From: Vulcanimicrobiota bacterium
GTDB lineage: Bacteria > Vulcanimicrobiota > Xenobia > Xenobiales > JADMJV01
Direction: 5' to 3'
Assembly: GCA_050250895.1 (NCBI GenBank)
Contig: JBFWNU010000001.1
Coordinates: 2,692,891 to 2,756,890 of the forward strand
Length of the DNA stretch: 64,000 nucleotides
In this document: piece by piece, positions 1 through 64,000 of the stretch
How positions within the stretch are numbered: position 1 is the first letter of the stretch
Layout of the letters: each line of letters begins with the position of its first letter
The notes under the pieces: generated by a model
Databases searched by the model: none
Told to the model about the DNA's origin: nothing
The model's input: the letters and a program-made list of their open reading frames with translations, nothing else
Made by a program: the position numbers and the translations under genes

Positions 1-632
1 AACAGAACCTCACGAACCTCGCTCCAGAAGATAAAGGTGAGCAGCGCCGACAAAATGAGGAGCACCAGCGTCCAGGGACTGTTGATGACGTGGATGCCGG
101 CGATCACGACTTTCGAGATGATGGGCAGCTCGATCTGCATGGAATCGTACAGTCCGACGAACTTGGGCAACACCATGCGAGAGAGCCCCAGGGTCACCAG
201 AATACAGGCGCTGGCGTTGATCATCGGCCCGGTCAGGGCGCTCTTGACCTGGCCGACCAGGTGCTGCTTGCGATCGAGTAGCTCGGAGGCCCGCCACAGT
301 CGGGCCGCGAAGTCCCCGCTCTCTTCGCCGGCCCGAAACATCAGCAGGGTCCCGTCGGTAAAGATCTGCGGATGGCGGGATGCAGCGCTGGAGAAGGACC
401 AGCCTTTACGAATGACATGCTCGGCGATATCATCAAAGACCTCACGCAAGCGCGGGTGCTCGGTTTCGGTGCCGAGGATGTGCAGCGCCTCGGGGAAGGC
501 GATACCGGTAGAAAGCATCAGCGAAAGCTGCTGCAACGCGCCCGAGACATCCGTCCGGTTGGGATTACCGTTCAGACGCCGACGCAGTTCGCGTAATCGG
601 CCCCGCACCCGCTCCTTGAGGTCCTTTGACAA
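1..632 (-). CDS. Type II secretion F / PilC family inner-membrane platform protein (partial, 3' end runs off the left edge)
   Basis: Not in the ORF track. Manual minus-strand translation from TTG at 632 (GGAGGG upstream): LSKDLKERVRGRLRELRRRLNGNPNRTDVSGALQQLSLMLSTGIAFPEALHIL...FSSAASRHPQIF...FRAGEESGD...VKSALTGP...VLPKFVGLYDSMQIELPIISK, typical T2SSF motifs. Confidence 0.85.
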   Translation of the reverse strand, partial: MSKDLKERVRGRLRELRRRLNGNPNRTDVSGALQQLSLMLSTGIAFPEALHILGTETEHPRLREVFDDIAEHVIRKGWSFSSAASRHPQIFTDGTLLMFRAGEESGDFAARLWRASELLDRKQHLVGQVKSALTGPMINASACILVTLGLSRMVLPKFVGLYDSMQIELPIISKVVIAGIHVINSPWTLVLLILSALLTFIFWSEVREVL

Positions 633-727
633 ATCCCCTCCGACCTTCTTAGTTCTACCAGAGCCGGGATTCCCCTCGCGTGACGAAAGTTACCGAACTA
701 GACGGCCCAGCTAGCTATATTGGGCCT

Positions 728-1369
728 ATGAAGATAACCGGCTTTCCTCTCAACGCAAACGCCTACCGGCCCGACCAGTTAACCATCACCAGCCATGAGG
801 CGCCTTCAGACAGCGTGTTCCTCGGCTTTACCACCGTCACCCACGAGGACGAAGGGCTGCTGATGCGCCAGGCCACCCTCAAGAACGGCCTGGAGTTGAC
901 TGAACAGGTCGCCAGCGGCAAGGTAACGGTAGCCCAGGGCGACGAGACGGTGGCTGAATTTGCGGCCAGCAAGTTGCGCCTGCCTCAGGAGAATCGTAAC
1001 TACCTGGTGGTCGAAAACAACGACCTCGAACAGAGGGTCTTCCACAATGGAGGTATTCTCTTGGTCGATCACGCTCAAGTCGGCCACCATCTGGATACCC
1101 CGCCGCGCCATCTTCCTCGCGGTTTTCAGGCCGACCAGTATCTGGTCACGGCCAAAGGGGCCGTGGTCGGTCAGCAGTACGCTCGTAAGGATGCCCGTTT
1201 CTCTTTGCGCAGTCCTCAGTTCGTGACCGCCTGGTTGACCTCCGACGGTAGCGTGCAAGTTCCGAAGTTGGGCGCCAATTTGACCGACTGGAAGACGCTC
1301 AAGCCTTTTGTCACCAACCGTCAACTGGTGCGCACCAAAACCACCGAGGCCAGTGAGTTGACGGTGTAG
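728..1369 (+). CDS. Hypothetical protein
   Basis: ORF 680..1369; likely start ATG 728 (MKITGFPLNANAYRP...). Divergent from the PilC gene; 3' end overlaps the convergent nitrilase gene. No family recognised. Confidence 0.6.
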   Translation: MKITGFPLNANAYRPDQLTITSHEAPSDSVFLGFTTVTHEDEGLLMRQATLKNGLELTEQVASGKVTVAQGDETVAEFAASKLRLPQENRNYLVVENNDLEQRVFHNGGILLVDHAQVGHHLDTPPRHLPRGFQADQYLVTAKGAVVGQQYARKDARFSLRSPQFVTAWLTSDGSVQVPKLGANLTDWKTLKPFVTNRQLVRTKTTEASELTV

Positions 1370-2823
1370 AGGTCCGTGCGGCGGTCGCGCAGGTGGCGCA
1401 CGCTGCCCATTTCGCGGGCCTGGGTCAACGCCTCGAGGTCGAGATCGCTGATGACCACCGTCTCGCTGTCGAACTCGGCTGCCGCGGCCACACCGTCTTT
1501 GGGAAAGGCAAAGTCGCAGGGGGTGCAGACCATGGCTTCGGCATAGTTGCCCACGTTGCCGGCCAGCACGGTATAGACCTCGTTCTCGACCGCTCTCGCC
1601 TGACCCGAGTAGCGAATCCGAAGATAGGCCTTGCGTTCATCGGTACGGAACGGCACGAACAGGATCTCCGCTCCGGCCAGGGTGAGCAGCCTGGCAAGTT
1701 CGGGAAATTCGACATCGTAGCCGACCAGCATGGCCACGCGTCCGTAACCGGTCTCGAAGACCCGCAGTTCACGCCCGGGCGTCAGGCCGTCATGCTGACG
1801 TTCGCGGGGGGTGAGATGCAGTTTCTCTTGGAGGCAGACTTCGCCGCCGGGCGTGAACAGGTGAGCCACGTTATAGAGGCGGCCTTCTTCGGCCACCGGA
1901 AAGCTGCCCGCCAGGATAAACAAGCCCGAGGCCAACGCGGACTGACGAAACAGCTTGAGGTAGTCAGGTCGGGATTCGGCCAGTTTGCCGACGGTGGCCG
2001 GCTCGGAAAGGCCCATCCCGAACAGTTCTGGAAAGACCAGAAAGTGGCAATGATAGCGTTCGGCCGTGGCCACGAAGAAGTTGACCTGCCCAACCACATA
2101 CTGCCATGAGGCCACCGCACCGACCTGAAACTGGGCCACACACACCCTGACCTTGCGCACCGGACGCGTGAGAGGAGCGGCGGCGATGCGTCTGCGTTCG
2201 GGCCGGAAGAACGGGTTCTCGTATTCGAGAAAGGTGGCGTAGTCGAGACTCTGCTCGTCGTGGAGATAGCCCATTTGCACGCCTTTGACCTGATAGCCGG
2301 CCTTGAGGTGGGCATTGAGCGACGAGTCCGAGAGCCGACCCGCCAGCACTTCGGCCACATACTCTTCAGGACTCAGACGTCCCGCCTGGCTCTTGTAGCC
2401 GGGGATGCGACCACCTGCGACCATGCGGCGAAGATTCAGGCGGCGCACCAGTTGCTTGCGAGCCTCGTAGAGTTTGCCAGCCACCCCTTCGCCCCGATGT
2501 CCCGGATGGACCGCGATGTCGGCGCCGTAGAGAGTATCCCCGCTGGGGTCGTGGGTGGTGAACGTTCCCCCGCCCGTGATCTCCTGGTAGGAGTACCAGG
2601 GCGAGTCGGCATCCAGGCTGACGATGAGCGAGGTTGCATAGCCCACCACCTCGTCGCCGCGAGTGGCTACCAGGATTCCGTCGGGAAAGGTCTCGAACTG
2701 CATCCGCAAGAGACGCTCGTCACACAGCGCGCTGGCCGGAAGCCCGGCATAGGCGGCTGCCTGGCAGGCGTAGATCGAGGGAATATCCCGCTCGTTGGCG
2801 CGCCGTACTCTGAGTCTGCTCAC
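1321..2823 (-). CDS. Bifunctional GNAT acetyltransferase / carbon-nitrogen hydrolase (nitrilase family)
   Basis: N-terminal GNAT (DIAVHPGHRGEGVAGKLYEARK, GGRIPGY). C-terminal CN-hydrolase (FPEL, QEKLHLTP, GYDVEFPE, RAVENE, RDRRTDLY). The usual catalytic Cys position (ICYD) reads VGYD. Confidence 0.85.
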   Translation of the reverse strand: MSRLRVRRANERDIPSIYACQAAAYAGLPASALCDERLLRMQFETFPDGILVATRGDEVVGYATSLIVSLDADSPWYSYQEITGGGTFTTHDPSGDTLYGADIAVHPGHRGEGVAGKLYEARKQLVRRLNLRRMVAGGRIPGYKSQAGRLSPEEYVAEVLAGRLSDSSLNAHLKAGYQVKGVQMGYLHDEQSLDYATFLEYENPFFRPERRRIAAAPLTRPVRKVRVCVAQFQVGAVASWQYVVGQVNFFVATAERYHCHFLVFPELFGMGLSEPATVGKLAESRPDYLKLFRQSALASGLFILAGSFPVAEEGRLYNVAHLFTPGGEVCLQEKLHLTPRERQHDGLTPGRELRVFETGYGRVAMLVGYDVEFPELARLLTLAGAEILFVPFRTDERKAYLRIRYSGQARAVENEVYTVLAGNVGNYAEAMVCTPCDFAFPKDGVAAAAEFDSETVVISDLDLEALTQAREMGSVRHLRDRRTDLYTVNSLASVVLVRTS

Positions 2824-2900
2824 TCCGTTGGCTTCGGCTCACGGGCACACCTCGCCCTGCAATTCAGGGCTCTTTGAGGGTCGCGGGCTAGGCTCGAGGC

Positions 2901-4691
2901 ATGCTAATAGGACCCGTGCGCCCAAATACCCGCGTTTCCCACCCTGCTACCCCGGCCAGGGCCGAGGCGAGCTCAGCCCCCCAGGATCAAGTGTCGGTGA
3001 GCCATTCCGGGGCCCGGCCCTGGGACGAGCTACGCAAGGCCGGCCTGATGAGTTCCTTGTCGGGCCTGAGCGGCAATCTGGGTGGAGCCCTCTCGGCAGC
3101 CACCCGCCAGGGTCTGCTTGAGACGTTCGAGCGTCTGCAGGACCAGGGCGTGACTTTCCAATACCGGCGCAAGTTTTATATTCCATTTCTGCAAGACAAG
3201 TTCAAGCAGGTGACCCCCGAGGCTGCCGTGGGATGGCTCGAAAAGCAAAAGGGTGAGGGCTATATCGAGCGTCTCCAGGTGACCGAGAAGGGTGGCCACA
3301 GCTGGCCCGTGCGTCGCCTCGACGAACTCGAGGCGCTCGACGTGGTGGGCGGCGGCACGGCCCCTTCGGCCGAGCAAAAGACCCGGCTCGAGGTGCTCGA
3401 TAGCCTCACCTCCCAGGGCTTTAGCTATTCTCCCGGTGGCTACTACTATGACGAAAAAGTTCCCAAGCTCGATCGGGCTCAGTTGCTGGCGCGGTTGAGT
3501 CGCACCAACCCGGAGTTCACGGTCAAGAAGGAGCAACTCAGCTTTGGGGTCGGTTCCAGCGAGACGTTGCTGGCTATCGAATACTACCACGGCGACCACA
3601 GTGATCGGGGACTGGCCAATCCCCAACGAGCCAAGCTGCTGGCCGAACTCGACCAGCGCGGTCTGCGCGTCGGCGACCGCGACGATAATCTGGTGGCCAA
3701 CTACCTCAGTGACACCGCCGTGATGTGGGTGCGTCGCCCCGACGGGCCCCCCATCGCGGTCGACCTCAACAAGAACCCCAATCCCGACAAGGTGGTGGGC
3801 GAACTCGATACCTATGCCAAGCGCTACCAACGGTTTTTGCAGCCTGCCCTGGAACGTTGCGGGATCAGCAGCGAGTATGTCCCGCAAGAGGTGAAGGCCG
3901 AAGACGGGCCCCACTCCCCCGAGTTTCGCATGGCCCTCTACAGCGAGTTGCTGGGGGCCACGGTCGACTCGGGCGTGCGCGGCTATGACGCCAACAAACC
4001 CGCTAGCGACCTCTATCGCACTTTGATCTCGAGCAGCGAATCGACCTACGACGTGGCCAAGATGGCCAGGCTGATCCTGCCGGCCCTGCAACAGAAGGGC
4101 CCCAACGCGGCTCGGTCGGTGCTCAACCGCACCACCGAAAAGATGGCCAACATGGCCGCCCCCGGCGGCGATCGCAAGACCCTCAGCGACATCTTCTTTG
4201 AACTGCACGACTCGGTGCCCACCATCAGCGCCTGCATGGAGGGGATCGACCTGGTTCGCATCTCGGTGGACGATACCAGCCTCGAGGACCGCATCGCTCT
4301 CTTCAGAGCCATCGGCAACCGGGAATCGGCCGACACCCTGGGCGACGCCGCCGCCCACTACCGGGCGGTGCTGGTGCACAAAGCTCCCAAAGAGAGCCTG
4401 CTCAAAGCCGGTCAGCGCTTCCAGAAGCTTTTAGTGGGCCTGTCCATCGGCCGCAACCAGGGCCGAGCCGTCGAGATCTTCGCCGCCCTGCAGAAGGGCA
4501 TAGCCTCGGGTGACTACACTTCGGACAAGGCCGATCAAGTGCTCAACGAGTTCCTCGGCCATCTGACCGTCGCCAAGACCTTGGAGGAGGCCCTGGCCAC
4601 GGCTCAATTCGCCGGTCACCTCGACGCCGAGCTGACCCTGGACGAGGACACCCTGGTGGTGGGCGGCTTCGAAGTCCCCCGGGCTGACTAG
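2901..4691 (+). CDS. Hypothetical 596-aa protein
   Basis: Long ORF with GAGG RBS. Low-complexity N-terminus ending in PQDQVSVS; helical C-terminal half ending DEDTLVVGGFEVPRAD. No family recognised. Confidence 0.8.
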   Translation: MLIGPVRPNTRVSHPATPARAEASSAPQDQVSVSHSGARPWDELRKAGLMSSLSGLSGNLGGALSAATRQGLLETFERLQDQGVTFQYRRKFYIPFLQDKFKQVTPEAAVGWLEKQKGEGYIERLQVTEKGGHSWPVRRLDELEALDVVGGGTAPSAEQKTRLEVLDSLTSQGFSYSPGGYYYDEKVPKLDRAQLLARLSRTNPEFTVKKEQLSFGVGSSETLLAIEYYHGDHSDRGLANPQRAKLLAELDQRGLRVGDRDDNLVANYLSDTAVMWVRRPDGPPIAVDLNKNPNPDKVVGELDTYAKRYQRFLQPALERCGISSEYVPQEVKAEDGPHSPEFRMALYSELLGATVDSGVRGYDANKPASDLYRTLISSSESTYDVAKMARLILPALQQKGPNAARSVLNRTTEKMANMAAPGGDRKTLSDIFFELHDSVPTISACMEGIDLVRISVDDTSLEDRIALFRAIGNRESADTLGDAAAHYRAVLVHKAPKESLLKAGQRFQKLLVGLSIGRNQGRAVEIFAALQKGIASGDYTSDKADQVLNEFLGHLTVAKTLEEALATAQFAGHLDAELTLDEDTLVVGGFEVPRAD

Positions 4692-4910
4692 CAGGGAGCG
4701 CGCTCGCTCCGGGTAAGGAGCGACCCTGCGGGTCGGGAGAAGGAGCTCTTGCTTCGCTCGAGGGAAAAGGATCGGCCCTTTGGGCCGGGAGAAGGAGCGG
4801 CCTTCTCCCCGCGTAGCGGCTCCTCGTCGACGCAGCGTCGAAATCTCAGCCGCAGGCTGCTCCCTGTCGACGCGTAGCGTCGAGATCTCCGCGCGAAGCC
4901 ACCGCTCCCC
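4692..4910. repeat. REP-like palindromic repeat cluster between convergent genes
   Basis: Repeated (A/G)GGAGC units with small hairpins (CGACC-CTGCG-GGTCG, GGCCC-TTT-GGGCC) and GTCGACGC...GCGTCG palindromes. Related sequence at 25308-25378, 16180-16400, 18030-18560 and 44970-45747. Confidence 0.7.
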
Positions 4911-5696
4911 TCAAGAGCCGTGGAGGCGATCTAGCAGCAGTTCGGCGGTCTCTTCGGCTTCGCCGCGGGGGCCCTTCCAGCACCTTGCTCCCTGGGCCAC
5001 CACCGGTAAAAAGCGCATGGCCCGCAGCGGCTCGAGTTGGGCCGAGACGGTGTTGGAGAACATCTCGAGGGTGGCCTGGCCGGCGCTGATCTCTTCGGGG
5101 TCCCAGCGGGCTTGCGCTTTATACTCCGTCGAGACCACCGCGGCTACCCTGGCCGGCCCCAGCCCGCTGTGCCAACCCAGCTGGCTGGGTGGAGTAAGGC
5201 GGTTGGGTTGACCCGGGTCTCGCTCTGAAAGGGGACGAGGGAAAGGCGTGACCAGGCCCTGGCTGTCGATCACGGCGTACTCGTCCGAGTAGTAGGCGCA
5301 GCCCTTTTCGACCAGCTTGCGCGTCAGGGTCGACTTGCCGGCGAAACTGCGCCCCGGCAGGATGATCACTCCGCTGGGGCCGAGCACCACTCCGGCGTGC
5401 ACGAAGACCAGGTCGGGGGCATAGGAGGCGATGTCGATGTGCACCAGCTGGCGCAGGCTATCCGCCGTCGAGTCGTGGGTGTTCCAGGGGCGGGGCCGCT
5501 CATCGTCGTGCTCGATGACGATGGTGTCTTCTTCTTGAACCAGGCGAAATTCCGTGTCGAATTCCTCGCCGCCCTGGGCCCAGCCGGGCAGGATCACCTG
5601 GTCGACGAACTCCTCGAACTCCTCGACGTTCCACAAGAACCGCACCCTGTAGCCAAAGGCCTCGACCACTTTCTTGCCGACCCAGCCGTTTTTCAC
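4911..5696 (-). CDS. HprK-related P-loop kinase
   Basis: FVHAGVV...ILPGRSFAGKSTL...YYSDEYAVID...PFPRPL matches the HPr kinase-like C-terminal domain pattern. Confidence 0.75.
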   Translation of the reverse strand: MKNGWVGKKVVEAFGYRVRFLWNVEEFEEFVDQVILPGWAQGGEEFDTEFRLVQEEDTIVIEHDDERPRPWNTHDSTADSLRQLVHIDIASYAPDLVFVHAGVVLGPSGVIILPGRSFAGKSTLTRKLVEKGCAYYSDEYAVIDSQGLVTPFPRPLSERDPGQPNRLTPPSQLGWHSGLGPARVAAVVSTEYKAQARWDPEEISAGQATLEMFSNTVSAQLEPLRAMRFLPVVAQGARCWKGPRGEAEETAELLLDRLHGS

Positions 5697-5719
5697 GCCC
5701 GCGCCTTCGCGGCCAATAC

Positions 5720-5749
5720 AAAAAGTCCCCGGCCGAGCGGGGACTTTTT
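5720..5749. terminator. Intrinsic terminator (downstream of the CHAP gene; symmetric)
   Basis: AAAAAGTCCCC-GGCCGAGC-GGGGACTTTTT hairpin with A/T tracts on both sides. Confidence 0.8.
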
Positions 5750-5762
5750 GGCGGAGACAAGC

Positions 5763-6587
5763 CTACTTCTTCTTGCCCGTGATGACGTAGCCGTCGATTT
5801 TCGAGCTGCCCAGGTCGTAGACATTCTTCTTGACGCTGTCGCTCGAGTTGCCTTCGATGGTGTAGACCTTGCCGTTGGCGACCTTCTCGACGATGCCGAT
5901 GTGGTCCGAGGTTCCGTCCTTTTCCCAGTCGAACAGGATGGCGTCGCCGGGTTTGGGAGTGTACTGGCCGTTGCCGCCCCAGATGCCCTTGCCGTTAGCC
6001 CAGCTTTTGATGGTCGGGCAGTAGTTGGGATTGCTCAGGCCCGAGGTGTCGAGCACGCCGTGATCTTTGAGCATGTTCATGGCGAAGGCCGCGCACCAGG
6101 GAGTGGTGGCCGGGTTGATGCCGCTCTTGCCGGTGACCGACTGGATCGCCGCCGTGTCGCGATTCTCGTTGAGGCCCACCATCGAGTTGGCCTTGGCCAG
6201 CATACCGTCGACCCCGGGAGCGACCGGGCCGGTGGGAATGGGCGCTCCACCACCACCACCGCCACCGCCTCCGCCAGCGCCGGTACTGCCGCCGAGGAAG
6301 TTGTTGGCCGCCGAGCCGAAGCCACCCGCGGGGCTACCGCCCCCGCCGCCGGCGTCGCCAAAACCGGGGTATGCGCCCGGCGAGAATCCGCCGCCGCCCT
6401 GGCCGTGGTTGCCGCCCATCAGTTGGCCGAGCATGCCGCCCATGAGGATACCCATCAACAGTTCGAGCACCATCGACAGTAGCGACCCGACGCCGTTCAT
6501 GATACCGCCGAAGAAGCCGCCGATACCACCCATGCCGAACATGCCGCCTTGATTATTGTTACCGATGAAGTTCATTGGTTGGATCAA
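5763..6587 (-). CDS. CHAP-domain peptidoglycan amidase with Gly/Met-rich N-terminus
   Basis: PWCAAF (catalytic Cys), PKPGDAILFDW, SDHIGIVEK (His), TIEGNS. TTG start with GGAGG RBS. Confidence 0.85.
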   Translation of the reverse strand: MIQPMNFIGNNNQGGMFGMGGIGGFFGGIMNGVGSLLSMVLELLMGILMGGMLGQLMGGNHGQGGGGFSPGAYPGFGDAGGGGGSPAGGFGSAANNFLGGSTGAGGGGGGGGGGAPIPTGPVAPGVDGMLAKANSMVGLNENRDTAAIQSVTGKSGINPATTPWCAAFAMNMLKDHGVLDTSGLSNPNYCPTIKSWANGKGIWGGNGQYTPKPGDAILFDWEKDGTSDHIGIVEKVANGKVYTIEGNSSDSVKKNVYDLGSSKIDGYVITGKKK

Positions 6588-6706
6588 CCTCCATTGTTAG
6601 ATCGTCTTGGTCTGAGAATAGGAAAAGACGATAGTCAGGAGGCTGGAATCGGCTGGAGAATCTTAACTTTTTGTAAATATTTGCCCGGGTGGGCGGGTGA
6701 CAGGCT

Positions 6707-7954
6707 CTAAGGGCCGCCCAGGGGCTGCGGGTCGATGCGCACGACCGAATAGTTGTCAGGGCTCGAGTTCCATTGGGCCCACAGTTGCCCGTCGGGGTCG
6801 ACCTCAAGGTTGGAAAGGTTCGAGATATAACCGCTTGGGTTGGCGGTAGTGTCAGGACCCGTCCACTCGATGGCCATCACCGGGGCCAGCGGCTTCCAGG
6901 TGCCGGAGGATGAGCCGGGCGCGTCGGGAGAAAACTGCTGAACTACCGAAGCCGAGCCAGGGGGGTTTGAAGCCACATACAGCTTGCCGTCACTATCGCT
7001 GGCCAGCCCACCGTCGTAGTTGGGCGGCGCCAGCAGAGAACTGAGACGAGGCACGCCGGTGGTGGGATCGAACTCGTAGCTGAGCGGAGTGGGCAGCGTC
7101 TTCCAGCCGGCACTGTCATGTTGATAGAGCTTGGGGCTCCCTGACGAGGTCGCGCTAGCGAAGGCGCGGGCATCTCCATTCTTGGCGGCGGCTACCTGGG
7201 TCAAAGTGGTGCCCGAAGGAGCGTCGACCCGAGTCCAGGCCATCTCGGTGGAAGGGGTGTTGCCCAGGTTGAGGACCATCAAGCTGTTATCGCCCCCCTG
7301 GCACACCAGCCAGGCATCGCCTCCGGCCGAAAGGCCCGAGATGGCCACGCCGCCCGGCACGTCGGGCATCTGCATCCAACCCTGGCCTTTGCGATAGCGC
7401 CACAACCGGGTCTGGCTGCCGTCGCTACCGATGGCGTAGCAATCTCCGTTCGGAGTGGGAGCAATGGAGAGGACCTGCGGGTGGCCTGGGATCGGAGGTA
7501 GGCTACTCCAGTTCCCGTCGCGCACTGACGAAACCCCCACCGTGTCCGGTCCTCCCCCGGTGTCGGGGGCGACCGAATAGAACTGGCTACTCTCTTCGTC
7601 CTCGGTCAGCATCGGCACGCTCAGGGTGGTAAGCTGGGTGCCCACCCGCGCCTCGCAGCGCAAGACCCAGCGGTCGGCTCCCATGTCCTCGAGCCAGCAT
7701 CGAGTGTCGGGCGTCGACTCGTCGGCGTTGGCCTTGCCCTGGTGCGAGCTGATCCAGTTGGGGTCATTGTTCATCAGATAGACGGACCGGCTGATGCCAC
7801 GCTTGGCCAGGTAGTAGACCTCGGATTTCTGATAGCTGAACAGCGCCGCGTGACTCTGGAAGTTGGCCCGGTAGACGGCGGCGACGGCCCACATCATCAT
7901 GATCATGGCGATCACCAGGGCCGAGAAAAGGATGGCTCCGGTCCGTCGTTTCAT
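6707..7954 (-). CDS. PilX-like minor pilin with C-terminal beta-propeller-like region
   Basis: Class III signal MKRRTG|AILFSALVIAMIMMMW lacking Glu5, followed by SEVYYLAKRG (PilX-type). Repeated W-x-x-L/M-P strands in the C-terminal region. Confidence 0.7.
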   Translation of the reverse strand: MKRRTGAILFSALVIAMIMMMWAVAAVYRANFQSHAALFSYQKSEVYYLAKRGISRSVYLMNNDPNWISSHQGKANADESTPDTRCWLEDMGADRWVLRCEARVGTQLTTLSVPMLTEDEESSQFYSVAPDTGGGPDTVGVSSVRDGNWSSLPPIPGHPQVLSIAPTPNGDCYAIGSDGSQTRLWRYRKGQGWMQMPDVPGGVAISGLSAGGDAWLVCQGGDNSLMVLNLGNTPSTEMAWTRVDAPSGTTLTQVAAAKNGDARAFASATSSGSPKLYQHDSAGWKTLPTPLSYEFDPTTGVPRLSSLLAPPNYDGGLASDSDGKLYVASNPPGSASVVQQFSPDAPGSSSGTWKPLAPVMAIEWTGPDTTANPSGYISNLSNLEVDPDGQLWAQWNSSPDNYSVVRIDPQPLGGP

Positions 7955-8511
7955 TGGTTGTTCCCCGTGTGGATGAAATAGCGAAAGCTTTGATAGTTGT
8001 TGTCTTGCACCCGATGCGGGCTCTTTTGGCCGACGGCCCCGACCACCATGAGGGTCTGGTTTCCCTGGTTCCAGGCGAAAAGGATGGCTCCGTCGCGTCC
8101 CATCGTCACCAGCGGTTGGCGCTGGCCTTGAAAGTCTCGCACTAAGGTGCCGTTTTCGATGTGCATCAGGGCCACATCAGGGTCGGCGGGCGCTCCCGGT
8201 AGCCAGTCGGGATAGCCTTCGGGAGTGAATCGAGGAAGGCCGTCCTGGCGCCGAGCCACCCAATACTCCAAACCTCCGTTGGGGTTGACTCCGATGACGC
8301 GGGCGGTGCGCATCTCGCCCCGGATCCGTTCGAAGACCATCATCATCTGGCCGGTCACGTCGGTGTGGTGAACCGCCTTCTCTGAGGCCATCTGGTTCTG
8401 TCGCATCAAAAGAGCCATGACTGTGGCCATGCCGATAAACAACGTCGAGGCCACCAGCACCTCGATGAGAGTCGAGCCCTTAGTAGTTGTAGAAGGTCGT
8501 TTCCAGAACAT
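7951..8511 (-). CDS. PilW/PulJ-like prepilin
   Basis: KG|STLIEVLVASTLFIGMATVMALL prepilin N-terminus; overlaps both neighbours. Confidence 0.75.
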   Translation of the reverse strand: MFWKRPSTTTKGSTLIEVLVASTLFIGMATVMALLMRQNQMASEKAVHHTDVTGQMMMVFERIRGEMRTARVIGVNPNGGLEYWVARRQDGLPRFTPEGYPDWLPGAPADPDVALMHIENGTLVRDFQGQRQPLVTMGRDGAILFAWNQGNQTLMVVGAVGQKSPHRVQDNNYQSFRYFIHTGNNQ

Positions 8512-8875
8512 AAGTCTTTTCTACGCCGTCTTCGCTCCAGAAGACACGGCTGCGGACGGCCCGCAGCAGGTTGGTGGGATCCTCATAACCCAGGTCTTCG
8601 ACCACGAAGTCGAAATCGGGGAACTGGGTGGATTTCAGTCGGGGGGTATTGATGTTGGCGGGTGGAGTGTGGAAGTTGACCTTGAGCACCGACTCGACCA
8701 GCGCCAATTCGGTGGAGGCGATCATGTTGGCGATGTGCCGATTGCGATTACCGGTGGTGGCCCGTAAGGTATAGGCGTTGACGCTGACGATGGCAAAGAT
8801 GCCGATCAAAAGCACCAGCATGGCCACCAGGGCCTCGGTCAGGTTGAATCCTCTAGAATTCCCCAACCGGCACAT
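8480..8875 (-). CDS. PilV-like prepilin
   Basis: Within ORF 8480..9037; likely start ATG 8875: MCRLGNSRG|FNLTEALVAMLVLLIGIFAIV, C-terminal VRSRVFW. Confidence 0.75.
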   Translation of the reverse strand: MCRLGNSRGFNLTEALVAMLVLLIGIFAIVSVNAYTLRATTGNRNRHIANMIASTELALVESVLKVNFHTPPANINTPRLKSTQFPDFDFVVEDLGYEDPTNLLRAVRSRVFWSEDGVEKTYVLETTFYNY

Positions 8876-9368
8876 AGCGCTTTCGACCGGCAGGCACTCC
8901 CGGAGCCAGCCCCATGTCGACCTGTCCGGTGGTCGAGGTGGTCTGAGTGAAGAACTTGATCTGGTGGTTGTTATAGAGGAAGTCGGGGCGCTGTCGAACG
9001 ATGGTGGGCAAAGGGCCGAGCAAGCTCGGTCCGCCACCCCACACCCCGAATCCCCCCGTGATGTTGGAAGGGGTGAAGCTTACTGGTCCCGGTGGAACGG
9101 CGGCCGGGATGGTGACGTTGCCCAGGGCTCCAAAGCCCAGGGGCGAGCCCGAGCCGATCGATCCCCCGTCGAAGAAGATACTGCCGTCCCGTGGCGAGAT
9201 CACGGCCGAGCCGAAGTTTCCAAAGTCGCCAGTGGTGATCCGAAAAACGTTGAGCGGAACCGAGTTGACTGCTGGGTCCTGGCTGCTGAGCAAAGTCTGA
9301 GCGTCAGCAGACGAGAAGGTCAGCCCCATGAGCAGACAGGCTATCGGCAACCAGCGGATGCGGTCCAT
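8853..9368 (-). CDS. Secreted hypothetical protein
   Basis: MDRIRWLPIACLLMGLTFSSADA|Q Sec-type signal peptide; Gly/Pro-rich body; first gene of the pilin cassette. Confidence 0.6.
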   Translation of the reverse strand: MDRIRWLPIACLLMGLTFSSADAQTLLSSQDPAVNSVPLNVFRITTGDFGNFGSAVISPRDGSIFFDGGSIGSGSPLGFGALGNVTIPAAVPPGPVSFTPSNITGGFGVWGGGPSLLGPLPTIVRQRPDFLYNNHQIKFFTQTTSTTGQVDMGLAPGVPAGRKRYVPVGEF

Positions 9369-9479
9369 CCTTCGAGCCCTCCCTTCGCAAGGTAGATCCA
9401 ACCTGATTCAAGATTTCTGGACGAGAGCAAGGAACCCCTTCTGGAGGGGTCGCGTTGCGACCAGGGCGAAGATTTCCCT

Positions 9480-10712
9480 ATGGGTCGGGGCGAGGATAAA
9501 CTGTACGAGTATCGAGTCCTGGATGCCGACGGCCTGTCCCGCACGGGCGAGGTGCCGGCCGCCAGCCCTCAGGCTGCCCGGCGTCATTTGAAAGACGCCG
9601 GTTTCGCCACGGTGCTCTACGTCAAAGAGACGGGACGGACTCAGCCGGCGCTGGCGGTCACCAATCTCACCGCCAGCCGTCGGGTCGGGGGGCTCAAGGC
9701 CCAGGACCTGCAACTTCTCACCCTGCATCTGGCCACCATGCTCGGTTGCGGCGTGAGTCTGAGCCACGCCCTCGCTGTGCTCGGCGACAGTGAGCAGGAC
9801 GCGGTAGCCATCTGCGCGCGCCGGCTACTCAAGCATCTCGAAGGTGGTCATCCCCTGTCGCAGGCGATGTTGGCCCAGCCCGAGACCTTTTCGGGAAGCT
9901 ATGTGGGAGTCGTCGAGACGGGTGAGGTGACGGGTGGTCTCCACGTTAGCCTGGCTCGTCTGGCCCAGACCCTCGAGCGCCAGAACGAGGTGCTGCGACG
10001 GCTCAAAGGAGCCCTGGTCTACCCCGCCTTTCTCTTGCTCAGCTGCGGAGCGCTGATGCTGGTCATGCTGTATCTGATCTTTCCCATGGTCATTTCGGTC
10101 ACGGCCGCCGCCGGGGTCGAGCCTCCGCTGCTCACGCAGGTGCTCATCGTGCTGACCCGCCCGCGCACCTTTCTGAGCCTGCTGGTGGCCGTCGGCCTAC
10201 CCATCTTCTTGCTGGTCCGGCTCTGGCTTCACCCCCAGCGGGGACTACGTCTGCGCCGGGCCTTCGAGCGTCGCAACCCGGTGGGTCGGTTTTACGCCCA
10301 CGTCCAGGTCCTGTCGAGCATGCGCCACCTGGCCCTGATGTTGGCCAGCGGGGTCGACCTGCTCAAGGCCCTGATCCACAGCGGTCGTATCGGCGCGGGC
10401 AGCGTGCTGGTGCGCGAAGCCTTCGCCGAGGTGATCAATCAGGTCAAGCTCGGCTTCGAGCTGAGCACCAGCCTTGAACAGCACGAGGTCTTCCCCCCGG
10501 CTCTCTCGGGGATGGTGGCCGTCTCCGAGGCCACCGGTCGGCTCGATCACATGCTCAACAAGTTCTGCGATCTTTTCGAGGAGGGACTTAATAGCAAGAT
10601 CTCGGTGGTGTCGGCGGCCCTCGAACCGGTCATCTTGATGGTCATGGGGGTGGTCATCGGCACCATCCTCATCGCTGCCTTTCTCCCCATCTATAAGCTG
10701 GTCAGTCTGTAG
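9480..10712 (+). CDS. Type II secretion F / PilC family protein
   Basis: YEYRVLDADG, LATMLGCGVSLSHAL, GEVTGGL, LKGALVYP, SEATGRLD, LEPVILMVMGVVIGTILIAAFLPIY. Confidence 0.9.
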   Translation: MGRGEDKLYEYRVLDADGLSRTGEVPAASPQAARRHLKDAGFATVLYVKETGRTQPALAVTNLTASRRVGGLKAQDLQLLTLHLATMLGCGVSLSHALAVLGDSEQDAVAICARRLLKHLEGGHPLSQAMLAQPETFSGSYVGVVETGEVTGGLHVSLARLAQTLERQNEVLRRLKGALVYPAFLLLSCGALMLVMLYLIFPMVISVTAAAGVEPPLLTQVLIVLTRPRTFLSLLVAVGLPIFLLVRLWLHPQRGLRLRRAFERRNPVGRFYAHVQVLSSMRHLALMLASGVDLLKALIHSGRIGAGSVLVREAFAEVINQVKLGFELSTSLEQHEVFPPALSGMVAVSEATGRLDHMLNKFCDLFEEGLNSKISVVSAALEPVILMVMGVVIGTILIAAFLPIYKLVSL

Positions 10713-11680
10713 GCCAACTCGAGCGCCTCTTCCCGACTCTCGAATTCTCCGGCCACGTAGGCCTCCAGCAACTGTTCGTAGGTCTCGGCCCCACCCACCT
10801 CGGCCGGGCTCACCGGCAGGGAGGCAAAAGCCAGAGGACCGCAGGCGAAAAACTCCTCGAGCAACTGGTCGGCCAGATGCTCCCTGGCCGGGTCGAGGCT
10901 GCGCCACAGCATCACCGCCTCCGGCAGCTCTTCGCCCAGTTGCCGGAAGGCTCGAAACAACTCGACGGGGTCGGGTTCGGCGCTCAAAGCCCGTAGCGGC
11001 GCCAGCTCGATAGCCAGCTCACCGGCCGCCGCCCGCACCAGGCGATGGCGTCTCACGGGTCCAAAATGGCGAGCGGCGGCTCCCTCCAGCCGGGTCAGCC
11101 GAGCCCGCATGAGCGCCACTGCCGGGCCTTCCTCTGGCAGGCGGCTCGGTTGGGGCTGGGCCAGGCTGGCTTTCACTGTGGCGAGGTCGGCTCGAGCCAT
11201 CGGCGCCTGGCTGAAATCGCACCAGAACTGTCGCTCGGCACTGGGATAGACAGTGAATTCCATGTTCGCCTCGTCCTCGAACCTCCAGTGGAAGAACTCT
11301 CCCACTTGCTCGAAGCGAGCCGACTCCGGCAGCCAGTCGCGGGGAGCCTCGGGGTCCGAGTGATGCAGATGCAGGTCGATGTCTGAGTCGGGCCGGATGC
11401 GCCCACTCCAGACCGACCCTACCAATCGGGGCTGGAACGGCTCGAGTCGTTGCATCCATCTCACGGCTACTGCGCGCAGCCGGTTCAGTCGCTCGCCATG
11501 GGCTTCTCCCTCGACTCTTCGTCCCACTGCCAGCAACAGGTCGTGCACCTGGCGGTTAGCCGGCAGGGACCGCGTGCCCTGGCGGCGGGCCGCCTCTCGC
11601 TTGGCCGGCAGATACTCCCGATGCACTCCTCGATAGAGCAGCCTTGCCGCGCCCAGCGCCACCTGGTGCCTCAATCGCAT
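10691..11680 (-). CDS. Nucleotidyltransferase-domain protein with CCA-enzyme-like C-terminal tail
   Basis: AARLLY...EYLPAKREAAR N-terminus; pol-beta NTase motif VGSVWSGRIRPDSDIDLH; C-terminal LLEAYVAGEFESREEALELA. Confidence 0.65.
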   Translation of the reverse strand: MRLRHQVALGAARLLYRGVHREYLPAKREAARRQGTRSLPANRQVHDLLLAVGRRVEGEAHGERLNRLRAVAVRWMQRLEPFQPRLVGSVWSGRIRPDSDIDLHLHHSDPEAPRDWLPESARFEQVGEFFHWRFEDEANMEFTVYPSAERQFWCDFSQAPMARADLATVKASLAQPQPSRLPEEGPAVALMRARLTRLEGAAARHFGPVRRHRLVRAAAGELAIELAPLRALSAEPDPVELFRAFRQLGEELPEAVMLWRSLDPAREHLADQLLEEFFACGPLAFASLPVSPAEVGGAETYEQLLEAYVAGEFESREEALELAYRLTSL

Positions 11681-11773
11681 ATCACCAGCCTAGCATCCCA
11701 ATGTTTACATGATGTTTCGCACTTGCCCGGCTTCCTGGCATAATGTGTTGGCACAACGCTCAAGGAGACCGCC

Positions 11774-12760
11774 ATGCAGATTGCTGCCGCCGGTGTCCGA
11801 CCCTCATCCCGCAGCTACGAAGTGATCGCCACAGGTCAGGTCGACGACCCCACCGTGTCTGGCGACGGCCAGGTCTTTGCCTGGACCCGACGCGCCCCCA
11901 GCGTGTCCGAGATCGAAATGCAGCGTCGCGGCCAGGAGCCTCTGCTGGTGACCGACGACGACTACGCCGACAAGAAGCCCGTCCTCAACCGCGACGGCTC
12001 GGTCTGCGTGTGGGAGCGCTTCGACCGCACCGGCACCGAGAGTTGGGACATTTACCGGATGGGCCCCGGCGACAGCGAGCCCCAGGTGGTGGGCGCCGGC
12101 CCCGGCCCCGACTGGGACCCCCAGCTCAGCGACGACGGCAACAGCGTGGTTTGGGGACGCTACTCTCCTGACTATCGCGAGCGGACCGCCATGCTCTGGC
12201 ACAATGGCCAGGGCGAGACGGGCATGTCCGAGCCCCCCGTACTCTCGGCTCTGCCTCAGATCGCCGGCGACGGCGAGCGTGCCTTCTTCATGCGCCTGGC
12301 CCCGGCCAATTCCAGCAATCAGATCTGGATGCAAGAGGCGGATGGCTATCAAAAGCCCCTCCTTTACGAGACCGACCCCCGCAGCCGTAACAACCGCCAC
12401 GCCTTCAAGACCAACGACCACGGCGACTGGCTGACCTGGGTCGAGAAGGATGGAGCCGGTCCTGCCTCGTTGTTTCGCTGGCATCTCTCGGACGGCTTCT
12501 TCGAGAAGGTGGCCGAGGCCCCGATCATCGGCAGCGTCGACCTCTCTAACGACGGCCAGACGATGACCTGGACCCAGAGCGAGCCGGGGACGACCTCCCA
12601 GGTGATGCTCCGTCACGATGGCAAGACCATTCAGGTCACCGATGACGCCGAGGGACACAACGCCAACCCGACGCTGTCAGACGACGGTCACACCCTGGTC
12701 TGGCTGTGGCGCAATCCCAAATACCTGCACCCCAACGAAGTCCGCAAGCTCGACCTCTAG
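11774..12760 (+). CDS. TolB-like (PD40/WD40-like) beta-propeller protein
   Basis: Repeated P-x-L/V-S-x-D-G-x-x-x-x-W blades (PTVSGDGQVFAW, PQLSDDGNSVVW, PTLSDDGHTLVW); AAGGAG RBS. Confidence 0.8.
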   Translation: MQIAAAGVRPSSRSYEVIATGQVDDPTVSGDGQVFAWTRRAPSVSEIEMQRRGQEPLLVTDDDYADKKPVLNRDGSVCVWERFDRTGTESWDIYRMGPGDSEPQVVGAGPGPDWDPQLSDDGNSVVWGRYSPDYRERTAMLWHNGQGETGMSEPPVLSALPQIAGDGERAFFMRLAPANSSNQIWMQEADGYQKPLLYETDPRSRNNRHAFKTNDHGDWLTWVEKDGAGPASLFRWHLSDGFFEKVAEAPIIGSVDLSNDGQTMTWTQSEPGTTSQVMLRHDGKTIQVTDDAEGHNANPTLSDDGHTLVWLWRNPKYLHPNEVRKLDL

Positions 12761-12801
12761 GCGGGCCTTCGTGCGGGTGGTCCGGCCGGTTGGCACCCGA
12801 T

Positions 12802-12830
12802 TTGACCGAGCGGAGCAGATGCGGTATGAT
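12802..12830 (+). promoter_or_regulatory. Sigma70-type promoter of the RRM gene
   Basis: TTGACC (12802-12807), 17-nt spacer, TATGAT (12825-12830). Confidence 0.6.
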
Positions 12831-12937
12831 GGTGGGTAGAGCTTGGCCAGTCGGCCCGGCGAACCCGAGACCTATCCTCTTTCCCGTCTCCGTGTTTCCC
12901 CGTTGTTTTGCCCTGGCTTTGCATGATTTGGAGAACT

Positions 12938-13153
12938 ATGATCTATATAAAGAACTTCCCATCGAGCTGCCGCTCTGAGCTACTCACTCTCTTCGAGAAG
13001 TTTGGCGGCGCCGCGGTGGTCAGCCTGACCCGCGGCTGTGGGCTGGTGCGGATGCAAGACCGCGAGGAGGCCCTGGATGCCATTTCGCATCTCAACGGAC
13101 ACCTCTTCGAGGGACATCGCCTCTCGGTGGGCCCGACCCGCCGCCCCGGCTAG
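12938..13153 (+). CDS. Small RRM RNA-binding protein
   Basis: MIYIKNFP (RNP2), RGCGLVRM (RNP1-like), EALDAISHLNGHLFEGHRLSV; GGAGA RBS. Confidence 0.8.
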   Translation: MIYIKNFPSSCRSELLTLFEKFGGAAVVSLTRGCGLVRMQDREEALDAISHLNGHLFEGHRLSVGPTRRPG

Positions 13154-13171
13154 GCTCGAGCCTGCCAAACG

Positions 13172-13205
13172 AAAAAAGCCCGTCGGCCTCGCCGACGGGC
13201 TTTTT
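13172..13205. terminator. Bidirectional intrinsic terminator
   Basis: AAAAAAGCCCGTCGGC-CTC-GCCGACGGGCTTTTT between the convergent RRM and GSIII genes. Confidence 0.9.
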
Positions 13206-13217
13206 GGTTGGAAGCGC

Positions 13218-15431
13218 CTACTTCACGAAGAGCATTTCGCGGTAAGACGGCAGCGGCCAGAGTTCGGCCGAGACCTGAGTCTCGAGTTCGTCGCCCAGCG
13301 TGCGCAGCTCATCCATGACCGGCAGCACCTTGCTCTTGAGCAGCTTGGCGTGCTTGTTCAGGTCGTCGTCGTGCAGGGTGCTTAGCTCGGTGAGCTTGTC
13401 GAGGGTCTTGGCGTAGCGGTCGACCAGCTCGGCAAAGCTCTTCAAAGTCGCCTTGAGCGCCGGAGCCTTGACTCCGGCCGCCTCGGTGGCGACGATGGTC
13501 TTGGCCAGTCGGGCCTGATGCTCGAGGGCGGCTGCCATGATGTTCTGGCGGCCGATGAGGACCATCTGCTCGACCTCGATCTGCAACTCTTTGACGTACT
13601 TCTCCATGAAGATGTGGACGCGGCTTTCCACTTCTTCGCCCGTGAGCACCTTGTACTTCTCGAAGAGCTTGATGTTCTTCTTGTCGCCCAGGGCGGGAAT
13701 GGCGGTGGTGCAGTCGGCGAGGTTGGGAAGGCCACGCTTCTTGGCTTCGTTGTGCCACTCTTCGGTGTAGTTGTCGCCGTTGAAGATGATCCGCTTGTGG
13801 TCGCGGATGATCTGCTGCATCACGGCTACGGCCGCTTTGCGGCGAGCTTCGGGAGTCACTTCCTTCTTGCCGAGCTTTTTCTCGAGCTCGGTGGCCACGT
13901 AGTCGAGCGACTCGGCCACCATCGTGTTGAGGATGGTGTTCGGCCAGGCCACCGACTGCGACGAACCCACGGCGCGGAACTCGAACTTGTTGCCGGTGAA
14001 GGCGAAGGGCGAGGTGCGGTTGCGGTCGCCCGAGTGACGAGGCAGCTGAGGCAGGGTGCGCGAGCCCAGGTCGAGAGCGCCGCCCTTGAGGGTGCGTTCG
14101 CTGGTGCCCTTCTCGAGCTGCTCGCACAGGTCGGTCAACATATCGCCCAGGAAGATCGACATGATGGCCGGTGGAGCTTCGTTGGCACCGAGGCGATGGT
14201 CGTTGCCAGTCGAGGCCACGCTGGCGCGCAGCAGGTCGCCGTGCAGGTCGACGGCGCGGATGACGGCGCACAAGAACACCAGGAAGAGGGTGTTGGTGTG
14301 GGTCTCGTCCTGCGGGTCGAGCAGGTTGCTGCCGGTGCTGGTGACCATCGACCAGTTGTTGTGCTTGCCCGAGCCGTTGACACCGGCGAAAGGCTTCTCA
14401 TGTAGCAGCACCTGCAAGCCGTAGCGCGGAGCCACGCGGCGCAGGGTCTCCATGATCAGCATCTGGTGGTCGCAAGCGACGTTGGCCGTCTCGAAGGTCG
14501 GAGCGATCTCGAACTGGCCGGGGGCCACTTCGTTGTGGCGGGTCTTCACCGGCACGCCGACCCGATACAGATCCCGCTCGACTTCGGCCATAAACGATAG
14601 CACGCGAGGCGGAATCGAGCCGAAGTAGTGATCCTCCATCTGCTGGCCCTTCGGAGGCTTGGCGCCGAACAGAGTGCGCTCGCAGGTGACCAGGTCGGGG
14701 CGTGAATAGTAGAGGTTGCGATCGATCAGAAAATACTCTTGTTCGCAGCCGAGAGTCGTCAGAACGCGCTTGACGCCGTGGTCAGCATCGAAAATCTTGA
14801 GGATGCGCAGGGCCTGGTTCGAGACCGCATCCATCGAGCGCAGCAGGGGCGTCTTGTGGTCAAGCGCCGCGCCCGTCCAGGAGACGAAGGCGGTGGGAAT
14901 GACCAGGGTCACGTGGTTGCGGCCGCGGACCAGGAAGGCCGGGCTGCTCGGGTCCCAGGCGGTGTAGCCGCGGGCTTCAAAGGTCGCGCGCAGACCGCCG
15001 GAGGGAAAGCTCGAAGCGTCGGGCTCGCCCTGGGTCAACTCCGAACCGGAGAGGCTGAAGTGCATTCCGCCTTCGTTGTCGCTCACGATGAACGAGTCGT
15101 GCTTTTCGGCGGTGCTGCCGGTCAAAGGCTGGAACCAGTGAGTGTAGTGAGTGGCTCCGTTCTCGATAGCCCAGTCTTTCATGGCCGAGGCCACGACATC
15201 GGCGATCTCGGGGTTGAGGGCCTCGCCCGACTCGAAGGTACGCATGAGCTGCTTGAAAACGGCTTTGGGAAGGCGCTGGCGCATCTCGTTGATGCTAAAG
15301 ACGTCAGCACCATAGAACTGATCGACCCGCTCGGGTTTCTTGCCGTTGGAGTGACCATTGGCGTGGGCCTGTTCGGACCACGTAATAGCGGCGGAGATGG
15401 CGCCGCGGCGTGCTTGTGTGGAACTCATCAT
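13218..15431 (-). CDS. glnN: Glutamine synthetase type III
   Basis: [99 protein letters not shown]. Start at MMSSTQ after a GGGAG RBS. Confidence 0.95.
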
Positions 15432-15574
15432 TGGACTCCCTTGTTGGTTGGTGCTCCAAGCCGGATCCCGCCCCGGAACGGCGGCCCCTTCGCGGACTGG
15501 GCCCAAAGTCTCCTTTAGGCATGAGCGAAAAATGGCCCAACCACGAGAAAATGACCCGTTTGGGTCATGGCGGT

Positions 15575-16042
15575 CTAGGCGCGAGGAGGGAGTTTGAACT
15601 CGCTGTAGCTGATGAGGCCCGAGTCGTTGTTGATCGACACACGCTGATACTCGCGCTGACCGTCATCGGCCACCTGAATCTTGGTGTAGCAGTCGACGTT
15701 GCGATTGACCAGCAGCACCCCGTTGATGCCCCCGGCCATGCAGCCGGCCACCTGGCTGGCGATGCGCAGCTGGGCGCCTCGCGCTTCGTCATTCTGGACG
15801 AAGGCTTTGAGTTCACCGTGGAGGTCCATGGAGTTGGCGGCCAGCACGCGGTCCGACTTGGGGTCGATGAGGGACAGGTGGGTCCAGCGGTTGAGCGCGG
15901 TCTGGTCCTCGATCTTGATCTCAGGCGCCTGGCGCTGAGCCCACTCGACCTCTTCTTTGACCTTCATGGCTTTCTGGTAAGCCTCGGCCTGGGACGGCGA
16001 GCGGAAATTTCCAATGTCCTGGGGGCGGATACTTACATCCAT
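15575..16042 (-). CDS. Hypothetical protein
   Basis: 155-aa ORF with ATG start and normal composition; no family recognised. Confidence 0.65.
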
Positions 16043-16179
16043 AGCTAGAGCATTCCCCCCCGATGCGCTCTTCCCCTTGTAGAGTTTTGTTTAGGCATCG
16101 TTATGACATTCCCCAATTTCGACTACCGGTATAGTATCGGCTGGACCTGAAGAAAACCTAAAATGCCGATAGCCTGCGG

Positions 16180-16830
16180 CCAAGGAGCGAGGCCTTCGGC
16201 CTCGAGAAAGGAGCGGCCTGCGGCCGGGAGGGGAGCCGCGCTTTGCGCGGGGAAGGGAGCGAGACCTTTGGCCTCGAGAAAGGAGCGGCCTGCGGCCGGG
16301 AGGGGAGCCGCGCTTTGCGCGGGGAAGGGAGCGAAGCTCGCTGAGCTCGCTTCGAGTTTGGAGATAGTCGACGCTACGCGTCGTCAATCCTGGGCGGCTG
16401 CGCCGCCGGTGCCGAGGGTTAGGCCAACCTCGCCCGGGCCTGGGGTATTCGGCAGCACACACTGCCGGATTCGGCGTACCTCGCTGCCGAGTGGGCCGAG
16501 CCCGCCGAGCTGGCGTTGCCCCCGAGGGATTCGGCAGCACACACTGCCGGATTTGGCTTACCCCGCTGCCGAATGGGCCGAGCCCGCTATCGGCCGCTAC
16601 GGGCGCGGGCAGCCGCGGGTGTGCGCCGTACAGTTCGGTATAGCCAGTGTGCGGCGCAAGTGTGCGCCGTACAGCCCGGCTCGCTCGGTGGGCGGCGCAC
16701 AACTTGCCTCCACTTCCGCGCGGAAGTCCAGTCCGCGAGCGCGGTGGCTGGCTCGACTGGGCGGCCGGCCGCCGCGCACGCTCGTACGGGCCGACCCCTG
16801 TGGGCGGGAGGCGGGTTTGCCAAGGTCGAA
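16180..16830. repeat. Composite palindromic repeat cluster (REP/MITE-like), copy 1
   Basis: Tandem GGCCTCGAGAAAGGAGCGGCCTGCGGCCGGGAGGGGAGCCGCGCTTTGCGCGG units, core GAGCGAAGCTCGC...TTGGAGATAGTCGACGC, twin ATTCGGCAGCACACACTGCCGGATT hairpins, and a GTGTGCGCCG...TGCGGCGCA block ending CACTTCCGCGCGGAAGT (16619-16727). Confidence 0.8.
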
Positions 16831-16837
16831 GTGAGGG

Positions 16838-17695
16838 TTGATGGTTAGACGCTTCGAGTTGGCGGTGTTGGTAGGGCTGGTAGCTCTCGTCGCCTGGTGG
16901 TCCCGGCCGGCCGGCCACGATTTTCGCCTGCGAGCCACTTTCGAGCCAGGCAGCAGCGGACAACAAGCCTGGGTGGTGGACACTGCCGACCCTGGCCAGT
17001 TCAGTCAAGTTCAGGTTGAGTATCTTGAGGGCCAGGCGAAGGGCATCGACTTCTTCGGGCTTGAGCCAGAGTATGTGGGTGATGGCGGCGCTGACCGCCC
17101 CACCCGAACCATCGAGGTCTGGCACAAAGGACGCCATCACCGGGTGAGCGTGAGTCGCCAGGCGGCTTGCCAACAGGCGGGTGCCGTTCGTTTTGCCCGA
17201 ATCTGGGACAATCTGGTCTGGTTCGTTGGGCAAGACGCGAGCACGAACTTGGGCGGGTTCACGGTTTACGAGGACATCTCTGTAGCCGGGGTGAGCTTCG
17301 ACGACCGTCGCCAAGATGTCGAAGCCGCCTGGGGTCCGCCGCAATCGGTCGAGTCCTTCTCGGTGGATGTCGAGCCGTGGGAATTGGGGCACGAGGGACC
17401 CGACCACTATGAAAAACTCATCTATCCCGATCGCGAGGCGGTCGTGCTCCGTGATTCGAAAGTCACCTATCTGAAAGGCCCAGAGTTTAGCGCCTTCGGA
17501 GTTCACGTCAGGGCTGGCCAGGACATGGGCGAGCTAGAGAAGCTGCTCGGACCGGCCAGACACGGCGAATCCGATCCCGAGTGGGCCGACTTTCAACAAA
17601 GTGTCCAAGCCAGAGTGGTGGATGGCCGCGTGGTCGAGTTTGGCGTGGGCGTCCAGCCCAGGTATATCGACTACCACAGGGCTTCCGGGGTTTAA
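16838..17695 (+). CDS. Membrane-anchored/exported hypothetical protein
   Basis: N-terminal hydrophobic segment RRFELAVLVGLVALVAWW; clean 285-aa ORF; a degenerate paralog follows immediately. Confidence 0.7.
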   Translation: MMVRRFELAVLVGLVALVAWWSRPAGHDFRLRATFEPGSSGQQAWVVDTADPGQFSQVQVEYLEGQAKGIDFFGLEPEYVGDGGADRPTRTIEVWHKGRHHRVSVSRQAACQQAGAVRFARIWDNLVWFVGQDASTNLGGFTVYEDISVAGVSFDDRRQDVEAAWGPPQSVESFSVDVEPWELGHEGPDHYEKLIYPDREAVVLRDSKVTYLKGPEFSAFGVHVRAGQDMGELEKLLGPARHGESDPEWADFQQSVQARVVDGRVVEFGVGVQPRYIDYHRASGV

Positions 17696-17714
17696 TTTGT
17701 CCAGGCCCACTAAA

Positions 17715-19040
17715 CGACGCTTCGAGGTGGCGGGTTGGTAGGGCTGGTAGCTCTGCTCGCCTGGTGGTCCCGGCCGCCCGGTCACGAGTTTCGTCTGCGA
17801 GCCACTTTCGAACCAGGCCGCAGTGGGCAACAAGCCTGGGTGGTCGACACCGCGGACCCCCGCCAAAACAGTCGCATTCAGGCACGGTATCTGGAAAGGC
17901 AGACCCAGGGCCTCGACTTCTTCGGGCTCCAGCCCGCCTATGTCGGGGATGGTGACCCTGACGCCCTACGCGAACGATCGAAATCTGGGATCGAGGGCGC
18001 CATCACCGCGTTCGTGTGAGTGGCCGGCCGGCCGAGGGAGGAGCGGCCTGCGGCCGGGAGGGGAGCCGCGCTGCGCGCGGGGGAAGGAGCGAGTGGCCTT
18101 CGGCCTCGAGAAAGGAGCGGCCTGCGGCCGAGAGGGGAGCGAAGCTCGCTTAGCTCGCTTCGAGTCTTGGAGATAGTCGACGCTTCGCGTCGTGAACCTG
18201 AGCGGCTGCGCCGCCGGCGGGCCTGGGTCGGGCTTGTTCGCTGTCTTCCGTTGGGTGTGCGCCGCACAGCTCGGTTTAGCCAGTGTACGGCGCAAGTGTG
18301 CGCCGCACAGCTCGGTTCGCTTGGTGTGCGGCGCACAACTTGCCAAGGCCACTTCCGCGCGGAAGTCTGGCTCGGCCAGCCGGTCGCGGCGGCCTCGAGA
18401 AAGGAGCGAGGCCTTCGGCCTCGAGAAAGGAGCGAGTGGCCTTCGGCCTCGAGGAAGGAGCGGCCTGCGGCCGAGAGGGGAGCGAAGCTCGCTTAGCTCG
18501 CTTCGAGTCTTGGAGATAGTCGACGCTTCGCGTCGTGAACCTGAGCGGCTGCGCCGCCGGCGAGCTGCCAGGCCCCACTCGACCCGGCCGAGCCAGCCGC
18601 GACCCGGCAGGGGCCGAACGCTTGCTCGCTGTCTTCTGGCGAGTGTGCGCCGCACATGCCGGTTTAGCCAGTGTGCGGCGCAAGTGTGCGCCGCACAGCC
18701 CGATTCGGCCGGTGTGCGGCGCACAACCTGCCACGCCAACTTCCGCGCGGAAGTCTGGCTCGGCCCGCCGGCCGCGGCTTGGTGCGAAGCAGTGCTCGGT
18801 AGCAGCAATTCGGTCATTTTTCTCCGCGGACCCGAACTTAGCGCCTATGGACGCACGGTCAGGGCCGGGCAACCGCGCGCCGCGATGACAGCGTTTCTGG
18901 GTGAGCCCGAACAGGCTACCGGCGATACGCTGACCTTCGACAACCTGGTCAAAGCAGACCTCGCGGGAGATCGTCTGGCCGCGTTTCGGCTCGGCCTGCA
19001 CCCCAGCGAGTACACCCCTTGCGACCGGGCCGCCTTCTAA
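17715..19040 (+). pseudogene. Disrupted paralog of 16838..17695, middle replaced by a repeat cluster
   Basis: 17717-18030 is a close nucleotide copy of the 5' part of the upstream gene, with the start lost and indels. 18813-19040 encodes VIFLRGPELSAYGRTVRAGQ...LGEP...FRLGLHP, matching upstream VTYLKGPEFSAFGVHVRAGQ...LLGP...FGVGVQP. Confidence 0.75.
18030..18785. repeat. Composite palindromic repeat cluster, two tandem copies
   Basis: GGAGCGAAGCTCGCTTAGCTCGCTTCGAGTCTTGGAGATAGTCGACGCTTCGCGTCGTGAACCTGAGCGGCTGCGCCGCCGGC at ~18136 and ~18479; GTGTGCGCCGCACA blocks at 18255-18366 and 18643-18754. Confidence 0.85.
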
Positions 19041-19145
19041 ATCGCTCGGCCTACGCCTAACGGCCGATAGGGGTCATCCATTTGGAGGATAGTCAATTTC
19101 CGCGATGGGTGTATCATTGGAAGACTGAAATCTACTGGAGGGACG

Positions 19146-19742
19146 TTGTTACATCCGCATACGGAACTTCGCCATATCAATGATGAGATAGGATATGGCG
19201 TGTTCGCAACCCGCCCCATTCCGATGGGAACGATCACCTGGGTCCTCGACCCTCTCGACCGCGTGCTGGATCTCGATAACGATCCCCAATTCAGAAATTA
19301 CCCGGCGACTCTCGAGCGCTATACCTTCGTCAACTCCGACGGGCACTACGTGCTCTGTTGGGATCTGGCCCGCTTCGTCAACCACAACTGCGAGGCCAAC
19401 TGTCTGAGCCCGGGTTTCGACTTCGAGATCGCCATCCGCGACATCGCCGCCGGCGAGCAGATGACCAACGACTACGGCTCGCTCAACCTCGAAAAACCGA
19501 TGCAGTGTCGCTGCGACTCCCAGAAGTGCCGCGGCATTACCCGGCCTGAAGACTTCGAACAACTCGCTCCCGACTGGGATCGTCTGCTCAAGCGGGCTTT
19601 CCCTCACATCAACGGAGTAGACCAGCCCCTGTGGACCTGGGTCAAAGAGCGGGACGAGGTCGAGCGCTGCTTGCAAGACGCTGGTTTGATGCCCTCCATC
19701 CTACGCCACCGTCACCAGTCTCACGCTCGTCCGGTAGTCTAG
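19146..19742 (+). CDS. SET-domain protein-lysine methyltransferase family protein
   Basis: IGYGVFATRPI, ARFVNHNCEAN, AIRDIAAGEQMTNDY, post-SET CRCDSQKCRG; TTG start with GGAGG RBS. Confidence 0.9.
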   Translation: MLHPHTELRHINDEIGYGVFATRPIPMGTITWVLDPLDRVLDLDNDPQFRNYPATLERYTFVNSDGHYVLCWDLARFVNHNCEANCLSPGFDFEIAIRDIAAGEQMTNDYGSLNLEKPMQCRCDSQKCRGITRPEDFEQLAPDWDRLLKRAFPHINGVDQPLWTWVKERDEVERCLQDAGLMPSILRHRHQSHARPVV

Positions 19743-19776
19743 AGGATCGCCGGCCGCCCTCTGCAAAGGGGCGGCC

Positions 19777-20412
19777 ATGGAATTTTTCTTCAATCCAGAC
19801 GAATTGAGGGTGCTGGGCTGCCTGATCGAAAAGCGGCTCAGCACTCCCAACCAGTATCCGCTCACCGAGAAGAGCCTGATCGCAGCCTGCAACCAGTCGT
19901 CCAACCGCGACCCGGTGGTCAACTATGACCAGCCGACGGTCAGCGGAGCGCTGAAGAACACGCGAATCCAGGGCTATTCGCTGCTGGTCAGCAGCGCCGA
20001 CTCGCGAGTGCCCAAGTTCAAAGAGAACCTGTGCGAGAAGCTCGGATTGAGCACGCCCGAGGCGGCCATCATCGCCGAGCTATTGCTGCGCGGGCCCCAG
20101 ACTCCCGGAGAGCTGCGCCAGCGCAGCACTCGCATGTATGAGTTCACCGACCTGCCAGAGGTCGAGGACACCCTGCGCAAGATGGTAGACCAGGAGCTGG
20201 TGGTCCAGCTGCCGCGCCAGCCGGGCAAGCGCGAGGCGCGTTATGCCCATCTTTTGGCCGGGCCGGTCGAGTTTGTCGAAAGCGAGAGCGAGACACTGGT
20301 GGCCCCGGCGACCACCCACGCCCTGGAAGAGCGGGTCGCGGCGCTCGAGGGCCAACTGGCCGAAGTGCTAGAGCGCCTGGCCCGCTTGGAAGGCCGAGAC
20401 GAACTCGGCTAG
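19777..20412 (+). CDS. YceH/DUF480 family protein
   Basis: RVLGCLIEK...TPNQYPLT...ACNQSSNRDPV, LLLRGPQTPGELR, LPRQPGKREARYAHLL. Confidence 0.9.
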   Translation: MEFFFNPDELRVLGCLIEKRLSTPNQYPLTEKSLIAACNQSSNRDPVVNYDQPTVSGALKNTRIQGYSLLVSSADSRVPKFKENLCEKLGLSTPEAAIIAELLLRGPQTPGELRQRSTRMYEFTDLPEVEDTLRKMVDQELVVQLPRQPGKREARYAHLLAGPVEFVESESETLVAPATTHALEERVAALEGQLAEVLERLARLEGRDELG

Positions 20413-21126
20413 AGTTTCGAGATAGGCCTTCCAGTTGGCTCCCATGATGGTGTTGTGGTTGCCTCGTTCGAAAATGACCAGGCGCTTGGGTCCGGCCGCC
20501 CAGGCGTGGTTGCGGCGGGCGTGCGAGGGCTCGACCAGGTCGTCGCCGGCGGCGTGCAGCACCAGCAGCCGGCCGGGAAAGCTGCCCAGTTTTTGTTGGT
20601 GGTCGAGGCGTTCGGCCACGGCCTCCTCGAGTTCGGGTCCCAGCTCGGACGGGTGCACGCGCAGGCGGATGCGCTCGAGGGGATCGGCGATGCCGGACTC
20701 GAGCACCAAACCGGCCAGACCGGGATCGAGGGCTGCCCACTCGATGGCCATCATCGAGCCGACCGAGCGCCCGTAAACCAGGGTCCGGGTTCCCGGCAGG
20801 CCGAGATGGGCCCGCACGTCGGCCACGTCGTCGAGGAGTTGTCCTAAGCAGGGACTACCGCCCGACCCGCCATAACCGCGATATTCGGCCAGGAACACGT
20901 TGAGGCCCAGGCTGGCCAGGGCCTCGACGTAGTCAGGGACATAATCGGCCGCCACCTCGCCGTTGCCGTGGAAATGCACTAGCGTGGGCGCGCTCTCGGC
21001 GGTGTGGTGGTGATAACACTGCAAGACCGCTCCGTCCCGGCAGGTTACCGGGGTGGGAGCGGTCAGGCGGTCGGGCCGAGGAAAGAAATAGCGCTCGGCG
21101 ATCAGAGGGTGGTCGAGAACCCTCAC
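20368..21126 (-). CDS. Alpha/beta hydrolase
   Basis: HFHGNGE, AEYRGYGGS, GRSVG nucleophile elbow, D and H residues. GTG start at 21126 overlaps the upstream TGA. Confidence 0.85.
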   Translation of the reverse strand: MRVLDHPLIAERYFFPRPDRLTAPTPVTCRDGAVLQCYHHHTAESAPTLVHFHGNGEVAADYVPDYVEALASLGLNVFLAEYRGYGGSGGSPCLGQLLDDVADVRAHLGLPGTRTLVYGRSVGSMMAIEWAALDPGLAGLVLESGIADPLERIRLRVHPSELGPELEEAVAERLDHQQKLGSFPGRLLVLHAAGDDLVEPSHARRNHAWAAGPKRLVIFERGNHNTIMGANWKAYLETLAEFVSAFQAGQAL

Positions 21127-22502
21127 GCCGAAAGGTGCTTGATAGCGGCCACACGGAAGACCCGGATGGCCACCGCTATGCCGGCCATCAACAGCACTCC
21201 GACCAGGGCCGAGAGCAGGCTGATGAGCACCAGGCAAGGCATCAAGAACATGCAGACGCCCAGACCCGCGCCGACCAGTTTCTGCTCGAAGTTCTCGGTG
21301 CCCGAGAGCACGGCCAGCGTTCCGGCATAGGCTCCCAGGGCGCTAGCCCCCAGCAAGCTCAACATCCAGGCAACCACCACGGCCAGGGGCAACTCGGACA
21401 GCACGCCCATGGCCAGCAGGCCGGGCACGAACAGCAGCAACATCACCAGGTTGCGCACCATCCCTACCAGGGCCCATCCGTCGACCAGGGTCGAGCGCTC
21501 CAGCACCGACAGTCGCAAGGCCTCGAGTCCCTCGGGCCCCTCGGCGGCAACGGCTCGGCCGGCGCGAGCAGCGGCGGCCAGGCCCAAAGCCATGGCTAAC
21601 AGTCCGACCAGCACCACGAAGTTCTCGGCGTTGCGCTCGGGCGAGTGCGAGAAGGCAGCCACCGCCAGAGCCTGGCTCACGGCGATGCTCACCAGCAGAC
21701 CAAAAGTCGACAGCAGCAGCGAAAGCGGACGAATCCCGGCCAGACCGACCAGGTGGCGGGCGGTGACGGGATTGAGTTGCCACACGCTCTTGAAACTGCC
21801 GAACTTGCGGCGAGCAAAAAACTTCTGATTGAGGGTGTCGGCATACTTCAGTCCCATGGCGGCCAGCCAGCGAGGAGCCAGCAACAGATAGATCAGGCAC
21901 AGCCAGGGCCCGGACGGGTTGTCGAGGTTGCCGAGGGCAATCGAGGGACCGAGTAGGGCCAGGGCCGGAATGATCAGGTTCGAACTCGAGCCCCCTCCGG
22001 TCCAGCAACCGTGACACTGGGTCAGATAGGTAACCCAGATGGTGGCCAGGGCCAGACCGGGGGCGATGGCCAGGCTGGCCCAGCCGCCGTCGTTGGCCAG
22101 GGCCACCAGGGTCAGGCCCAAACCCAGCATCAGGGCCGACGGGGTCACGCGACGGGCCACGAAGGTGGCTACGCCGTCGACGATGTCCATTTCGGATAGG
22201 CCGGTCGGTCTCAGCTCTTCCAGGATGCGGCGCCGCTTGAGCTCGGTCGGTAGACCAGAACTGCGGGTGATGAGCACGATGCCCCACATCACGGCGCCCA
22301 TGAGTCCGTAGAAGAGCCAGAGCAAGAACCAGGCGCCGTCTCCCTGGGCGGGGTCGATCATTCCCATCAGTCCGAACAGGGGCAGGCATAACGCCCAGAG
22401 CACCAGGCCGAGACGGGGCACCTCGTTCGGGATGCTGTTTCGATTCTTCTCGAGGCTTCCCAATCGGCGGTCTAGCAGATAGTGCAGAGCGTTTGTGTTC
22501 AT
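21123..22502 (-). CDS. Polytopic membrane protein (two ABC-2-permease-like halves)
   Basis: About 12 hydrophobic segments; internal repeat LEELRPTGLSEMDIVDG / LEALRLSVLERSTLVDG. Start MNTNAL with GGAGGG RBS. Confidence 0.65.
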   Translation of the reverse strand: MNTNALHYLLDRRLGSLEKNRNSIPNEVPRLGLVLWALCLPLFGLMGMIDPAQGDGAWFLLWLFYGLMGAVMWGIVLITRSSGLPTELKRRRILEELRPTGLSEMDIVDGVATFVARRVTPSALMLGLGLTLVALANDGGWASLAIAPGLALATIWVTYLTQCHGCWTGGGSSSNLIIPALALLGPSIALGNLDNPSGPWLCLIYLLLAPRWLAAMGLKYADTLNQKFFARRKFGSFKSVWQLNPVTARHLVGLAGIRPLSLLLSTFGLLVSIAVSQALAVAAFSHSPERNAENFVVLVGLLAMALGLAAAARAGRAVAAEGPEGLEALRLSVLERSTLVDGWALVGMVRNLVMLLLFVPGLLAMGVLSELPLAVVVAWMLSLLGASALGAYAGTLAVLSGTENFEQKLVGAGLGVCMFLMPCLVLISLLSALVGVLLMAGIAVAIRVFRVAAIKHLSA

Positions 22503-22543
22503 GTTCCCTCCGAAGCTACATTCTAGCACAGACGGGGAAGCGA

Positions 22544-24007
22544 TCATAGCCTGTATTCCAAAGCTTCGGCCAGGTGATCGAGGCAAATCTCGGCGCACCC
22601 CTCCAGGTCGGCGATGGTGCGGGCCACCCGTAGCCAGCGGTCATAGGCGCGCAGGCTCAGGGCCAACCTCTCCACCGCTTGACCGGCAAAGTCCCGGGCT
22701 GGTCCCGCCAGAGCGCAGTGTTGCTGCAAGGCCCGCCCGGTCAAATGAGAGTTGAGCAGGCCTCGCTGGTGTTGGCGGGCCCGCGCCGACTCGACCCGGC
22801 AGGCCACGGTCGCGGTCGATTCTTCGGGCCGGGTGTCGAGATAGCTCTCGGGTCGAGGCCGGCCCATGGGCACGGTCAGGTCGAAGCGATCCCGCATGGC
22901 TCCAGAGAAGCGAGCCTGGTAGCGCTGCCTCACATAGGGCGTGCATTGGCAATCTTTATCGGGGTCGCCCGCATAGCCGCAGGGACAGGGATTCATGGCC
23001 GCCACCAGCGAGAAGCTGGCTGGATAGGTGCCTTGAAAGTGACGCCGGGCCACCTCGACCCAGCCCTGGTCGAGCACCGTCCGCAGTCCTTCGAGACAAT
23101 CACGACGGAACTCGGGAAACTCGTCGAGAAACAGGATTCCGTGGTGGGCCCGGGTGACCTCGCCGGGGCGAATGCCTCCCAGCAGAGCGGTGGGGGTGAC
23201 ACCATGACCCGGAGCGCGAAAGGGCCTCAACGAAGTGACTTCGGGCGCGGTGCGGCAGACGCTCTCGATGGCCACCACCTCCAAGCGCTGCTGATCGGTG
23301 AGCCGGGGCAAGATTCCAATCATGGCCCGGGCCAGCATGGTCTTGCCGCAACCGGGGGGGCCACACAGCATGACATGGTGTCCCCCCGCCGCGGCGATCT
23401 CGATGGCCCGCCGGGCCTGGGGTTGGCCGCGTACCAGAGCCAGTTCGACGGGAGCCTGGGCCTGACGAGAGAGGGGCGGCCCGAGGTCGGCGGGAGGCGC
23501 CCCTTTGAGCACGGCTACAGCCTGCTTCAGGCTGGTTACTCCGGCCACCCGCACTCCCTCGACTACGCTGGCTTCGGCCAGGTTCTGGCGCGGCACCAGC
23601 GCCAGGTGCACGTTCATCCGCTGCGCGCAGAGCAAGGCCGGGACCACTCCCCGCACCGGCACCAGTTGACCGTCCAGGGCCAGTTCCCCCATCACCAGCG
23701 CCCCTTCCAGGCAGTCGGGGGGCAGTTGTCCGTCGGCCACCAGCACCCCCAGGGCGATAGCCAGATCAAAGCTCGGGCCTTGCTTTCTCAGGTCGCCCGG
23801 GCTCAGGTTGATGGTGATCCGTCGCATCGGATAATGGAAGTCCGAGTTGCGCAGGGCGGCTTTCACCCTGGCTCCGGCCTCCGACACACTGGCGTCGGGC
23901 AAGCCCACGATATGCAGACCTGGCAATCCGTTGGCCAGATCGACCTCGACGCGTACGGGCAACGCCTCGATGCCATGAAGGGTTGTGGATGATAGTTTGG
24001 CCAGCAT
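22544..24007 (-). CDS. comM: YifB/ComM Mg-chelatase-like AAA+ ATPase
   Basis: VGLPDASVSEA, ITINLSPGDLRKQGPSFDLAIA, GPPGCGKTML, LFLDEFPEF, AMNPCPCG, RVARTIADL. Confidence 0.9.
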   Translation of the reverse strand: MLAKLSSTTLHGIEALPVRVEVDLANGLPGLHIVGLPDASVSEAGARVKAALRNSDFHYPMRRITINLSPGDLRKQGPSFDLAIALGVLVADGQLPPDCLEGALVMGELALDGQLVPVRGVVPALLCAQRMNVHLALVPRQNLAEASVVEGVRVAGVTSLKQAVAVLKGAPPADLGPPLSRQAQAPVELALVRGQPQARRAIEIAAAGGHHVMLCGPPGCGKTMLARAMIGILPRLTDQQRLEVVAIESVCRTAPEVTSLRPFRAPGHGVTPTALLGGIRPGEVTRAHHGILFLDEFPEFRRDCLEGLRTVLDQGWVEVARRHFQGTYPASFSLVAAMNPCPCGYAGDPDKDCQCTPYVRQRYQARFSGAMRDRFDLTVPMGRPRPESYLDTRPEESTATVACRVESARARQHQRGLLNSHLTGRALQQHCALAGPARDFAGQAVERLALSLRAYDRWLRVARTIADLEGCAEICLDHLAEALEYRL

Positions 24008-24095
24008 AGAGCCCTCCTCGATTGGAATCGACGCCGTAGGCGCCGCGGCCTACTTCGACCCGAGCGGTCGGCTCCTGTCGAACGAATGTCCAGAC

Positions 24096-24452
24096 TTAGC
24101 GGACCAGGCGGGTGGCGATCAGACCGTGGAAGGGCGACTGTTCGGCCGAGCTGTAGCGCCAGCCCAGGTGCTGCTGACACTCGCCGCACAGGGCTAGCGA
24201 CCAGGCATAACCCGCGAACCAGCAGGCCTCGGTGGTGGGCGCTCCCATAGCCCGGACCCCTGGCGCCTCCCGGAAGCAAAGCACGTGGAACGAATAGCCA
24301 GCCGGGTTGCGAAAGGTGTGCTCGTGGCGGCCGTCGATCTCGATGGCCTGGCGGCTCGAGGTGACGGCTGCTCCGCAAGCCCGACAGACGATAGCTCGCA
24401 CCGGCTCGAGTGCAGGCTGAGCGTCCAGAGCTGCCTCTTCGCGGATCCCCAT
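24096..24452 (-). CDS. Bacterial cereblon-like (CULT) Zn-binding protein
   Basis: C-terminal 118 aa of ORF 24096..25571 from ATG 24452: CRAC...FRNPAGYSF...CWFAGYAW...CGEC..HLGW. Confidence 0.85.
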   Translation of the reverse strand: MGIREEAALDAQPALEPVRAIVCRACGAAVTSSRQAIEIDGRHEHTFRNPAGYSFHVLCFREAPGVRAMGAPTTEACWFAGYAWSLALCGECQQHLGWRYSSAEQSPFHGLIATRLVR

Positions 24453-24506
24453 CGCTCGAGGTTCGCCAGGCAGGCCCTCTGGGCCCGCCTTGGCGAACAA
24501 GTCAAA

Positions 24507-25307
24507 ATGAGGCTTCGTATCTTCTTGCTCTGTCTTTTGTTCGGTTCGGCCCTGGCGGATGAGCGGGTCGTGAGGATCTTTCAACTGGCCAACCGGCCGG
24601 CCGAGGCCACGGTCGAGATGGTGCTTCCCCTCCTGAGCCCCGAAGGTACGGTCATGGCCGAGACCCGCCTCAACAAGCTGATCGTACAGGACACTCCCGA
24701 GGTCATCGCCAAGGTCGAGAGTCTGCTCTCGGAGATCGACCAACCGGCCCCTCAGGTGCGGGTGTTCGTTACGATGAACGGGGTCAGCCCCGTCTATAAT
24801 AGCCAGGCGGGGGTGGGCGTCTCGGGGCGGGGCAATCGCATCCGGGTGACCGGCAACGCCGGTGTGTCCGAGGGTGTGTCCTCCTCCAACACCCGGTCGA
24901 ACCTGCTCATCATGAGCGGCGAACGGGGCGTGATCTTGATGGGCCAGAACCTGGTCGACGTCAATCCCTACTACAGCTTCGCCGCCCGAGCCGGTCTGGT
25001 GCCACCCGGAGTGGTCTTTCGCGAGGTCAGCACGGGCTTTGCCGTCGAGCCGCGCGTCATCGGCGACACGGTGACCATGACGATTTCCCCCTGGATGGGC
25101 TATCTCTCGGGCAAGGGCCGCGGCGAGATCGTCTTCAACGAAGCCTCGACCACCGTCAGCCTCAAATCCGGCGACTCCACGATCATCAGCTCGGGCTCGT
25201 TCACCGAAGAGGTCCGCTCCCAGACTTACGGCCTGATCTTCGGCTCGGGCACGCAGACCAGCGGCAACAGCGCCAGCATCACCGTCCAGCCCGTCATCCA
25301 GGAGTAG
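24507..25307 (+). CDS. Short secretin-like protein (Secretin_N/NolW-like domain)
   Basis: Signal peptide MRLRIFLLCLLFGSALA, then IFQLANRPAE...NKLIVQDTPEVIAKVESLLSEIDQPAPQVRVFV and a beta-rich C-terminus (STGFAVEPRV). Confidence 0.7.
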   Translation: MRLRIFLLCLLFGSALADERVVRIFQLANRPAEATVEMVLPLLSPEGTVMAETRLNKLIVQDTPEVIAKVESLLSEIDQPAPQVRVFVTMNGVSPVYNSQAGVGVSGRGNRIRVTGNAGVSEGVSSSNTRSNLLIMSGERGVILMGQNLVDVNPYYSFAARAGLVPPGVVFREVSTGFAVEPRVIGDTVTMTISPWMGYLSGKGRGEIVFNEASTTVSLKSGDSTIISSGSFTEEVRSQTYGLIFGSGTQTSGNSASITVQPVIQE

Positions 25308-25378
25308 TGCCGACGACTTCGTCGTCGAAATCTCAGCGGCGCAGCCGCGGCTCCCTGTCGACGCGCAGCGTCGACCGT
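25308..25378. repeat. REP-like element between convergent genes
   Basis: CGACGACTTCGTCGTCGAAATCTCAGC...GCTCCCTGTCGACGCGCAGCGTCGAC, homologous to 4826-4885. Confidence 0.75.
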
Positions 25379-26920
25379 TCAGGCGGTCCAGCGATGGCCG
25401 GAGGCGGCTAGATCGGTGACTTCCTGAGCCGAGATCGGCTTGGAGAAGTAGTAGCCCTGAGCCATGGCGCAGCCGCGCTCGACCAGAAAGCGGGCGGCCT
25501 GCTGGTCTTCGACCCCGACGCCGACGGCAATCAGGCTCAGGCTCGAGGCTACCGCGATAGCGTGCTGGCAAAGTTCGCTCGCCTGGCGCACCAGCTTGGG
25601 CGAGATCTTGAGAAAGCGAGCCCGGGCCAGGCGGGATAGAGAAGAGAAACCGTCGCCGAAGTTGTCGATGGCGATGGCCAGTCCGGCTCGCTCGAGCTGG
25701 GCGATAGTCTGGTCGATACGCTCGACGTTGAGGCTGGCGAAGTCTTCAGTGATGTCGAAAGAAAGCTGCCCGGGAGGCACACCCGCGGCCGACACCTCTT
25801 CGATCACGGTCTCGACCAGGTCGGCCTGCAGCAGTTGGCGTGGCGAGAGGTTGACGGTGGCGAACAAGCGGATGTCGGCGGCCAGCCAGGCCCGGATCTG
25901 CTGGCAGACCTGGTGAATCACCCAGCGGCCGATGGCCACCATCTGGCCGCTGGCCTCGGCCACCGGGATAAACTCTGAGGGGGGTAACACGCCCTCGATG
26001 CGGTGATTCCAGCGCACCAGCGCCTCGACGCCCACCATGCGGCCCTCGAGCTGGCCGTTCTTGTGGGCCTCGAGCCAGACCACCGGCAGGTATTCCAAGA
26101 AGAGTTCGTTCGCCTCCAGGGCGTGGCGCAGCTGGTATTCCAGGGTCAGGCTGCGCTGTTGCTGGCGCTGCAGGGTCGGGGTGTACAGCTCGAAACGGGC
26201 CCGGCCCTCGGCTTTGGCTTTGTAGAGAGCCGAGTCGGCCCGGCTGATTAGATCGACGGCCGACTTCTCGCCACCGTTGTGGAGGCCGATGCCGATGCTG
26301 GCCGTGACTTCGAGCTTTTGTCCCAGGATGGTGAAGGGTTCGGAGACCACTTTGAGCACCTGGCGGGCGGCCGCCTGGGCCATGGGCTCGAGCTGGTCGA
26401 GAGGCACCTTGGATAGGAAGATCAAGAACTCGTCTTCGCCGCGGCGGCCTACCGCGCCGCCGTCGCCGACCACCCGCTGGAGGCGGTCGGAAAGGCGCAC
26501 CAGCAGTTCGTTGCCGGCCTTAAGCCCCATGGCGTCGTTGATGACCTTGAACCGATCCAGGTCAACCAGCAGCAGGGCAGCTCCCTGGGTGGCGGGCAGG
26601 TTCTGCAGGGCCGTCTCGATATGCTGCTCGATCAAGTTGAGATTAGCCAGCCCCGTGAGCGGGTCTTGAAAGGCCAGACGCTGCACGACTTTGCCCGAGT
26701 CGGCCGCCTCGCGACGGACGCGCTCCAACTCTTGGACCAGCTTGCTGACCTTCACTTCAGCCTGGTTGGCGCGCTGCTCGGCCGCCCGCAGGCGCTGAGC
26801 TAGAGGCCCCTCCTCCTGGGGAGAGGCGTGGCCGTTTCCATTGTCGCCCTGAAGTTGGCTGGCCAGACGGCGAACTTCGTTGAGATGGCGCTCTAATTCA
26901 GCAAATAGCGGGTTCATCAA
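25379..26920 (-). CDS. Coiled-coil + GGDEF + EAL domain protein (partly degenerate)
   Basis: AFQDPLTGLAN, DLDRFKVIND, RRGEDEF, VEALVRW, IDNFGDGFSS, QGYYFSKP. Confidence 0.9.
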   Translation of the reverse strand: MMNPLFAELERHLNEVRRLASQLQGDNGNGHASPQEEGPLAQRLRAAEQRANQAEVKVSKLVQELERVRREAADSGKVVQRLAFQDPLTGLANLNLIEQHIETALQNLPATQGAALLLVDLDRFKVINDAMGLKAGNELLVRLSDRLQRVVGDGGAVGRRGEDEFLIFLSKVPLDQLEPMAQAAARQVLKVVSEPFTILGQKLEVTASIGIGLHNGGEKSAVDLISRADSALYKAKAEGRARFELYTPTLQRQQQRSLTLEYQLRHALEANELFLEYLPVVWLEAHKNGQLEGRMVGVEALVRWNHRIEGVLPPSEFIPVAEASGQMVAIGRWVIHQVCQQIRAWLAADIRLFATVNLSPRQLLQADLVETVIEEVSAAGVPPGQLSFDITEDFASLNVERIDQTIAQLERAGLAIAIDNFGDGFSSLSRLARARFLKISPKLVRQASELCQHAIAVASSLSLIAVGVGVEDQQAARFLVERGCAMAQGYYFSKPISAQEVTDLAASGHRWTA

Positions 26921-27014
26921 ACCGACTCATCGGCCCCAAGCCGCTTTCTTTAAGCGAGCTCAGGCCATGGGATCGGCTTCGACCAGGGCCCCAGGCCGGC
27001 CTGCCGGTCCGCGT

Positions 27015-28511
<1,497 letters not shown>

Positions 28512-28586
28512 CTACGGTTCTTCCTGAGGGGGTCGGGTGGTCCCTCCCCCTGAAGGGCGGGCCCGGGAAAACCCGAACTAGGCGCG

Positions 28587-30104
28587 ATGGATGAGCGGGC
28601 AGAAGTCCTGCGCCAGGCCGTCGAGGCCCTGGTCGACCGGGGGGCCGAACGGGTCCTGGTCTGGCACGGCAAGCCCGCTGGCGAGCCCACCGCCTGGGCC
28701 GGGCTGGTGCTCGAGCCCAAGAGCTTCGAGCGGGCCACCCCCTTCACCATGGCTGATCTTGGCGGATTGCTCTCGGCCGGCGTGCCCATCAACCTCGAGA
28801 AGACGCAGTTGACCCGCAAAGGGCGCGAGGGCTCGCTCGTGTGCGTGCCACTCCATCACGAAGGGCGGCTTGACGGCTTTGTCTACGCCGATCGGGCCGG
28901 CGAGTTCAGCGCCGTCGACGCCGAGCAGATCCAGCGCCTGGCCCGTTGGCTCGAGGCGGCTCTGATCAACCCTGCCCAACCCCCGGAGTTTCCTTTCGAG
29001 CGCAAGTTGCGCCGGCCCATGCCGATGGCCCAGGCGGCCCCGGCCGCCAGGGGTCCTACCGAGGTCAACAGCCAGGCCCGGCCAAGCGCCACGGGCCTGG
29101 TGGTGTTCTTGCGTTCATTGGCCGTGCTGCAAGAGTCAGGGATTCCCCTCAACGACGGTTTCGAGTTGCTGGAGAAGACCTGCGACGACAAGCTGATGGC
29201 CGAGGTCGCCGCCGAGCTGGGCAAGCGCGTCGGCGCCGGCGACTCGATTTCGAAGGTGTTGTCGCTCTATCCCGGAGCCTTCGGCCCGTTCCAGGTCGAA
29301 CTGGTGCGCGTGGGCGAGGCCACCGGCACGCTGTCGGCCGTGGTGGCCCAGTTGGCCGAATGCGAGCAAACGCGTCAAAGATTGCTCCGGCGAGTGAGCG
29401 CGGCTCTGACTTATCCCACCCTGGTGGCCTTGTTGGCTCTGGTGGGTCTGCTGGTCGCCCCGCCCTATTTGCTCGAGGGCGTGTTCACGGTCATTCGCCA
29501 GTCGGGACAAGAGCCGCCCTGGCTGACCAGGGGCGTCATGGCCTTCTCGAGCGCCCTGAGCACCCCCTGGCCCTGGTTGGCGCTAGGGGGGGCCCTGGCG
29601 GCGGGTTTTTCGACCGGGCCCCGGTGGTTGCGCCGGCCCGATGTCTGGCAGCGCTTGCTGAACTTGCCCGGGCTGGGCAGTTGCCTGCGCTGCGCTGGAA
29701 TGGCCCGCTTTGCCTCGGCCCTGGCCGTGTGCCAGCGGGCCGGCCTGGACTTGCTGGCGGCCGTCCGACTGTCGGCGGGGGCCAGCGGCGATCCGGTGTT
29801 GCTTGAACGTGAGCGGGCCGTGCGCGAGGCCATTCAAGACGGCAACGGCCTGGGGGCCGCCCTGCGGGGGACAGGCTATTTCACGCCCATGTTTCTGGAG
29901 TTGGTGGCTTCGGGCGAAGAGGTGGCTCGAGTCGAATTGATGCTGGAGTGGATCGCCCGCAGTTGCGAGCAAGAATTGGAAGCGGCGCTCGAGGTCTATG
30001 CGGCCTTGCTCGAACCGATCATGTTGGTGGCCGTGGGGGCGGTGGTGGCGCTGCTGGTGGTGGCTACCCTGGCCCCGATGCTGACCATCATCAGCACGCT
30101 TTGA
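28587..30104 (+). CDS. PilC/GspF protein with N-terminal GAF-like extension
   Basis: N-terminal SLVCVPLHHEGRLDGFVYADRAGEFSAVDAEQI (GAF-like), then FLRSLAVLQESGIPL, VGEATGTL, AALTYP, LLEPIMLVAVG. Confidence 0.85.
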   Translation: MDERAEVLRQAVEALVDRGAERVLVWHGKPAGEPTAWAGLVLEPKSFERATPFTMADLGGLLSAGVPINLEKTQLTRKGREGSLVCVPLHHEGRLDGFVYADRAGEFSAVDAEQIQRLARWLEAALINPAQPPEFPFERKLRRPMPMAQAAPAARGPTEVNSQARPSATGLVVFLRSLAVLQESGIPLNDGFELLEKTCDDKLMAEVAAELGKRVGAGDSISKVLSLYPGAFGPFQVELVRVGEATGTLSAVVAQLAECEQTRQRLLRRVSAALTYPTLVALLALVGLLVAPPYLLEGVFTVIRQSGQEPPWLTRGVMAFSSALSTPWPWLALGGALAAGFSTGPRWLRRPDVWQRLLNLPGLGSCLRCAGMARFASALAVCQRAGLDLLAAVRLSAGASGDPVLLERERAVREAIQDGNGLGAALRGTGYFTPMFLELVASGEEVARVELMLEWIARSCEQELEAALEVYAALLEPIMLVAVGAVVALLVVATLAPMLTIISTL

Positions 30105-31377
30105 CGGCTTGGCGAAAAGCCTCGCGCGCCTCGGCCATGGAGGGGTAGCGGTCGTCGGGTTGGCGCGAGACCAGTTTAGCCATGACCTGGGCTATCGGCT
30201 CGGCCAAGTCGGGGCGAAAGGTGCGCGGGTCGGGGGCCGGACCGGTCAGGGCCGCCATGATCATCTTCATCGGGTCCTCGCTTTCGAAGGGCCGCTGGCC
30301 GGCCAGCAGTTCGTAGGCGATGACGCCGATGGCGTACTGGTCCGAGCGGGGATCGACAGCCTCGGAGATTTGCTCGGGCGCCATATAGCCGGGAGTGCCC
30401 AGCACCACTCCCGTCACGGTGATGGTCTTGTCGACTTCCCGGCGGCGGGCCAGCCCAAAGTCCATCACCTTGACCTTGTTGTCGTCGGTGACCATGATGT
30501 TGCCGGGCTTGAGGTCGCGATGGACAATGCCTTTTCCGTGGGCATAGACCAGCCCGTCGAAGATCTGCTCGAGATAAAGCCAGCCTTCCATCAAGGGCAG
30601 GCCGCCGGCTCGCAGGCGAGTCGACAGCGTCTTGCCGTGGATCAGCTCCAGGGCCAGATAGACGTAGTCGCCGTGGGTGTCCAGCCGATACAGGCGCACG
30701 ATGTTGGGATGGCTCAAGTCGCGGCTGACCTGGCCCTCGCGGATAAAACGGTCGCGATGTTCGGCTTTGCCGTACATCTCGGGCAGCATCACCTTGAGCG
30801 CCACCGCTTCGCCCTCGTCGAGGTTCTGGTCGGGAACGGCCCGAAAGACCATGGCCATGCCGCCCTCGCCCAGCTTGTCGAGGATGCGATAGCCTCCCAT
30901 CACGCTGCCCAACAGGTCGTGCTTGGGAATCGTCGCCTCGAAGTGAGACAGCTTGCTGTCGCGGGCGGCCAGGGCGGCCACACGACGACGAGTCTTGGCC
31001 CACCACCAGCCGGCCGCGCCCAGGCCGGCCAGCATCAAGGCCAGCCACCACGGCTTGCGCAACAGCGGGATCAGGGCGTTGCTGGGGGTGAGCGGCACGG
31101 GAACGTCGGGATATCTGACCCCCCCGCCACGTTGCTCGAAGGTCTGGCCGGGAATGTCCACCTGGGCATCTTTGTAACCCGGCAACCGCACCACCAGGTG
31201 GAGCGGTTGCTGGGGGCGGTGGCTGGCGGCGGTGAGGCTGAACGGTTGGCCCGAGACACCGAGGGGCTGGTTGTTCTTCAGCACCTCGGCCCCGGCAGGC
31301 TCGGTCTGGATGGTGACTTGCCAGCTCTGCCCCAGGCAGGGCAGGCTCAGCAGGAGCAAGAGCAGGAGGGTTCTCAA
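30091..31377 (-). CDS. Membrane Ser/Thr protein kinase with exported PEGA-like domain
   Basis: Signal peptide, IQTEPAGAEV...LG (PEGA-like), TM helix, LGEGGMAMV, VALK, HRDLKPGN, DFG, GTPGYMAPEQ. Confidence 0.92.
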   Translation of the reverse strand: MRTLLLLLLLSLPCLGQSWQVTIQTEPAGAEVLKNNQPLGVSGQPFSLTAASHRPQQPLHLVVRLPGYKDAQVDIPGQTFEQRGGGVRYPDVPVPLTPSNALIPLLRKPWWLALMLAGLGAAGWWWAKTRRRVAALAARDSKLSHFEATIPKHDLLGSVMGGYRILDKLGEGGMAMVFRAVPDQNLDEGEAVALKVMLPEMYGKAEHRDRFIREGQVSRDLSHPNIVRLYRLDTHGDYVYLALELIHGKTLSTRLRAGGLPLMEGWLYLEQIFDGLVYAHGKGIVHRDLKPGNIMVTDDNKVKVMDFGLARRREVDKTITVTGVVLGTPGYMAPEQISEAVDPRSDQYAIGVIAYELLAGQRPFESEDPMKMIMAALTGPAPDPRTFRPDLAEPIAQVMAKLVSRQPDDRYPSMAEAREAFRQAVKAC

Positions 31378-31976
31378 TGGACCAGTCTCAGGGCCGTGAC
31401 TTTGCGCAGCCGGTAGCGCTCCTGGCCCTCGGAGAGTTCGAGTTCGATGGTGATGGGCGAGGCCACGGCCGCCCCCGAGCCGGCATGGGTGACGGTGAAC
31501 GAGTCGACGTTGGCGGCGATAGGGCGCGGGCTAGCGTCGAGCTGGCTGACCAGCTGCAAGAGCTGGGCCGGGCCGGGTCGGGTGGGTTGGTTGGTGGACA
31601 GGTTGAGGGCCATCGAGGGCACTCGGCCGGGGGCCCAGGTCCGGCGCCACAAACGGCGATCCGCAACATAATAGACCACCAGCTCTTGTTGCCACACCAC
31701 CACTCCATCAGCCGAGAGGTCGTTGGCCGGCTGAATCGCCAGCACGTCGGGGCCGGAACGGATGCCCACCCCACCGGCGGCGGCCAACTGCAGATCGTCG
31801 ACCAACCACCGACCGGCCAATAACCCCTGTTGCTGCAATTGGGCGCGCTGGCTGGTGCGACCGGCCGTGCGCAGGGTGGGAATGAGCAGGTTGACCAGAA
31901 TCAGCCCCACGATGAGGAACAGGCCGGCCGCCACCATCACTTCTAGCAGGGTGAAGGCTCGTCTAGCCACGGACAC
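31374..31976 (-). CDS. PilW/PulJ-like prepilin
   Basis: RRA|FTLLEVMVAAGLFLIVGLILV. Confidence 0.8.
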   Translation of the reverse strand: MSVARRAFTLLEVMVAAGLFLIVGLILVNLLIPTLRTAGRTSQRAQLQQQGLLAGRWLVDDLQLAAAGGVGIRSGPDVLAIQPANDLSADGVVVWQQELVVYYVADRRLWRRTWAPGRVPSMALNLSTNQPTRPGPAQLLQLVSQLDASPRPIAANVDSFTVTHAGSGAAVASPITIELELSEGQERYRLRKVTALRLVH

Positions 31977-32334
31977 TCGAAACCCACACTTCCCGAACGA
32001 TCTGCTGGGGCCGGCCGCTGCGGCTCCAAACCACCGTCACGCGCACCCCCAGGGTCCGCTCGACGCTGGTGTTGGGCACGGCGAAGACTTCGCGGCTGAG
32101 GGTAAAGTTGGGGTCCGGGCTGGGCGGGGTCGAAGTGCCCACCGCCAAGGCCGAAAAGGGAGCTGCTCGGGCTTCTTCGAGCACCGAGCGAGCCAGGTTC
32201 TCGGCTTGCAACTGTTCTTCGCCGCGGCGCACGGCCAGCACCGAGCTGGGCACCAGATTGACCACCAGGATCAGGATAAAGCCTACCAGAGCGATGGCGA
32301 AGACCGTTTCTAACAGCGAAAAAGCCCGCTTCAT
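31963..32334 (-). CDS. PilV-like prepilin
   Basis: MKRA|FSLLETVFAIALVGFILILVV; C-terminal VRVTVVW. ATG 32334 overlaps the upstream stop. Confidence 0.8.
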   Translation of the reverse strand: MKRAFSLLETVFAIALVGFILILVVNLVPSSVLAVRRGEEQLQAENLARSVLEEARAAPFSALAVGTSTPPSPDPNFTLSREVFAVPNTSVERTLGVRVTVVWSRSGRPQQIVREVWVSSVRG

Positions 32335-34046
32335 CGGTGCCGCTCTCGGACCCAAACCACCCTGACCCTTTCAGAGAACTGAATGAACTGATTGGGGTCG
32401 AGGGTGAACTTCCCCTTCTTGAGAGTGGGGTCTTTGGTCTTCTGGTAGAGGGCGTCCAGATCGGCCAGGTTGGCCCGAAACTGGTCGAGGAAGGTGTTCA
32501 CGTAGGCTTGCAGTTGCTGGCGCACCACGTCGATTGACACCGACCCGGCGTTGGCGTTGCCCTCCCACCACCATTGAGCGGCCTGTTCGAAGTCGGTTGT
32601 TTCGCGGTAGTTGGGCCCCCCGGGCAACATCGTCGAAGACCCGATGTGAAAGAGTATGGGCGCGGTCTCGGCCGTCACCAGGTCAGGATCAAAGGAGTCG
32701 GTGGCCGGGTTATAGAGAGCGTCCAGGTTGACCTCACCGCCCACCTTGATGTAGGTGAAGCCGTTCATGGGAAGCCCCGGAGTGGGCATATCGACGTGCG
32801 CCTCGAACGGAAACTCCCACTCGAAATCCACCGCCTCGGGGGCCCCGATGGCGTTGGTGCGGCTGATGCTAAAGGTCGAGCCGGCCGGGGCTTTGTTCAC
32901 CAGGCTGCCGATGAGGGTGATGTCCGAGATCGAGACATCGCCGCGATTGTAGAGCACTCCCACGAAGTGCGAGCTGTCTTTGTCATACCCGTTGATGGTG
33001 ACATCGCCCTCGGCCACCAGCGCCTGCACGTTGTCGGTCGACAGGGCGCTGGCCCCACTGACGGTCACGTCGCCGCTGCAAAAGACCGCTCCCTGGCCGG
33101 TGATGCCGCCATTGACCACCAGGTCTCCGTCCACGTAGAGATAGGCTCCGTCGAGTTCGAGGCCGCCGTTGCTGATGGTCAGGTCGCCGGCCCGGCGCAC
33201 CGGCCCTTCCAGAGTGAGGGTGCTCGATGAGGTACCCGACGTCAGCTCGAACAGGCCCGTCCAGCCGGCCGGGTCGTAGTCGCCCACTTCCAGGTCGGGT
33301 AGAGGCGCCGGGTCCGAGTTCTCCACCACCGAGCCCTGAACGTTGGTCTGGGCTCCCAACAAGATGGTGCCCCCCGATTGGGCGTCTCCGGTGATGATGG
33401 ACGGCTGGGCGGGGCTCGAAGAGAGCACCAGGCTGGCGCCGTTGGCGGCCACGTTGCCGTCTTCGAGCTGTTCGGGAGGCACCGAGGCCAACCCGCCCGA
33501 CAGGTCGGCCAGGGCGTCTACGGCGGCCACATAGAGGCCCCCGTTGGAGGTCAGCTGGCCCGAGGTGGCGATGGCGAACTTGTAGTTGGGAATGCGCAGA
33601 ATCGTCTCGCGCGTGACCACCACCCCGTTGCTTTCGCCCACGGCCATGATCTGGGCCGTGAAGGGAGCCAGCGTCCGCCCGGTGCCCGAGCTGGCCGTGT
33701 CGTTTTCGACATTATTGACCGAAAGCGGGATGAGCCACGCGTTGGCCGTGTCGGTGTCGAAGGTCAGCCGGCCCTGGTCGCGGCCGCTAAAGCTGATCGA
33801 GAGACTGCGCTGGGCCGCGTCGGCACTCAGGCCAAAGGCGGGGTCGTCGGCCAGTTTGTCGATGGCCAGGACGGTCACCGATTCGGCCAGGTTGCGGGCC
33901 ACTTCGAGGTTGCTCTGGCGGGTGGCTACCTGCAGGTGGCTGGTGCCGGTGGTGGCCATGGTCAAGGCTACCAACAGTAGAATTGCGCTCACCATCAGCG
34001 TGGCGACCAGGGAGGCTCCTCTTTGGGACACGCCTGAGTATACCAC
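32331..34046 (-). CDS. Large PilX-like minor pilin/adhesin with beta-helix-like region (paralog B)
   Basis: QRG|ASLVATLMV without Glu5, ARNLAES; repeated G-D-L/V-T-I-x-G strands. Confidence 0.75.
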   Translation of the reverse strand: MVYSGVSQRGASLVATLMVSAILLLVALTMATTGTSHLQVATRQSNLEVARNLAESVTVLAIDKLADDPAFGLSADAAQRSLSISFSGRDQGRLTFDTDTANAWLIPLSVNNVENDTASSGTGRTLAPFTAQIMAVGESNGVVVTRETILRIPNYKFAIATSGQLTSNGGLYVAAVDALADLSGGLASVPPEQLEDGNVAANGASLVLSSSPAQPSIITGDAQSGGTILLGAQTNVQGSVVENSDPAPLPDLEVGDYDPAGWTGLFELTSGTSSSTLTLEGPVRRAGDLTISNGGLELDGAYLYVDGDLVVNGGITGQGAVFCSGDVTVSGASALSTDNVQALVAEGDVTINGYDKDSSHFVGVLYNRGDVSISDITLIGSLVNKAPAGSTFSISRTNAIGAPEAVDFEWEFPFEAHVDMPTPGLPMNGFTYIKVGGEVNLDALYNPATDSFDPDLVTAETAPILFHIGSSTMLPGGPNYRETTDFEQAAQWWWEGNANAGSVSIDVVRQQLQAYVNTFLDQFRANLADLDALYQKTKDPTLKKGKFTLDPNQFIQFSERVRVVWVRERHR

Positions 34047-35743
34047 TAGTGCACTACCCAGACCACTCTGGCCTTCTCGGAGAATTGCAGAAACTGGTTG
34101 GGGTCGAGGCTGAATTTGCCTTTCTGCAGATGCTGGTCTTTCGTCTTCTGGTAGAGGTCGTTGAGGTTGGCCAGGTTGTCGCGGAACTTCTGGCGGTAGG
34201 CCGGCAGAGCTACCTGGGTCAGATGGCCCATCAGCTCTTCCGAGCTGACCTCGCCAGGGATGGCCAGGTTGGCGTTGACCGCCTCGATGGCCTTGTCCAG
34301 GTCGGTCGTCTCGAAGTAGCCGCTGGGGTAAGCATCCAGGTAGATCGGTTTCACTTTGATGCGGAATATGACGGGGATGTTGTCGTCGCTGGCCAGTTCG
34401 GGGTCGATGACATCCGCCTCAGAGTCGTAGAACAGGCTAAGGTCGACATCGGTGGGAGTAAAAATGCCAAAGGCGTCGGCCGGCGCCCCGGGAAAGATGG
34501 GCTGGGCGGTGGCGAAAGGGAAGTCCCACTCCAGGCTCAGCACCTCGGGCACTTCCACCACGTTGGTGTCCGAGATCGAGGTGGTGGTCGGGGTGGCGGC
34601 GTTGTTGACCAGGCTGCCCACCAGCGTGATGTCGCTGATAGCGATGTTGCCCCCGCCATAGACCACACCGTTGAAATGCGAGCTTTGCTGATCGTCGCCG
34701 CTGATGGTCACGTTGCCGGCCGCCACCAGCGCCTGGACGTTGTCGGTGGACAGGGCTGATCCGCCGTTGAGCGTGACGTCTCCAGTGCAAAAGATGGCCC
34801 CCTTGCCGCTGACTCCCCCGTTGACCACCAGATTCCCGTCCACGTAGAGATACGCACCATCGAGTTCCAGCCCGCCGTTGCTGATGGTCAGATCGCCGCT
34901 GCGGCGGACCGGTCCCTCCAGAGTGAGAGGGCTCGAACTGACCGAGGTCGTGAGTTCGTACAGACCGGTCCAACCAGCCGGGTCGTAGTCGGCGACATCG
35001 AGTTCGGGTAGGTTCTCGGGGTCGGCATTCTCCAGCACCGCTCCTCCCACCGACGTCTGGGCGCCCAGGCTGATGCTACCTCCCGACTGGGCGTCGCCGG
35101 TGATGTTGGTGGGAGACAGCGGTGACGAAGCCAGCCACAGAGGGCCTACCGCGTTGGCTACCAGGTGGCCGGGTAGCAACTGGTCGGGTGGCACCGCCGC
35201 CAGTCCCCCGGCCAGAGTTTGCAGGTCGGGCACCGAGGCCACGAAAAGCCCTCCGCTGGACGTCAGGGTGCCGGAGGTGGCGATAGCGTATCTGTAGTGA
35301 GGGATGCGCAGGATGGTTTCTAGCGCATAGGTCACTCCGTTCGACTCACCCACCGCCTTGAGCTGGGCCGAGAAGGGGGCCAGCGAGCGCCCGCTGGCCG
35401 GGGCCGCCGTGTCTTGCTCGAGGTTGTTGTGCGACACCTCCACCCCCCACAGATCGGCCCGATCGGGTTCGAAGGTGAGGCGACCGGTGGTGTTGGCGAC
35501 GACGACTTCGAGAGAGCGCTGGTCGGCATCGCCAGCCAGGCCGAAGTGCTGGTCGTGACTGAGCCGGTCGATGGCCAGAGCGGTCACCGACTCGGCCGCG
35601 TTGCGGGCCTGTTCGAGGTTGGCCTGGCGGGTGGCCAGGCGCAGGTGAAAGCTGCCCACTCCGGCCATGGTCAGCGCTACGACCAGCAGCACCGCCCCCA
35701 CCAGGACGGTGGTGGCCAGGGCTGCCCCCCTGGGCCCGGTCAC
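34046..35743 (-). CDS. Large PilX-like minor pilin/adhesin with beta-helix-like region (paralog A)
   Basis: PRG|AALATTVLV, ARNAAES; extensive identity with the adjacent gene. Confidence 0.75.
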   Translation of the reverse strand: MTGPRGAALATTVLVGAVLLVVALTMAGVGSFHLRLATRQANLEQARNAAESVTALAIDRLSHDQHFGLAGDADQRSLEVVVANTTGRLTFEPDRADLWGVEVSHNNLEQDTAAPASGRSLAPFSAQLKAVGESNGVTYALETILRIPHYRYAIATSGTLTSSGGLFVASVPDLQTLAGGLAAVPPDQLLPGHLVANAVGPLWLASSPLSPTNITGDAQSGGSISLGAQTSVGGAVLENADPENLPELDVADYDPAGWTGLYELTTSVSSSPLTLEGPVRRSGDLTISNGGLELDGAYLYVDGNLVVNGGVSGKGAIFCTGDVTLNGGSALSTDNVQALVAAGNVTISGDDQQSSHFNGVVYGGGNIAISDITLVGSLVNNAATPTTTSISDTNVVEVPEVLSLEWDFPFATAQPIFPGAPADAFGIFTPTDVDLSLFYDSEADVIDPELASDDNIPVIFRIKVKPIYLDAYPSGYFETTDLDKAIEAVNANLAIPGEVSSEELMGHLTQVALPAYRQKFRDNLANLNDLYQKTKDQHLQKGKFSLDPNQFLQFSEKARVVWVVH

Positions 35744-36999
35744 AGGCTCTCCAATACCTGGTAGATGGGGGCGAAGGTGGCCAGGATGATCACCCCCACG
35801 GCCACGCCCAGGACCATCATCAGAACCGGTTCTACCAATGCCGTCAGGGCCACCAGAAAGTGTTCGACCTCCATCTCGGAATACTCTGCCACGGTGGCCA
35901 GCAGGGTCGACAGGCGGCCGCTCTCTTCACCCGCGGCGGTGAGGTGAACCACCTCGGGCGAGAAGAAGCCGGTGCGGGCCAGCGCCTCCGACAGGGAGGC
36001 TCCATCGCGCAAGGCTTCGCGGCTGGCCAGCAGCGCTTGCCGGGCCAACGGACTCGGGGTCGATACCGACACCAGTTGCATGACCCGGTCGATGGTGAGC
36101 CCCGAGGCGACCAGCAGGCCCAGCATGCGGCAGCATCGGGCCGCCTCGAGGCGACGCAGCAAGTCGCCCAGTTTGGGCACATGCAACAACCGACCCTCGA
36201 TCCACTCGCGGCCGTCGGGATGGCGCCAGGCCCGGGTGGCACAAAACAAGACCAGCCCCGGGACCAAGACCAGCCCGACCATGGTCAGGCGATTGGTCAT
36301 CACGCCGGTGATCAGGCCCAGCAGTCCGGTGCTGCTCTCGGCCACCGTCGGCAGCGAGGCCAGCACCCGGCCCATGATGTTGCCCAGGATTCCCAGGGCG
36401 GCCAACATGCACAGCAGCACCACGGCCGGATAGGTCAACTGGCTCACCAGTTTGCGATAGAGGGCCACTTCCTTTTCTTCTAAATCCGCCAGGTCGTTGA
36501 GCAACCGCCCGAGCTTGCCACTCTCTTCGCCCACCGCCACCGTCCCCACCTGAACCGGCGTAAACAGTCCCGTGCCGCGCATGGCCGTGCTCAGCCGGGT
36601 GCCCTGGCCCAGAGCCGTGACGGCTTTCTCGAGTCGGCGGGCCGCCACCGGACGATAAACCTGGTCGCACAGGGTCTCGAGGCAACGATGCAGATGGATG
36701 CCGGCCTCGAACATCGAGGCCAGTTGGCGCAGGAAGACGGCTCGCTCGGTCAGGCTCCAGCCCGGCCTGGTCAGGGGCTCTTGAGGCTCGGGGGGCTTGG
36801 CCTCGGACACCGGCGGGGGGGGCGGCGGCTTGACCCTGGGCTTGGGAGGCGCCACTTTGGCCACCTCTTGCTTGAGTTCCATCAGCATCAGACCCTGGGC
36901 TTGAATGGCTTTGACCGCTTCGGCCTTGGAGGGAGCCTGCAGGCTGCCCTTGCGGATCCCGCCCCCCTTCTCGGCCGCGACATAGCTGAAGGTCGGCAT
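35740..36999 (-). CDS. Type II secretion F / PilC family protein
   Basis: MPTFSYVA, FLRQLASMFEAGI, VGEESGKL, LTYPAVV, AGEESGRL, LVEPVLMMVLG...FAPIY. Confidence 0.92.
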   Translation of the reverse strand: MPTFSYVAAEKGGGIRKGSLQAPSKAEAVKAIQAQGLMLMELKQEVAKVAPPKPRVKPPPPPPVSEAKPPEPQEPLTRPGWSLTERAVFLRQLASMFEAGIHLHRCLETLCDQVYRPVAARRLEKAVTALGQGTRLSTAMRGTGLFTPVQVGTVAVGEESGKLGRLLNDLADLEEKEVALYRKLVSQLTYPAVVLLCMLAALGILGNIMGRVLASLPTVAESSTGLLGLITGVMTNRLTMVGLVLVPGLVLFCATRAWRHPDGREWIEGRLLHVPKLGDLLRRLEAARCCRMLGLLVASGLTIDRVMQLVSVSTPSPLARQALLASREALRDGASLSEALARTGFFSPEVVHLTAAGEESGRLSTLLATVAEYSEMEVEHFLVALTALVEPVLMMVLGVAVGVIILATFAPIYQVLESL

Positions 37000-38294
37000 C
37001 AGGGCACCTCGGCCAGGGCGGCCTCGGCGCTGGCCGGGCGCAGGTCGGGCTGCACGTTGAGTAGCTTGAGGATGAGCTGGTCATAGCCGGCCGGCAGGTC
37101 GGGCTGGTGATGAGAAGGCGGGTCGGGCAGACCTCGGGCCTTCTTCAAGAGCAGGGCCACCGGGTCAGCTGCTTGCCAGGGTAGCACTCCGGTCACCATC
37201 TCGTAGAACATTACCCCGGCCGCGTAGAGATCGCAGCGATGGTCAACCGCCTTGGATTCAATTTGCTCGGGAGCCGCATAGGCGGGCGTGCCCAGCAACT
37301 CGCCGGTGGCGGTCAGCTTGGTGAGCTGGTCGGCCTTGGCGATGCCGAAGTCCACCAGTTTCAGGCGGTCTTTGGCTAGAAAGACGTTACCGGGCTTGAG
37401 GTCGCGATGGATCACGCCCTGGCCGTGGGCGTAGACCAGGGCCTCGAACAGCTGGCGCATCAAGCGGCTGGCCTCGCGCGGAGCCAATTTGCCTTCGCGC
37501 TGCAAACGGTCCTCCAGACTCTCGCCCTGCAATAGCTCCATCACCAGATAGGACGGGAGCTCCGGGTCCTCGGACTCATAGAAATCGTGGAGCCGCACGA
37601 TGCCCGGGTGGGTGCAGGCATAAAGCAACCTCCACTCACGCCGCGAGCGCTCGCTTTGATCCTGAGGAACCTTGAGCGCGTAGACATCGCCGTGGCGGTC
37701 TTGCACCTCATAGACGATGGCCATGCCGCCCTGACCGATCTTCTTGATGACCTTGTAGGGCCCGATCTTGACGGGAATCCCGGTGCGCGCCTCGGCCACC
37801 AAGGCTCGCTTTTCGGCCGCTTGAAAGTCCTGCCGTAACCGCCGCCGGCCGGCCATGAGCAAGAGGGTGACCACGCTCGCCGGGATGAGCACGGCCCACA
37901 CCAGACGGGCCCAGTCGGTCTCGGGATAAAGATGGACCGTCACCGAGGCCGGTCCGTTGCGGTTCTGTTGAGACCCTCGCAAGAGGGTGAAAGGCCCCTG
38001 CCGTCCCCGCACCTCGATATCGATGTACTGACCGGGTTCGGCCTGAAAAATGTAGGGAGTGTTGTCGCTAACCTGGTGGAAAGGCTGGTCGGTGTTGGTG
38101 CGCCGCACCCACACCGCCCCGGGGGCGTCGGACTGGATGGTGATGGGATATTCGCGCGCTGCCACCGGGCTGGTCAGCAGCAGCAGCGTTAGACACTCCA
38201 GAGCGAGACGGGCAGGTTTTTGCCGGCCAGATTCACCTGGCCGTGGTGTTGACCGCCATGAAGTTGGCTGCAGCGGTAGGTCTCGTCGTCGCAC
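36999..38294 (-). CDS. Membrane Ser/Thr protein kinase (true start probably near 38200)
   Basis: Small extracellular domain, TM helix, IGQGGMAIVY, YALK, HRDLKPGN, DFG, GTPAYAAPEQ. Start codon uncertain. Confidence 0.88.
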   Translation of the reverse strand: MRRRDLPLQPTSWRSTPRPGESGRQKPARLALECLTLLLLTSPVAAREYPITIQSDAPGAVWVRRTNTDQPFHQVSDNTPYIFQAEPGQYIDIEVRGRQGPFTLLRGSQQNRNGPASVTVHLYPETDWARLVWAVLIPASVVTLLLMAGRRRLRQDFQAAEKRALVAEARTGIPVKIGPYKVIKKIGQGGMAIVYEVQDRHGDVYALKVPQDQSERSRREWRLLYACTHPGIVRLHDFYESEDPELPSYLVMELLQGESLEDRLQREGKLAPREASRLMRQLFEALVYAHGQGVIHRDLKPGNVFLAKDRLKLVDFGIAKADQLTKLTATGELLGTPAYAAPEQIESKAVDHRCDLYAAGVMFYEMVTGVLPWQAADPVALLLKKARGLPDPPSHHQPDLPAGYDQLILKLLNVQPDLRPASAEAALAEVP

Positions 38295-39325
38295 AATACC
38301 GGACAGCCTTTCTCCTTGGTGAGCTTCTCGAGGCGAGCGGCCGTGTTGACGACATCGCCAATCACCGTGTATTCGCGCCGGCGGGTACTACCGAGGTCAC
38401 CTACCACGGCTTCCCCCGTGGCCAGGCCCACCCCAATTCTAGCCTCCCTCTCGGCAGCTACCTCCACCATTTGACGAGCGCAGCCAATAGCCCTCGCTTC
38501 CTGGTCCTCGAGATCGAGAGGGGCTCCGAAAACGGCCAGCAGACCATCGCCCAAATACGACATTACCGTGCCCTGGTGGGCCAGGATGACCTCGGTCATG
38601 CTCTCGAAGTGGGCGTTGAGAAAGGTGAGCAACTCGTCGGGTTCGACCGTCTCGGACAGACTCGAGAAGCCGCGCAGATCGCAAAACATCACCGTCACCC
38701 GCCGGCGGTCGGCGGCCAGTGCCTGGCTGGGTCTGGCCAGAATGGCATCCACCACTTCGGCGCTCACATAGCGAGAGAAGAGGTCCCGGATACGGTTCTT
38801 CTCTTCATCGAGCTGGGCCCGCTCCAGCACCGAGGCGGTCTGGGCGGCGAAGGTCTCGAGAAAGTTCAGGTCCTCGTCCTCGAAGGCGCCCAGCCGCAGG
38901 CGATTGTCGACATAGAGGACTCCCAGGTTGCCGTTGTTGCCCACCACGGGCGCGCACATCACCGCCCGCAGGCCATATTCCTGGATGCTGACGGCGTTGG
39001 CGAAGCGGGCATCGCTCTGGGCGTTGGAGGTGAGCAGCGCTTGGCCGGACCCGAAAACCTCGTAGACGATGCTGCGAGAGACCTGGAAGTCGTCGTCGAA
39101 GAGATTCTCCTTGCTGAAATTGCGGGCGCTCTTGAACTCGAGGGTGCCCATCTCGGGGTCCACCAGCATGATGAAGCCCCGCTCGGCCCCCAGCAACTCC
39201 AGCAGGTGATCCATCAGGACCTCCAGCACGGTGGAGAGGTCGGGAATCGAGCGGGTCACCTGGATCATCCGCGTGAGCGTGGCCAGACGATCCGCGGGAT
39301 GCGGAACCCGTTCAGGAATCAGCAT
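38189..39325 (-). CDS. GAF + class III adenylate/guanylate cyclase
   Basis: GAF (LLTSNAQSDARF...LGVLYVDNR), then FSRYVSAEVV, VTVMFCDLRGFS, YLGDG, EYTVIGDVVNTAARLE. Confidence 0.92.
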   Translation of the reverse strand: MLIPERVPHPADRLATLTRMIQVTRSIPDLSTVLEVLMDHLLELLGAERGFIMLVDPEMGTLEFKSARNFSKENLFDDDFQVSRSIVYEVFGSGQALLTSNAQSDARFANAVSIQEYGLRAVMCAPVVGNNGNLGVLYVDNRLRLGAFEDEDLNFLETFAAQTASVLERAQLDEEKNRIRDLFSRYVSAEVVDAILARPSQALAADRRRVTVMFCDLRGFSSLSETVEPDELLTFLNAHFESMTEVILAHQGTVMSYLGDGLLAVFGAPLDLEDQEARAIGCARQMVEVAAEREARIGVGLATGEAVVGDLGSTRRREYTVIGDVVNTAARLEKLTKEKGCPVLCDDETYRCSQLHGGQHHGQVNLAGKNLPVSLWSV

Positions 39326-40473
39326 CAGGACTTCTTGCTACGAGATCCGCGGCGGCGCTTGCGTTTGCCCTTTCCGGCCCCGGCCCCGACGGCTTCGAGT
39401 TCGTCCGCTTCCTCGTCTTCGTCTTCGCTATCGTCGTCAGCCGCCACGGCCGGACCGGCGCTGGCAGGCTCGGTGCTGGCCTTGACCCGCTTGTCGATCT
39501 CGACGAGCACCGGCGACGCGACGCAGATACTGGAGTAGGCTCCCGAACCGATGCCGACCAGCAGGGCGAAGGCGAAGTCTCTGAGGGTCGAGCCGCCGAA
39601 GTAGTAAATGCCGATCAGCGTCACCAGCGTGGTCAGGGTGGTATTGATGGAGCGGGTCATGGTCTGGTTGACCGATTCGTTGACCAGCTTGTCGAACGGA
39701 ACGTGGCGACGCAGCTGAACGTTCTCACGGATACGGTCGAAGATGACCACCGAGTCCATCACCGAGTAGCCGACGACCGTCAGCAGGGCAGCTACGAAGG
39801 GCGAATCGACCTCGCGGCCGGCCAGGCTGTAGATGCCCACCATGATGATGACGTCGTGGACCAGGGCTACGTCGGCAGCCACCCCGTAACGCATCTGGCT
39901 GCCGAAGCGAATGAAGATGTAGACCAGTTGTAGGACCAGGGCCAGCACCACGGCGAGCACGGCGTTGCGGGCCAACTCGCCCGAGATGGTGGGGCCGATA
40001 CTGGCGATGCGCAGCTCTTTGAGCGTGCCCAGTTGCTGGCTCAGGTGGTCGAACAGCGCTTTGGCTTCCTCGGTGGCCAGCGGCTGGCCGCCTTCTTTGC
40101 TGACCCGAACCAGAACCTTTTGATACTGGGTCGGCTCGCCCTCGGCGGCGGCCTGGTCCTCGACCATTCCCGCTCCGACCTGCACGGTGGTGCCACCGAT
40201 GCCTTCAAAGCCTTTGAGGGCCTGGCGCACTTCGTCGGGAGTGACCTGCTTGTAAGAACCGGCTTCGATGATGGTGCCGCCGGTAAAATCGAGGCCCCAG
40301 TTGAGACCGCGGGTCGCCAGCGAGCCGAGCGCGACCAGCAAAATCACGGCGCTGATGCCGAAGAAGATATGGCGGGAGCCCACCAGGTCGTACTGACGGG
40401 TCTTGAAGGTCTGGCCCCAGGCCACCAGGCCAATGAGGGCTACGATCCAGAAGATAAGGCTGATGTATTCCAT
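39325..40473 (-). CDS. secF: Protein translocase subunit SecF
   Basis: GLNWGLDFTGGT, IGPTISGEL, ALVHDV, VGYSVMDSVVIFDRIREN, QTMTRSINTT. Confidence 0.95.
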   Translation of the reverse strand: MEYISLIFWIVALIGLVAWGQTFKTRQYDLVGSRHIFFGISAVILLVALGSLATRGLNWGLDFTGGTIIEAGSYKQVTPDEVRQALKGFEGIGGTTVQVGAGMVEDQAAAEGEPTQYQKVLVRVSKEGGQPLATEEAKALFDHLSQQLGTLKELRIASIGPTISGELARNAVLAVVLALVLQLVYIFIRFGSQMRYGVAADVALVHDVIIMVGIYSLAGREVDSPFVAALLTVVGYSVMDSVVIFDRIRENVQLRRHVPFDKLVNESVNQTMTRSINTTLTTLVTLIGIYYFGGSTLRDFAFALLVGIGSGAYSSICVASPVLVEIDKRVKASTEPASAGPAVAADDDSEDEDEEADELEAVGAGAGKGKRKRRRGSRSKKS

Positions 40474-40482
40474 GGCGATTCC

Positions 40483-41751
40483 CTAACCCCCGTAGAGGCC
40501 TTTGCCCTGGATGCCGAGGGTCGACATGCAGAACATCAAGAAGTGTTTGGTCACGAAGATGGCCGTGATCATGCTCCAGGCCGTTCCCAGCATCAGCGTC
40601 AGGCCGAAACCCTTGATGCTGGCCGAACCCAGCCAGAACAGAATGGCCGCACCCATGAAGGTGGTCACGTGGCCGTCGAGGATGGAGGAGAAGGCCTTTT
40701 CGAAGCCCAGGTCCACCGCCAGCGACAGCGATTTCCCTTTGTGCATCTCTTCTCGGATGCGCTCGAAGATGAGCACGTTGGCGTCGACCGCCATACCGAT
40801 GGAGAGAATAAAGCCGGCGATCCCGGGCAGCGTGAGCACGAACTTCAGACCGGGGATGTTCATGCTGGCCAGCACGATCAGGGCGTAGACGATCAGGGCG
40901 GCCCCGGCCACCACGCCCAGCATGCGATAGTAGAACAGCATGTAGATCAACACCAGCAGCAGGCCGCAGGCGCCGGCCCTCAGGCTGCTACGCAGTGACT
41001 CGGCTCCGAGCGTGGGGCTGACCGTGTAGCTCTCGAGGATGGTCACGTCAACCGGCAGAGCGCCGGCGTTAAGATAGTTGGCCAGTTCCAGCGCCGACTC
41101 TTTGGTGAACGAACCGTGAATATAACCCGAACCCCCGGTGATGGGTTCGTTGACGTTGGGAGCGCTGATTTCCTCGCCGTCGAAGAAGATGCCCAGCGGC
41201 TTGCCGGTCAGTTCCTTGGTCAGGTCGGCGAACTTGCGCGTGCCTTCACTGGTCATCTCGAAGTCGATCCGCCAGCTCTGGCTGCCACCCATCGAATCCA
41301 GCGACGCCCAGGCCCGCTTGACGGCGCTGCCGTCGAGGCGAGTCGTCCATTTGGCCTCACCGGTCGAGGGGTCGTATTCTTGCTCTTTGAACTCGAGCCG
41401 GCCGGCCTTTTTGACCATCTTCTCGGCTTCAGCCAGGTCGGTAACCTCGGGGATCTCGATGATGAGGCGGTTGAGCCCCTCGGGCGTAATCACCACTTCT
41501 CGGTTGCCATCGGGGTCAAGGCGTTTGCGAAAAACCTGCATCGAGCGCTCTTGAACATCTTGAGTGATCTTGATGACGTTACCGTCGGGATCGGTGATCT
41601 CGTGGAGTTCGACTGCGATGTGCGAACCCGACCGCAGGTCGAGACCGAGTTGAATCAGAAATTTATTGGTGTTGAAATCGTATATCAGATAGATGCACAG
41701 GGCGCAAACCGCCAGGATGCCGACTATCGTTGCGTGATTTTGCCACTTCAT
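40483..41751 (-). CDS. secD: Protein translocase subunit SecD
   Basis: LGLDLRSGS, NAGALPV, VSPTLG, LTLPGIAGFILSIGMAVDANVLIFERIREE. Confidence 0.95.
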   Translation of the reverse strand: MKWQNHATIVGILAVCALCIYLIYDFNTNKFLIQLGLDLRSGSHIAVELHEITDPDGNVIKITQDVQERSMQVFRKRLDPDGNREVVITPEGLNRLIIEIPEVTDLAEAEKMVKKAGRLEFKEQEYDPSTGEAKWTTRLDGSAVKRAWASLDSMGGSQSWRIDFEMTSEGTRKFADLTKELTGKPLGIFFDGEEISAPNVNEPITGGSGYIHGSFTKESALELANYLNAGALPVDVTILESYTVSPTLGAESLRSSLRAGACGLLLVLIYMLFYYRMLGVVAGAALIVYALIVLASMNIPGLKFVLTLPGIAGFILSIGMAVDANVLIFERIREEMHKGKSLSLAVDLGFEKAFSSILDGHVTTFMGAAILFWLGSASIKGFGLTLMLGTAWSMITAIFVTKHFLMFCMSTLGIQGKGLYGG

Positions 41752-42079
41752 GGGGCTACTACCTTTCCCCGCTCACCGGGTCAGTGGGCCTTTTTTACCC
41801 CGCAAAGCCGCGTGGGTAAACCGGCCGTGGAGCGGCAGTGCCTTCTAAGTTGAATTTGGCTCTCCTTCCGAGCAAGCGTTCTTTTTGGAGGAGGGGTAGC
41901 TGGCTGAGCGAATCGCCAGGGTTATGAAAAGCATCCTGCGATGTTGGCTCAGCCTTTCGCTCTTTCTGCCGGCCGCCGCCGAGTTGCCCAAGAATCTTGA
42001 CGACCTGAAGACTCTGCACGCCGAGCGGGGGACCTTCAAGTAGCCGGTTTGGGCGAAGCTGCCCACCCTGTCCGAAAGG

Positions 42080-42088
42080 TGGTATAAT
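42080..42088 (+). promoter_or_regulatory. Extended -10 promoter element upstream of the TPR gene
   Basis: TGGTATAAT (TGn-TATAAT) about 35 nt upstream of ATG 42124. Confidence 0.45.
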
Positions 42089-42123
42089 GTTAGGTGCCAT
42101 GACATGCACCCCCGAGGCCCTCG

Positions 42124-43407
42124 ATGAGTAGAGAAGGTGAGCAGCTGGCCGAGCTTCTGACGACCTTTATCACCAAGCCCGGCAGCCGTCGCGAGATTCT
42201 CGCTGAAGTCACGCCCACCCAGCGCCAGGCTCTGCTCGAGGAGTTGCTGGCGCATCACGACGTGATGGTGGCCGAGGGGCAGCGCGGGGCAGCCCACGAA
42301 TTGCTCTATCTGGGCAGCCGGGTGGCTGGTGACGACCCCGAACTCTTTTACCGGCTCGAGCGCAAACGCATTGGCTGGCTCGACTCTCAGGGCCTGGGTG
42401 GCAAGGCCATCGAGGCCATGCGAAGCCTATTCAAGACCTATCAGCGCAGCAAGACCAAGGCCTTGCGCGGAGCCGAACTGGCCATGGAGCTGGGCATCCT
42501 GCTCGACCGGAGCGGCAGCAAGGAAGAAGCGCTCAAGCTGTTTCGCAGCGCCATCGACCGCTACACCCGCATGGATCACGCCTACAACAAAGCGGCCGCC
42601 TGGTTCAACGTGGCCTCGGTGTTGTACGACCTGGGCCGCATTCAGGCTTCCATCAAAGCCTGTCGGCGCTCACTCAAAGAAGGAGGCTCCGGCCACCTTG
42701 ACCTGGAGACGCACGTCAGCTTGCAGTTGGCGAACTCGTACGAGTCCGACGGCAACGAAGACAGGGCCGAAGAGTTTTATCGTTGCGCGGCCGACGGCTA
42801 TGGCCGGCTGGGCAACCGCCGTCAAGAGAGCAACATCCTCTACCGCCTGGGGTGGATGGCCGTCAAGGAAGAGCGATTCGAAGAAGCCAACCTGTTTCTC
42901 GAGCGGGCCCTCGAGCTAAAGCGCGAGCACGACTACGGCACTGGTCTGGCTTATTACCACTTCCACCTGGCGCTGGGTTACCGCTCGGCCGGCCTGTCCG
43001 AATCGGCCAGCAAGCACTTTCGCCACGCCCTGGCCCTGGCCTCGGCCGTGGGCAATAGCAGCCTCTCCAAGCGAGCCCGCTTCGGTCTCTATCGCCTGGC
43101 TCAGGGCGATGGACGACCGCTCACCGAGTATCTGCGGGCCAAAGCCCCAGGCGGGGGACGTGAGGCCCTGCAGCGAGGCAAGAACGGTCTCTACAGCGAT
43201 CAGGCTCGCGACGGCTACCGCACCAACGTGTGGCGCGAGACGCCTGAGGCTCCCATCCGTGACCGAACCTTCCTGGCGCGCCTGCTCGAAGACCTGTCCA
43301 AGGTCTGGCACAGCACCGGTGTCAAAGGACACGAGAAATTGCGCCGGCAGGGCCGAGCGGTGCTGGCCTGGCAAGCGCGCGTCAAGGGCGGACGCAACCT
43401 CCACTAG
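42124..43407 (+). CDS. Tetratricopeptide-repeat protein
   Basis: Repeated helical motifs (AWFNVASVLYDLG, NILYRLGWMA...FEEANLFLERALEL). Confidence 0.8.
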   Translation: MSREGEQLAELLTTFITKPGSRREILAEVTPTQRQALLEELLAHHDVMVAEGQRGAAHELLYLGSRVAGDDPELFYRLERKRIGWLDSQGLGGKAIEAMRSLFKTYQRSKTKALRGAELAMELGILLDRSGSKEEALKLFRSAIDRYTRMDHAYNKAAAWFNVASVLYDLGRIQASIKACRRSLKEGGSGHLDLETHVSLQLANSYESDGNEDRAEEFYRCAADGYGRLGNRRQESNILYRLGWMAVKEERFEEANLFLERALELKREHDYGTGLAYYHFHLALGYRSAGLSESASKHFRHALALASAVGNSSLSKRARFGLYRLAQGDGRPLTEYLRAKAPGGGREALQRGKNGLYSDQARDGYRTNVWRETPEAPIRDRTFLARLLEDLSKVWHSTGVKGHEKLRRQGRAVLAWQARVKGGRNLH

Positions 43408-43443
43408 GCAGGGCTCGCGCCGTTCTCTCGCCAAAGCCCCCGC

Positions 43444-44115
43444 ATGAAAAAGCTATTCTTTCTCTTACCCCTTCTGCTCGTTTCTCTCAACGCCCTGGCC
43501 GAGGTGCGGGCAGTGCCGTTGCTGGCTCTACGCAGTCAGTGGGCGGGTTTCGAGAACACCATCTGGATGGAGCAACGGGCTCGCATCGGAGGCGAGCCGG
43601 TGACCGGCTACATCCAGGGCGTGGGTGGCCGCGACGACGCCATCATGGGCTTTGCCCTGGAGCAGGACTGGGACCTGCTCGAGGCCACCATCGGCTATCT
43701 CGATGGCACCCCCGAGGGCAAGAGCTGCATTTTCGAGGTGGAGGGCAACGGCCAGGTCCTCTACACCTCGGGCACCATCCAGAGCGGTCAGCCCCCCGAG
43801 GTCATTCGCGTACCGCTGCTCAAAGCGCGCCGGCTGATTTTGCGGATCCACTCCGACAAATACAACCAGACGGCCGGGGCAGCCTGGGGAGCGCCCACTG
43901 TTTCCACCGGCGTCAAATTGGACGATCTCAAAACCGAGATGACCATCGACATCAACGGCAAACGAACCCGCGTCAACCCCCCCGGGGGCAATCCGCCCGC
44001 CGAACTCAACGTGCCTATTCCGCTCAAAGCAGGCCCTCACACCTATCGCGTCCAGGTCAACTATGACAAAGAAGGTCGCAAGGTCAATGTTGTCACAGCG
44101 GAGCTAGAAGACTGA
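43444..44115 (+). CDS. Exported NPCBM/NEW2-like domain protein
   Basis: Signal peptide MKKLFFLLPLLLVSLNALA; ATIGYLD...IFEVEGNGQVLYTSG...VPLLKARRLILR...AAWGAP. Confidence 0.7.
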   Translation: MKKLFFLLPLLLVSLNALAEVRAVPLLALRSQWAGFENTIWMEQRARIGGEPVTGYIQGVGGRDDAIMGFALEQDWDLLEATIGYLDGTPEGKSCIFEVEGNGQVLYTSGTIQSGQPPEVIRVPLLKARRLILRIHSDKYNQTAGAAWGAPTVSTGVKLDDLKTEMTIDINGKRTRVNPPGGNPPAELNVPIPLKAGPHTYRVQVNYDKEGRKVNVVTAELED

Positions 44116-44969
44116 GCGAGATTCGTGTCGAGTTATCGGCCGTCATCCTGGCGGTAGCCGACAACCAGCCCAGGGTCCTGACCGTCGGCGAGGCTGCCCT
44201 GCCTACCGGACCTCTGCTGGCTGCCCAGGATCGGACCCTGGACCTGGCCCTGCGACGCCTGGTCAGCGAGCAGCTTGAGCGCGAGATGGGCTATGTCGAG
44301 CAACTCTACACCTTCGGCGACCTGTCACGCGACCCGCAGGTCCAAGGTCGCCTGCTGTCGGTAGCCTATCTGGCCCTGGCCCGCGAAGAGGACCACCCGG
44401 GCTCGCGTTCGGTCTATCAGTTCTTCCCATGGGAGGATTGGCGCCACGGTACGCCTTCCTGCCTTTCTGCTTTGACTGAGGCTTTGCGGCACTGGGCCGG
44501 CGCCCACCCCGAGCGCCTCACCCGCATTCGAATCTGCTTTGGCCTCGACGGTGCTCCATACAACGGCGAGCGCGTGCTCGAGCGTTTCGAGTTGCTGTAT
44601 GAGGTCGGCCTGGTAGAGGAGTCGTCAGGCCTGGCGGGCCTGGGCCAGCCCATGGCCCTCGACCACCGGCGCATCCTGGCCACCGCCCTGACCCGGCTGC
44701 GCGGCAAGATTCGCTACCGTCCGGTGGTCTTCGAGCTGCTCCCCCAGAAATTCACCTTGCTGCGCCTCCAACGCACGGTGGAAGCGCTGGCTGGCGTCAC
44801 CCTCCACAAGCAAAACTTCCGACGCCTGGTCGAGCATCAGGGCCTGGTGGAAGGAACGGGCCAGGTGGCCCAACAGCAACGCGGCCGCCCCGCCGAGCTT
44901 TTCTGCTTTCGCAGCGACGTCCTCACGGAACGCCCTGCCCCCGGCGTCGGCCTGCCCACCCGCGGTTAG
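44112..44969 (+). CDS. NadQ/NrtR-family Nudix-like transcriptional regulator of NAD synthesis
   Basis: VEQLYTFGD, FFPWEDWR, ERVLERFELLYE, DHRRILATALTRLRGKIRYRPVVFELLP..FTL..LQ, HKQNFRR, GRPAELF. The frame extends 5' of ATG 44286 to CTG 44112. Directly upstream of nadABC. Confidence 0.85.
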   Translation: MSEIRVELSAVILAVADNQPRVLTVGEAALPTGPLLAAQDRTLDLALRRLVSEQLEREMGYVEQLYTFGDLSRDPQVQGRLLSVAYLALAREEDHPGSRSVYQFFPWEDWRHGTPSCLSALTEALRHWAGAHPERLTRIRICFGLDGAPYNGERVLERFELLYEVGLVEESSGLAGLGQPMALDHRRILATALTRLRGKIRYRPVVFELLPQKFTLLRLQRTVEALAGVTLHKQNFRRLVEHQGLVEGTGQVAQQQRGRPAELFCFRSDVLTERPAPGVGLPTRG

Positions 44970-45747
44970 CGGCGGGCCTTTGGCCGCTGAGATGGGAGCG
45001 GCGGGCCCGAGAGGGGAGCAGCGGCTGCGCCGCTGAGGGGGGAGCAGCGGGCCTTTGGCCCGAGAGGGGAGCAGCGGCTGCGCCGCTGAGATGGGAGCCG
45101 GCCTGCGGCCGGAGATGGGAGCGCTATCTCGCTTAGGCTCGATAGCGAGGTGGGAGCAGCGGCTGCGCCGCTGAGGGGGGAGCCGGCCTTCGGCCGGAGA
45201 TGGGAGCAGCGGGCCTTTGGCCCGAGATGGAAGCAGCGGCTGCGCCGCTGAGGGGGGAGCCGGCCTTCGGCCGGAGATGGGAGCGCTATCTCGCTTAGGC
45301 TCGATAGCGAGGTGGGAGCAGCGGGTGCGCCACTGAGGGGAGCCGGCCTTCGGCGGCTCGGCGTTGCTCGGCCTGCCTACACTGCCGAAGGATTGCGACG
45401 CGAAGCGTCGAGTAACTCCAATCTCGAGCCGTAGCGCAGCGAAGGCTCGCTCCTCTCTCCGCGCAGCGGCTCCCCTCTCGATGACGCAGTCATCGCTCCT
45501 TTCTCCGCGCAGCGGCTCCCCTCTCGATGACGAAGTCATCGCTCCTCTCTCCGCGCAGCGGCTCCCCTCTCGATGACGCAGTCATCGCTCCTCTCTCCGC
45601 GCAGCGGCTCCCCTCTCGATGACGCAGTCATCGCTCCTCTCTCCGCGCAGCGGCTCCCTTCTCGCGAAGCGCTCCCTTCTCGCGAAGCGCTCCCTTCTCG
45701 CGAAGCGCTCCCTTCTCGCGAAGCGCTCCTCTCCGCGCAGCGGCTCC
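44970..45747. repeat. REP-like hairpin cluster with 46-bp x4 and 18-bp x4 tandem arrays
   Basis: GGGAGC/hairpin units 44970-45360. 46-bp unit GCTCCTCTCTCCGCGCAGCGGCTCCCCTCTCGATGACGCAGTCATC at 45449, 45495, 45541, 45587. 18-bp unit GCTCCCTTCTCGCGAAGC at 45653, 45671, 45689, 45707. Confidence 0.9.
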
Positions 45748-45776
45748 TTGACAATCTTTGTGCTCAGGTGTAGTAT
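45748..45776 (+). promoter_or_regulatory. Sigma70 promoter of the nadABC operon
   Basis: TTGACA (45748-45753), 17-nt spacer, TAGTAT (45771-45776). Confidence 0.8.
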
Positions 45777-45787
45777 TATTGGTGAAT

Positions 45788-45808
45788 AAATACTCAATTT
45801 GAGTATAA
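45788..45808. promoter_or_regulatory. NadQ-type palindromic operator
   Basis: AAATACTCAATTTGAGTATAA (inverted repeat ATACTCA-N3-TGAGTAT) between the promoter and the AGGAGG RBS of nadA; fits the described ttATRCTCannnTGAGYATaa NadQ motif. Confidence 0.85.
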
Positions 45809-45825
45809 ATAGGAGGCAAAAAACG

Positions 45826-46800
45826 ATGGCCACTGCCGTGTATGATAAGGTGAAGCACCTGATTCCCGAGTTCGAATGGCGGTTGCATCAGCCACTGATC
45901 GAGCGCATCCAGCAGCTCAAGCAGCAGCGCAACGCCGTGTTGCTGGCCCATAATTACCAGACTCCCGAGATCTATCACGGTGTGGCCGACTACACCGGCG
46001 ACTCGTTGGGTCTGGCTCAAGAAGCTGCGCGCTGCCAGGCCGACGTGATTGTCTTCTGCGGAGTCCACTTTATGGCCGAGACGGCCAAGCTGCTTAATCC
46101 TGAGAAGACCGTGCTGATTCCCGACCCCCGAGCGGGCTGCTCGCTGGCCGAGTCGATCACGGCCGAGGATGTTCGTCGGCTCAAGGCCCGGTATCCGGGC
46201 GTGCCGGTGGTCTGCTATGTGAACACCTCGGCGGCCGTCAAGGCCGAGTGCGATGTGAGTTGCACCTCGTCTAACGCCGTAACCGTGGTAGAGTCGCTAA
46301 AGGCCCCGCGGGTCATCTTCCTGCCCGACCGCTATCTGGCTGCTTATGTGGCCAGTCAGACCAGCGTCGAGATCATCCCCTGGGAAGGCAGTTGCATGGT
46401 CCATGAGCAGTTTACCCCCGAGCAGGTCCAGGCCTATCGTGACCAGTTTCCGGGGGTGCACATCCTGGCCCATCCCGAATGCCCGCCCGACGTGTTGGCG
46501 GCCGCCGACCAGGTTGGGTCGACGGCCGGGATGGTCAACTATGTGCGCACCCACCGCCCGCCCCGAGTGGCTTTGATTACCGAATGTTCGATGAGTGACA
46601 ACGTGGCGGCCGAGTTCCCCGAACTCGAGTTCGTCAGGCCCTGCACGATGTGCCCGCACATGAAAAAGATCACTCTCGCCAAGATCGTGCGCTCTCTCGA
46701 AGAGATGACCTTCGAGGTGACCGTGCCCGAGAATGTGGCCGCTCGGGCCCGGAAGAATGTCGAGCGAATGCTGGCCATCGGTCGCGGCGAGGGCCGCTAA
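45826..46800 (+). CDS. nadA: Quinolinate synthase
   Basis: LAHNYQ, FCGVHFMAETAK, AGCSLA, YVNTSAAVKA, CMVHE, AHPEC, CPHMK. Confidence 0.97.
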   Translation: MATAVYDKVKHLIPEFEWRLHQPLIERIQQLKQQRNAVLLAHNYQTPEIYHGVADYTGDSLGLAQEAARCQADVIVFCGVHFMAETAKLLNPEKTVLIPDPRAGCSLAESITAEDVRRLKARYPGVPVVCYVNTSAAVKAECDVSCTSSNAVTVVESLKAPRVIFLPDRYLAAYVASQTSVEIIPWEGSCMVHEQFTPEQVQAYRDQFPGVHILAHPECPPDVLAAADQVGSTAGMVNYVRTHRPPRVALITECSMSDNVAAEFPELEFVRPCTMCPHMKKITLAKIVRSLEEMTFEVTVPENVAARARKNVERMLAIGRGEGR

Positions 46801-46810
46801 AGGAGGCGTC

Positions 46811-48274
46811 ATGCGTATCCAGGATAGCGATGTGGTCATTGTTGGCGGCGGGCTGGCCGGTTTGGCCGCGGCTCTTCGTCTGGGCCCCGGGGTGACGGTA
46901 CTCACTCGGGGCGCGTTTGCCCACGACGGTTCGAGCAATCTAGCTCAAGGCGGCGTGGCCGTGGCCCTGGGTCAGGGCGACGACCCGGGTTCTCACGCTC
47001 TGGACACCCTGGCGGTGGGGGGCGGGCTCAACAACCACGAGGCCGTACGTCTGCTGACCGAAGAAGGCCCCTCGCGGGTGCTCGAGTTGCTGGCTTGTGG
47101 CGTGGCTTTCGACCGCCAACCCGACGGCAGTTTGGCTCTTGGGCGCGAGGCCGCCCATAGCCATCGTCGCATCGTTCACGCCGGCGACGGCACCGGGGCC
47201 GAGCTGATGCGAGTTCTGGCCCACCACGTTGGTCGAGGCCCGGCTCGTGTCGAAGAGTACGCCACCGCCTTGCAGGTGGTCGAGCACGAGGGTCGTGTTG
47301 CCGGGGTGGTGGCCCGCCAACGGGGCCAACTGGTGTTTTACCGGGCTCCGGCCGTGGTGCTGGCGACCGGGGGCCTGGGCGGGCTCTATCGTTACACCAC
47401 CAACCCGCTCGGTTCGGTGGGAGACGGCCTGGTGATGGCCCTCGAGGCCGGGGCGCGCTTGACCGACCTCGAGTTCGTTCAGTTTCATCCCACCGCCCTG
47501 GTGGCCGCCAACGATCCCTTGCCGCTCTTGACTGAAGCCCTGCGCGGCGATGGGGCGAAGTTGGTGGACGAGACCGGAAAGCCTTTCTGTGACCCCCTCC
47601 AGGCGCGCGATGTGGTGGCCCGGGCGATTTGGTTTCACCGCGAGGCCGGCCACCCCGTCTTTCTTGACCTGCGACCCGTGCCCGACCTGCGGCGCTTTCC
47701 CGGGGCCGTGGCTCGCTGCCGAGCCGAGGGTTTCGACCCCTATACCGAGCCCGTGCCGGTAACCCCGGCCGCTCATTATCACATGGGAGGCATCGCTGTG
47801 GACGCCCACGGTCGTTCCAGTCTCGCGGGACTTTGGGCCTGCGGCGAGGTGGCCGCCACCGGCGTCCACGGCGCCAACCGGCTGGCCAGCAACTCGCTGC
47901 TCGAGGCTCTGGTCTTCGGGCACCGGGTGGCTGAAGACATTCTGGCCGCCGACCTGGTAGCCCCCCGGCGACTGCAGCCGCGTCTGCGACCTCGATGGGA
48001 GCTTGAAGCCCATCAGTTCGAGGCTCTGCGCCGACGCATGTGGTCCCACGTCGGATTGGTGCGAAGCCAGGCCGGGCTGGAAGAGACTCTGGACTGGTTG
48101 GCGGCTCTGCCGCCAGCCGGTCCGGTCAAGCTGGCCCAATTGATGACCCGGGCCGCCCTGGCTCGCGGCGAAAGTCGCGGAGCCCACTATCGCAGCGACT
48201 ATCCCGAGACCAAACCCGGATGGCGACGCCATCTCGACTTCGAACTCGAGGCGGCCGAAAGGATGGCATCATGA
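46811..48274 (+). CDS. nadB: L-aspartate oxidase
   Basis: VGGGLAGL, SNLAQGGVA, EAAHSHRRIVH, EFVQFHPT, AHYHMGG, GVHGANRLASNSLLE, ESRGAHYRSDYP. Confidence 0.96.
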   Translation: MRIQDSDVVIVGGGLAGLAAALRLGPGVTVLTRGAFAHDGSSNLAQGGVAVALGQGDDPGSHALDTLAVGGGLNNHEAVRLLTEEGPSRVLELLACGVAFDRQPDGSLALGREAAHSHRRIVHAGDGTGAELMRVLAHHVGRGPARVEEYATALQVVEHEGRVAGVVARQRGQLVFYRAPAVVLATGGLGGLYRYTTNPLGSVGDGLVMALEAGARLTDLEFVQFHPTALVAANDPLPLLTEALRGDGAKLVDETGKPFCDPLQARDVVARAIWFHREAGHPVFLDLRPVPDLRRFPGAVARCRAEGFDPYTEPVPVTPAAHYHMGGIAVDAHGRSSLAGLWACGEVAATGVHGANRLASNSLLEALVFGHRVAEDILAADLVAPRRLQPRLRPRWELEAHQFEALRRRMWSHVGLVRSQAGLEETLDWLAALPPAGPVKLAQLMTRAALARGESRGAHYRSDYPETKPGWRRHLDFELEAAERMAS

Positions 48275-49188
48275 TCTGGCAACTTCAATGGGAATCGATG
48301 GTCAAGACCGCTCTTCTCGAGGACCTTGGCGGCATGGGCGATGTCACCACCGAGGCCATCGTGCCGGTGTCCCACTGCAGCCGGGCCACGATCGTGGCCC
48401 GCCAGGCGGGCGTGATGGCGGGCTCGGCAGTGGTGGTCGAGGTCTTCCGCCAACTCGACCCCGAGTTGCGCGTCGAGGTCAAGGTGGGCGATGGCCAGAG
48501 CTTCACCACCGGCCAAACTCTGATCGCGCTGCGCGGCTCTTCGCGAGCCATTCTGGTAGGCGAGCGCACCGCCCTGAACTTTCTGGCCCGAGCCTGCGCC
48601 ATCGCCAGCCAGACCCGGCAGGTCGTAGAAGCCATCGCGGCTACCGGCGCTCGGGTGGTGGCCACGCGCAAGACCACCCCGGGCTTGCGCCTGCTCGAGA
48701 AGCACGCCGTCGAGATGGGCGGAGGCCTGCCCCACCGTTTCGGTCTGGATGACGCCATCTTGATCAAGGACAATCACGTGGCCGTGGCCGGTGGAGTAGC
48801 CGAGGCGCTCAAAAGGGCTCGCCGCCGGGCTGGCCATATGCTGAAAGTCGAGGTGGAGGTCGATACCCTCGAGCAGTTGGCCGAGGTCCTGCCGCTGGGC
48901 CCGGATGTGGTCTTGCTCGACAATATGCCGCCGGCCACGCTACGACGCGCGGTCGAGATGGTGGCTAGACGCTGCCCCACCGAAGCCTCGGGGGGGATCA
49001 CGCTAGAGACCGCTCGCCAGGTGGCCGAAAGCGGCGTAGATTATCTGTCTCTGGGCAGCCTGACCCATTCGGTGAACGCCTGCGACCTCTCCATGGAGTT
49101 CTCGACAAACACCGATGGTAGTGCTATTCTGGCTGACGAGCATGTTGGAAGCCTACGGTTGGAACAGCCAGTTCCAACAAGCCTTTGA
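48271..49188 (+). CDS. nadC: Quinolinate phosphoribosyltransferase
   Basis: ALLEDLG..GDVTT, ERTALNFL, TRKTTPGLR, HRFGLDDAILIKDNH, EVEVD, LLDNM, EASGGIT. Confidence 0.96.
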   Translation: MIWQLQWESMVKTALLEDLGGMGDVTTEAIVPVSHCSRATIVARQAGVMAGSAVVVEVFRQLDPELRVEVKVGDGQSFTTGQTLIALRGSSRAILVGERTALNFLARACAIASQTRQVVEAIAATGARVVATRKTTPGLRLLEKHAVEMGGGLPHRFGLDDAILIKDNHVAVAGGVAEALKRARRRAGHMLKVEVEVDTLEQLAEVLPLGPDVVLLDNMPPATLRRAVEMVARRCPTEASGGITLETARQVAESGVDYLSLGSLTHSVNACDLSMEFSTNTDGSAILADEHVGSLRLEQPVPTSL

Positions 49189-50188
49189 TGCACTCGAACA
49201 TCCTGACTGGCTGGCCGGCCGGGTGGTGGCTCAGAAAGACTACCACTATCAGATCATCACCCGCCAGGGTGAGGTGACGGCCCCGCCGGCCGGTGTTCTT
49301 TTTCACAAGAAAACCACCCTCGACCTGCCCGCCGTCGGCGATTGGGTGGCTGCCTGTCCGCGCGGCGACGACTATGTCATCGAAGAGTTGCTGCCACGCA
49401 CCAGCGTGTTCGTGCGCCAGTCGGCCGGCCGCACCAGTTCGGCCCAGGTCATCGCGGCCAATCTCGACCGGGTGCTGGTGGTGATGGGGCTCGACGGCGA
49501 TTTTAACGTGCGCCGGCTGGAGCGGTTTCTGGTCACCGTCATCGAAGGCGGCGGCCGCCCCGTGGTGTTGCTCACCAAAGCCGACTGTTGTCCCGAATTA
49601 GAAACCCGCCTGGCCGCAGCCGAGGCTTGCTCCCCGGGCTTGCCGGTGCTGGCCGTGAGTGCGGTCACCGGTCAGGGCCTCGAGGCGCTGGCCCCCTACC
49701 TCGAGCGAGGGCAGACGGTGGCCCTGGTTGGCTCGTCGGGAGTGGGCAAGTCCACTCTGCTCAACCGGCTGGCCGGGCGCGACATCGCCCCGACTCAGAC
49801 CGTGCGCGAGAACGACAGTCGGGGGCGCCACACCACGACCCACCGCGAGTTGTTTCTGTTGCCCGACGGAGCCATGGTGGTCGACACTCCCGGCCTGCGC
49901 GAATTGCAGTTGTGGGCCGGCACAGTAGGGCTCGAACTGGCCTTTGCCGACATCTGCGCCCTGGCCGAGCAGTGCCGTTTCGGCGACTGCGGGCATGAAC
50001 TCGAGCCCGCCTGCGCAGTGCGAGCCGCCATCGAAGACGGCAGCCTCGACCCTGACCGTTTGGAAAGCTATCGCGACCTTTGCGACGAGGTCGAGCGCAG
50101 CGAACGCCAGAAGGCCGTGCGCGAGCAAGCCCGTGATCGCCGGCGCAAGAACCGCCGCGACCAGCGCGGCCGCCGCTTCGAAAACTAG
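49142..50188 (+). CDS. rsgA: Ribosome small subunit-dependent GTPase A
   Basis: AVGDWV, AANLD, TKAD, GSSGVGKSTL, GRHTTTHR, DTPGLRE, CRFGDCGHELEPAC. Confidence 0.95.
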   Translation: MLEAYGWNSQFQQAFDALEHPDWLAGRVVAQKDYHYQIITRQGEVTAPPAGVLFHKKTTLDLPAVGDWVAACPRGDDYVIEELLPRTSVFVRQSAGRTSSAQVIAANLDRVLVVMGLDGDFNVRRLERFLVTVIEGGGRPVVLLTKADCCPELETRLAAAEACSPGLPVLAVSAVTGQGLEALAPYLERGQTVALVGSSGVGKSTLLNRLAGRDIAPTQTVRENDSRGRHTTTHRELFLLPDGAMVVDTPGLRELQLWAGTVGLELAFADICALAEQCRFGDCGHELEPACAVRAAIEDGSLDPDRLESYRDLCDEVERSERQKAVREQARDRRRKNRRDQRGRRFEN

Positions 50189-50239
50189 CTGTCAGCGGAT
50201 GTCATGCTCGACCCCCTATACCAGGGTATAGTGGTCAGC

Positions 50240-50941
50240 ATGAAAAAGATCGCCACCCTCTTGCTTGTAGCCCTAATCGTTACCGGTCCGACTCTCGCCC
50301 AGGATAAGAAGAAGAGGGGCGCGACCGCCACCAGTAACTCCAAGGTCTTGGTGACGCCGAGTTTCATGCCCAGGGGTGCCTCAAGCACGATGACCTCGTT
50401 TTCGAGCGCTCCCAGCGGTGCTTCCAAAGTGTTGCAGGGGCCCTCCAGCGTCTTGAGCGCCCCCCGCCTGGCTCCGGTCTCGACGGCCTACGGCCTGGCC
50501 CCGGTTCCGGGTGGCGCATCCAAAGTCTTCACCACCGGCTCCAGCAGTCTGGTCAGTAATTCGAAAGTCGTTCTCACTGGCTCGAGCGCCGGTGTCACCC
50601 CCTCGAAGGTGTTCGTCACTCCCCGCGAGGCCGTTCCCAATCGCGAGCAAGACCCGGTCAACTTCCAGTCTCCCGCCCAGGCCCGTCACACCCAGCAGCG
50701 CTACCAGCGTAACTACTACCGTATCCCGCTGATTCAGGCCCCGGCCATCCCCTCCGTGGCCACTCCGGTCGACAACCAGCACCGCAACTATGTCAACTCG
50801 AAGGACTTCGACTGGGAGCTTCTCTACAACCCGCAGACGATGCATAGCAGGAAAGCCAGAGAATACCGTCAGAGGCATCCCTTTCTAAGGCCTCCGGGCA
50901 CCGATGGCGCCCAACTTGGTCGCCTGGTCTCGGACATCTAG
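50240..50941 (+). CDS. Secreted low-complexity protein with repeated SKV motifs
   Basis: Signal peptide MKKIATLLLVALIVTGPTLA; five S-K-V-(L/F/V) repeats. Confidence 0.65.
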   Translation: MKKIATLLLVALIVTGPTLAQDKKKRGATATSNSKVLVTPSFMPRGASSTMTSFSSAPSGASKVLQGPSSVLSAPRLAPVSTAYGLAPVPGGASKVFTTGSSSLVSNSKVVLTGSSAGVTPSKVFVTPREAVPNREQDPVNFQSPAQARHTQQRYQRNYYRIPLIQAPAIPSVATPVDNQHRNYVNSKDFDWELLYNPQTMHSRKAREYRQRHPFLRPPGTDGAQLGRLVSDI

Positions 50942-50943
50942 CG

Positions 50944-51693
50944 CTAGTGCCGCGGCGTGACGCGGATGGTCTGGGTGAACAGCGTCGGAGGGCTCGAGCC
51001 TTCGTCGCGCAAAATCTTGAGGGTCACCTGCACCAGGCGGGTGTTGCCGTTGGCCGGCTGGGTGCGTGGGTTTTCGGCGGTCAGGCTCTCGGTTCCATCC
51101 TCGCCCCCTTCGCGGCGCACGAACATCACTTCAAAGCCACCCCCGTCGCCGGTGTCGAACTTGCCGCCTTCACCCACCCCATCGATGGTCAGATTCGACA
51201 AGAGCACGTTTTCGAGCAAAGCGTGACTGTTGTCTTTTAGGGCTGACGGCAACATCGAGCTGAGTTGGGGCAGTTGCGGCAATTTGTCCTTGTCACTGAC
51301 GTCTTCTTGCCAGCGATAGAGCGTGCCCGTCTTGGCATTCGTTTTCTTGACCGTATAAAAAACGGTGCTGTCCCACTGGGGGGCTCCGTAGTCGTTGATC
51401 ACGAAATTGCGCTTGTCGTCATAAGCCCCGGCCATCGACAAGCCGGGAGCCTCGGTGGACGAAGTCTTGTTGGGATAGGCCGTGATGCTGGCCAGGGCGG
51501 TGGTTTGCAGGTCTTTGCGAATTACGTCGAGGGCCGAGCCGGTGCGGCCGCTCACCAGTGCATCGGCGTAGACCTGCTTCTGGGTGCGACTGCTGAGGAT
51601 ATAGACCGACCCGATGGTCACCATGGCCACCGCGAACAACCCGATGTAGATGACCATCTCGATGAGCGTGTAGCCCCGCCGATTTAACGCCAT
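50944..51693 (-). CDS. PilW/PulJ-like prepilin
   Basis: RRG|YTLIEMVIYIGLFAVAMVTIG. Confidence 0.82.
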   Translation of the reverse strand: MALNRRGYTLIEMVIYIGLFAVAMVTIGSVYILSSRTQKQVYADALVSGRTGSALDVIRKDLQTTALASITAYPNKTSSTEAPGLSMAGAYDDKRNFVINDYGAPQWDSTVFYTVKKTNAKTGTLYRWQEDVSDKDKLPQLPQLSSMLPSALKDNSHALLENVLLSNLTIDGVGEGGKFDTGDGGGFEVMFVRREGGEDGTESLTAENPRTQPANGNTRLVQVTLKILRDEGSSPPTLFTQTIRVTPRH

Positions 51694-52130
51694 ACGGGCA
51701 CCTGCACGACCAGTTCCTTGTTGTCCTCGGCGTGGTTGGTGGGGGCGCCCTGGGTCTGGTCGTTGCCCACGTTCTCGCGCCAGGTCAAGGTGAGAGTCAC
51801 GATGTCGTTGTTGTCGGCGGCGTTGCCGATGAAGCTGCCGTTCTGGAACTCGATTTTCTTGTGCAGGATCATCTGCTGCTGGCGCCCTTTGATAAAAAGC
51901 ACAGCCGGAGTGTCGGTCTCTTCGCTCCAGTTCTTGGGAGCCGGCTCGCCGTAGGGGTGAGCCTCGAACTCCTCGAGGTAGTTGATGGCCACTCGCGCGG
52001 CCAGCGTACGCATGCGGCTCTGGGCCGATTGGCGGGCGCTCGACGAAAAGACCGAGAAGAAGGTGAAGAAGCCCAGAGTCATCAGAATCAGGGCGATCAC
52101 GATTTCGACTACGCTAAAGCCTCGCCTCAT
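51684..52130 (-). CDS. PilV-like prepilin
   Basis: MRRG|FSVVEIVIALILMTLGFF; C-terminal VTLTLTW. Confidence 0.82.
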   Translation of the reverse strand: MRRGFSVVEIVIALILMTLGFFTFFSVFSSSARQSAQSRMRTLAARVAINYLEEFEAHPYGEPAPKNWSEETDTPAVLFIKGRQQQMILHKKIEFQNGSFIGNAADNNDIVTLTLTWRENVGNDQTQGAPTNHAEDNKELVVQVPVWR

Positions 52131-55093
52131 CGGCTCCACCCCTCGCTGACCACCTTGGTAAAGCCGCTGGTGACGTCGATGGCGGTGCTGCCTTTTTGTT
52201 GGTCGCGAGCCTCACCATACAGGAAGTCGGCGCCGCGCCCGATGAAATCGGACGGGGAATCGGCCGGCAGGTGGAGCGAGGCGCGCCCGAAGTAGGGCAC
52301 ATAGAGCAGACGCCCGTTGATCTCGATGTCGCCGTTGAGCACTGTCACGGTTCCCACCACATTGCGGCAGTTGGCCCGGAAGCTGTTTTTGGCGACGAAC
52401 ATCCCCGAGGCCACCAGAGGGGTGACGCTACTGCTCGAGCCGTTGCTGTCAAAGCCTATCGCGATGTCCTCGGCGTAGATGAAGACCCCCGGCACCTCGC
52501 GCAGGATGCCGTCGTCTACCGAGTCGATGATCCGCTGCTTGAGCTGGTCGAGCACCTGGTTGAGGACATCTTTGACCTTGTCCATGGCTTGATTGATAAA
52601 CTTCTTGGCCAGATCTTCCAGGCTGTCGATACCGCTATCAAAGCCGGCCAGATCGATGATGGTGTCGAGGGCGTCGCCGATGAAGGAGCCGCCGGGAATG
52701 GCCGCGGCCGCCAGGATTTTCGTGATCACCTTCTGGATGACTTTCTTGACCACGAATACGGCCAGATCGGTCAGCACATCGGTGGCGAAGGTCTTGAGTT
52801 CTTCCTTCCAGTCGAAGTCGACGGTGATACCGCTCAGCGAAAGGCCGGTCAAGCCCTGACCCGCTTTGATGGGATCGATCTTGGGCACCATCGGAACCAC
52901 GCCTTCGCCGAAGAACCACCAGTCACAATGGGTGTAGAGGTTCTCGCCCAGGTTCCAGTTGAGCACCGGGGTATACAGGTAGGTCAGTGCCCGGAAGATG
53001 GTTACGTACATGTTCTTGTGGGGCAACGGGATCGGCGTAGGAACCGGGACTTCGATGACCGGAATAATCGTGATCTGGAAGGTGGTGGCGAACTGGGCCG
53101 GATAAGGGCGTCGCATGTGGAACGGGCCAACCAGTTTGGCCAGGTTGGGGGCCACGTTCACGAAAATGGGGGTGATGGCGTCAGCCGCCTGGACCAGCGC
53201 TGGAGCCTTGAGCACATCGCCCACCCAGCGAGCCAGATCGTCGAGAGTCGCACCGGCAAAAGAGCCGTTGCGCAGGGTGACTTTGCCTCCGCATAGGATG
53301 GAGGCATTCAGCGGATGGATCTGTCCCGGCCGCGAGCCCACCAGCACCGAGCCCAACAGGTTGCTGCCCACCGCTTCGAAGTCTTTGCCCACCACCAAAG
53401 TGGCTCCCTCTTCGAGGAACAACCGGCCTTTGGGAAAGAACGGATTGAGCGACTGGGCGGTGCTCGAAGAGGGCTTTACCAGCGTCAGATTGCCGGTCAC
53501 GGCGAAGACGCCACCCTTTTGCACCCAGACATCGCCGGTCACGGTCATGTCCCCGTCGAAGCGGAAGGTGCGTCCGCGCGGCACCGTCCAGGTCACGGCC
53601 GACTCGAGTTCGCGAGAACCCGAGAAGCTGGTCTTGACATCGAAAAGATCGCTGGTGTCTCGGGTCTTGTCGCTGCCGAAGTGGACGATACGCACCCGCG
53701 GGGCGATGGCGTCGAAGGCGGTGTCAAGATCGAGGGTCAGCATGCCCTCGATGATCTTGGCGAAGCTGTTGATGACCCAGGAATAGCTCCACCCTACCGT
53801 TCCCGACTTCTTGGGAATATCGTCGATGTCGTCCTGGCGGGTGGCGGGCGGGTCTTTAATGTTGCCACCCGTCTGGTTTTCGATCTTCTTGCGGCTGGCT
53901 TCGGCGTTGTCCTTGAGGTTCTGCTCGGCGTCTTTATACTGCTTCTCGATCTTGTCGAGCTCTTTTTGAGCGTCGTCAAGATCCTTCTGCAGGTCGGCCT
54001 TTTTGTTTTTGTCGCTCTCGGCGTTGACCTTGGCCTGCAGGTCCTGGACCTTCTTCTTGGCTGCCTCCCATTTCTCGCGCAGCGCTTTGAGTTCTTTGGC
54101 CGAATTCTGACCCTTCGCTTCATCGGCACCGTCAAAGCTGGCCAGATCCGAAACAAACGGCACGAAGAAATAGACTTCGTAGAACAAGCCGGGGATGGTC
54201 TGGGCGATGACCGGGATGATCGGCATGCGGAAGTTCATCGCTTCTTCCAGCGTCGGGCTGAAGGTGCCGCTGTCGAAGTCTCCGCCGGTGAACAACGAGA
54301 AGACCTCGCCGACTTTGGAAAAGATGTTCCCGGCGATCAGTCTGGTTTTGTCTCCGGAAATCGACTTGCCTTCGAGCGTCTGCTTGGCCTGTTCGCAGGC
54401 TGCCGCCAATTGACCGGAGTAGTCGCGCAGGGGCGCCCCGTGGGCGAAGGCGACGGCCAGGCCATCGTCGATTTCTACTCCGCCTTTGGAGTAGGCGTAG
54501 CCATAACGCAGTTTGTCCAGGTCGATTTTGCCGCTGGCGAAGAGCAGGGCCGCTTCGCCCGAGGGAGCCTCGCCGGCATCCTGGACTTTGTCATTGGCGA
54601 AGGTGGGGTTGGACCAACCAAACACCTCGCTGATGGTGATCTTTCCTTTGGGAGCGTAAGCCGCATAGGTGGCCCCTTCGCGACTGACCACCTCCCACTT
54701 GCGGGGTCCGAACACGCGCAGGGCAAGATCGCTGGTCTTGGGCTTGACCTTGAACTCGCGAACGGTCGGGGGGGACTCGGTGTCTTCCTGCGGGGCCAGG
54801 TCGGGCATGCCGGTAAAAAGCTTGCTGGCGACGATGGTCTCGATCTTGCTGGGATGGTCATCTTCGGTGTCACCCGAGACCGACACCCAGGAAGGCTCGG
54901 CGGCCGCGCTGGTTTGCAGTTCGTGGGCCACCTCGTAGCGGCGTCCCTGTTCAAAGAGGAGCTCGGCTTCAGCCTGCATCATGGTACGCCGGCTGGTAGC
55001 CTGCTGATAATGCAGGCCCGCCACCAGCGTGATCAGGATGAACAGCATCGCCATGACGACCGGCAGTAGGGCGGCACGGCGACGGCACTTCAT
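52127..55093 (-). CDS. Giant (988 aa) PilX-like protein with coiled-coil and hydrophobic helical inserts
   Basis: MKCRRRA|ALLPVVMAMLFILITLV N-terminus; K/E/Q-rich coiled coil; beta-helix-like GDMTVTGDVWV; position analogous to the other PilX genes. Confidence 0.7.
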   Translation of the reverse strand: MKCRRRAALLPVVMAMLFILITLVAGLHYQQATSRRTMMQAEAELLFEQGRRYEVAHELQTSAAAEPSWVSVSGDTEDDHPSKIETIVASKLFTGMPDLAPQEDTESPPTVREFKVKPKTSDLALRVFGPRKWEVVSREGATYAAYAPKGKITISEVFGWSNPTFANDKVQDAGEAPSGEAALLFASGKIDLDKLRYGYAYSKGGVEIDDGLAVAFAHGAPLRDYSGQLAAACEQAKQTLEGKSISGDKTRLIAGNIFSKVGEVFSLFTGGDFDSGTFSPTLEEAMNFRMPIIPVIAQTIPGLFYEVYFFVPFVSDLASFDGADEAKGQNSAKELKALREKWEAAKKKVQDLQAKVNAESDKNKKADLQKDLDDAQKELDKIEKQYKDAEQNLKDNAEASRKKIENQTGGNIKDPPATRQDDIDDIPKKSGTVGWSYSWVINSFAKIIEGMLTLDLDTAFDAIAPRVRIVHFGSDKTRDTSDLFDVKTSFSGSRELESAVTWTVPRGRTFRFDGDMTVTGDVWVQKGGVFAVTGNLTLVKPSSSTAQSLNPFFPKGRLFLEEGATLVVGKDFEAVGSNLLGSVLVGSRPGQIHPLNASILCGGKVTLRNGSFAGATLDDLARWVGDVLKAPALVQAADAITPIFVNVAPNLAKLVGPFHMRRPYPAQFATTFQITIIPVIEVPVPTPIPLPHKNMYVTIFRALTYLYTPVLNWNLGENLYTHCDWWFFGEGVVPMVPKIDPIKAGQGLTGLSLSGITVDFDWKEELKTFATDVLTDLAVFVVKKVIQKVITKILAAAAIPGGSFIGDALDTIIDLAGFDSGIDSLEDLAKKFINQAMDKVKDVLNQVLDQLKQRIIDSVDDGILREVPGVFIYAEDIAIGFDSNGSSSSVTPLVASGMFVAKNSFRANCRNVVGTVTVLNGDIEINGRLLYVPYFGRASLHLPADSPSDFIGRGADFLYGEARDQQKGSTAIDVTSGFTKVVSEGWSR

Positions 55094-55806
55094 TCGGCTT
55101 CCTCGGCGTCGAGGTAACGGGTCGGCTCGGCCAATTCATGCAGACTGGCCACCGTGGGCGCCTCGGCACTGGGCTTCCAAAACCGGAAGATCAGTGACCA
55201 CTTCAGCTGGACCATCATCAGGTAGTAAAGAATAAAGTAGAAGAAGAAAAGCGAACTTAGCAGGCTGACCACAGGCACCGTCTGGGCCGGATAGACGGTG
55301 AAGTAGACCACGAAGCCGATCAGGTGCGAACCGATGCCCAGGTTGAGCAGGATTTTCTCGCGCAAACCGATGGTTTCGTCGGCCAGCACGTCTTGAATGG
55401 CCCAGGGTAGCGCCACCAACCAGAGGAGCGCTCCGCCGCAGATGTGACCGACCACCAGCGGGCCGGCCAGTTTAGACTCGCTGTATTGATGCACCAGATA
55501 GCCGAGCAGGCAGGCCTTGGTCAGCAGCAAGCCGCCGATGGGACCGGTCCACAACCAGAGCTTGGTCCAATCGTTGACCGGGCCTTTGAGCTTGGCCACG
55601 GGCGAGCGGCGTAGCAACCAGCGGCAGGCTTCGAGTCCGCCCCACGACATCCCCAGCTGAGCAAATAGCAGCAGCGTCTTCCAGTAGTCTGGCTTGATGA
55701 TGGGATGCTCGCGGTGGATCCAGAAGGCGAAGACCTCAAGACCCGTCACGACCAAAAACATGGCGAAGACCCTCAGCAAACCTTCATCCTTTCTGATACT
55801 GCTCAA
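55090..55806 (-). CDS. Integral membrane hypothetical protein
   Basis: About six hydrophobic segments; overlaps def and the giant PilX gene. Confidence 0.65.
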   Translation of the reverse strand: MSSIRKDEGLLRVFAMFLVVTGLEVFAFWIHREHPIIKPDYWKTLLLFAQLGMSWGGLEACRWLLRRSPVAKLKGPVNDWTKLWLWTGPIGGLLLTKACLLGYLVHQYSESKLAGPLVVGHICGGALLWLVALPWAIQDVLADETIGLREKILLNLGIGSHLIGFVVYFTVYPAQTVPVVSLLSSLFFFYFILYYLMMVQLKWSLIFRFWKPSAEAPTVASLHELAEPTRYLDAEEAE

Positions 55807-56305
55807 CTGCGAATCTGGGCTTGGCGCCCTTACGCCTGAAGACGTCGGACTTCAGGCAGACCACTCGGTCGAGAAACAGGACCCCGTCGAGATGGTCGAT
55901 CTCATGTTGGAGACAGACCGCCTCAAAGCCTGTTGATTCGAAAACTCGCATGGCTCCATTTTTGTCGAGGGCGCGAACCACGATGGTTTCGGCCCGGGCC
56001 ACGTTGGCGGTGAACTCTGGGATCGAGAGGCAGCCTTCGCGGCCAATCTTCGAGCCTTGTTTTGACACCAGTTCGGGGTTGACCAGGATCAATCGACCGT
56101 GGCCCTCTTTGGGGCTGACGTCGACCGCGATCACGCGCAGGTCGACGCCGATCTGGGGGGCGGCCACGCCCACGCCGGGACAGGCCTCCAGAGTGTCTTC
56201 AAGATCTTGCAATACCCGCCGCACCTCGTCGGTGAAGTCCTCCACCGGGCGGCAAACCTTTTTGAGAATCGGATCCGGATATAAAACGATGGGGCGAACG
56301 GGCAT
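55784..56305 (-). CDS. def: Peptide deformylase
   Basis: GVGVAAPQIG, EGCLS, QHEIDHLDG. Confidence 0.96.
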   Translation of the reverse strand: MPVRPIVLYPDPILKKVCRPVEDFTDEVRRVLQDLEDTLEACPGVGVAAPQIGVDLRVIAVDVSPKEGHGRLILVNPELVSKQGSKIGREGCLSIPEFTANVARAETIVVRALDKNGAMRVFESTGFEAVCLQHEIDHLDGVLFLDRVVCLKSDVFRRKGAKPRFAVEQYQKG

Positions 56306-56307
56306 CT

Positions 56308-56850
56308 TTAGAGGTGGGCCGTCTCCAGGGGCCGGACGGTAATGTCGACGCTGAGTTCCTTTGCCAGCTCTTTCAACCCCGCTTCGAATCCGCCAATCAC
56401 CGCCGACTCGGGCACATCGACCTCGAGGATCATGATGTAGACCGGCGAGCCCTGTCCCACCATCCGGGTATTGACGTCAGTGATGTTGACCTTTCTCTCG
56501 GCCAGACCGCGCGTAACCTGATGCACGATGCCGGGCCGGTCAGCGCCATAGACCGAGACGATGTAGGGCACGCCTGGCTCGCTCTCGGCCTGCTCGGTGT
56601 GGGCCGGCAACTCACGAAAGGACAAAATCAGGCGAAGTTGTTCCGCCACTTTCTGGAGTTCGTCCGAAAGAGCTTGTTCGGGAGTCTGGTCTGGCAGGGC
56701 AACGATCAAAATCATGGCGAACTCGCCCCGCAAGATGGTCATCGATGAATCTTCGATGTTGCAGCCGTGCAGAAAGAGAACCCGGCTGACTTCGGCCACG
56801 ATGCCCGGGCAGTCGCTACCCACCGCTGACAACGCCATCTTTCTCGACAT
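56308..56850 (-). CDS. Tandem ACT-domain protein (GcvR-like)
   Basis: AVGSDCPGIVAEV...CNIEDSSM and VYGADRPGIVHQV...VNITDV. Confidence 0.88.
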   Translation of the reverse strand: MSRKMALSAVGSDCPGIVAEVSRVLFLHGCNIEDSSMTILRGEFAMILIVALPDQTPEQALSDELQKVAEQLRLILSFRELPAHTEQAESEPGVPYIVSVYGADRPGIVHQVTRGLAERKVNITDVNTRMVGQGSPVYIMILEVDVPESAVIGGFEAGLKELAKELSVDITVRPLETAHL

Positions 56851-56947
56851 CTGACCCCACCTCCAGAAAACTTTGGGGCACGGTTCTCGCTCTCGAGGAG
56901 TTAACCCTTTGCAGGTTCACGAGGGGCCGATGAAAAAGGGCGGGCTA

Positions 56948-58648
56948 GTGAAAAGCCTCAGACAGCTAGTAATGGTCGGGTTGGCTTTGTTGATCTGGTC
57001 GGTCGCTCCCGGTTGGGCTCAGCTTTTGCCCGAACCTGACGCCGAGACTCCGACGCCCGTGTCGGTCGAGGCGACCGAATCGCCCGAGGCGGGCAAGACC
57101 AGCCCGCGCGACGCGGTGGCCGACTTCCTCAACATCATGCGTGAGGCAGGTCCTTTGCGGCCGGACCTATACCTGGCTGCTCGCCAGTATCTCGATCTGT
57201 CGGGTGTGCCCAGTGTGGTGCGCGACGAGAAAAGCGTTACCCTGGCCAACGACCTTTACAACGTCTTGATGGCCGCCGATGTGGACCTGGCCAGCCTCCC
57301 CGACACCGACCCCGGTCTCGACCGGGTCCGCGTCTATCGCCAGCCCACCGGTGACGAGATCTACCTGGTGCGGGCCGACGACGGCTCGTGGCAGTTCTCG
57401 GCCGACAGCTTGGCCGGCCTCAACCGCATGTATGGGGTGCTGGCCACCAAAGGCAAACTGGCCAGCCTCGAGGTGCCGGCCTGGCTTGACTTTCGCTTTC
57501 TCGGTCTGGCCGGGCTGCAGTGGTTGCTGCTGGTCTGCATTCCCTTTCTGTCCTGGTTTTTTGGTCGGGTCTGCGTACTGGTGGTTCGTCGGCTGGTGAA
57601 AAAGCGCCTCGAGAGCGAAAGCTTCGGTATCTCGCCCGATGAGCAGAAGAAGGTCCTGCGGCCGCTCGGCTGGTTGATCGGCAGTCTGATGGCCTGGGTC
57701 GGCTTCACGGCTTTGATGCTGCCCGAGGCGATGCTGGTGTTGCTGGCCATCCTCTGCAAACTGGTAGCGACCTCAGCTGCGGTCCTTTCTGCCTACCGCT
57801 TTTGCGACGTGCTGGCCATCTTCTTGCATCACGTGGCTAGCCGGACCGAATCGACCTTCGACGACATGCTGGTGCCGCTGGTGCGCCGCTCCCTCAAGGT
57901 CGTCATCACCATCATCGGCCTGCTCTTCATCGCTCAGAACCTGGATCTCGAGGTGTGGAGCCTGTTCGCCGGATTCTCGGTCGTCGGAGCCATGGTGGCC
58001 CTGGCCGGCCAGGACATGGTCAAGAATTTCTTCGGTTCGCTGACGGTCTTGATGGACCGACCCTTCTCGGTCGGAGATTGGGTTGTAGTGGAAGGCGTGG
58101 AAGGAGTGGTAGAGGATGTGGGCTTTCGCTCGACCCGGATCCGCACGTTCTATGACTCGGTCATCTCGTTGCCGAACTCGCGACTGATCACGGCTCACGT
58201 GGACAATTACGGAGCCCGCACCTATCGGCGCTACACTACCAAGCTCAATCTTCTCTATTCCACTGCGCCCGACCGTCTCGAGGCTTTCTGCGAGGGCATT
58301 CGCGAGTTGGTCCGGATTCATCCCCATACGCGCAAAGATTCCTTTCAGGTGTGGGTCAACGACATGTCCGAATACTCCCTTCAGGTGCTGCTCTATGTCT
58401 TTTGGAAGTGCCCTGATTGGGAGAGCGAACTACGAGAGCGCCATCGCTTCCTGGTGGATGTCCATCGGCTGGCCCGCAGTCTCGAACTCGAGTTTGCTTA
58501 TCCCACCAACACCGTGCACCTCGACCGAGAATCGCCCGAATTGGGCAGCCCCGCGCTGACCCACGAGTCCGGAGAGCTCGCGCGCGAACAGGGCCGAGAG
58601 CTGGTCGGAACCTTGACCGCCGCCAGTCTGCCCGAGACCACTGCTTGA
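56948..58648 (+). CDS. MscS-family mechanosensitive channel with periplasmic N-terminal domain
   Basis: Signal peptide, SPRDAVADFL, ALAGQDMVKNFFG, DRPFSVGDW, VEDVGFRSTRIRT, EFAYPT. Start uncertain (56930 or 56948). Confidence 0.9.
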   Translation: MKSLRQLVMVGLALLIWSVAPGWAQLLPEPDAETPTPVSVEATESPEAGKTSPRDAVADFLNIMREAGPLRPDLYLAARQYLDLSGVPSVVRDEKSVTLANDLYNVLMAADVDLASLPDTDPGLDRVRVYRQPTGDEIYLVRADDGSWQFSADSLAGLNRMYGVLATKGKLASLEVPAWLDFRFLGLAGLQWLLLVCIPFLSWFFGRVCVLVVRRLVKKRLESESFGISPDEQKKVLRPLGWLIGSLMAWVGFTALMLPEAMLVLLAILCKLVATSAAVLSAYRFCDVLAIFLHHVASRTESTFDDMLVPLVRRSLKVVITIIGLLFIAQNLDLEVWSLFAGFSVVGAMVALAGQDMVKNFFGSLTVLMDRPFSVGDWVVVEGVEGVVEDVGFRSTRIRTFYDSVISLPNSRLITAHVDNYGARTYRRYTTKLNLLYSTAPDRLEAFCEGIRELVRIHPHTRKDSFQVWVNDMSEYSLQVLLYVFWKCPDWESELRERHRFLVDVHRLARSLELEFAYPTNTVHLDRESPELGSPALTHESGELAREQGRELVGTLTAASLPETTA

Positions 58649-59472
58649 GAATCCTGGCCCTGCTGCTGCTACTGAGTTGTCAGGCCCTGGCCCAGGTGGG
58701 CAGCCTGGTATCGCTATCGGGCACCGAGGTCAAACTCACCTCGCTGCATTATCGCTTCGACCTGACCGAGCCGAAGGCTCGCCTCAGCCTCGAGGCCACT
58801 CTGGTCAATACCACGGATCGAGCGCTTGACGCCCACTACTTGCTGTTGGCTACCCAGGCGCGTCCTCCGGTCGAACTCGACGGCCGACCCTTACCCGTCG
58901 AGTCGACCTCGCGGGGCGAGTTTTACGGGCATGCCTTTCTGGTGCCCCTGTCACCCCACGAAGAGGCCCGACTGACCTCTCGCGTGACCGTGGTCGGCGA
59001 GCCGGCCTTTGATGCCGGACGGCGTGGCTACCGCTACCATCTGGTGGTGCCGGGAGATGGGACCACCGAGTTCGAGTTCGAGCTGCCCGAGTCTCTTTGG
59101 CTCGGCTCGGCCCTATCGCTCGAGTCCACCGAACCCGGCCGTTATCGGGCTCGGGCCCTGACCGGTCAGGTGGCTTTCACCGTCGGCCCCAAGGCCGACC
59201 TCGGATTCGCCCTGGCGTTGGGCGGGCCCATGGTGGTTTTCTTGCTGGCCAGTCTTATCGCTCTTCGGTGTCGACCGGCCGTGGGCCTGACTCTGGCCAT
59301 GCTGCTCGCCGGCGCGACCTATCAGGCCCTCAGTAAATCGGTCTGGCTGATCTGGTCGACCGAGCCGGCCGTCGAGGACCTGCTGAGGTGGTCGCTGGTG
59401 CTGGCGGTCACGGGGGCCGCCGTGGTCACCACCGCTGCCGGAGGAGTGCGTGAGCCTGCTGAGCGAGAGTGA
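58645..59472 (+). CDS. Exported/membrane hypothetical protein
   Basis: TTG 58645 overlaps the mscS stop; signal peptide LRILALLLLLSCQALA; three C-terminal TM helices. Confidence 0.6.
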   Translation: MRILALLLLLSCQALAQVGSLVSLSGTEVKLTSLHYRFDLTEPKARLSLEATLVNTTDRALDAHYLLLATQARPPVELDGRPLPVESTSRGEFYGHAFLVPLSPHEEARLTSRVTVVGEPAFDAGRRGYRYHLVVPGDGTTEFEFELPESLWLGSALSLESTEPGRYRARALTGQVAFTVGPKADLGFALALGGPMVVFLLASLIALRCRPAVGLTLAMLLAGATYQALSKSVWLIWSTEPAVEDLLRWSLVLAVTGAAVVTTAAGGVREPAERE

Positions 59473-60148
59473 ACTCGAGCGCCGGGACGTGGTGGCCAAT
59501 TGCTCGATGAATCGGGAACGCGGTCTGGCCAGCTATGTCCGAGAACTCCGCTTCGACCCGCTCGGACAACTGGCCGCCGGGGATTGCTGGCTTGACCTTG
59601 GCTGCGGTCAGGGACGGGCTTTGCGCGAGGCAGCCGAGCGTCGCCCGGATCTCCGACTCTTCGGAGTCGACCTGGTATTGCCCGAGCCTTCGCCTGACGT
59701 TGCGTTCGTGGCGGCGGCGGCCCGCCATTATCGACCCCGCCAACGCTTCGGCCTGATCACGATGGTCCACTCACTCCACTATGTGGGCGACAAACTGGGT
59801 TTGCTCGAGCGGGCGTCCCAATGGCTCGAGGAGCGGGGCCGACTGGTGGCCCACCTCGACCTGGCCAACCTGCGCTGGCCTGACGGTCGCCGGGCCGGTC
59901 CCTGGCTGGTCGGCCAGTTGCGTCAGGGTGGTTGGCTCTATCAGGCGCGCCTTCGCCTGCTCTCGCGGGTGGGACCGGCCCCGTTCGGCCCGGAGGTTGA
60001 ATTCCTTGGGGCTGACCCCTCCGCGGGCCCGAACTTCACCGGCCAGGCTGCCGTCCACTCGGTCTACCGTCGCGCACGAACTTTCGACGAAAAACATGTA
60101 ACAAAAGAAATTTCTGGCCGACGTCAAGACCCGAATGGGCAACTTTAG
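59450..60148 (+). CDS. Class I SAM-dependent methyltransferase
   Basis: WLDLGCGQG, FGVDL, FGLITMVHSLHYVGDKL. Confidence 0.85.
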   Translation: MSLLSESELERRDVVANCSMNRERGLASYVRELRFDPLGQLAAGDCWLDLGCGQGRALREAAERRPDLRLFGVDLVLPEPSPDVAFVAAAARHYRPRQRFGLITMVHSLHYVGDKLGLLERASQWLEERGRLVAHLDLANLRWPDGRRAGPWLVGQLRQGGWLYQARLRLLSRVGPAPFGPEVEFLGADPSAGPNFTGQAAVHSVYRRARTFDEKHVTKEISGRRQDPNGQL

Positions 60149-60196
60149 CTCGATCTGGACGGCCTTGGATGCGATTTTGGGAACAGGTTTTCCCGG

Positions 60197-60224
60197 TTGA
60201 CATCGTCTTCTGGATGGATATAAT
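60197..60224 (+). promoter_or_regulatory. Consensus sigma70 promoter
   Basis: TTGACA (60197-60202), 16-nt spacer, TATAAT (60219-60224); predicted start about 60231. Confidence 0.85.
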
Positions 60225-60230
60225 CAAAAT

Positions 60231-61308
60231 CGTTCCGACCACGGAGCCGCCCCGAATCAGCGTGAGTTCGGTGGGGTCTTACACCCCCAGACGGAATGTC
60301 TAAAGGGTAAGCGTTGGGCGAAGACGACATCGCACCCCCGGCGCCCCGGCCGGTCTCCAGGGCAAGGCTCGACTCGGGCCCTAGAACCCTCGCGAGGTTC
60401 GTCCGGCTCCCGAGAATCGAGAGGTCTGGTGCTGGTAGGTATGGCGGCCAGACAGCGGAACACTCAATTGCCGCGGCGCTCCACGATGCCGAAAGAGAGT
60501 GACTTGAGAACCGGTGGTCCGGTTTACGGTGGCAAACCCACCGGCGGCGCTGCTCGAATGCCGTGACAGAGGCGTCTGTCGAACGCGAGCAGGGTAGCTC
60601 TCCACCATAGAGAGCCTGAAGCCTCGATAAGGATTTCGGGGCGAGGCCCGAGACCCAGGCCGGAACCGTGAGGGTAAAGGCTGCCGCTAGTCGGCAGTGC
60701 CGGAGCAGGTCGAAAACGGGAGTCTGGTGCAGGTGAGGTGGCGGCCAGACACGGAGTCGCTCAGGCCGTAAAGAGCGAGGGTTGCGCTCAAACCATAGAA
60801 GCGCCCAGAGCCGACTGGTTAAAACGGGAGTCGTCGCAACGACTTAAGCCGACGGGTCGTGGAGTGCCCGAGGGTTGGAAATCTCGCGCCTGACGTGAGA
60901 ACGTCGAATAGCGAGCGCGGAACTGCTCGAGTGCCGTGGGGGGTGACCGCCAGAAAAGCGAGCAGGGGTAGCATGCATACCTGAGATATGCGCAGCGCTT
61001 CGTCTGAAGACATTCGAAGCGAGGCCCGACGCTCTTGCCGGAACCGTGAGGGGAAAGGCCGACTGGATTCGTCCAGTTCGGTGCCGGTCAAGGCGGACCA
61101 CGGGAGCCTGGTGCAGGAGAGGCGGCGGCCAGGCAGCGGAGCTATCGCTTGCCGCGACGACCACTAATCGTCGAAAGAGATAGACAGCAGATGTCTCGAC
61201 TGCCTAACAATGAGACGACCCTCCGCTTCGGCGAAGGGACCCCGACGCCTGAGTGGTGGCGGTCGGGAACCGAGAGGCGCTCCCTGGCAGGGCGCCTCTT
61301 TCCTTTTT
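60231..61308 (+). ncRNA. Putative large structured non-coding RNA (~1.07 kb) with three tandem homologous modules; family not recognised
   Basis: Own promoter and terminator, no credible CDS, internal triplication with compensatory base changes in stems and a pseudoknot, 5'/3' end complementarity. Confidence 0.75.
61272..61308 (+). terminator. Intrinsic terminator
   Basis: GAGAGGCGC-TCCCTGGCAGG-GCGCCTCTT followed by TCCTTTTT. Confidence 0.8.
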
Positions 61309-61410
61309 CCGGGGGGCGCGTGGGAGTGGTGGAAATCGCCAGGTGCAGTAGGCGTGGATGCTTAGCTGCGGGCGCTTTGGAACTTTGGGGTCGGGGCTGA
61401 CGAGACAGAG

Positions 61411-61686
61411 ATGGGACTAGCGTTGCGGTTTGCCGGACGGCCGCTGCTTTTTCGGAAGCTGGTGGGCTTGGACGGAGGATGCACGCTGGACGGGATCGCG
61501 GATTTGCAGAACGCGATTCGCGAGGAGTTGGGGTTCGGAGAGCCTGTCGTGGTCCCGGACCGTGGGGCTACCTTCTTTGCCACCGTGGGGATGCCGTTTA
61601 CGCTACATCCGGAGGCCCAGTTCCACGAGGTTCAGCTGCGAAAGCTGAAGGATATTCGGTCAAAGTTCCCGCTGGTTGAGCGGTGA
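61411..61686 (+). CDS. Small hypothetical protein
   Basis: 91-aa ATG ORF after the terminator; no family recognised. Confidence 0.45.
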   Translation: MGLALRFAGRPLLFRKLVGLDGGCTLDGIADLQNAIREELGFGEPVVVPDRGATFFATVGMPFTLHPEAQFHEVQLRKLKDIRSKFPLVER

Positions 61687-61757
61687 CGCAATCTGTGCCG
61701 ACTTGGCTTGGTCGGACCCTTCCACCTCCGCGTTAAAACTCCAGCAAGCACCCCCGG

Positions 61758-62591
61758 TCAGGCGGTGACGAAGTCGACCTCGATCGAACGGGGGATGATG
61801 CCGGCCGAGTGGCCTCGCGAGAGCAGTTCACGCACGGCGGCGCGGCCGGCCTGACCGAAGTCGAGAGTCGTGTCGTTGACGTACATCTCGACGAAGCGGT
61901 CGCAGGTGTCCTTGTCGAGCCCTCGGCCCCACTGCAGAGCGTAGTCCAGGGCCTCGTCGCGGTGGTCGAGGCCGTAGCGGATGGAGCGGTCGAGGATGTC
62001 GGCGACCTGGGCGATGCGTTCGGGGCCCAGCGAGCGGCGCACGATGGTCACTCCCAGGGGCAGAGGCAGCCCGGTCTGCTCTTGCCACCATTGGCCCAGG
62101 TCGACCAGTAGCTCGAGGCCTTCGGCGGCATAGGTCAACTGGCCCTCGTGGATGACCAAACCGGCACTGGCCTCACCCGAGCGGACCGTCTCGAGGATTT
62201 GGTCGAAGGGAACCACTTTGTAGGGGAAGTCTCCGGCGTAGAGGCGGGCTACCAGGAAGGCCGTGGTCAGCTCGCCGGGCACGGCTATCGGGCCGGCAAA
62301 GGCCTCTTCCGCCTCGACCCCGGGGCGGGTCACGAAGATCGGGCCGTAACCCTGGCCCAGGCTGGCCCCCGCCGCCAGCAAGGCATAGTCGTCGGCCAGG
62401 TGGGCATAGGCATGCAGAGAGACGGCCGTGACGTCGAGCTTTTGCTCGAAGGCCCACTCGTTGAGGGTCTGGATGTCCTCCATGACGTGCTCGAATTCGA
62501 ACTCGCCCATGTCGATGCGCCGCTGCGCGGTGGCGCAGAACATGAAGGCGTCGTCAGGGTCGGGGCTGTGACCTACGCGAATCAGGGTCAC
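61758..62591 (-). CDS. mqnD: 1,4-dihydroxy-6-naphthoate synthase (futalosine menaquinone pathway)
   Basis: VGHSPDPDDAFMF, DIQTLN, GYGP, IAVPGELTTA, GLVIHEGQLTY, TGLPLPLG, MYVN. Confidence 0.93.
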   Translation of the reverse strand: MTLIRVGHSPDPDDAFMFCATAQRRIDMGEFEFEHVMEDIQTLNEWAFEQKLDVTAVSLHAYAHLADDYALLAAGASLGQGYGPIFVTRPGVEAEEAFAGPIAVPGELTTAFLVARLYAGDFPYKVVPFDQILETVRSGEASAGLVIHEGQLTYAAEGLELLVDLGQWWQEQTGLPLPLGVTIVRRSLGPERIAQVADILDRSIRYGLDHRDEALDYALQWGRGLDKDTCDRFVEMYVNDTTLDFGQAGRAAVRELLSRGHSAGIIPRSIEVDFVTA

Positions 62592-64000
62592 GTGGGCTGG
62601 TCCTTGGTCAGGCCCGTCTTCTCGGGGCCCGACCGAGCCTTCTCGTCGCGCACGATGTTGAGGTTCATGCGCGGTTTGGTGAGATAGGTGTTTTGCTTCT
62701 CTTGCACCGACAGTTCAAAGTTGGAGGTGAACACCAGCGAGTCGGTGGGGCAAGCCTCGGTGCACAAGCCGCAATAGCAGCAACGGGCCAGATCGATGGA
62801 GTAGATCTCGGGGTATTCCCAGCCCTCGTCGTTTTCAGGCGAGGCCAGGTGAATGCAGCTGTCGGGACAGGCGTCGACGCAAACCCCGCAACCCACGCAC
62901 ATTTCGGCCGCGCAGCCGTAACAGCGCTTGCCCTCGCGGCGGGCCATGTCGAGCGAGAAGCCCAGGTCAAGCTCGTCGAAGGTCTGAATGCGCACCTCCC
63001 CCGGAATCTTCGGCATCGGCACTTGATAGTTCATCCGCCGGAAGGGCTTCTGCTTGGGCTCTTTGGACCAGGGTCGCGGGTCGACGAAAGCGCTCTCGGG
63101 CGGGCTCTCGACCTCACCCAATCCGGCGCGCCGCGAGACCACTCCCGAACTCAGGGCCGGAGCCGTGCCGTCGACGTAGGGAGTGACGTGCAGCTCAGCG
63201 TGGCCCGACTTCTCATAGCCGTAGAGAAAGGGAAAGCTGTCGGGGCAGCAGTCGTATTTTCTGGCGATGCCGATGCACACCGCATCGGCCATGCCGATGG
63301 CTTCGATGATGGTCGAAACCTTGGCCACGTCGCCGCAAGCCCACACGCCCTCGCGAGTGGTCTTGCCCTGTTCGTCAACCCGGATGGTGCCGTTGCGGTT
63401 GACCTTGATGTCGTCAGGCAGCCAGGGTATGTCGACCATCCGGCCCAGGGCCGTAATGATCATTCCGCACTCCAGAAGATATTCCGAGCCGGCGATGGGG
63501 CGGGGACTGCGCCGGCCCGAGCGGTCTTTCTCGCCCAGGCGATTCTTGATCACTTCCAGGCCGACCAGCTGGCCGTCTTGGATAATGATACGGTGGGGCG
63601 ACGTCAGCCACTCGAGGTGGATGCCCTCCTCCTCGCCATCTTCAATCTCTTCTTCTTCAGAAGGCATCTCGCGGCGGGTGCGCCGATAGATCATGACCAC
63701 CTCGGCCCCCATCCGGCGACAGGTGCGAGCGCAGTCAAAGCCGGTGTTGCCGCCCCCAACCACCACGACCTTTTTGGGCACTTCGGTGAGGCGGCCGCGA
63801 ATCTGCTCTTCGAGAAAGTCCTCGCCGTAATAGACGTAGGGCTTCTCTTCCGAGGCCAATCCCAGATGGTACGGCTTCCAGGCCCCGGCTGCGATGATGA
63901 CCTCGTGATGCCGCTTCTCGAGCTCTTCGAGGGTGACGTCGTTGCCCACTTCTACCGACAGGTGCAGGGTGATACCGTCGAGCTTGTGGATCCGTTCCAT
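62588..64000 (-). CDS. FAD/NAD(P)H-dependent oxidoreductase (GltD-like) fused to a C-terminal 2x[4Fe-4S] NuoI-like domain; 5' end outside the window
   Basis: VVVVGGGNTGFDCART, YRRTRREMP, CGDV, EGKRCYGC; CVGCGVCVDACP and CCYCGLCTEACP...FEL. Confidence 0.88.
   Translation of the reverse strand: MERIHKLDGITLHLSVEVGNDVTLEELEKRHHEVIIAAGAWKPYHLGLASEEKPYVYYGEDFLEEQIRGRLTEVPKKVVVVGGGNTGFDCARTCRRMGAEVVMIYRRTRREMPSEEEEIEDGEEEGIHLEWLTSPHRIIIQDGQLVGLEVIKNRLGEKDRSGRRSPRPIAGSEYLLECGMIITALGRMVDIPWLPDDIKVNRNGTIRVDEQGKTTREGVWACGDVAKVSTIIEAIGMADAVCIGIARKYDCCPDSFPFLYGYEKSGHAELHVTPYVDGTAPALSSGVVSRRAGLGEVESPPESAFVDPRPWSKEPKQKPFRRMNYQVPMPKIPGEVRIQTFDELDLGFSLDMARREGKRCYGCAAEMCVGCGVCVDACPDSCIHLASPENDEGWEYPEIYSIDLARCCYCGLCTEACPTDSLVFTSNFELSVQEKQNTYLTKPRMNLNIVRDEKARSGPEKTGLTKDQPT

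What the first reader, a model, noticed from the sequence alone, without database searches (positions are those of the whole stretch)
60197..61308. Candidate ~1.07-kb ornate non-coding RNA with its own consensus promoter and terminator
Seen: in an otherwise gene-dense window, the 1.25 kb between the methyltransferase and the next ORF holds only short, motif-less ORFs. It opens with TTGACA-N16-TATAAT (60197-60224) and closes with a GC hairpin plus T-tract (61272-61308). The predicted 5' end GTTCCGACC (60232-60240) can pair with GGTCGGGAAC (61261-61270) just before the terminator, which would close the whole molecule, although a local hairpin competes for that 3' strand. The interior is packed with hairpins. 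Knowledge: it lacks the RNase P (GAGGAAAGUCC), tmRNA, group II intron domain V, T-box and common riboswitch signatures I can recall. In size and complexity it compares with large ornate bacterial RNAs such as GOLLD, ROOL and OLE. Inference: an abundantly transcribed, stand-alone structural RNA, possibly a new class or a highly derived, multimerised member of a known one.
Basis: partly seen in the sequence, partly recalled or inferred. Interest (0 to 1): 0.92.

Follow-up and report, generated by a model that had tools for sequence, protein, structure and literature searches.

The report
Large tandem-module noncoding RNA gene
A 1.07-kb stretch between two protein genes is a gene for a highly folded non-coding RNA built from repeated copies of one structured module, a kind of bacterial RNA that no database or paper we could search describes.

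Summary
Window 60197-61308 (+) carries a perfect TTGACA-N16-TATAAT promoter, about 1.07 kb with no conserved ORF, and an intrinsic terminator.

It is one of six collinear paralogs (1.08-1.16 kb) in this 9.5-Mb genome. Each has its own promoter and terminator, and their neighbours are unrelated.

The RNA is a tandem array of one 170-200-nt module. Three copies are clear and two are degenerate. A leader precedes them, and its 5' end pairs with the bases just before the terminator.

Each module has four parts:
- a pseudoknotted hairpin (CAGGGGUAGC...ACC)
- a second hairpin
- a junction bearing a GNRA tetraloop
- a hairpin with a purine-rich internal loop

Covariation is strong: 154 of 268 pairs show double changes across 15 full-length homologs, and 35 of 37 across 150 metagenomic modules.

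Rfam 15 gives no match for the window or for 18 related loci.

The module occurs in 21 of 44 genomes of the class. These are three large-genome families. It was not found in 357 other genomes of the phylum or in viral contigs. It occurs in at least 120 metagenome contigs, some with 11 or more modules.

Contigs from RNA libraries of two studies cover the RNA.

Function is unknown. My best guess, at about 40%, is a multivalent scaffold. I rate it a new RNA class.

The parts
60197..60224 (+). Sigma-70-type promoter TTGACA-N16-TATAAT. The predicted transcription start is about 60231-60232.
   Evidence: Matches 12 of 12 consensus positions. TTGAC(A/G) sits at the same distance from the conserved CACGG leader in 11 of the 15 homologs printed; for the other 4 the printed stretch was too short to show it.
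60231..61308 (+). Predicted transcript of about 1.07 kb (non-coding RNA gene).
   Evidence: Collinear with five paralogs from promoter to terminator. One whole 1038-nt contig of run X1 lies on 60240-61276. RNA-library contigs lie on 60258-61278 (X5), 60286-61203 (X7) and 60361-61288 (X17).
60232..60240 (+). 5' strand of the closing helix (GTTCCGACC).
   Evidence: Pairs with 61261-61270 with a duplex energy of -15.6 kcal/mol. The six paralogs carry three compensatory versions: CCGACC/GGTCGG, CCGGTC/GGCCGG and CCAGTC/GACTGG.
60240..60299 (+). Conserved 5' leader (CACGGAGYCGCCCC...) with two short hairpins.
   Evidence: Invariant columns in alignment A2. Helices 3 and 5 carry compensatory changes. 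Several metagenome contigs begin inside this leader.
60300..60454 (+). Module 1 (diverged copy). Its last hairpin lies at 60424-60454.
   Evidence: R1 covariance model, 33 bits, E 3.2e-8 with filters off. Direct repeats D3 and D8.
60582..60751 (+). Module 2. CAGGGTAGC is at 60590-60598, the GNRA hairpin ACCGTGAGG at 60665-60673, and the last hairpin at 60722-60751.
   Evidence: R1, 84.8 bits, E 1.1e-22. Direct repeats D1, D2, D4 and D9 with module 3. Coordinates.
60768..60844 (+). Short, degenerate module-like segment.
   Evidence: R1, 18.7 bits, E 3.3e-4 with filters off. Weak.
60955..61135 (+). Module 3, the most conserved part of the RNA. The pseudoknot hairpin CAGGGGTAGC...ACC starts at 60963, the GNRA hairpin ACCGTGAGG is at 61043-61051, and the last hairpin is at about 61106-61135.
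   Evidence: R1, 181 bits. It is 85-93% identical over 80 nt across genera, while the rest of the RNA is about 70% identical. 35 pairs, 10 with compensatory changes. GNRA tetraloop in 19 of 19 sequences.
61180..61269 (+). Short, degenerate module-like segment. It ends in the 3' strand of the closing helix (61261-61270).
   Evidence: R1, 15.4 bits, E 0.0027. Weak.
61272..61308 (+). Intrinsic terminator: G+C-rich hairpin followed by a T-tract.
   Evidence: The terminator stem covaries among homologs: helix 58 has 10 pairs, 5 with double changes.

Best explanation
Window 60231-61308 (+) is a gene for a non-coding RNA of about 1.07 kb. It is transcribed from its own consensus promoter and ended by its own terminator.

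The RNA has two parts. The first is a leader of about 65 nt. The second is a head-to-tail array of one structured module of 170-200 nt. Three module copies are clear and two are degenerate. The first nine bases of the RNA pair with the bases just before the terminator, so the two ends of the array are held together.

Every module carries the same elements:
- a hairpin whose loop (ACC) pairs back to the GG of the conserved CAGGGGUAGC just 5' of it, forming a pseudoknot
- a second hairpin
- a junction with a GNRA tetraloop on a covarying stem
- a hairpin with a purine-rich internal loop, preceded by a conserved GGAG

Shown here: the gene boundaries, the lack of coding signal, the homology of the modules, the covariation, the six paralogs, the restricted but deep family, and its presence in RNA libraries.

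Inferred, at about 40%: the RNA acts in trans as a multivalent scaffold. Each module offers the same conserved surface, so one RNA holds several copies of one partner, most likely a protein. The number of modules (3 to 11 or more in relatives) would set the valency.

The confidence figure of 0.6 is for the whole statement. The identity alone (a tandem-module structured ncRNA gene of a family absent from Rfam) I put at about 0.95.
For: Gene unit:
- The promoter matches 12 of 12 positions and a terminator follows.
- All six own-genome copies are collinear from promoter to terminator.
- The same layout is seen in a genus-g2 member (L049: promoter 964-992, six modules, terminator 2387-2414) and in a metagenome contig (L068).

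Not coding:
- Overlapping ORFs differ in strand, place and length among the copies.
- Substitutions show no 3-base periodicity in 8 of 8 pairs tested (chi-square p 0.35-0.96).
- In those 8 pairs, only 0-11 of the 10-36 internal gaps per pair have a length that is a multiple of 3.
- The window ORFs have no Pfam match.

Modules:
- The R1 model, built on module 3 from 19 loci, also finds modules 1 and 2 in the window RNA, plus two weak segments.
- It finds 4-6 modules in each of the other RNAs tested.

Structure:
- Alignment A2 (15 full-length homologs): 268 pairs, 89.6% of cells paired against 37-39% with slid partners. 154 pairs have double changes, against 89.3 +/- 5.3 in shuffles (0 of 500 reach the observed value) and 63-80 with slid partners.
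- Alignment A4 (150 metagenomic modules): 91.5% paired against 27-42% slid, and 35 of 37 pairs with double changes.
- Pseudoknot pair: G:C in 347 and A:U in 6 of 354 metagenomic instances; G:C in 40 and A:U in 6 of 47 genome-locus instances. There is one A/C in each set and no G/U.
- GNRA tetraloop in 19 of 19 sequences.

Family distribution:
- 21 of 44 genomes of the class carry the module: f1 14 of 15 plus the window's own genome, f2 5 of 5, f5 1 of 1.
- It occurs in at least 120 metagenome contigs. The first 100 of them hold 289 modules.

RNA evidence: contigs from RNA libraries of two studies lie on 60258-61278 (X5), 60286-61203 (X7) and 60361-61288 (X17), bridging module boundaries. The contig word depths are 2572-3907 (X5, X7) and 358 (X17).

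For the scaffold idea, which is inference only:
- The same conserved unpaired motifs recur in all 40 modules aligned from five genera.
- The number of modules varies while the module itself is kept.
- There are several paralogs per genome.
Against: No partner is known.

- The six copies have unrelated neighbours, so gene context gives no hint.
- CsrA, the one candidate partner tested, is missing from 15 of the 21 genomes that carry the RNA.
- In the window's lineage, module 3 is far better conserved than modules 1 and 2 (181 against 33 and 85 bits). This fits equivalent binding sites poorly. It could mean one functional core plus structural copies.
- Both structures used for the pair counts were derived from, or fitted to, the alignments they were counted on. 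This inflates the percentage of paired cells (tool notes).
- Contigs cannot show RNA ends, strand or level. Run X1 is labelled 'DNA?' by a guess.
- Sequences in A2 are related, so the shuffle control overstates significance.
- The two long-range helices that RNAalifold proposed (helices 1 and 18) have no double changes.
Confidence: 0.6

Rival explanations
1. An RNA-only architecture. The covalently linked modules dock on one another, for instance the GNRA tetraloop of one module into a receptor of the next. With the 5'-3' closing helix, they would fold into a compact, pseudo-symmetric particle. That would be an intramolecular counterpart of the homo-oligomeric assemblies reported for GOLLD, ROOL and OLE. 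The function would then lie in the particle, for example encapsulation or structural support.
For: - Every module keeps a GNRA tetraloop on a covarying stem (19 of 19).
- The ends of the array are joined by a helix that covaries among paralogs.
- Regular arrays occur with periods of 224-228 nt (L072) and 237-259 nt (L080), whose modules are only 64-83% identical. This suggests that each copy is under selection.
- The abstract of PMC12286853 (seen in the listing) reports that GOLLD, ROOL and OLE form homo-oligomeric complexes.
Against: - No tetraloop receptor was identified.
- No 3D prediction was possible with these tools.
- The closing helix was not found by a simple duplex search in about half of the relatives.
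- Module number ranges from 3 to 11 or more, which argues against one fixed closed symmetry.
Confidence: 0.2
2. An array of ligand-binding domains. Each module would be an aptamer for a small molecule or ion, and the abundant RNA would buffer or store that ligand or report on it.
For: The modules have the look of aptamers: a pseudoknot and a multi-helix junction with many invariant unpaired bases. About 70 of some 180 positions are invariant in 19 sequences.
Against: - The RNA is not a leader. It ends in its own terminator, and in 3 of the 6 copies the next gene lies on the other strand.
- No riboswitch family matches it.
- No ligand can be guessed from the neighbours.
Confidence: 0.1
3. A precursor. 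The transcript would be cut, by itself or by an RNase, into single-module RNAs of about 200 nt, and these would be the active species. This would resemble tandem satellite transcripts that carry ribozymes.
For: The units are arranged head to tail, with short linkers in some relatives (13-17 nt in L049). Each unit has highly conserved junction bases.
Against: - RNA-library contigs bridge the module boundaries: X5 60690-61278, X17 60361-61288 and X1 60240-61276.
- Many metagenome contigs span several modules.
- No self-cleaving ribozyme family matches.
- The 5'-3' closing helix implies a function for the whole molecule.
Confidence: 0.08
4. Not an RNA gene in its own right. It would instead be a selfish repeat or mobile-element remnant, a set of small protein genes, or a cis-acting leader of the next gene.
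For: There are six copies per genome. A 9-10-nt inverted repeat lies near the ends. ORFs of up to 106 aa are present.
Against: - The copies are 61-88% identical yet keep base pairs through double changes.
- Conservation runs from the promoter to the terminator, which lie outside the inverted repeat.
- One paralog keeps the end helix through a G-U pair, which is an RNA-level feature.
- There is no transposase or other shared neighbour.
- No frame is conserved and there is no codon periodicity.
- In 3 of 6 copies the downstream gene is convergent.
- The pattern has no match in viral contigs.
Confidence: 0.03

Closest known systems
Large ornate bacterial RNAs of unknown function (GOLLD, ROOL, OLE; also raiA motif RNA)
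   Same: It is a stand-alone gene, long and densely structured, with many conserved unpaired bases. It has no coding capacity and is present in RNA libraries. Its function cannot be read from the sequence.
   Different: - It matches none of their Rfam models.
- It is built from tandem homologous modules. As far as I recall, no such build is described for those RNAs.
- It has 3-8 paralogs per genome.
- It is found in three large-genome families of one small class.
- It is not found in viral contigs, whereas GOLLD and ROOL are often phage-borne (recalled).
Csr/Rsm-type sponge RNAs (CsrB, RsmX/Y/Z)
   Same: They are trans-acting RNAs made of repeated units, present as several paralogs, each with its own promoter and terminator. 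Four of the six paralogs here share a conserved element upstream of the promoter. This resembles the GacA boxes of rsm genes (recalled).
   Different: - The unit here is a pseudoknotted domain of 170-260 nt, not a GGA hairpin of about 20 nt.
- CsrA is absent from 15 of 21 RNA-bearing genomes.
- GGA enrichment was not tested.
Tandem riboswitch aptamers (e.g. glycine riboswitch)
   Same: Homologous structured domains sit side by side in one transcript.
   Different: - This RNA is not a 5' leader.
- It has 3 to 11 or more domains rather than 2.
- It has its own terminator, and no shared downstream gene follows it.
Eukaryotic repeat-unit long non-coding RNAs (NORAD, Xist A-repeats); comparison recalled, not tested
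   Same: A long RNA whose repeated units each bind one copy of a partner. This is the logic I propose here.
   Different: They belong to a different domain of life. Their units are short and mostly defined by sequence. There is no homology.

Membership tests
Any Rfam 15 family (including GOLLD, ROOL, OLE, raiA, HEARO, group I/II introns, riboswitches, ribozymes) | A match to the family's covariance model at its gathering score. | tested here: not met
   - 0 matches in the 64-kb window.
- In 60100-61420 at E<=10, only four chance-level matches, the best 18.7 bits at E 0.99.
- 0 matches in 9 paralog and relative loci.
- 0 matches in 9 distant members.
RNase P RNA | A match to RF00010, as the genome's single essential copy. 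| tested here: not met
   The genome's RNase P RNA lies elsewhere, at G000:C1:1125467-1125845 (305 bits). The finding does not match it.
tRNA / tmRNA | ARAGORN detection. | tested here: not met
   0 genes in 60100-61400.
Csr/Rsm sponge RNAs | The partner protein CsrA/RsmA is encoded in the genomes that carry the RNA. | tested here: not met
   PF02599 was found in 7 of 44 genomes of the class. Only 6 of the 21 RNA-bearing genomes have it, and one genome without the RNA has it.
Csr/Rsm sponge RNAs | Many GGA motifs in hairpin loops. | not tested
   GGA-containing loops were seen by eye only. No enrichment count was made.
Cis-regulatory leader / riboswitch | Lies in the 5' UTR of a gene on the same strand, with related downstream genes across copies. 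| tested here: not met
   It has its own terminator. The downstream gene is convergent in 3 of 6 copies. The neighbours are unrelated.
Protein-coding gene | A conserved open frame, codon-position bias in substitutions, and indels in multiples of three. | tested here: not met
Mobile element (MITE / IS remnant) | Terminal inverted repeats at the limits of conservation, target-site duplications, and a transposase somewhere. | tested here: inconclusive
   Conservation extends beyond the inverted repeat to the promoter and terminator. No shared neighbour gene was found. Target-site duplications were not looked for.
Tandem-module RNA family defined in this report | Promoter, leader, at least 3 tandem modules matching model R1 (with the CAGGGGUAGC...ACC hairpin), then a terminator. 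| tested here: met
   for the window. for other members.

The most novel reading that the evidence does not exclude
This would be the founding member of a class of giant concatemeric bacterial RNAs, from 1 kb to at least 3.9 kb and with 3 to 11 or more modules. In them, gene-internal duplication of a pseudoknotted domain does for RNA what tandem-repeat domains do for proteins. The linked modules would pack, through tetraloop contacts and an end-joining helix, into a defined RNA-only particle or multivalent platform. That structure would be a major cell component in a little-studied clade of large-genome bacteria from soil and sludge.
Probability: 0.25. Interest if true: 0.95.

Novelty: categorically new. 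Interest (0 to 1): 0.88.

Why it matters
Large structured bacterial RNAs are rare. Fewer than a dozen classes are known, and each one (RNase P, group II introns, OLE, GOLLD, ROOL) has taught something new about what RNA can do.

This one has a build that I found described nowhere, either in Rfam 15 or in four full-text searches. It is a covalent array of homologous pseudoknotted modules whose copy number varies from 3 to 11 or more. The genes occur several times per genome.

It also turns up in many environmental assemblies, which suggests an abundant RNA of an uncultured or little-studied lineage.

It is immediately testable:
- A 1.04-kb transcript and a 180-nt module suit cryo-EM, chemical probing and pull-downs.
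- The natural series of module numbers offers a built-in experiment on valency.

Tried and rejected
**Known families.** Rfam was searched at gathering score and at E<=10, and ARAGORN was run. Nothing was found.

**CsrA sponge.** Rejected because CsrA is present in only 6 of 21 RNA-bearing genomes.

**Planctomycete origin.** PF07596 was not found in the own genome. The control rang in no control genome, so this is weak. I could not name the taxon. The record titles of four related loci read 'uncultured Burkholderiales bacterium' and 'bacterium isolate', and I do not trust these labels.

**First genome contigs pattern.** The pattern taken from the last hairpin was too narrow.

**Neighbour search.** Clustering of flank ORFs from 27 loci gave mostly spurious frames across the RNA itself. 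It gave one small ORF that is syntenic in 3 loci and has no Pfam match.

**Protein Atlas.** A search with the 91-aa ORF at 61411-61686 gave no usable hit.

**Long-range helices.** Helices 1 and 18 proposed by RNAalifold have no double changes and are not claimed.

**Closing helix in relatives.** A simple duplex search found a convincing partner in the six paralogs, in G013b and in G014. It did not in the other seven.

**Flanks in sequencing runs.** In the four runs laid, the flanks 58000-60207 and 61312-63500 had no cover or contig depths of 10 or less, while the RNA was covered. The runs were found with this RNA, and contig depth cannot rank genes. X1 is only guessed to be DNA, so no true DNA control was laid.

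**Phylum search.** The R1 search of the phylum used a strict cut-off (E<=1e-9), so weak matches outside the class would have been missed. The exact-pattern search finds only near-consensus copies.

**Rows left out:**
- A1 used 19 module-3 copies. The partial or weak hits in L014 (second hit), L017, L024, L025 and L026 were dropped.
- A2 used 15 of the 17 near-full-length homologs known at that time. L019 and L021 were dropped because they are cut by the locus end.
- A4 holds the best 150 of 289 matches.
- One search was given 100 of the 120 metagenome loci.

**Papers.** PMC5737381 was read in passages only. For all other papers I saw only the search listing and the start of the abstract. No supplements were seen. 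Candidate lists in supplements of RNA-discovery papers could hold this motif under another name.

Full report
**The observation**

The stretch 60197-61308 is as described.
- A TTGACA-N16-TATAAT promoter matching 12 of 12 positions lies at 60197-60224. It is the only promoter-like site found in 59500-62000; shuffles give a mean of 0.3.
- A terminator hairpin lies at 61272-61300, with a T-tract running to 61308.
- The longest overlapping ORFs are 106, 90, 83 and 75 aa, on both strands. None has a Pfam match.
- The flanking genes are a methyltransferase (59450-60148) and an MqnA-like gene (61758-62591, minus strand).
- Direct repeats of 77, 55 and 36 nt, spaced 378, 384 and 681 nt apart, showed at once that the interior is internally repeated.
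- Rfam 15 gives nothing at gathering score for the whole window. For the region it gives only chance-level matches at E<=10.

**A gene family, not a single oddity**

BLAST against the window's own 9.5-Mb genome found five more copies.
- One copy (C1:3139335-3140470, minus strand) is close to the window copy.
- Four 'type A' copies measure 1150-1155 nt from a shared 5' anchor to the end of the terminator.
- All six align collinearly from a TTGAC(A/G) -35 box through a conserved 5' leader (CACGGAGYCGCCCC) to a hairpin plus T-run.

Their neighbours are unrelated. They include an MscS-type channel, a methyltransferase, an esterase, a GGDEF protein, a pyroglutamyl peptidase, an S1/P1 nuclease and a WD40 protein. 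In 3 of 6 copies the downstream gene is convergent.

A profile of the six copies finds full-length homologs of 1.05-1.5 kb in relatives. There are 9 loci with one near-full-length hit and 2 loci with the hit in two pieces.

**It is not coding**
- ORFs overlapping the six copies differ in place, strand and length.
- In 8 of 8 pairs of homologs, substitutions are spread evenly over the three phases (p 0.35-0.96).
- Most internal gaps have lengths that are not multiples of three, for example 8 of 10, 10 of 13 and 20 of 36 have a length of 1 mod 3.
- Length differences among homologs fall in the tips of hairpins.

**It is a tandem array of one module**

I aligned the best-conserved part (window 60955-61135) from 19 loci (A1). 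RNAalifold gave 35 pairs, 10 of them with compensatory changes. I built the covariance model R1 from this alignment.

With filters off, R1 finds five places in the window RNA:

| Window coordinates | Score (bits) |
|---|---|
| 60300-60454 | 33 |
| 60582-60751 | 84.8 |
| 60768-60844 | 18.7 |
| 60955-61135 | 181 |
| 61180-61269 | 15.4 |

The close paralog has five modules and a type A copy has four. RNAs of another genus, another family and another order of the class have four to six, in places separated by only 13-17 nt.

An alignment of 40 modules from five genera (A3) shows what every module keeps:
- CAGGGGUAGC, followed by a hairpin whose loop holds ACC
- GAGGCC
- GGAG, followed by a hairpin with a purine-rich internal loop

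**Covariation**

On 15 full-length homologs (A2) I computed an RNAalifold structure in Python and counted it with the tool. It has 268 pairs in 58 helices.
- 89.6% of cells are paired, against 37-39% with slid partners.
- 154 pairs have changes on both sides. Shuffles give 89.3 +/- 5.3 (0 of 500 reach the observed value) and slid partners give 63-80.

On 150 modules from metagenome contigs (A4), 91.5% of cells are paired against 27-42% slid. 35 of 37 pairs have double changes.

Both structures come from, or were fitted to, the alignments they were counted on. The absolute figures therefore flatter the structure, but the gap to the controls is large.

Three finer points:
- A pseudoknot pair joins the fourth base of CAGGGG to the last base of the loop ACC. 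It is G:C in 347 and A:U in 6 of 354 metagenomic instances, and G:C in 40 and A:U in 6 of 47 genomic instances. Each set has a single A/C and no G/U.
- The junction hairpin has a GNRA loop in 19 of 19 sequences: GUGA 8, GCGA 8 and GCAA 3. Its stem covaries.
The six paralogs carry CCGACC/GGTCGG, CCGGTC/GGCCGG (with one G-U) and CCAGTC/GACTGG. Two relatives have matching helices. In seven others a simple search found none.

**Distribution**

R1 matches 21 of the 44 genomes that make up the class (E<=1e-4):
- family f1: 14 of 15, plus the window's own genome; the miss is 75% complete
- family f2: 5 of 5
- family f5: 1 of 1
- families f3 (genomes of 2-4.7 Mb, 0 of 19) and f4 (0 of 3): no match

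Outside the class:
- No match in 107 genomes of the phylum at a strict E<=1e-9.
- The 23-nt hairpin pattern matches none of 357 other genomes. It does match 17 of the 44 in the class.
- The pattern is absent from viral contigs.

The first 100 of these hold 289 modules at E<=1e-6.

Many of these contigs are 1.0-1.9 kb long. Several begin within a few bases of the conserved 5' leader. I take this as a sign that they are assembled transcripts, though I could not check the sample type.

Some members are much larger. L080 (2859 nt) has 11 modules at a period of 237-259 nt that are only 64-83% identical to each other. R1 also finds ten or more modules along contigs of 3.5-3.9 kb such as L132 and L133.

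The promoter-modules-terminator layout recurs in L049 and L068. Rfam finds nothing in nine such distant members.

**Expression**

The index of public runs lists 21 runs from 9 studies that hold part of the stretch, all from sludge or wastewater. Nine are on record as RNA. I laid four of them:
- X5 and X7 are RNA libraries of one study. Their contigs lie on 60258-60719 and 60690-61278 (X5) and on 60286-60715, 60689-61105 and 61105-61203 (X7), with contig word depths of 1162-3907.
- X17 is an RNA library of another study. One 928-nt contig lies on 60361-61288, at depth 358.
- X1 is guessed to be DNA. One contig, 1038 nt long in all, lies on 60240-61276.

The contigs are 90-99% identical to the window, so they come from near relatives. 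They bridge the module boundaries. By the tool's own caveats, contigs cannot prove ends, strand or level. I therefore treat this as presence in RNA libraries plus a weak hint at the ends, and nothing more.

**What it does**

Nothing in the sequence names a function.
- The genome's RNase P RNA is elsewhere.
- There is no tRNA-like part.
- CsrA does not travel with the RNA.
- The neighbours are uninformative.

Four features are shown: repetition of one conserved surface, variable module number, several paralogs per genome, and a helix joining the two ends. They suggest a molecule that works through multivalency. My best guess, at about 40%, is a trans-acting scaffold or sponge that binds several copies of one partner.

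The main rival, at about 20%, is an RNA-only particle in which the modules dock on each other through their GNRA loops. It would be an intramolecular version of the homo-oligomers reported for GOLLD, ROOL and OLE (abstract of PMC12286853, seen in the listing).

Two observations sit uneasily with simple equivalence of the modules. In the window's lineage module 3 is far more conserved than the rest. Module 3 is also 85-93% identical across genera over 80 nt. It may be the functional core.

**Comparison and novelty**

The RNA works most like the large ornate RNAs in general character. In its logic of repeated units and paralogs it resembles Csr/Rsm sponges. It is a member of neither group. The model-match test failed for all Rfam families, and the CsrA co-occurrence test failed.

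Four full-text searches found no description of such an RNA, nor did passages of PMC5737381. Supplements were closed, so a listing under another name cannot be excluded.

I rate it a new class of bacterial RNA and score its interest at 0.88.

Noticed in passing
G000:C1:114741-114762 (+), C1:1926443-1926464 (+), C2:144352-144331 (-), C2:139355-139334 (-); in loci L032, L033 and L034: A conserved element of about 45 nt with inverted-repeat character (TTGTGAAC...ACACAG..CTGTGGGTAACCCGGTGGACAAAC) lies about 85-130 nt upstream of the start of the four type A paralogs. Its 22-nt core occurs nowhere else in the 9.5-Mb genome (4 of 4 hits). The window copy and its close paralog lack it. It may be a binding site for a regulator of the type A genes only.
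   Followed up: partly
window 61411-61686 (+): A 91-aa ORF lies just downstream of the terminator. It has no Pfam match and no usable Protein Atlas hit. Whether it is a real gene is open.
   Followed up: partly
L032:7413-7787 (+) = G000:C1:116412-116786; L020:1985-2395; L016:2398-2826: A small ORF (124-137 aa, no Pfam match) lies downstream of one type A paralog. It is syntenic downstream of the RNA in two relatives (G013, G014). This is probably plain synteny of orthologous loci.
   Followed up: partly
L012 (G013:C57): about 1211-2696 (-) and 2706-3071 (+): Two RNA genes of the family lie head to head, about 10 nt apart, on opposite strands. This would be a divergent pair. The second gene is cut by the end of the locus.
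   Followed up: no
G000:C2:138089-139242 (-) and C2:143090-144239 (-): Two type A paralogs lie only 3.8 kb apart on the same strand, with three to four unrelated ORFs between them. This points to a local duplication.
   Followed up: no
L132, L133, L069, L070, L071, L089, L091, L144 (metagenome contigs of 3.0-3.9 kb): Covariance-model hits tile these contigs almost end to end, with ten or more modules each. Some members of the family are therefore at least 3.5 kb long. Their ends were not found.
   Followed up: partly
window 58417-59472 (+) and 56873-58648 (+): A 351-aa ORF without a Pfam match overlaps the 3' end of the MscS-type channel gene by about 230 nt in another frame. One of the two start choices is probably wrong.
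   Followed up: no

Follow-up and report, generated by a model that had tools for sequence, protein, structure and literature searches.

Positions 60231 to 61310 on the forward strand of the window (the whole stretch of DNA analyzed, 64,000 nt) are a free-standing non-coding RNA gene, strongly transcribed and one of six paralogs in the genome, whose RNA joins three homologous modules in one chain. The best explanation, to which we assign a probability of about 0.6, is that this RNA of three full modules would serve as a trans-acting platform, structured and multivalent.

The gene is bounded by a promoter and an intrinsic terminator, from which the ends of the transcript were placed:
60197 to 60224, + strand: sigma-70 promoter, −35 at 60197-60202 and −10 at 60219-60224, 16-nt spacer, consensus match 12/12
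60231 to 61310, + strand: predicted primary transcript of ~1.08 kb, ends inferred from promoter and terminator
60233 to 60277, + strand: 5′ leader as read from the sequence, with a hairpin (60234-60237/60242-60245) and then a longer hairpin (60250-60256/60268-60277)
61272 to 61310, + strand: intrinsic terminator from a terminator scan, an 11-bp stem and then a T-rich run

The promoter was the only promoter-like site in 59900-61800, where shuffled sequence gave a mean of 0.3, and a similar promoter pattern was present 5′ of 28 of 30 genome-derived loci (overlapping duplicate loci counted). A hairpin followed by a T-run formed the 3′ end of every paralog or relative that was read that far, and full-length relatives of 1.0-1.5 kb had promoter and terminator arranged alike. 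In the three closest pairs, indels in multiples of three made up 0 of 13, 1 of 11 and 0 of 16, substitutions by position modulo 3 were distributed 40/47/48, so that codon periodicity was absent, and no conserved open frame was found in the RNA region. Judged by its frameshifting indels, the region is non-coding. By eye, the arms of the first leader hairpin change together in relatives.

Metatranscriptome contigs from three runs in two studies covered 60258-61278, 60286-61203 and 60361-61288, this basis for expression being assembled contigs, which carry no strand, end or level, from libraries in which DNA may also occur. Word depths of the RNA-library contigs over 60258-61288 ranged from 358 to ~3900, and this high depth hints at an abundant cellular role for the RNA. 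A run labeled 'DNA?' gave one 1038-nt contig across 60240-61276. Contigs of four runs were absent from 59500-60239 and 61350-62000, the run with the guessed DNA label likewise ending at the RNA borders, so that this lack of cover carries no weight as evidence. Of the metagenome contigs reaching the 5′ end of the RNA, 37 of 51 among the matches listed, 1113-1694 nt in length, started no more than 5 nt from that end.

The original prediction had described a tandem triplication here; its motif coordinates were exact in 18 of 18 cases, and each string given as common to copies 2 and 3 occurred exactly twice, with matching offsets. The triplication itself was recovered with R2, a covariance model built on 56 module cores that came from many RNAs, module 3 being the sole core taken from the window. 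In the window RNA, R2 gave three modules and no more, at 60305-60452 (module 1, 30.1 bits, E 1.2e-4), 60591-60749 (module 2, 92.6 bits, E 4e-21) and 60965-61133 (module 3, 154.2 bits, E 2.3e-37). In the 9.5-Mb genome, 18 of 18 R2 matches lay inside the six paralogous multi-module RNA loci. In blastn against the whole genome, modules 2 and 3 were 68% identical over 221 nt (E 3.5e-20), and modules 1 and 3 matched in an 80-nt 3′ part only (E 4.5e-5). A second model, R1, of the module-3 3′ end, matched at 61098-61203, 60714-60797 and 60424-60501 (46.7 bits), with a weak fourth match at 61232-61348 (18.9 bits, E 1e-3); at this tail site the paralog P2 reached 43.4 bits with R1 and 59.7 bits with R2. 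Module 1 is by far the most diverged copy. The three R2 matches, the promoter and the terminator of the window RNA, with a similar layout in the five other paralogs and in relatives, place it in a family of tandem-module RNAs. The parts outside the cores of modules 2 and 3 are:
60284 to 60503, + strand: module 1, R2 match at 60305-60452 and R1 match at 60424-60501, most diverged
60779 to 60916, + strand: spacer, by its look a shortened degenerate module, with a core-type GG(U)-hairpin-with-ACC-loop opening (by eye)
61186 to 61271, + strand: 3′ tail, with a possible small pseudoknot (61187-90/61200-03; 61193-97/61213-17; by eye) and a weak fourth hairpin like the closing hairpin H

Both the spacer and the 3′ tail resemble what is left of degenerate modules. 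An exact 12-nt direct repeat begins at 60713 in module 2 and at 60821 in the spacer, and conservation among the paralogs peaks in the spacer. As seen by eye, the GNRA arm of module 1 is degenerate in the window copy and intact in paralogs P3-P6.

Each module core, ~160-230 nt in length, is predicted to fold into a compact, multiply knotted domain. In it, the ACC loop of hairpin a pairs with a GG(U) strand and the loop of hairpin b with three bases, a stem encloses a junction with a GNRA-capped arm, and the whole ends in a closing hairpin (H) whose internal loop is nearly invariant. In the window, these elements are:
60424 to 60453, + strand: module-1 closing hairpin H (60424-60429/60448-60453), coordinates exact, inside the R1 match
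60591 to 60749, + strand: module-2 core, with hairpin a, hairpin b, enclosing stem 60647-50/60717-20, GNRA hairpin and H 60722-27/60745-50
60965 to 61134, + strand: module-3 core (R2 154.2 bits), with enclosing stem 61025-28/61101-04, GNRA hairpin at ~61044-51 and H 61106-11/61129-34
60967-69/60979-81, + strand: module-3 small pseudoknot 1, part of the core, with hairpin a
60993-95/61004-06, + strand: module-3 small pseudoknot 2, part of the core
60998-61002/61015-19, + strand: module-3 hairpin b, part of the core

The MAFFT alignments used for the column counts of pairs had not been fitted to structure, and helices were defined by hand. Across the 56 cores (alignment A8), 22 of 35 pairs showed both-side changes, and pairing held in 87.9% of cells, compared to 29-49% for slid partners. 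Small pseudoknot 2 had both-side changes in three of three pairs and was 95.8% paired, all five pairs of hairpin b changed on both sides, and H was 100% paired. The enclosing stem, which had been predicted to covary, did so, being 89.7% paired with one pair exchanging among GC (23), AU (14) and GU (5); in module 3, three of its four pairs never vary, and the CCC strand may instead pair with the 5′ GGG. Small pseudoknot 1 (GG(U)/ACC) is invariant in the cores and covaries in a homologous element 3′ of pseudoknot b1.

The cores in the window's lineage are flanked by larger pseudoknots of one design throughout, in which a 4-bp stem 1 carries a loop that forms stem 2 with a strand 3′ of an inserted hairpin and a linker rich in A:
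60455 to 60501, + strand: pseudoknot b1, stem 1 60455-58/60471-74, inserted hairpin ~60475-60490, stem 2 60461-65/60497-60501
60544 to 60592, + strand: pseudoknot a2, stem 1 60544-47/60561-64, inserted hairpin 60565-70/60575-80, stem 2 60550-56/60586-92
60751 to 60778, + strand: pseudoknot b2, stem 1 60751-54/60766-69, stem 2 60757-62/60773-78, without an inserted hairpin
60917 to 60965, + strand: pseudoknot a3, stem 1 60917-20/60934-37, stem 2 60923-29/60959-65
61136 to 61183, + strand: pseudoknot b3, stem 1 61136-39/61152-55, inserted hairpin 61156-60/61168-72, stem 2 61142-46/61179-83

A covarying 3′ pseudoknot had been proposed for each copy, and this was borne out for b1 and b3 by column counts and for b2 by an alignment-free test. 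Stem 2 of b1 changed on both sides in five of five pairs and was 91% paired over 67 homologous regions (A4), and stem 2 of b3 did so in six of six pairs and was 88% paired over 47 sequences (A2), five knotless rows and two rows one column off included. For b2, whose column alignment (A5) was too ragged for counting, a region's own loop and own 3′ strand formed at least five contiguous pairs in 42 of 60 homologous regions, compared to 14.6% when strands were swapped; the first alignment-free parsers for b1, a2 and a3 were in the wrong register and uninformative, and the b2 result alone was used. The pairing proposed at the module start was also found, not as the plain hairpin that had been described but as the second helix of another pseudoknot of the b-type design. 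In a2, stem 2 had both-side changes in five of six pairs and was 92.7% paired over 65 homologous regions (A6), with four of four in the inserted hairpin; in a3, stem 2 was 90.3% paired over 58 regions (A7) with both-side changes in four of six pairs, each in 1-8 sequences only, and all four pairs of the inserted hairpin changed on both sides. When H and b3 of module 3 were counted together over 47 sequences, 94.7% of cells were paired, compared to 25-45% for slid partners, and none of 500 shuffles reached the score. Over the five alignments counted by column, 86-95% of cells were paired, compared to 20-51% for slid partners, with 0 of 500 shuffles in each, although such shuffle controls overstate significance because the covariation sets consist of paralogs and close relatives. 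Covariation in every helix tested, in a region that is non-coding, upholds the original view that selection acts on RNA structure. RNAalifold on whole modules gave a poor or sparse consensus because of the pseudoknots and length variation.

The six paralogs are collinear over their full length of 1083-1161 nt and are 59-97% identical. Their flanking genes differ at six of six loci and include those for a methyltransferase, a menaquinone-synthesis protein, an esterase, a GGDEF protein, an S1/P1 nuclease, a WD40 protein and a pyroglutamyl peptidase, with no neighbor shared across the six loci and with downstream genes often on the opposite strand. Differing neighbors at all loci would fit action in trans.

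Three homologous modules in one chain were thus recovered as originally described, but three is not a special number, given that relatives carry up to at least 15. Tandem modules numbered 5-6 or 10-11 in some relatives, six in a genome of genus g2, five in family f2 and three in family f5, giving a range of 3 to at least 15; at least 396 module matches were counted in the loci examined, with per-locus counts of 1 to 15. No single-module relative was seen among the genomes and contigs examined, and in a sample of matches those of relatives clustered in tandem. A variable-valency array fits better than a trivalent one.

The RNA family is apparently undescribed. No match was obtained at the gathering score when the 64-kb window was searched with the 4227 models of Rfam 15, among which we take ROOL, GOLLD and OLE to be included. 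A search of 60000-61500 with E up to 10 returned only three chance-level eukaryotic matches (E at least 1.1), and three multi-module relatives returned one chance-level match (E 0.45). No description of the RNA was found in the openly accessible literature that was searched.

The platform reading is drawn from this architecture. Acting in trans, each module would present the same conserved surface to a partner, which may be a protein, another RNA or a small ligand, and the number of modules would set the valency. In the three-module lineage, the modules would since have gained position-specific features, so that the whole chain probably functions as one unit. The scaffold or sponge role originally proposed is compatible with the variable module number, the strong promoters and the several paralogs, while the word trivalent proved too narrow. 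A simple sponge of equal sites fits the three-module lineage poorly, because its modules are unequal: R1 gave two or more strong matches in only 5 of 83 sources (among the matches listed), and module 1 scores only 30 bits with R2. CsrB/RsmZ sponges and, in animals, NORAD are trans-acting RNAs whose function scales with repeated binding units; often they too have several paralogs per genome and strong expression, and their repeat number differs from species to species. The Csr/Rsm units are ~20-nt hairpins with GGA in the loop, whereas the repeated unit here is a multi-pseudoknot domain and the gene context implies no binding protein. Several H-type pseudoknots in series are also carried by tmRNA; in contrast to tmRNA, the window RNA has no Rfam tmRNA match, neither a tRNA-like domain nor a tag reading frame was noticed in it, and it is present in six copies of 1.1 kb.

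If the platform reading is true, no earlier bacterial trans-acting RNA is known to be made of many tandem, large, knotted homologous domains; to our knowledge, no bacterial RNA has a repeat-unit architecture of the kind found in animal long non-coding RNAs and in protein repeat arrays. The RNA adds, from a phylum that has received very little study, a large and well-supported structured family with at least five distinct types of pseudoknot, and its natural length variants of 3 to at least 15 modules offer material for studying the folding and packing of serial RNA domains. Whether oligomeric RNA assemblies can be covalently encoded becomes directly testable. Protein-based annotation would not reveal the role hinted at for this RNA.

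The same architecture could instead serve a covalent oligomer, in which modules dock, for example by a GNRA loop entering a helix of the neighbor, to form an RNA-only stack, ring or filament, as an intramolecular counterpart to the homo-oligomeric ROOL and GOLLD cages. The precedent behind this idea is that large, ornate bacterial RNAs, namely ROOL, GOLLD and OLE, form RNA-only homo-oligomers, as reported in PMC12286853. Like these, the window RNA is large, highly structured, pseudoknot-rich and free-standing; unlike these single protomers, it holds a variable number of homologous modules per chain, and it occurs in another phylum without a conserved neighborhood. Every module has a GNRA-capped arm, whose loop stood in register for 274 of the 396 module matches listed, mostly as GUGA or GCGA, and H keeps an invariant U-A pair adjoining a C-G or U-A pair. 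From in-vitro selection of GNRA receptors, a GUGA loop would suit a U-A pair in such a setting. The position-specific divergence of modules in the three-module lineage also suggests an integrated fold. Even so, we consider the covalent oligomer doubtful, since module numbers from 3 to at least 15 speak against a closed assembly with one set symmetry (an open stack is possible), the tetraloop type was not clearly associated with the helix pairs within a module, and a single-module relative, which would have to oligomerize, was not seen. The original suggestion of a covalent version of an otherwise homo-oligomerizing RNA is neither supported nor excluded. A bolder form, which we offer tentatively and think rather unlikely, is a new class of 'giant' bacterial RNA with 3 to at least 15 autonomously folding domains, whose GNRA arms would dock into a stack or filament as the covalent counterpart of ROOL/GOLLD oligomers, with length tuned by repeat gain and loss.

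Cutting of the transcript into active single-module RNAs, whether by a host RNase or through self-cleavage of the modules, has precedents in tRNA and crRNA arrays, and would agree with a copy number that varies as in arrays of equivalent units and with the simple conserved hairpin that separates modules in the 6- to 15-module forms and could mark a cleavage site. We hold such a precursor array to be improbable, because long multi-module contigs occur both among the metagenome contigs and in assemblies of RNA libraries (contigs do not show RNA ends), the RNA-contig break at 60690-60719 is an assembly effect, being a 30-nt overlap inside a repeated stretch, and the three-module lineage has distinct modules, each conserved at its position across genera, unlike interchangeable units. 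A cis-regulatory leader or tandem riboswitch array for the downstream gene is very unlikely. Its modules would be compact and knotted like aptamers, and glycine-type riboswitches do carry two homologous aptamers of ~100 nt head to tail in a 5′ leader, followed by an expression platform; the window RNA, in contrast, is a stand-alone RNA ending in its own strong terminator, in a family of 3 to at least 15 modules, the downstream genes are unrelated, differing at six of six loci, and some contigs of 2.5-4 kb consist throughout of arrayed modules, 10-15 in number, without coding sequence between them. That the region is no RNA gene at all, but a repeated DNA element such as a mobile remnant or satellite, or a degraded coding region, is scarcely credible: the multiple genomic copies and tandem repeats would be expected of it, but compensatory changes keep pairs on one strand, each copy has a promoter and a terminator, the RNA is present in RNA libraries, indels are frameshifting, and no transposase or repeat termini were found, a weak transposase-like match near P4/P5 lying below the Pfam cut-off.

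The RNA was found in 21 of 44 genomes of the class, with 14 of 15 in family f1, 5 of 5 in f2 and 1 of 1 in f5, and in 0 of 19 in f3 and 0 of 3 in f4. A sample of the phylum contained it in 18 of 151 genomes, and 0 of 114 outside the class. The three RNA-bearing families belong to one class, and most of their genome records bear the submitters' titles Vulcanimicrobiota or Candidatus Xenobia, on which the taxonomy rests; these titles are inconsistent, since in one GTDB family four records carry these titles, two are titled 'uncultured Burkholderiales', one 'Selenomonadaceae' and two 'bacterium'. A pattern scan of the species-genome collection gave 36 loci, of which 13, in Acidobacteriota, Nannocystis and others, were chance matches, and nhmmer found the RNA in 23.

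The three modules of the tandem-module RNA (window 60231-61310, + strand) are homologous copies, as the original prediction had claimed; all 18 of its pairs of motif and coordinate were exact, and each of the four long strings that it gave as common to copies 2 and 3 occurs exactly twice, at matching offsets. In a blastn search of the whole genome, a 221-nt alignment joined modules 2 and 3 with 68% identity (E 3.5e-20), and module 1 was like module 3 only in its 80-nt 3′ part (E 4.5e-5). R2, a covariance model of the module core made from alignment A8 (56 diverse cores from many RNAs, the window contributing module 3 only), matched the window RNA exactly three times:

Module 1, 60305-60452, + strand: R2 match, 30.1 bits, E 1.2e-4
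Module 2, 60591-60749, + strand: R2 match, 92.6 bits, E 4e-21
Module 3, 60965-61133, + strand: R2 match, 154.2 bits, E 2.3e-37

Across the whole 9.5-Mb genome R2 gave 18 matches, all of them (18/18) within six RNA loci. A second model, R1, built on the 3′ end of module 3, matched all three modules and, weakly, a fourth place at 61232-61348. By sequence, module 1 is clearly the copy with the greatest divergence. Both the spacer at 60779-60916 and the RNA's 3′ tail resemble degenerate modules, a reading made by eye except for the tail's weak R1 match in the window and the strong matches at the equivalent place in paralogue P2; a 12-mer of module 2 recurs in the spacer, the start of which resembles, by eye, the module core.

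No credible open reading frame was found in window 60100-61400, and the boundaries of the gene are marked by the following features:

60197-60224, + strand: sigma-70 promoter, 12/12 consensus matches
61272-61310, + strand: terminator, 11-bp hairpin followed by a T-run

The promoter is the sole promoter-like site within 59900-61800, and a similar pattern lies upstream in 28 of 30 loci from genomes in which the 5′ end is covered (overlapping duplicate loci counted); all copies whose 3′ end was read close with a hairpin and T-run. Of the indel runs in the three most similar paralogue pairs, 0/13, 1/11 and 0/16 were divisible by three, and substitutions fell 40/47/48 by position modulo 3, without codon periodicity; the longest open frames vary in strand and place from copy to copy. 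These comparisons indicate that the tandem-module RNA is non-coding. Directly downstream of its terminator lies a 91-aa ORF (61411-61686, + strand) without a Pfam match, in which a terminator scan placed terminator-like hairpins near the start (61425-61444) and inside (61549-61571).

Six paralogues, collinear and 1083-1161 nt long, are present in the host genome; the window copy shares 68% identity with P2 and about 61% with P3-P6. P4 and P5, 97% identical, lie 5 kb apart on the same strand (G000 C2:138085-139245 and C2:143084-144242, locus L200) with three unrelated ORFs between them, one of them WD40, and look like a recent segmental duplication. The genes flanking the six loci are unrelated, and therefore nothing suggests a cis-regulatory role; at the window copy (neighbour genes at 59450-60148 and 61758-64000) the upstream gene encodes a SAM-dependent methyltransferase, and the downstream genes, which lie on the opposite strand, encode a VitK2_biosynth-family protein of menaquinone biosynthesis and an oxidoreductase of the pyridine-nucleotide-disulphide type that carries 4Fe-4S domains.

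Pairing was counted in MAFFT alignments with no fitting to structure. The covarying pairing between a loop and a downstream strand that had been proposed for each copy holds in all three, by column counts for modules 1 and 3 and without alignment for module 2. The hairpin proposed at the start of the module does not stand as a plain hairpin; it forms the second helix of a pseudoknot built like that at the 3′ end, in which a 4-bp stem opens upstream of the "hairpin" and closes within it, followed by an inserted hairpin, an A-rich linker and the strand that pairs back. The pairing in these elements was as follows:

Closing hairpin and b3 (3′ pseudoknot of module 3), alignment A2, 47 sequences: 94.7% of cells paired
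b1 (3′ pseudoknot of module 1), A4, 67 sequences: knot helix with both-side changes at 5/5 pairs, 91% paired
b2 (3′ pseudoknot of module 2), 60 regions, alignment-free: a region's own loop and strand paired over at least 5 bases in 42/60
a2 (pseudoknot at the start of module 2), A6, 65 sequences: second helix with both-side changes at 5/6 pairs, 92.7% paired
a3 (pseudoknot at the start of module 3), A7, 58 sequences: second helix with both-side changes at 4/6 pairs (each in 1-8 sequences only), 90.3% paired

The b3 knot helix has both-side changes at 6/6 pairs in A2 and is 88% paired, a figure that includes five rows without the knot and two rows, the window's among them, that are one column off. 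For this 3′ end, slid partners gave 25-45% and 0/500 shuffles reached the score. In all of these counts the sequences are related to each other, so that shuffling overstates significance and slid partners make the fairer control. For b2, swapped strands gave 14.6%, compared to 42/60 for own strands.

Among the 56 cores, the enclosing stem of the original prediction is 89.7% paired, with one pair occurring as GC 23, AU 14 and GU 5 times, the junction stem has both-side changes at 3/5 pairs, and the closing hairpin is 100% paired. The core also contains two small knots. In one, the loop of hairpin b pairs through its first bases with three bases that lie 5′ of this hairpin (both-side changes at 3/3 pairs, 95.8% paired in the 56 cores). 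In the other, the GG(U) that comes after the large knot pairs with an ACC located in the following hairpin's loop, invariantly across cores; the counterpart in the homologous element after b1 does vary, with both-side changes at 3/4 pairs and 88.6% pairing. The CCC strand may alternatively pair with the 5′ GGG, the pairs concerned being invariant. One arm is capped by a GNRA tetraloop in 274 of the 396 modules read in register.

The module number of three is not fixed in this RNA family. Looking for other module numbers, as had been suggested, turned up RNAs with 3 to at least 15 modules, and a single-module gene was not seen among the matches examined. In g2, another genus of the window's family, the RNA is ~1.4 kb long with six plainer modules, each preceded by a simple hairpin in place of the large knots, and families f2 and f5 of the host's class have five and three tandem modules, respectively. 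An iterated module profile read 396 modules in the loci collected, at 1-15 per locus, a count of 1 standing for a three-module RNA whose module 3 alone was recognised. One 3956-nt contig holds 15 tandem modules in an array that runs off the contig end (so at least 15), and others hold 10-12 modules of two types in alternation. In the 10-15-module arrays (metagenome contigs L099, L143, L111 and L181) the alternating modules are ~230 and ~265 nt long, so that a two-module super-repeat looks like the amplified unit.

R2 detected the RNA family in 21/44 genomes from the host's class (f1 14/15, f2 5/5, f5 1/1, f3 0/19, f4 0/3) and in 18/151 of the phylum sample, 0/114 of those outside the class, in agreement with blastn using a six-module query (14/401); these counts are samples, in which absence means not found in the genomes searched. 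The taxonomy of the relatives is that of the submitters' record titles, mostly Vulcanimicrobiota or Candidatus Xenobia and some discordant. Loci L043, L048, L053, L068, L069, L073 and L076 belong to the window's GTDB family under NCBI titles that include "uncultured Burkholderiales" and "Selenomonadaceae", other assemblies of this family being titled Vulcanimicrobiota or Candidatus Xenobia; the assemblies with discordant titles are probably mislabelled bins.

The window RNA is present at high word depth in RNA libraries. Runs recorded as metatranscriptomic RNA-seq contain 15-41% of the sampled words, and three RNA runs, which come from two studies, have contigs over 60258-61278, 60286-61203 and 60361-61288 at word depths of about 2500-3900 (two runs) and 358 (the third), which we read as presence only since contigs show no strand, ends or level and such libraries may contain DNA. 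One 1038-nt contig, spanning 60240-61276, comes from a run whose label as DNA is a guess. At least 120 contigs of the metagenome collection match a module pattern, and of the 120 listed, 102 contain the tandem-module RNA; of those reaching its 5′ end, 37/51 start within 5 nt of it and they are 1113-1694 nt long, as assembled transcripts would look. In most run and metagenome contigs the first base falls 10-15 nt beyond the promoter-predicted start (window 60240-60258), at a position that in relatives falls inside the covarying 5′ hairpin; the offset could reflect either 5′ ends lost while the libraries were prepared or genuine trimming of the RNA.

No Rfam 15 family matches the RNA, and no description of it was found in full-text literature searches. 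The nearest kinds are ROOL, GOLLD and OLE, tandem riboswitches, and sponges made of repeat units (for example CsrB and, in animals, NORAD); none of these is both a free-standing bacterial RNA and a chain of large, knotted, homologous domains in variable number. ROOL, GOLLD and OLE are described as large ornate RNAs that form RNA-only homo-oligomers (PMC12286853).

Given its architecture, presence in RNA libraries and distribution, we infer that the tandem-module RNA acts in trans as a multivalent structured platform. One conserved surface is repeated in 3 to at least 15 modules, genomes have several paralogues that each follow a near-consensus promoter, and copy number is free to drift between lineages, which together fit best an output that scales with valency, many copies of one partner being bound or organised. 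A simple sponge of equal sites agrees poorly with modules that, in the window's lineage, are distinct and each conserved in its own position, so that the chain of three modules probably functions as a single fold. Assembly of the modules of one chain with each other, as a covalent oligomer of the kind originally proposed, would suit GNRA arms available for docking module to module, but we consider it unlikely: a closed assembly is hard to reconcile with a variable module number, and the matches examined included no monomeric relative. Cutting of the chain into single-module RNAs is compatible with the contig data, and we consider it more doubtful still. 

Upstream of the RNA, a conserved stretch of ~25 nt lies ~60-100 nt before the -35 hexamer in the four paralogues P3-P6 (G000 C1 near 114750 and 1926450, C2 near 139350 and 144350) and also at L009, with no obvious match at the window copy or P2; it may be a shared regulator site, and the sequence of one relative, TGTGGATAA, resembles a DnaA-box. 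At L012 / L141 / L080 (contig C57 of genome G013), a second, partial copy of the RNA, with nhmmer matches to profile columns 2-165 and 269-762, lies on the opposite strand directly upstream of the full copy, in head-to-head arrangement.
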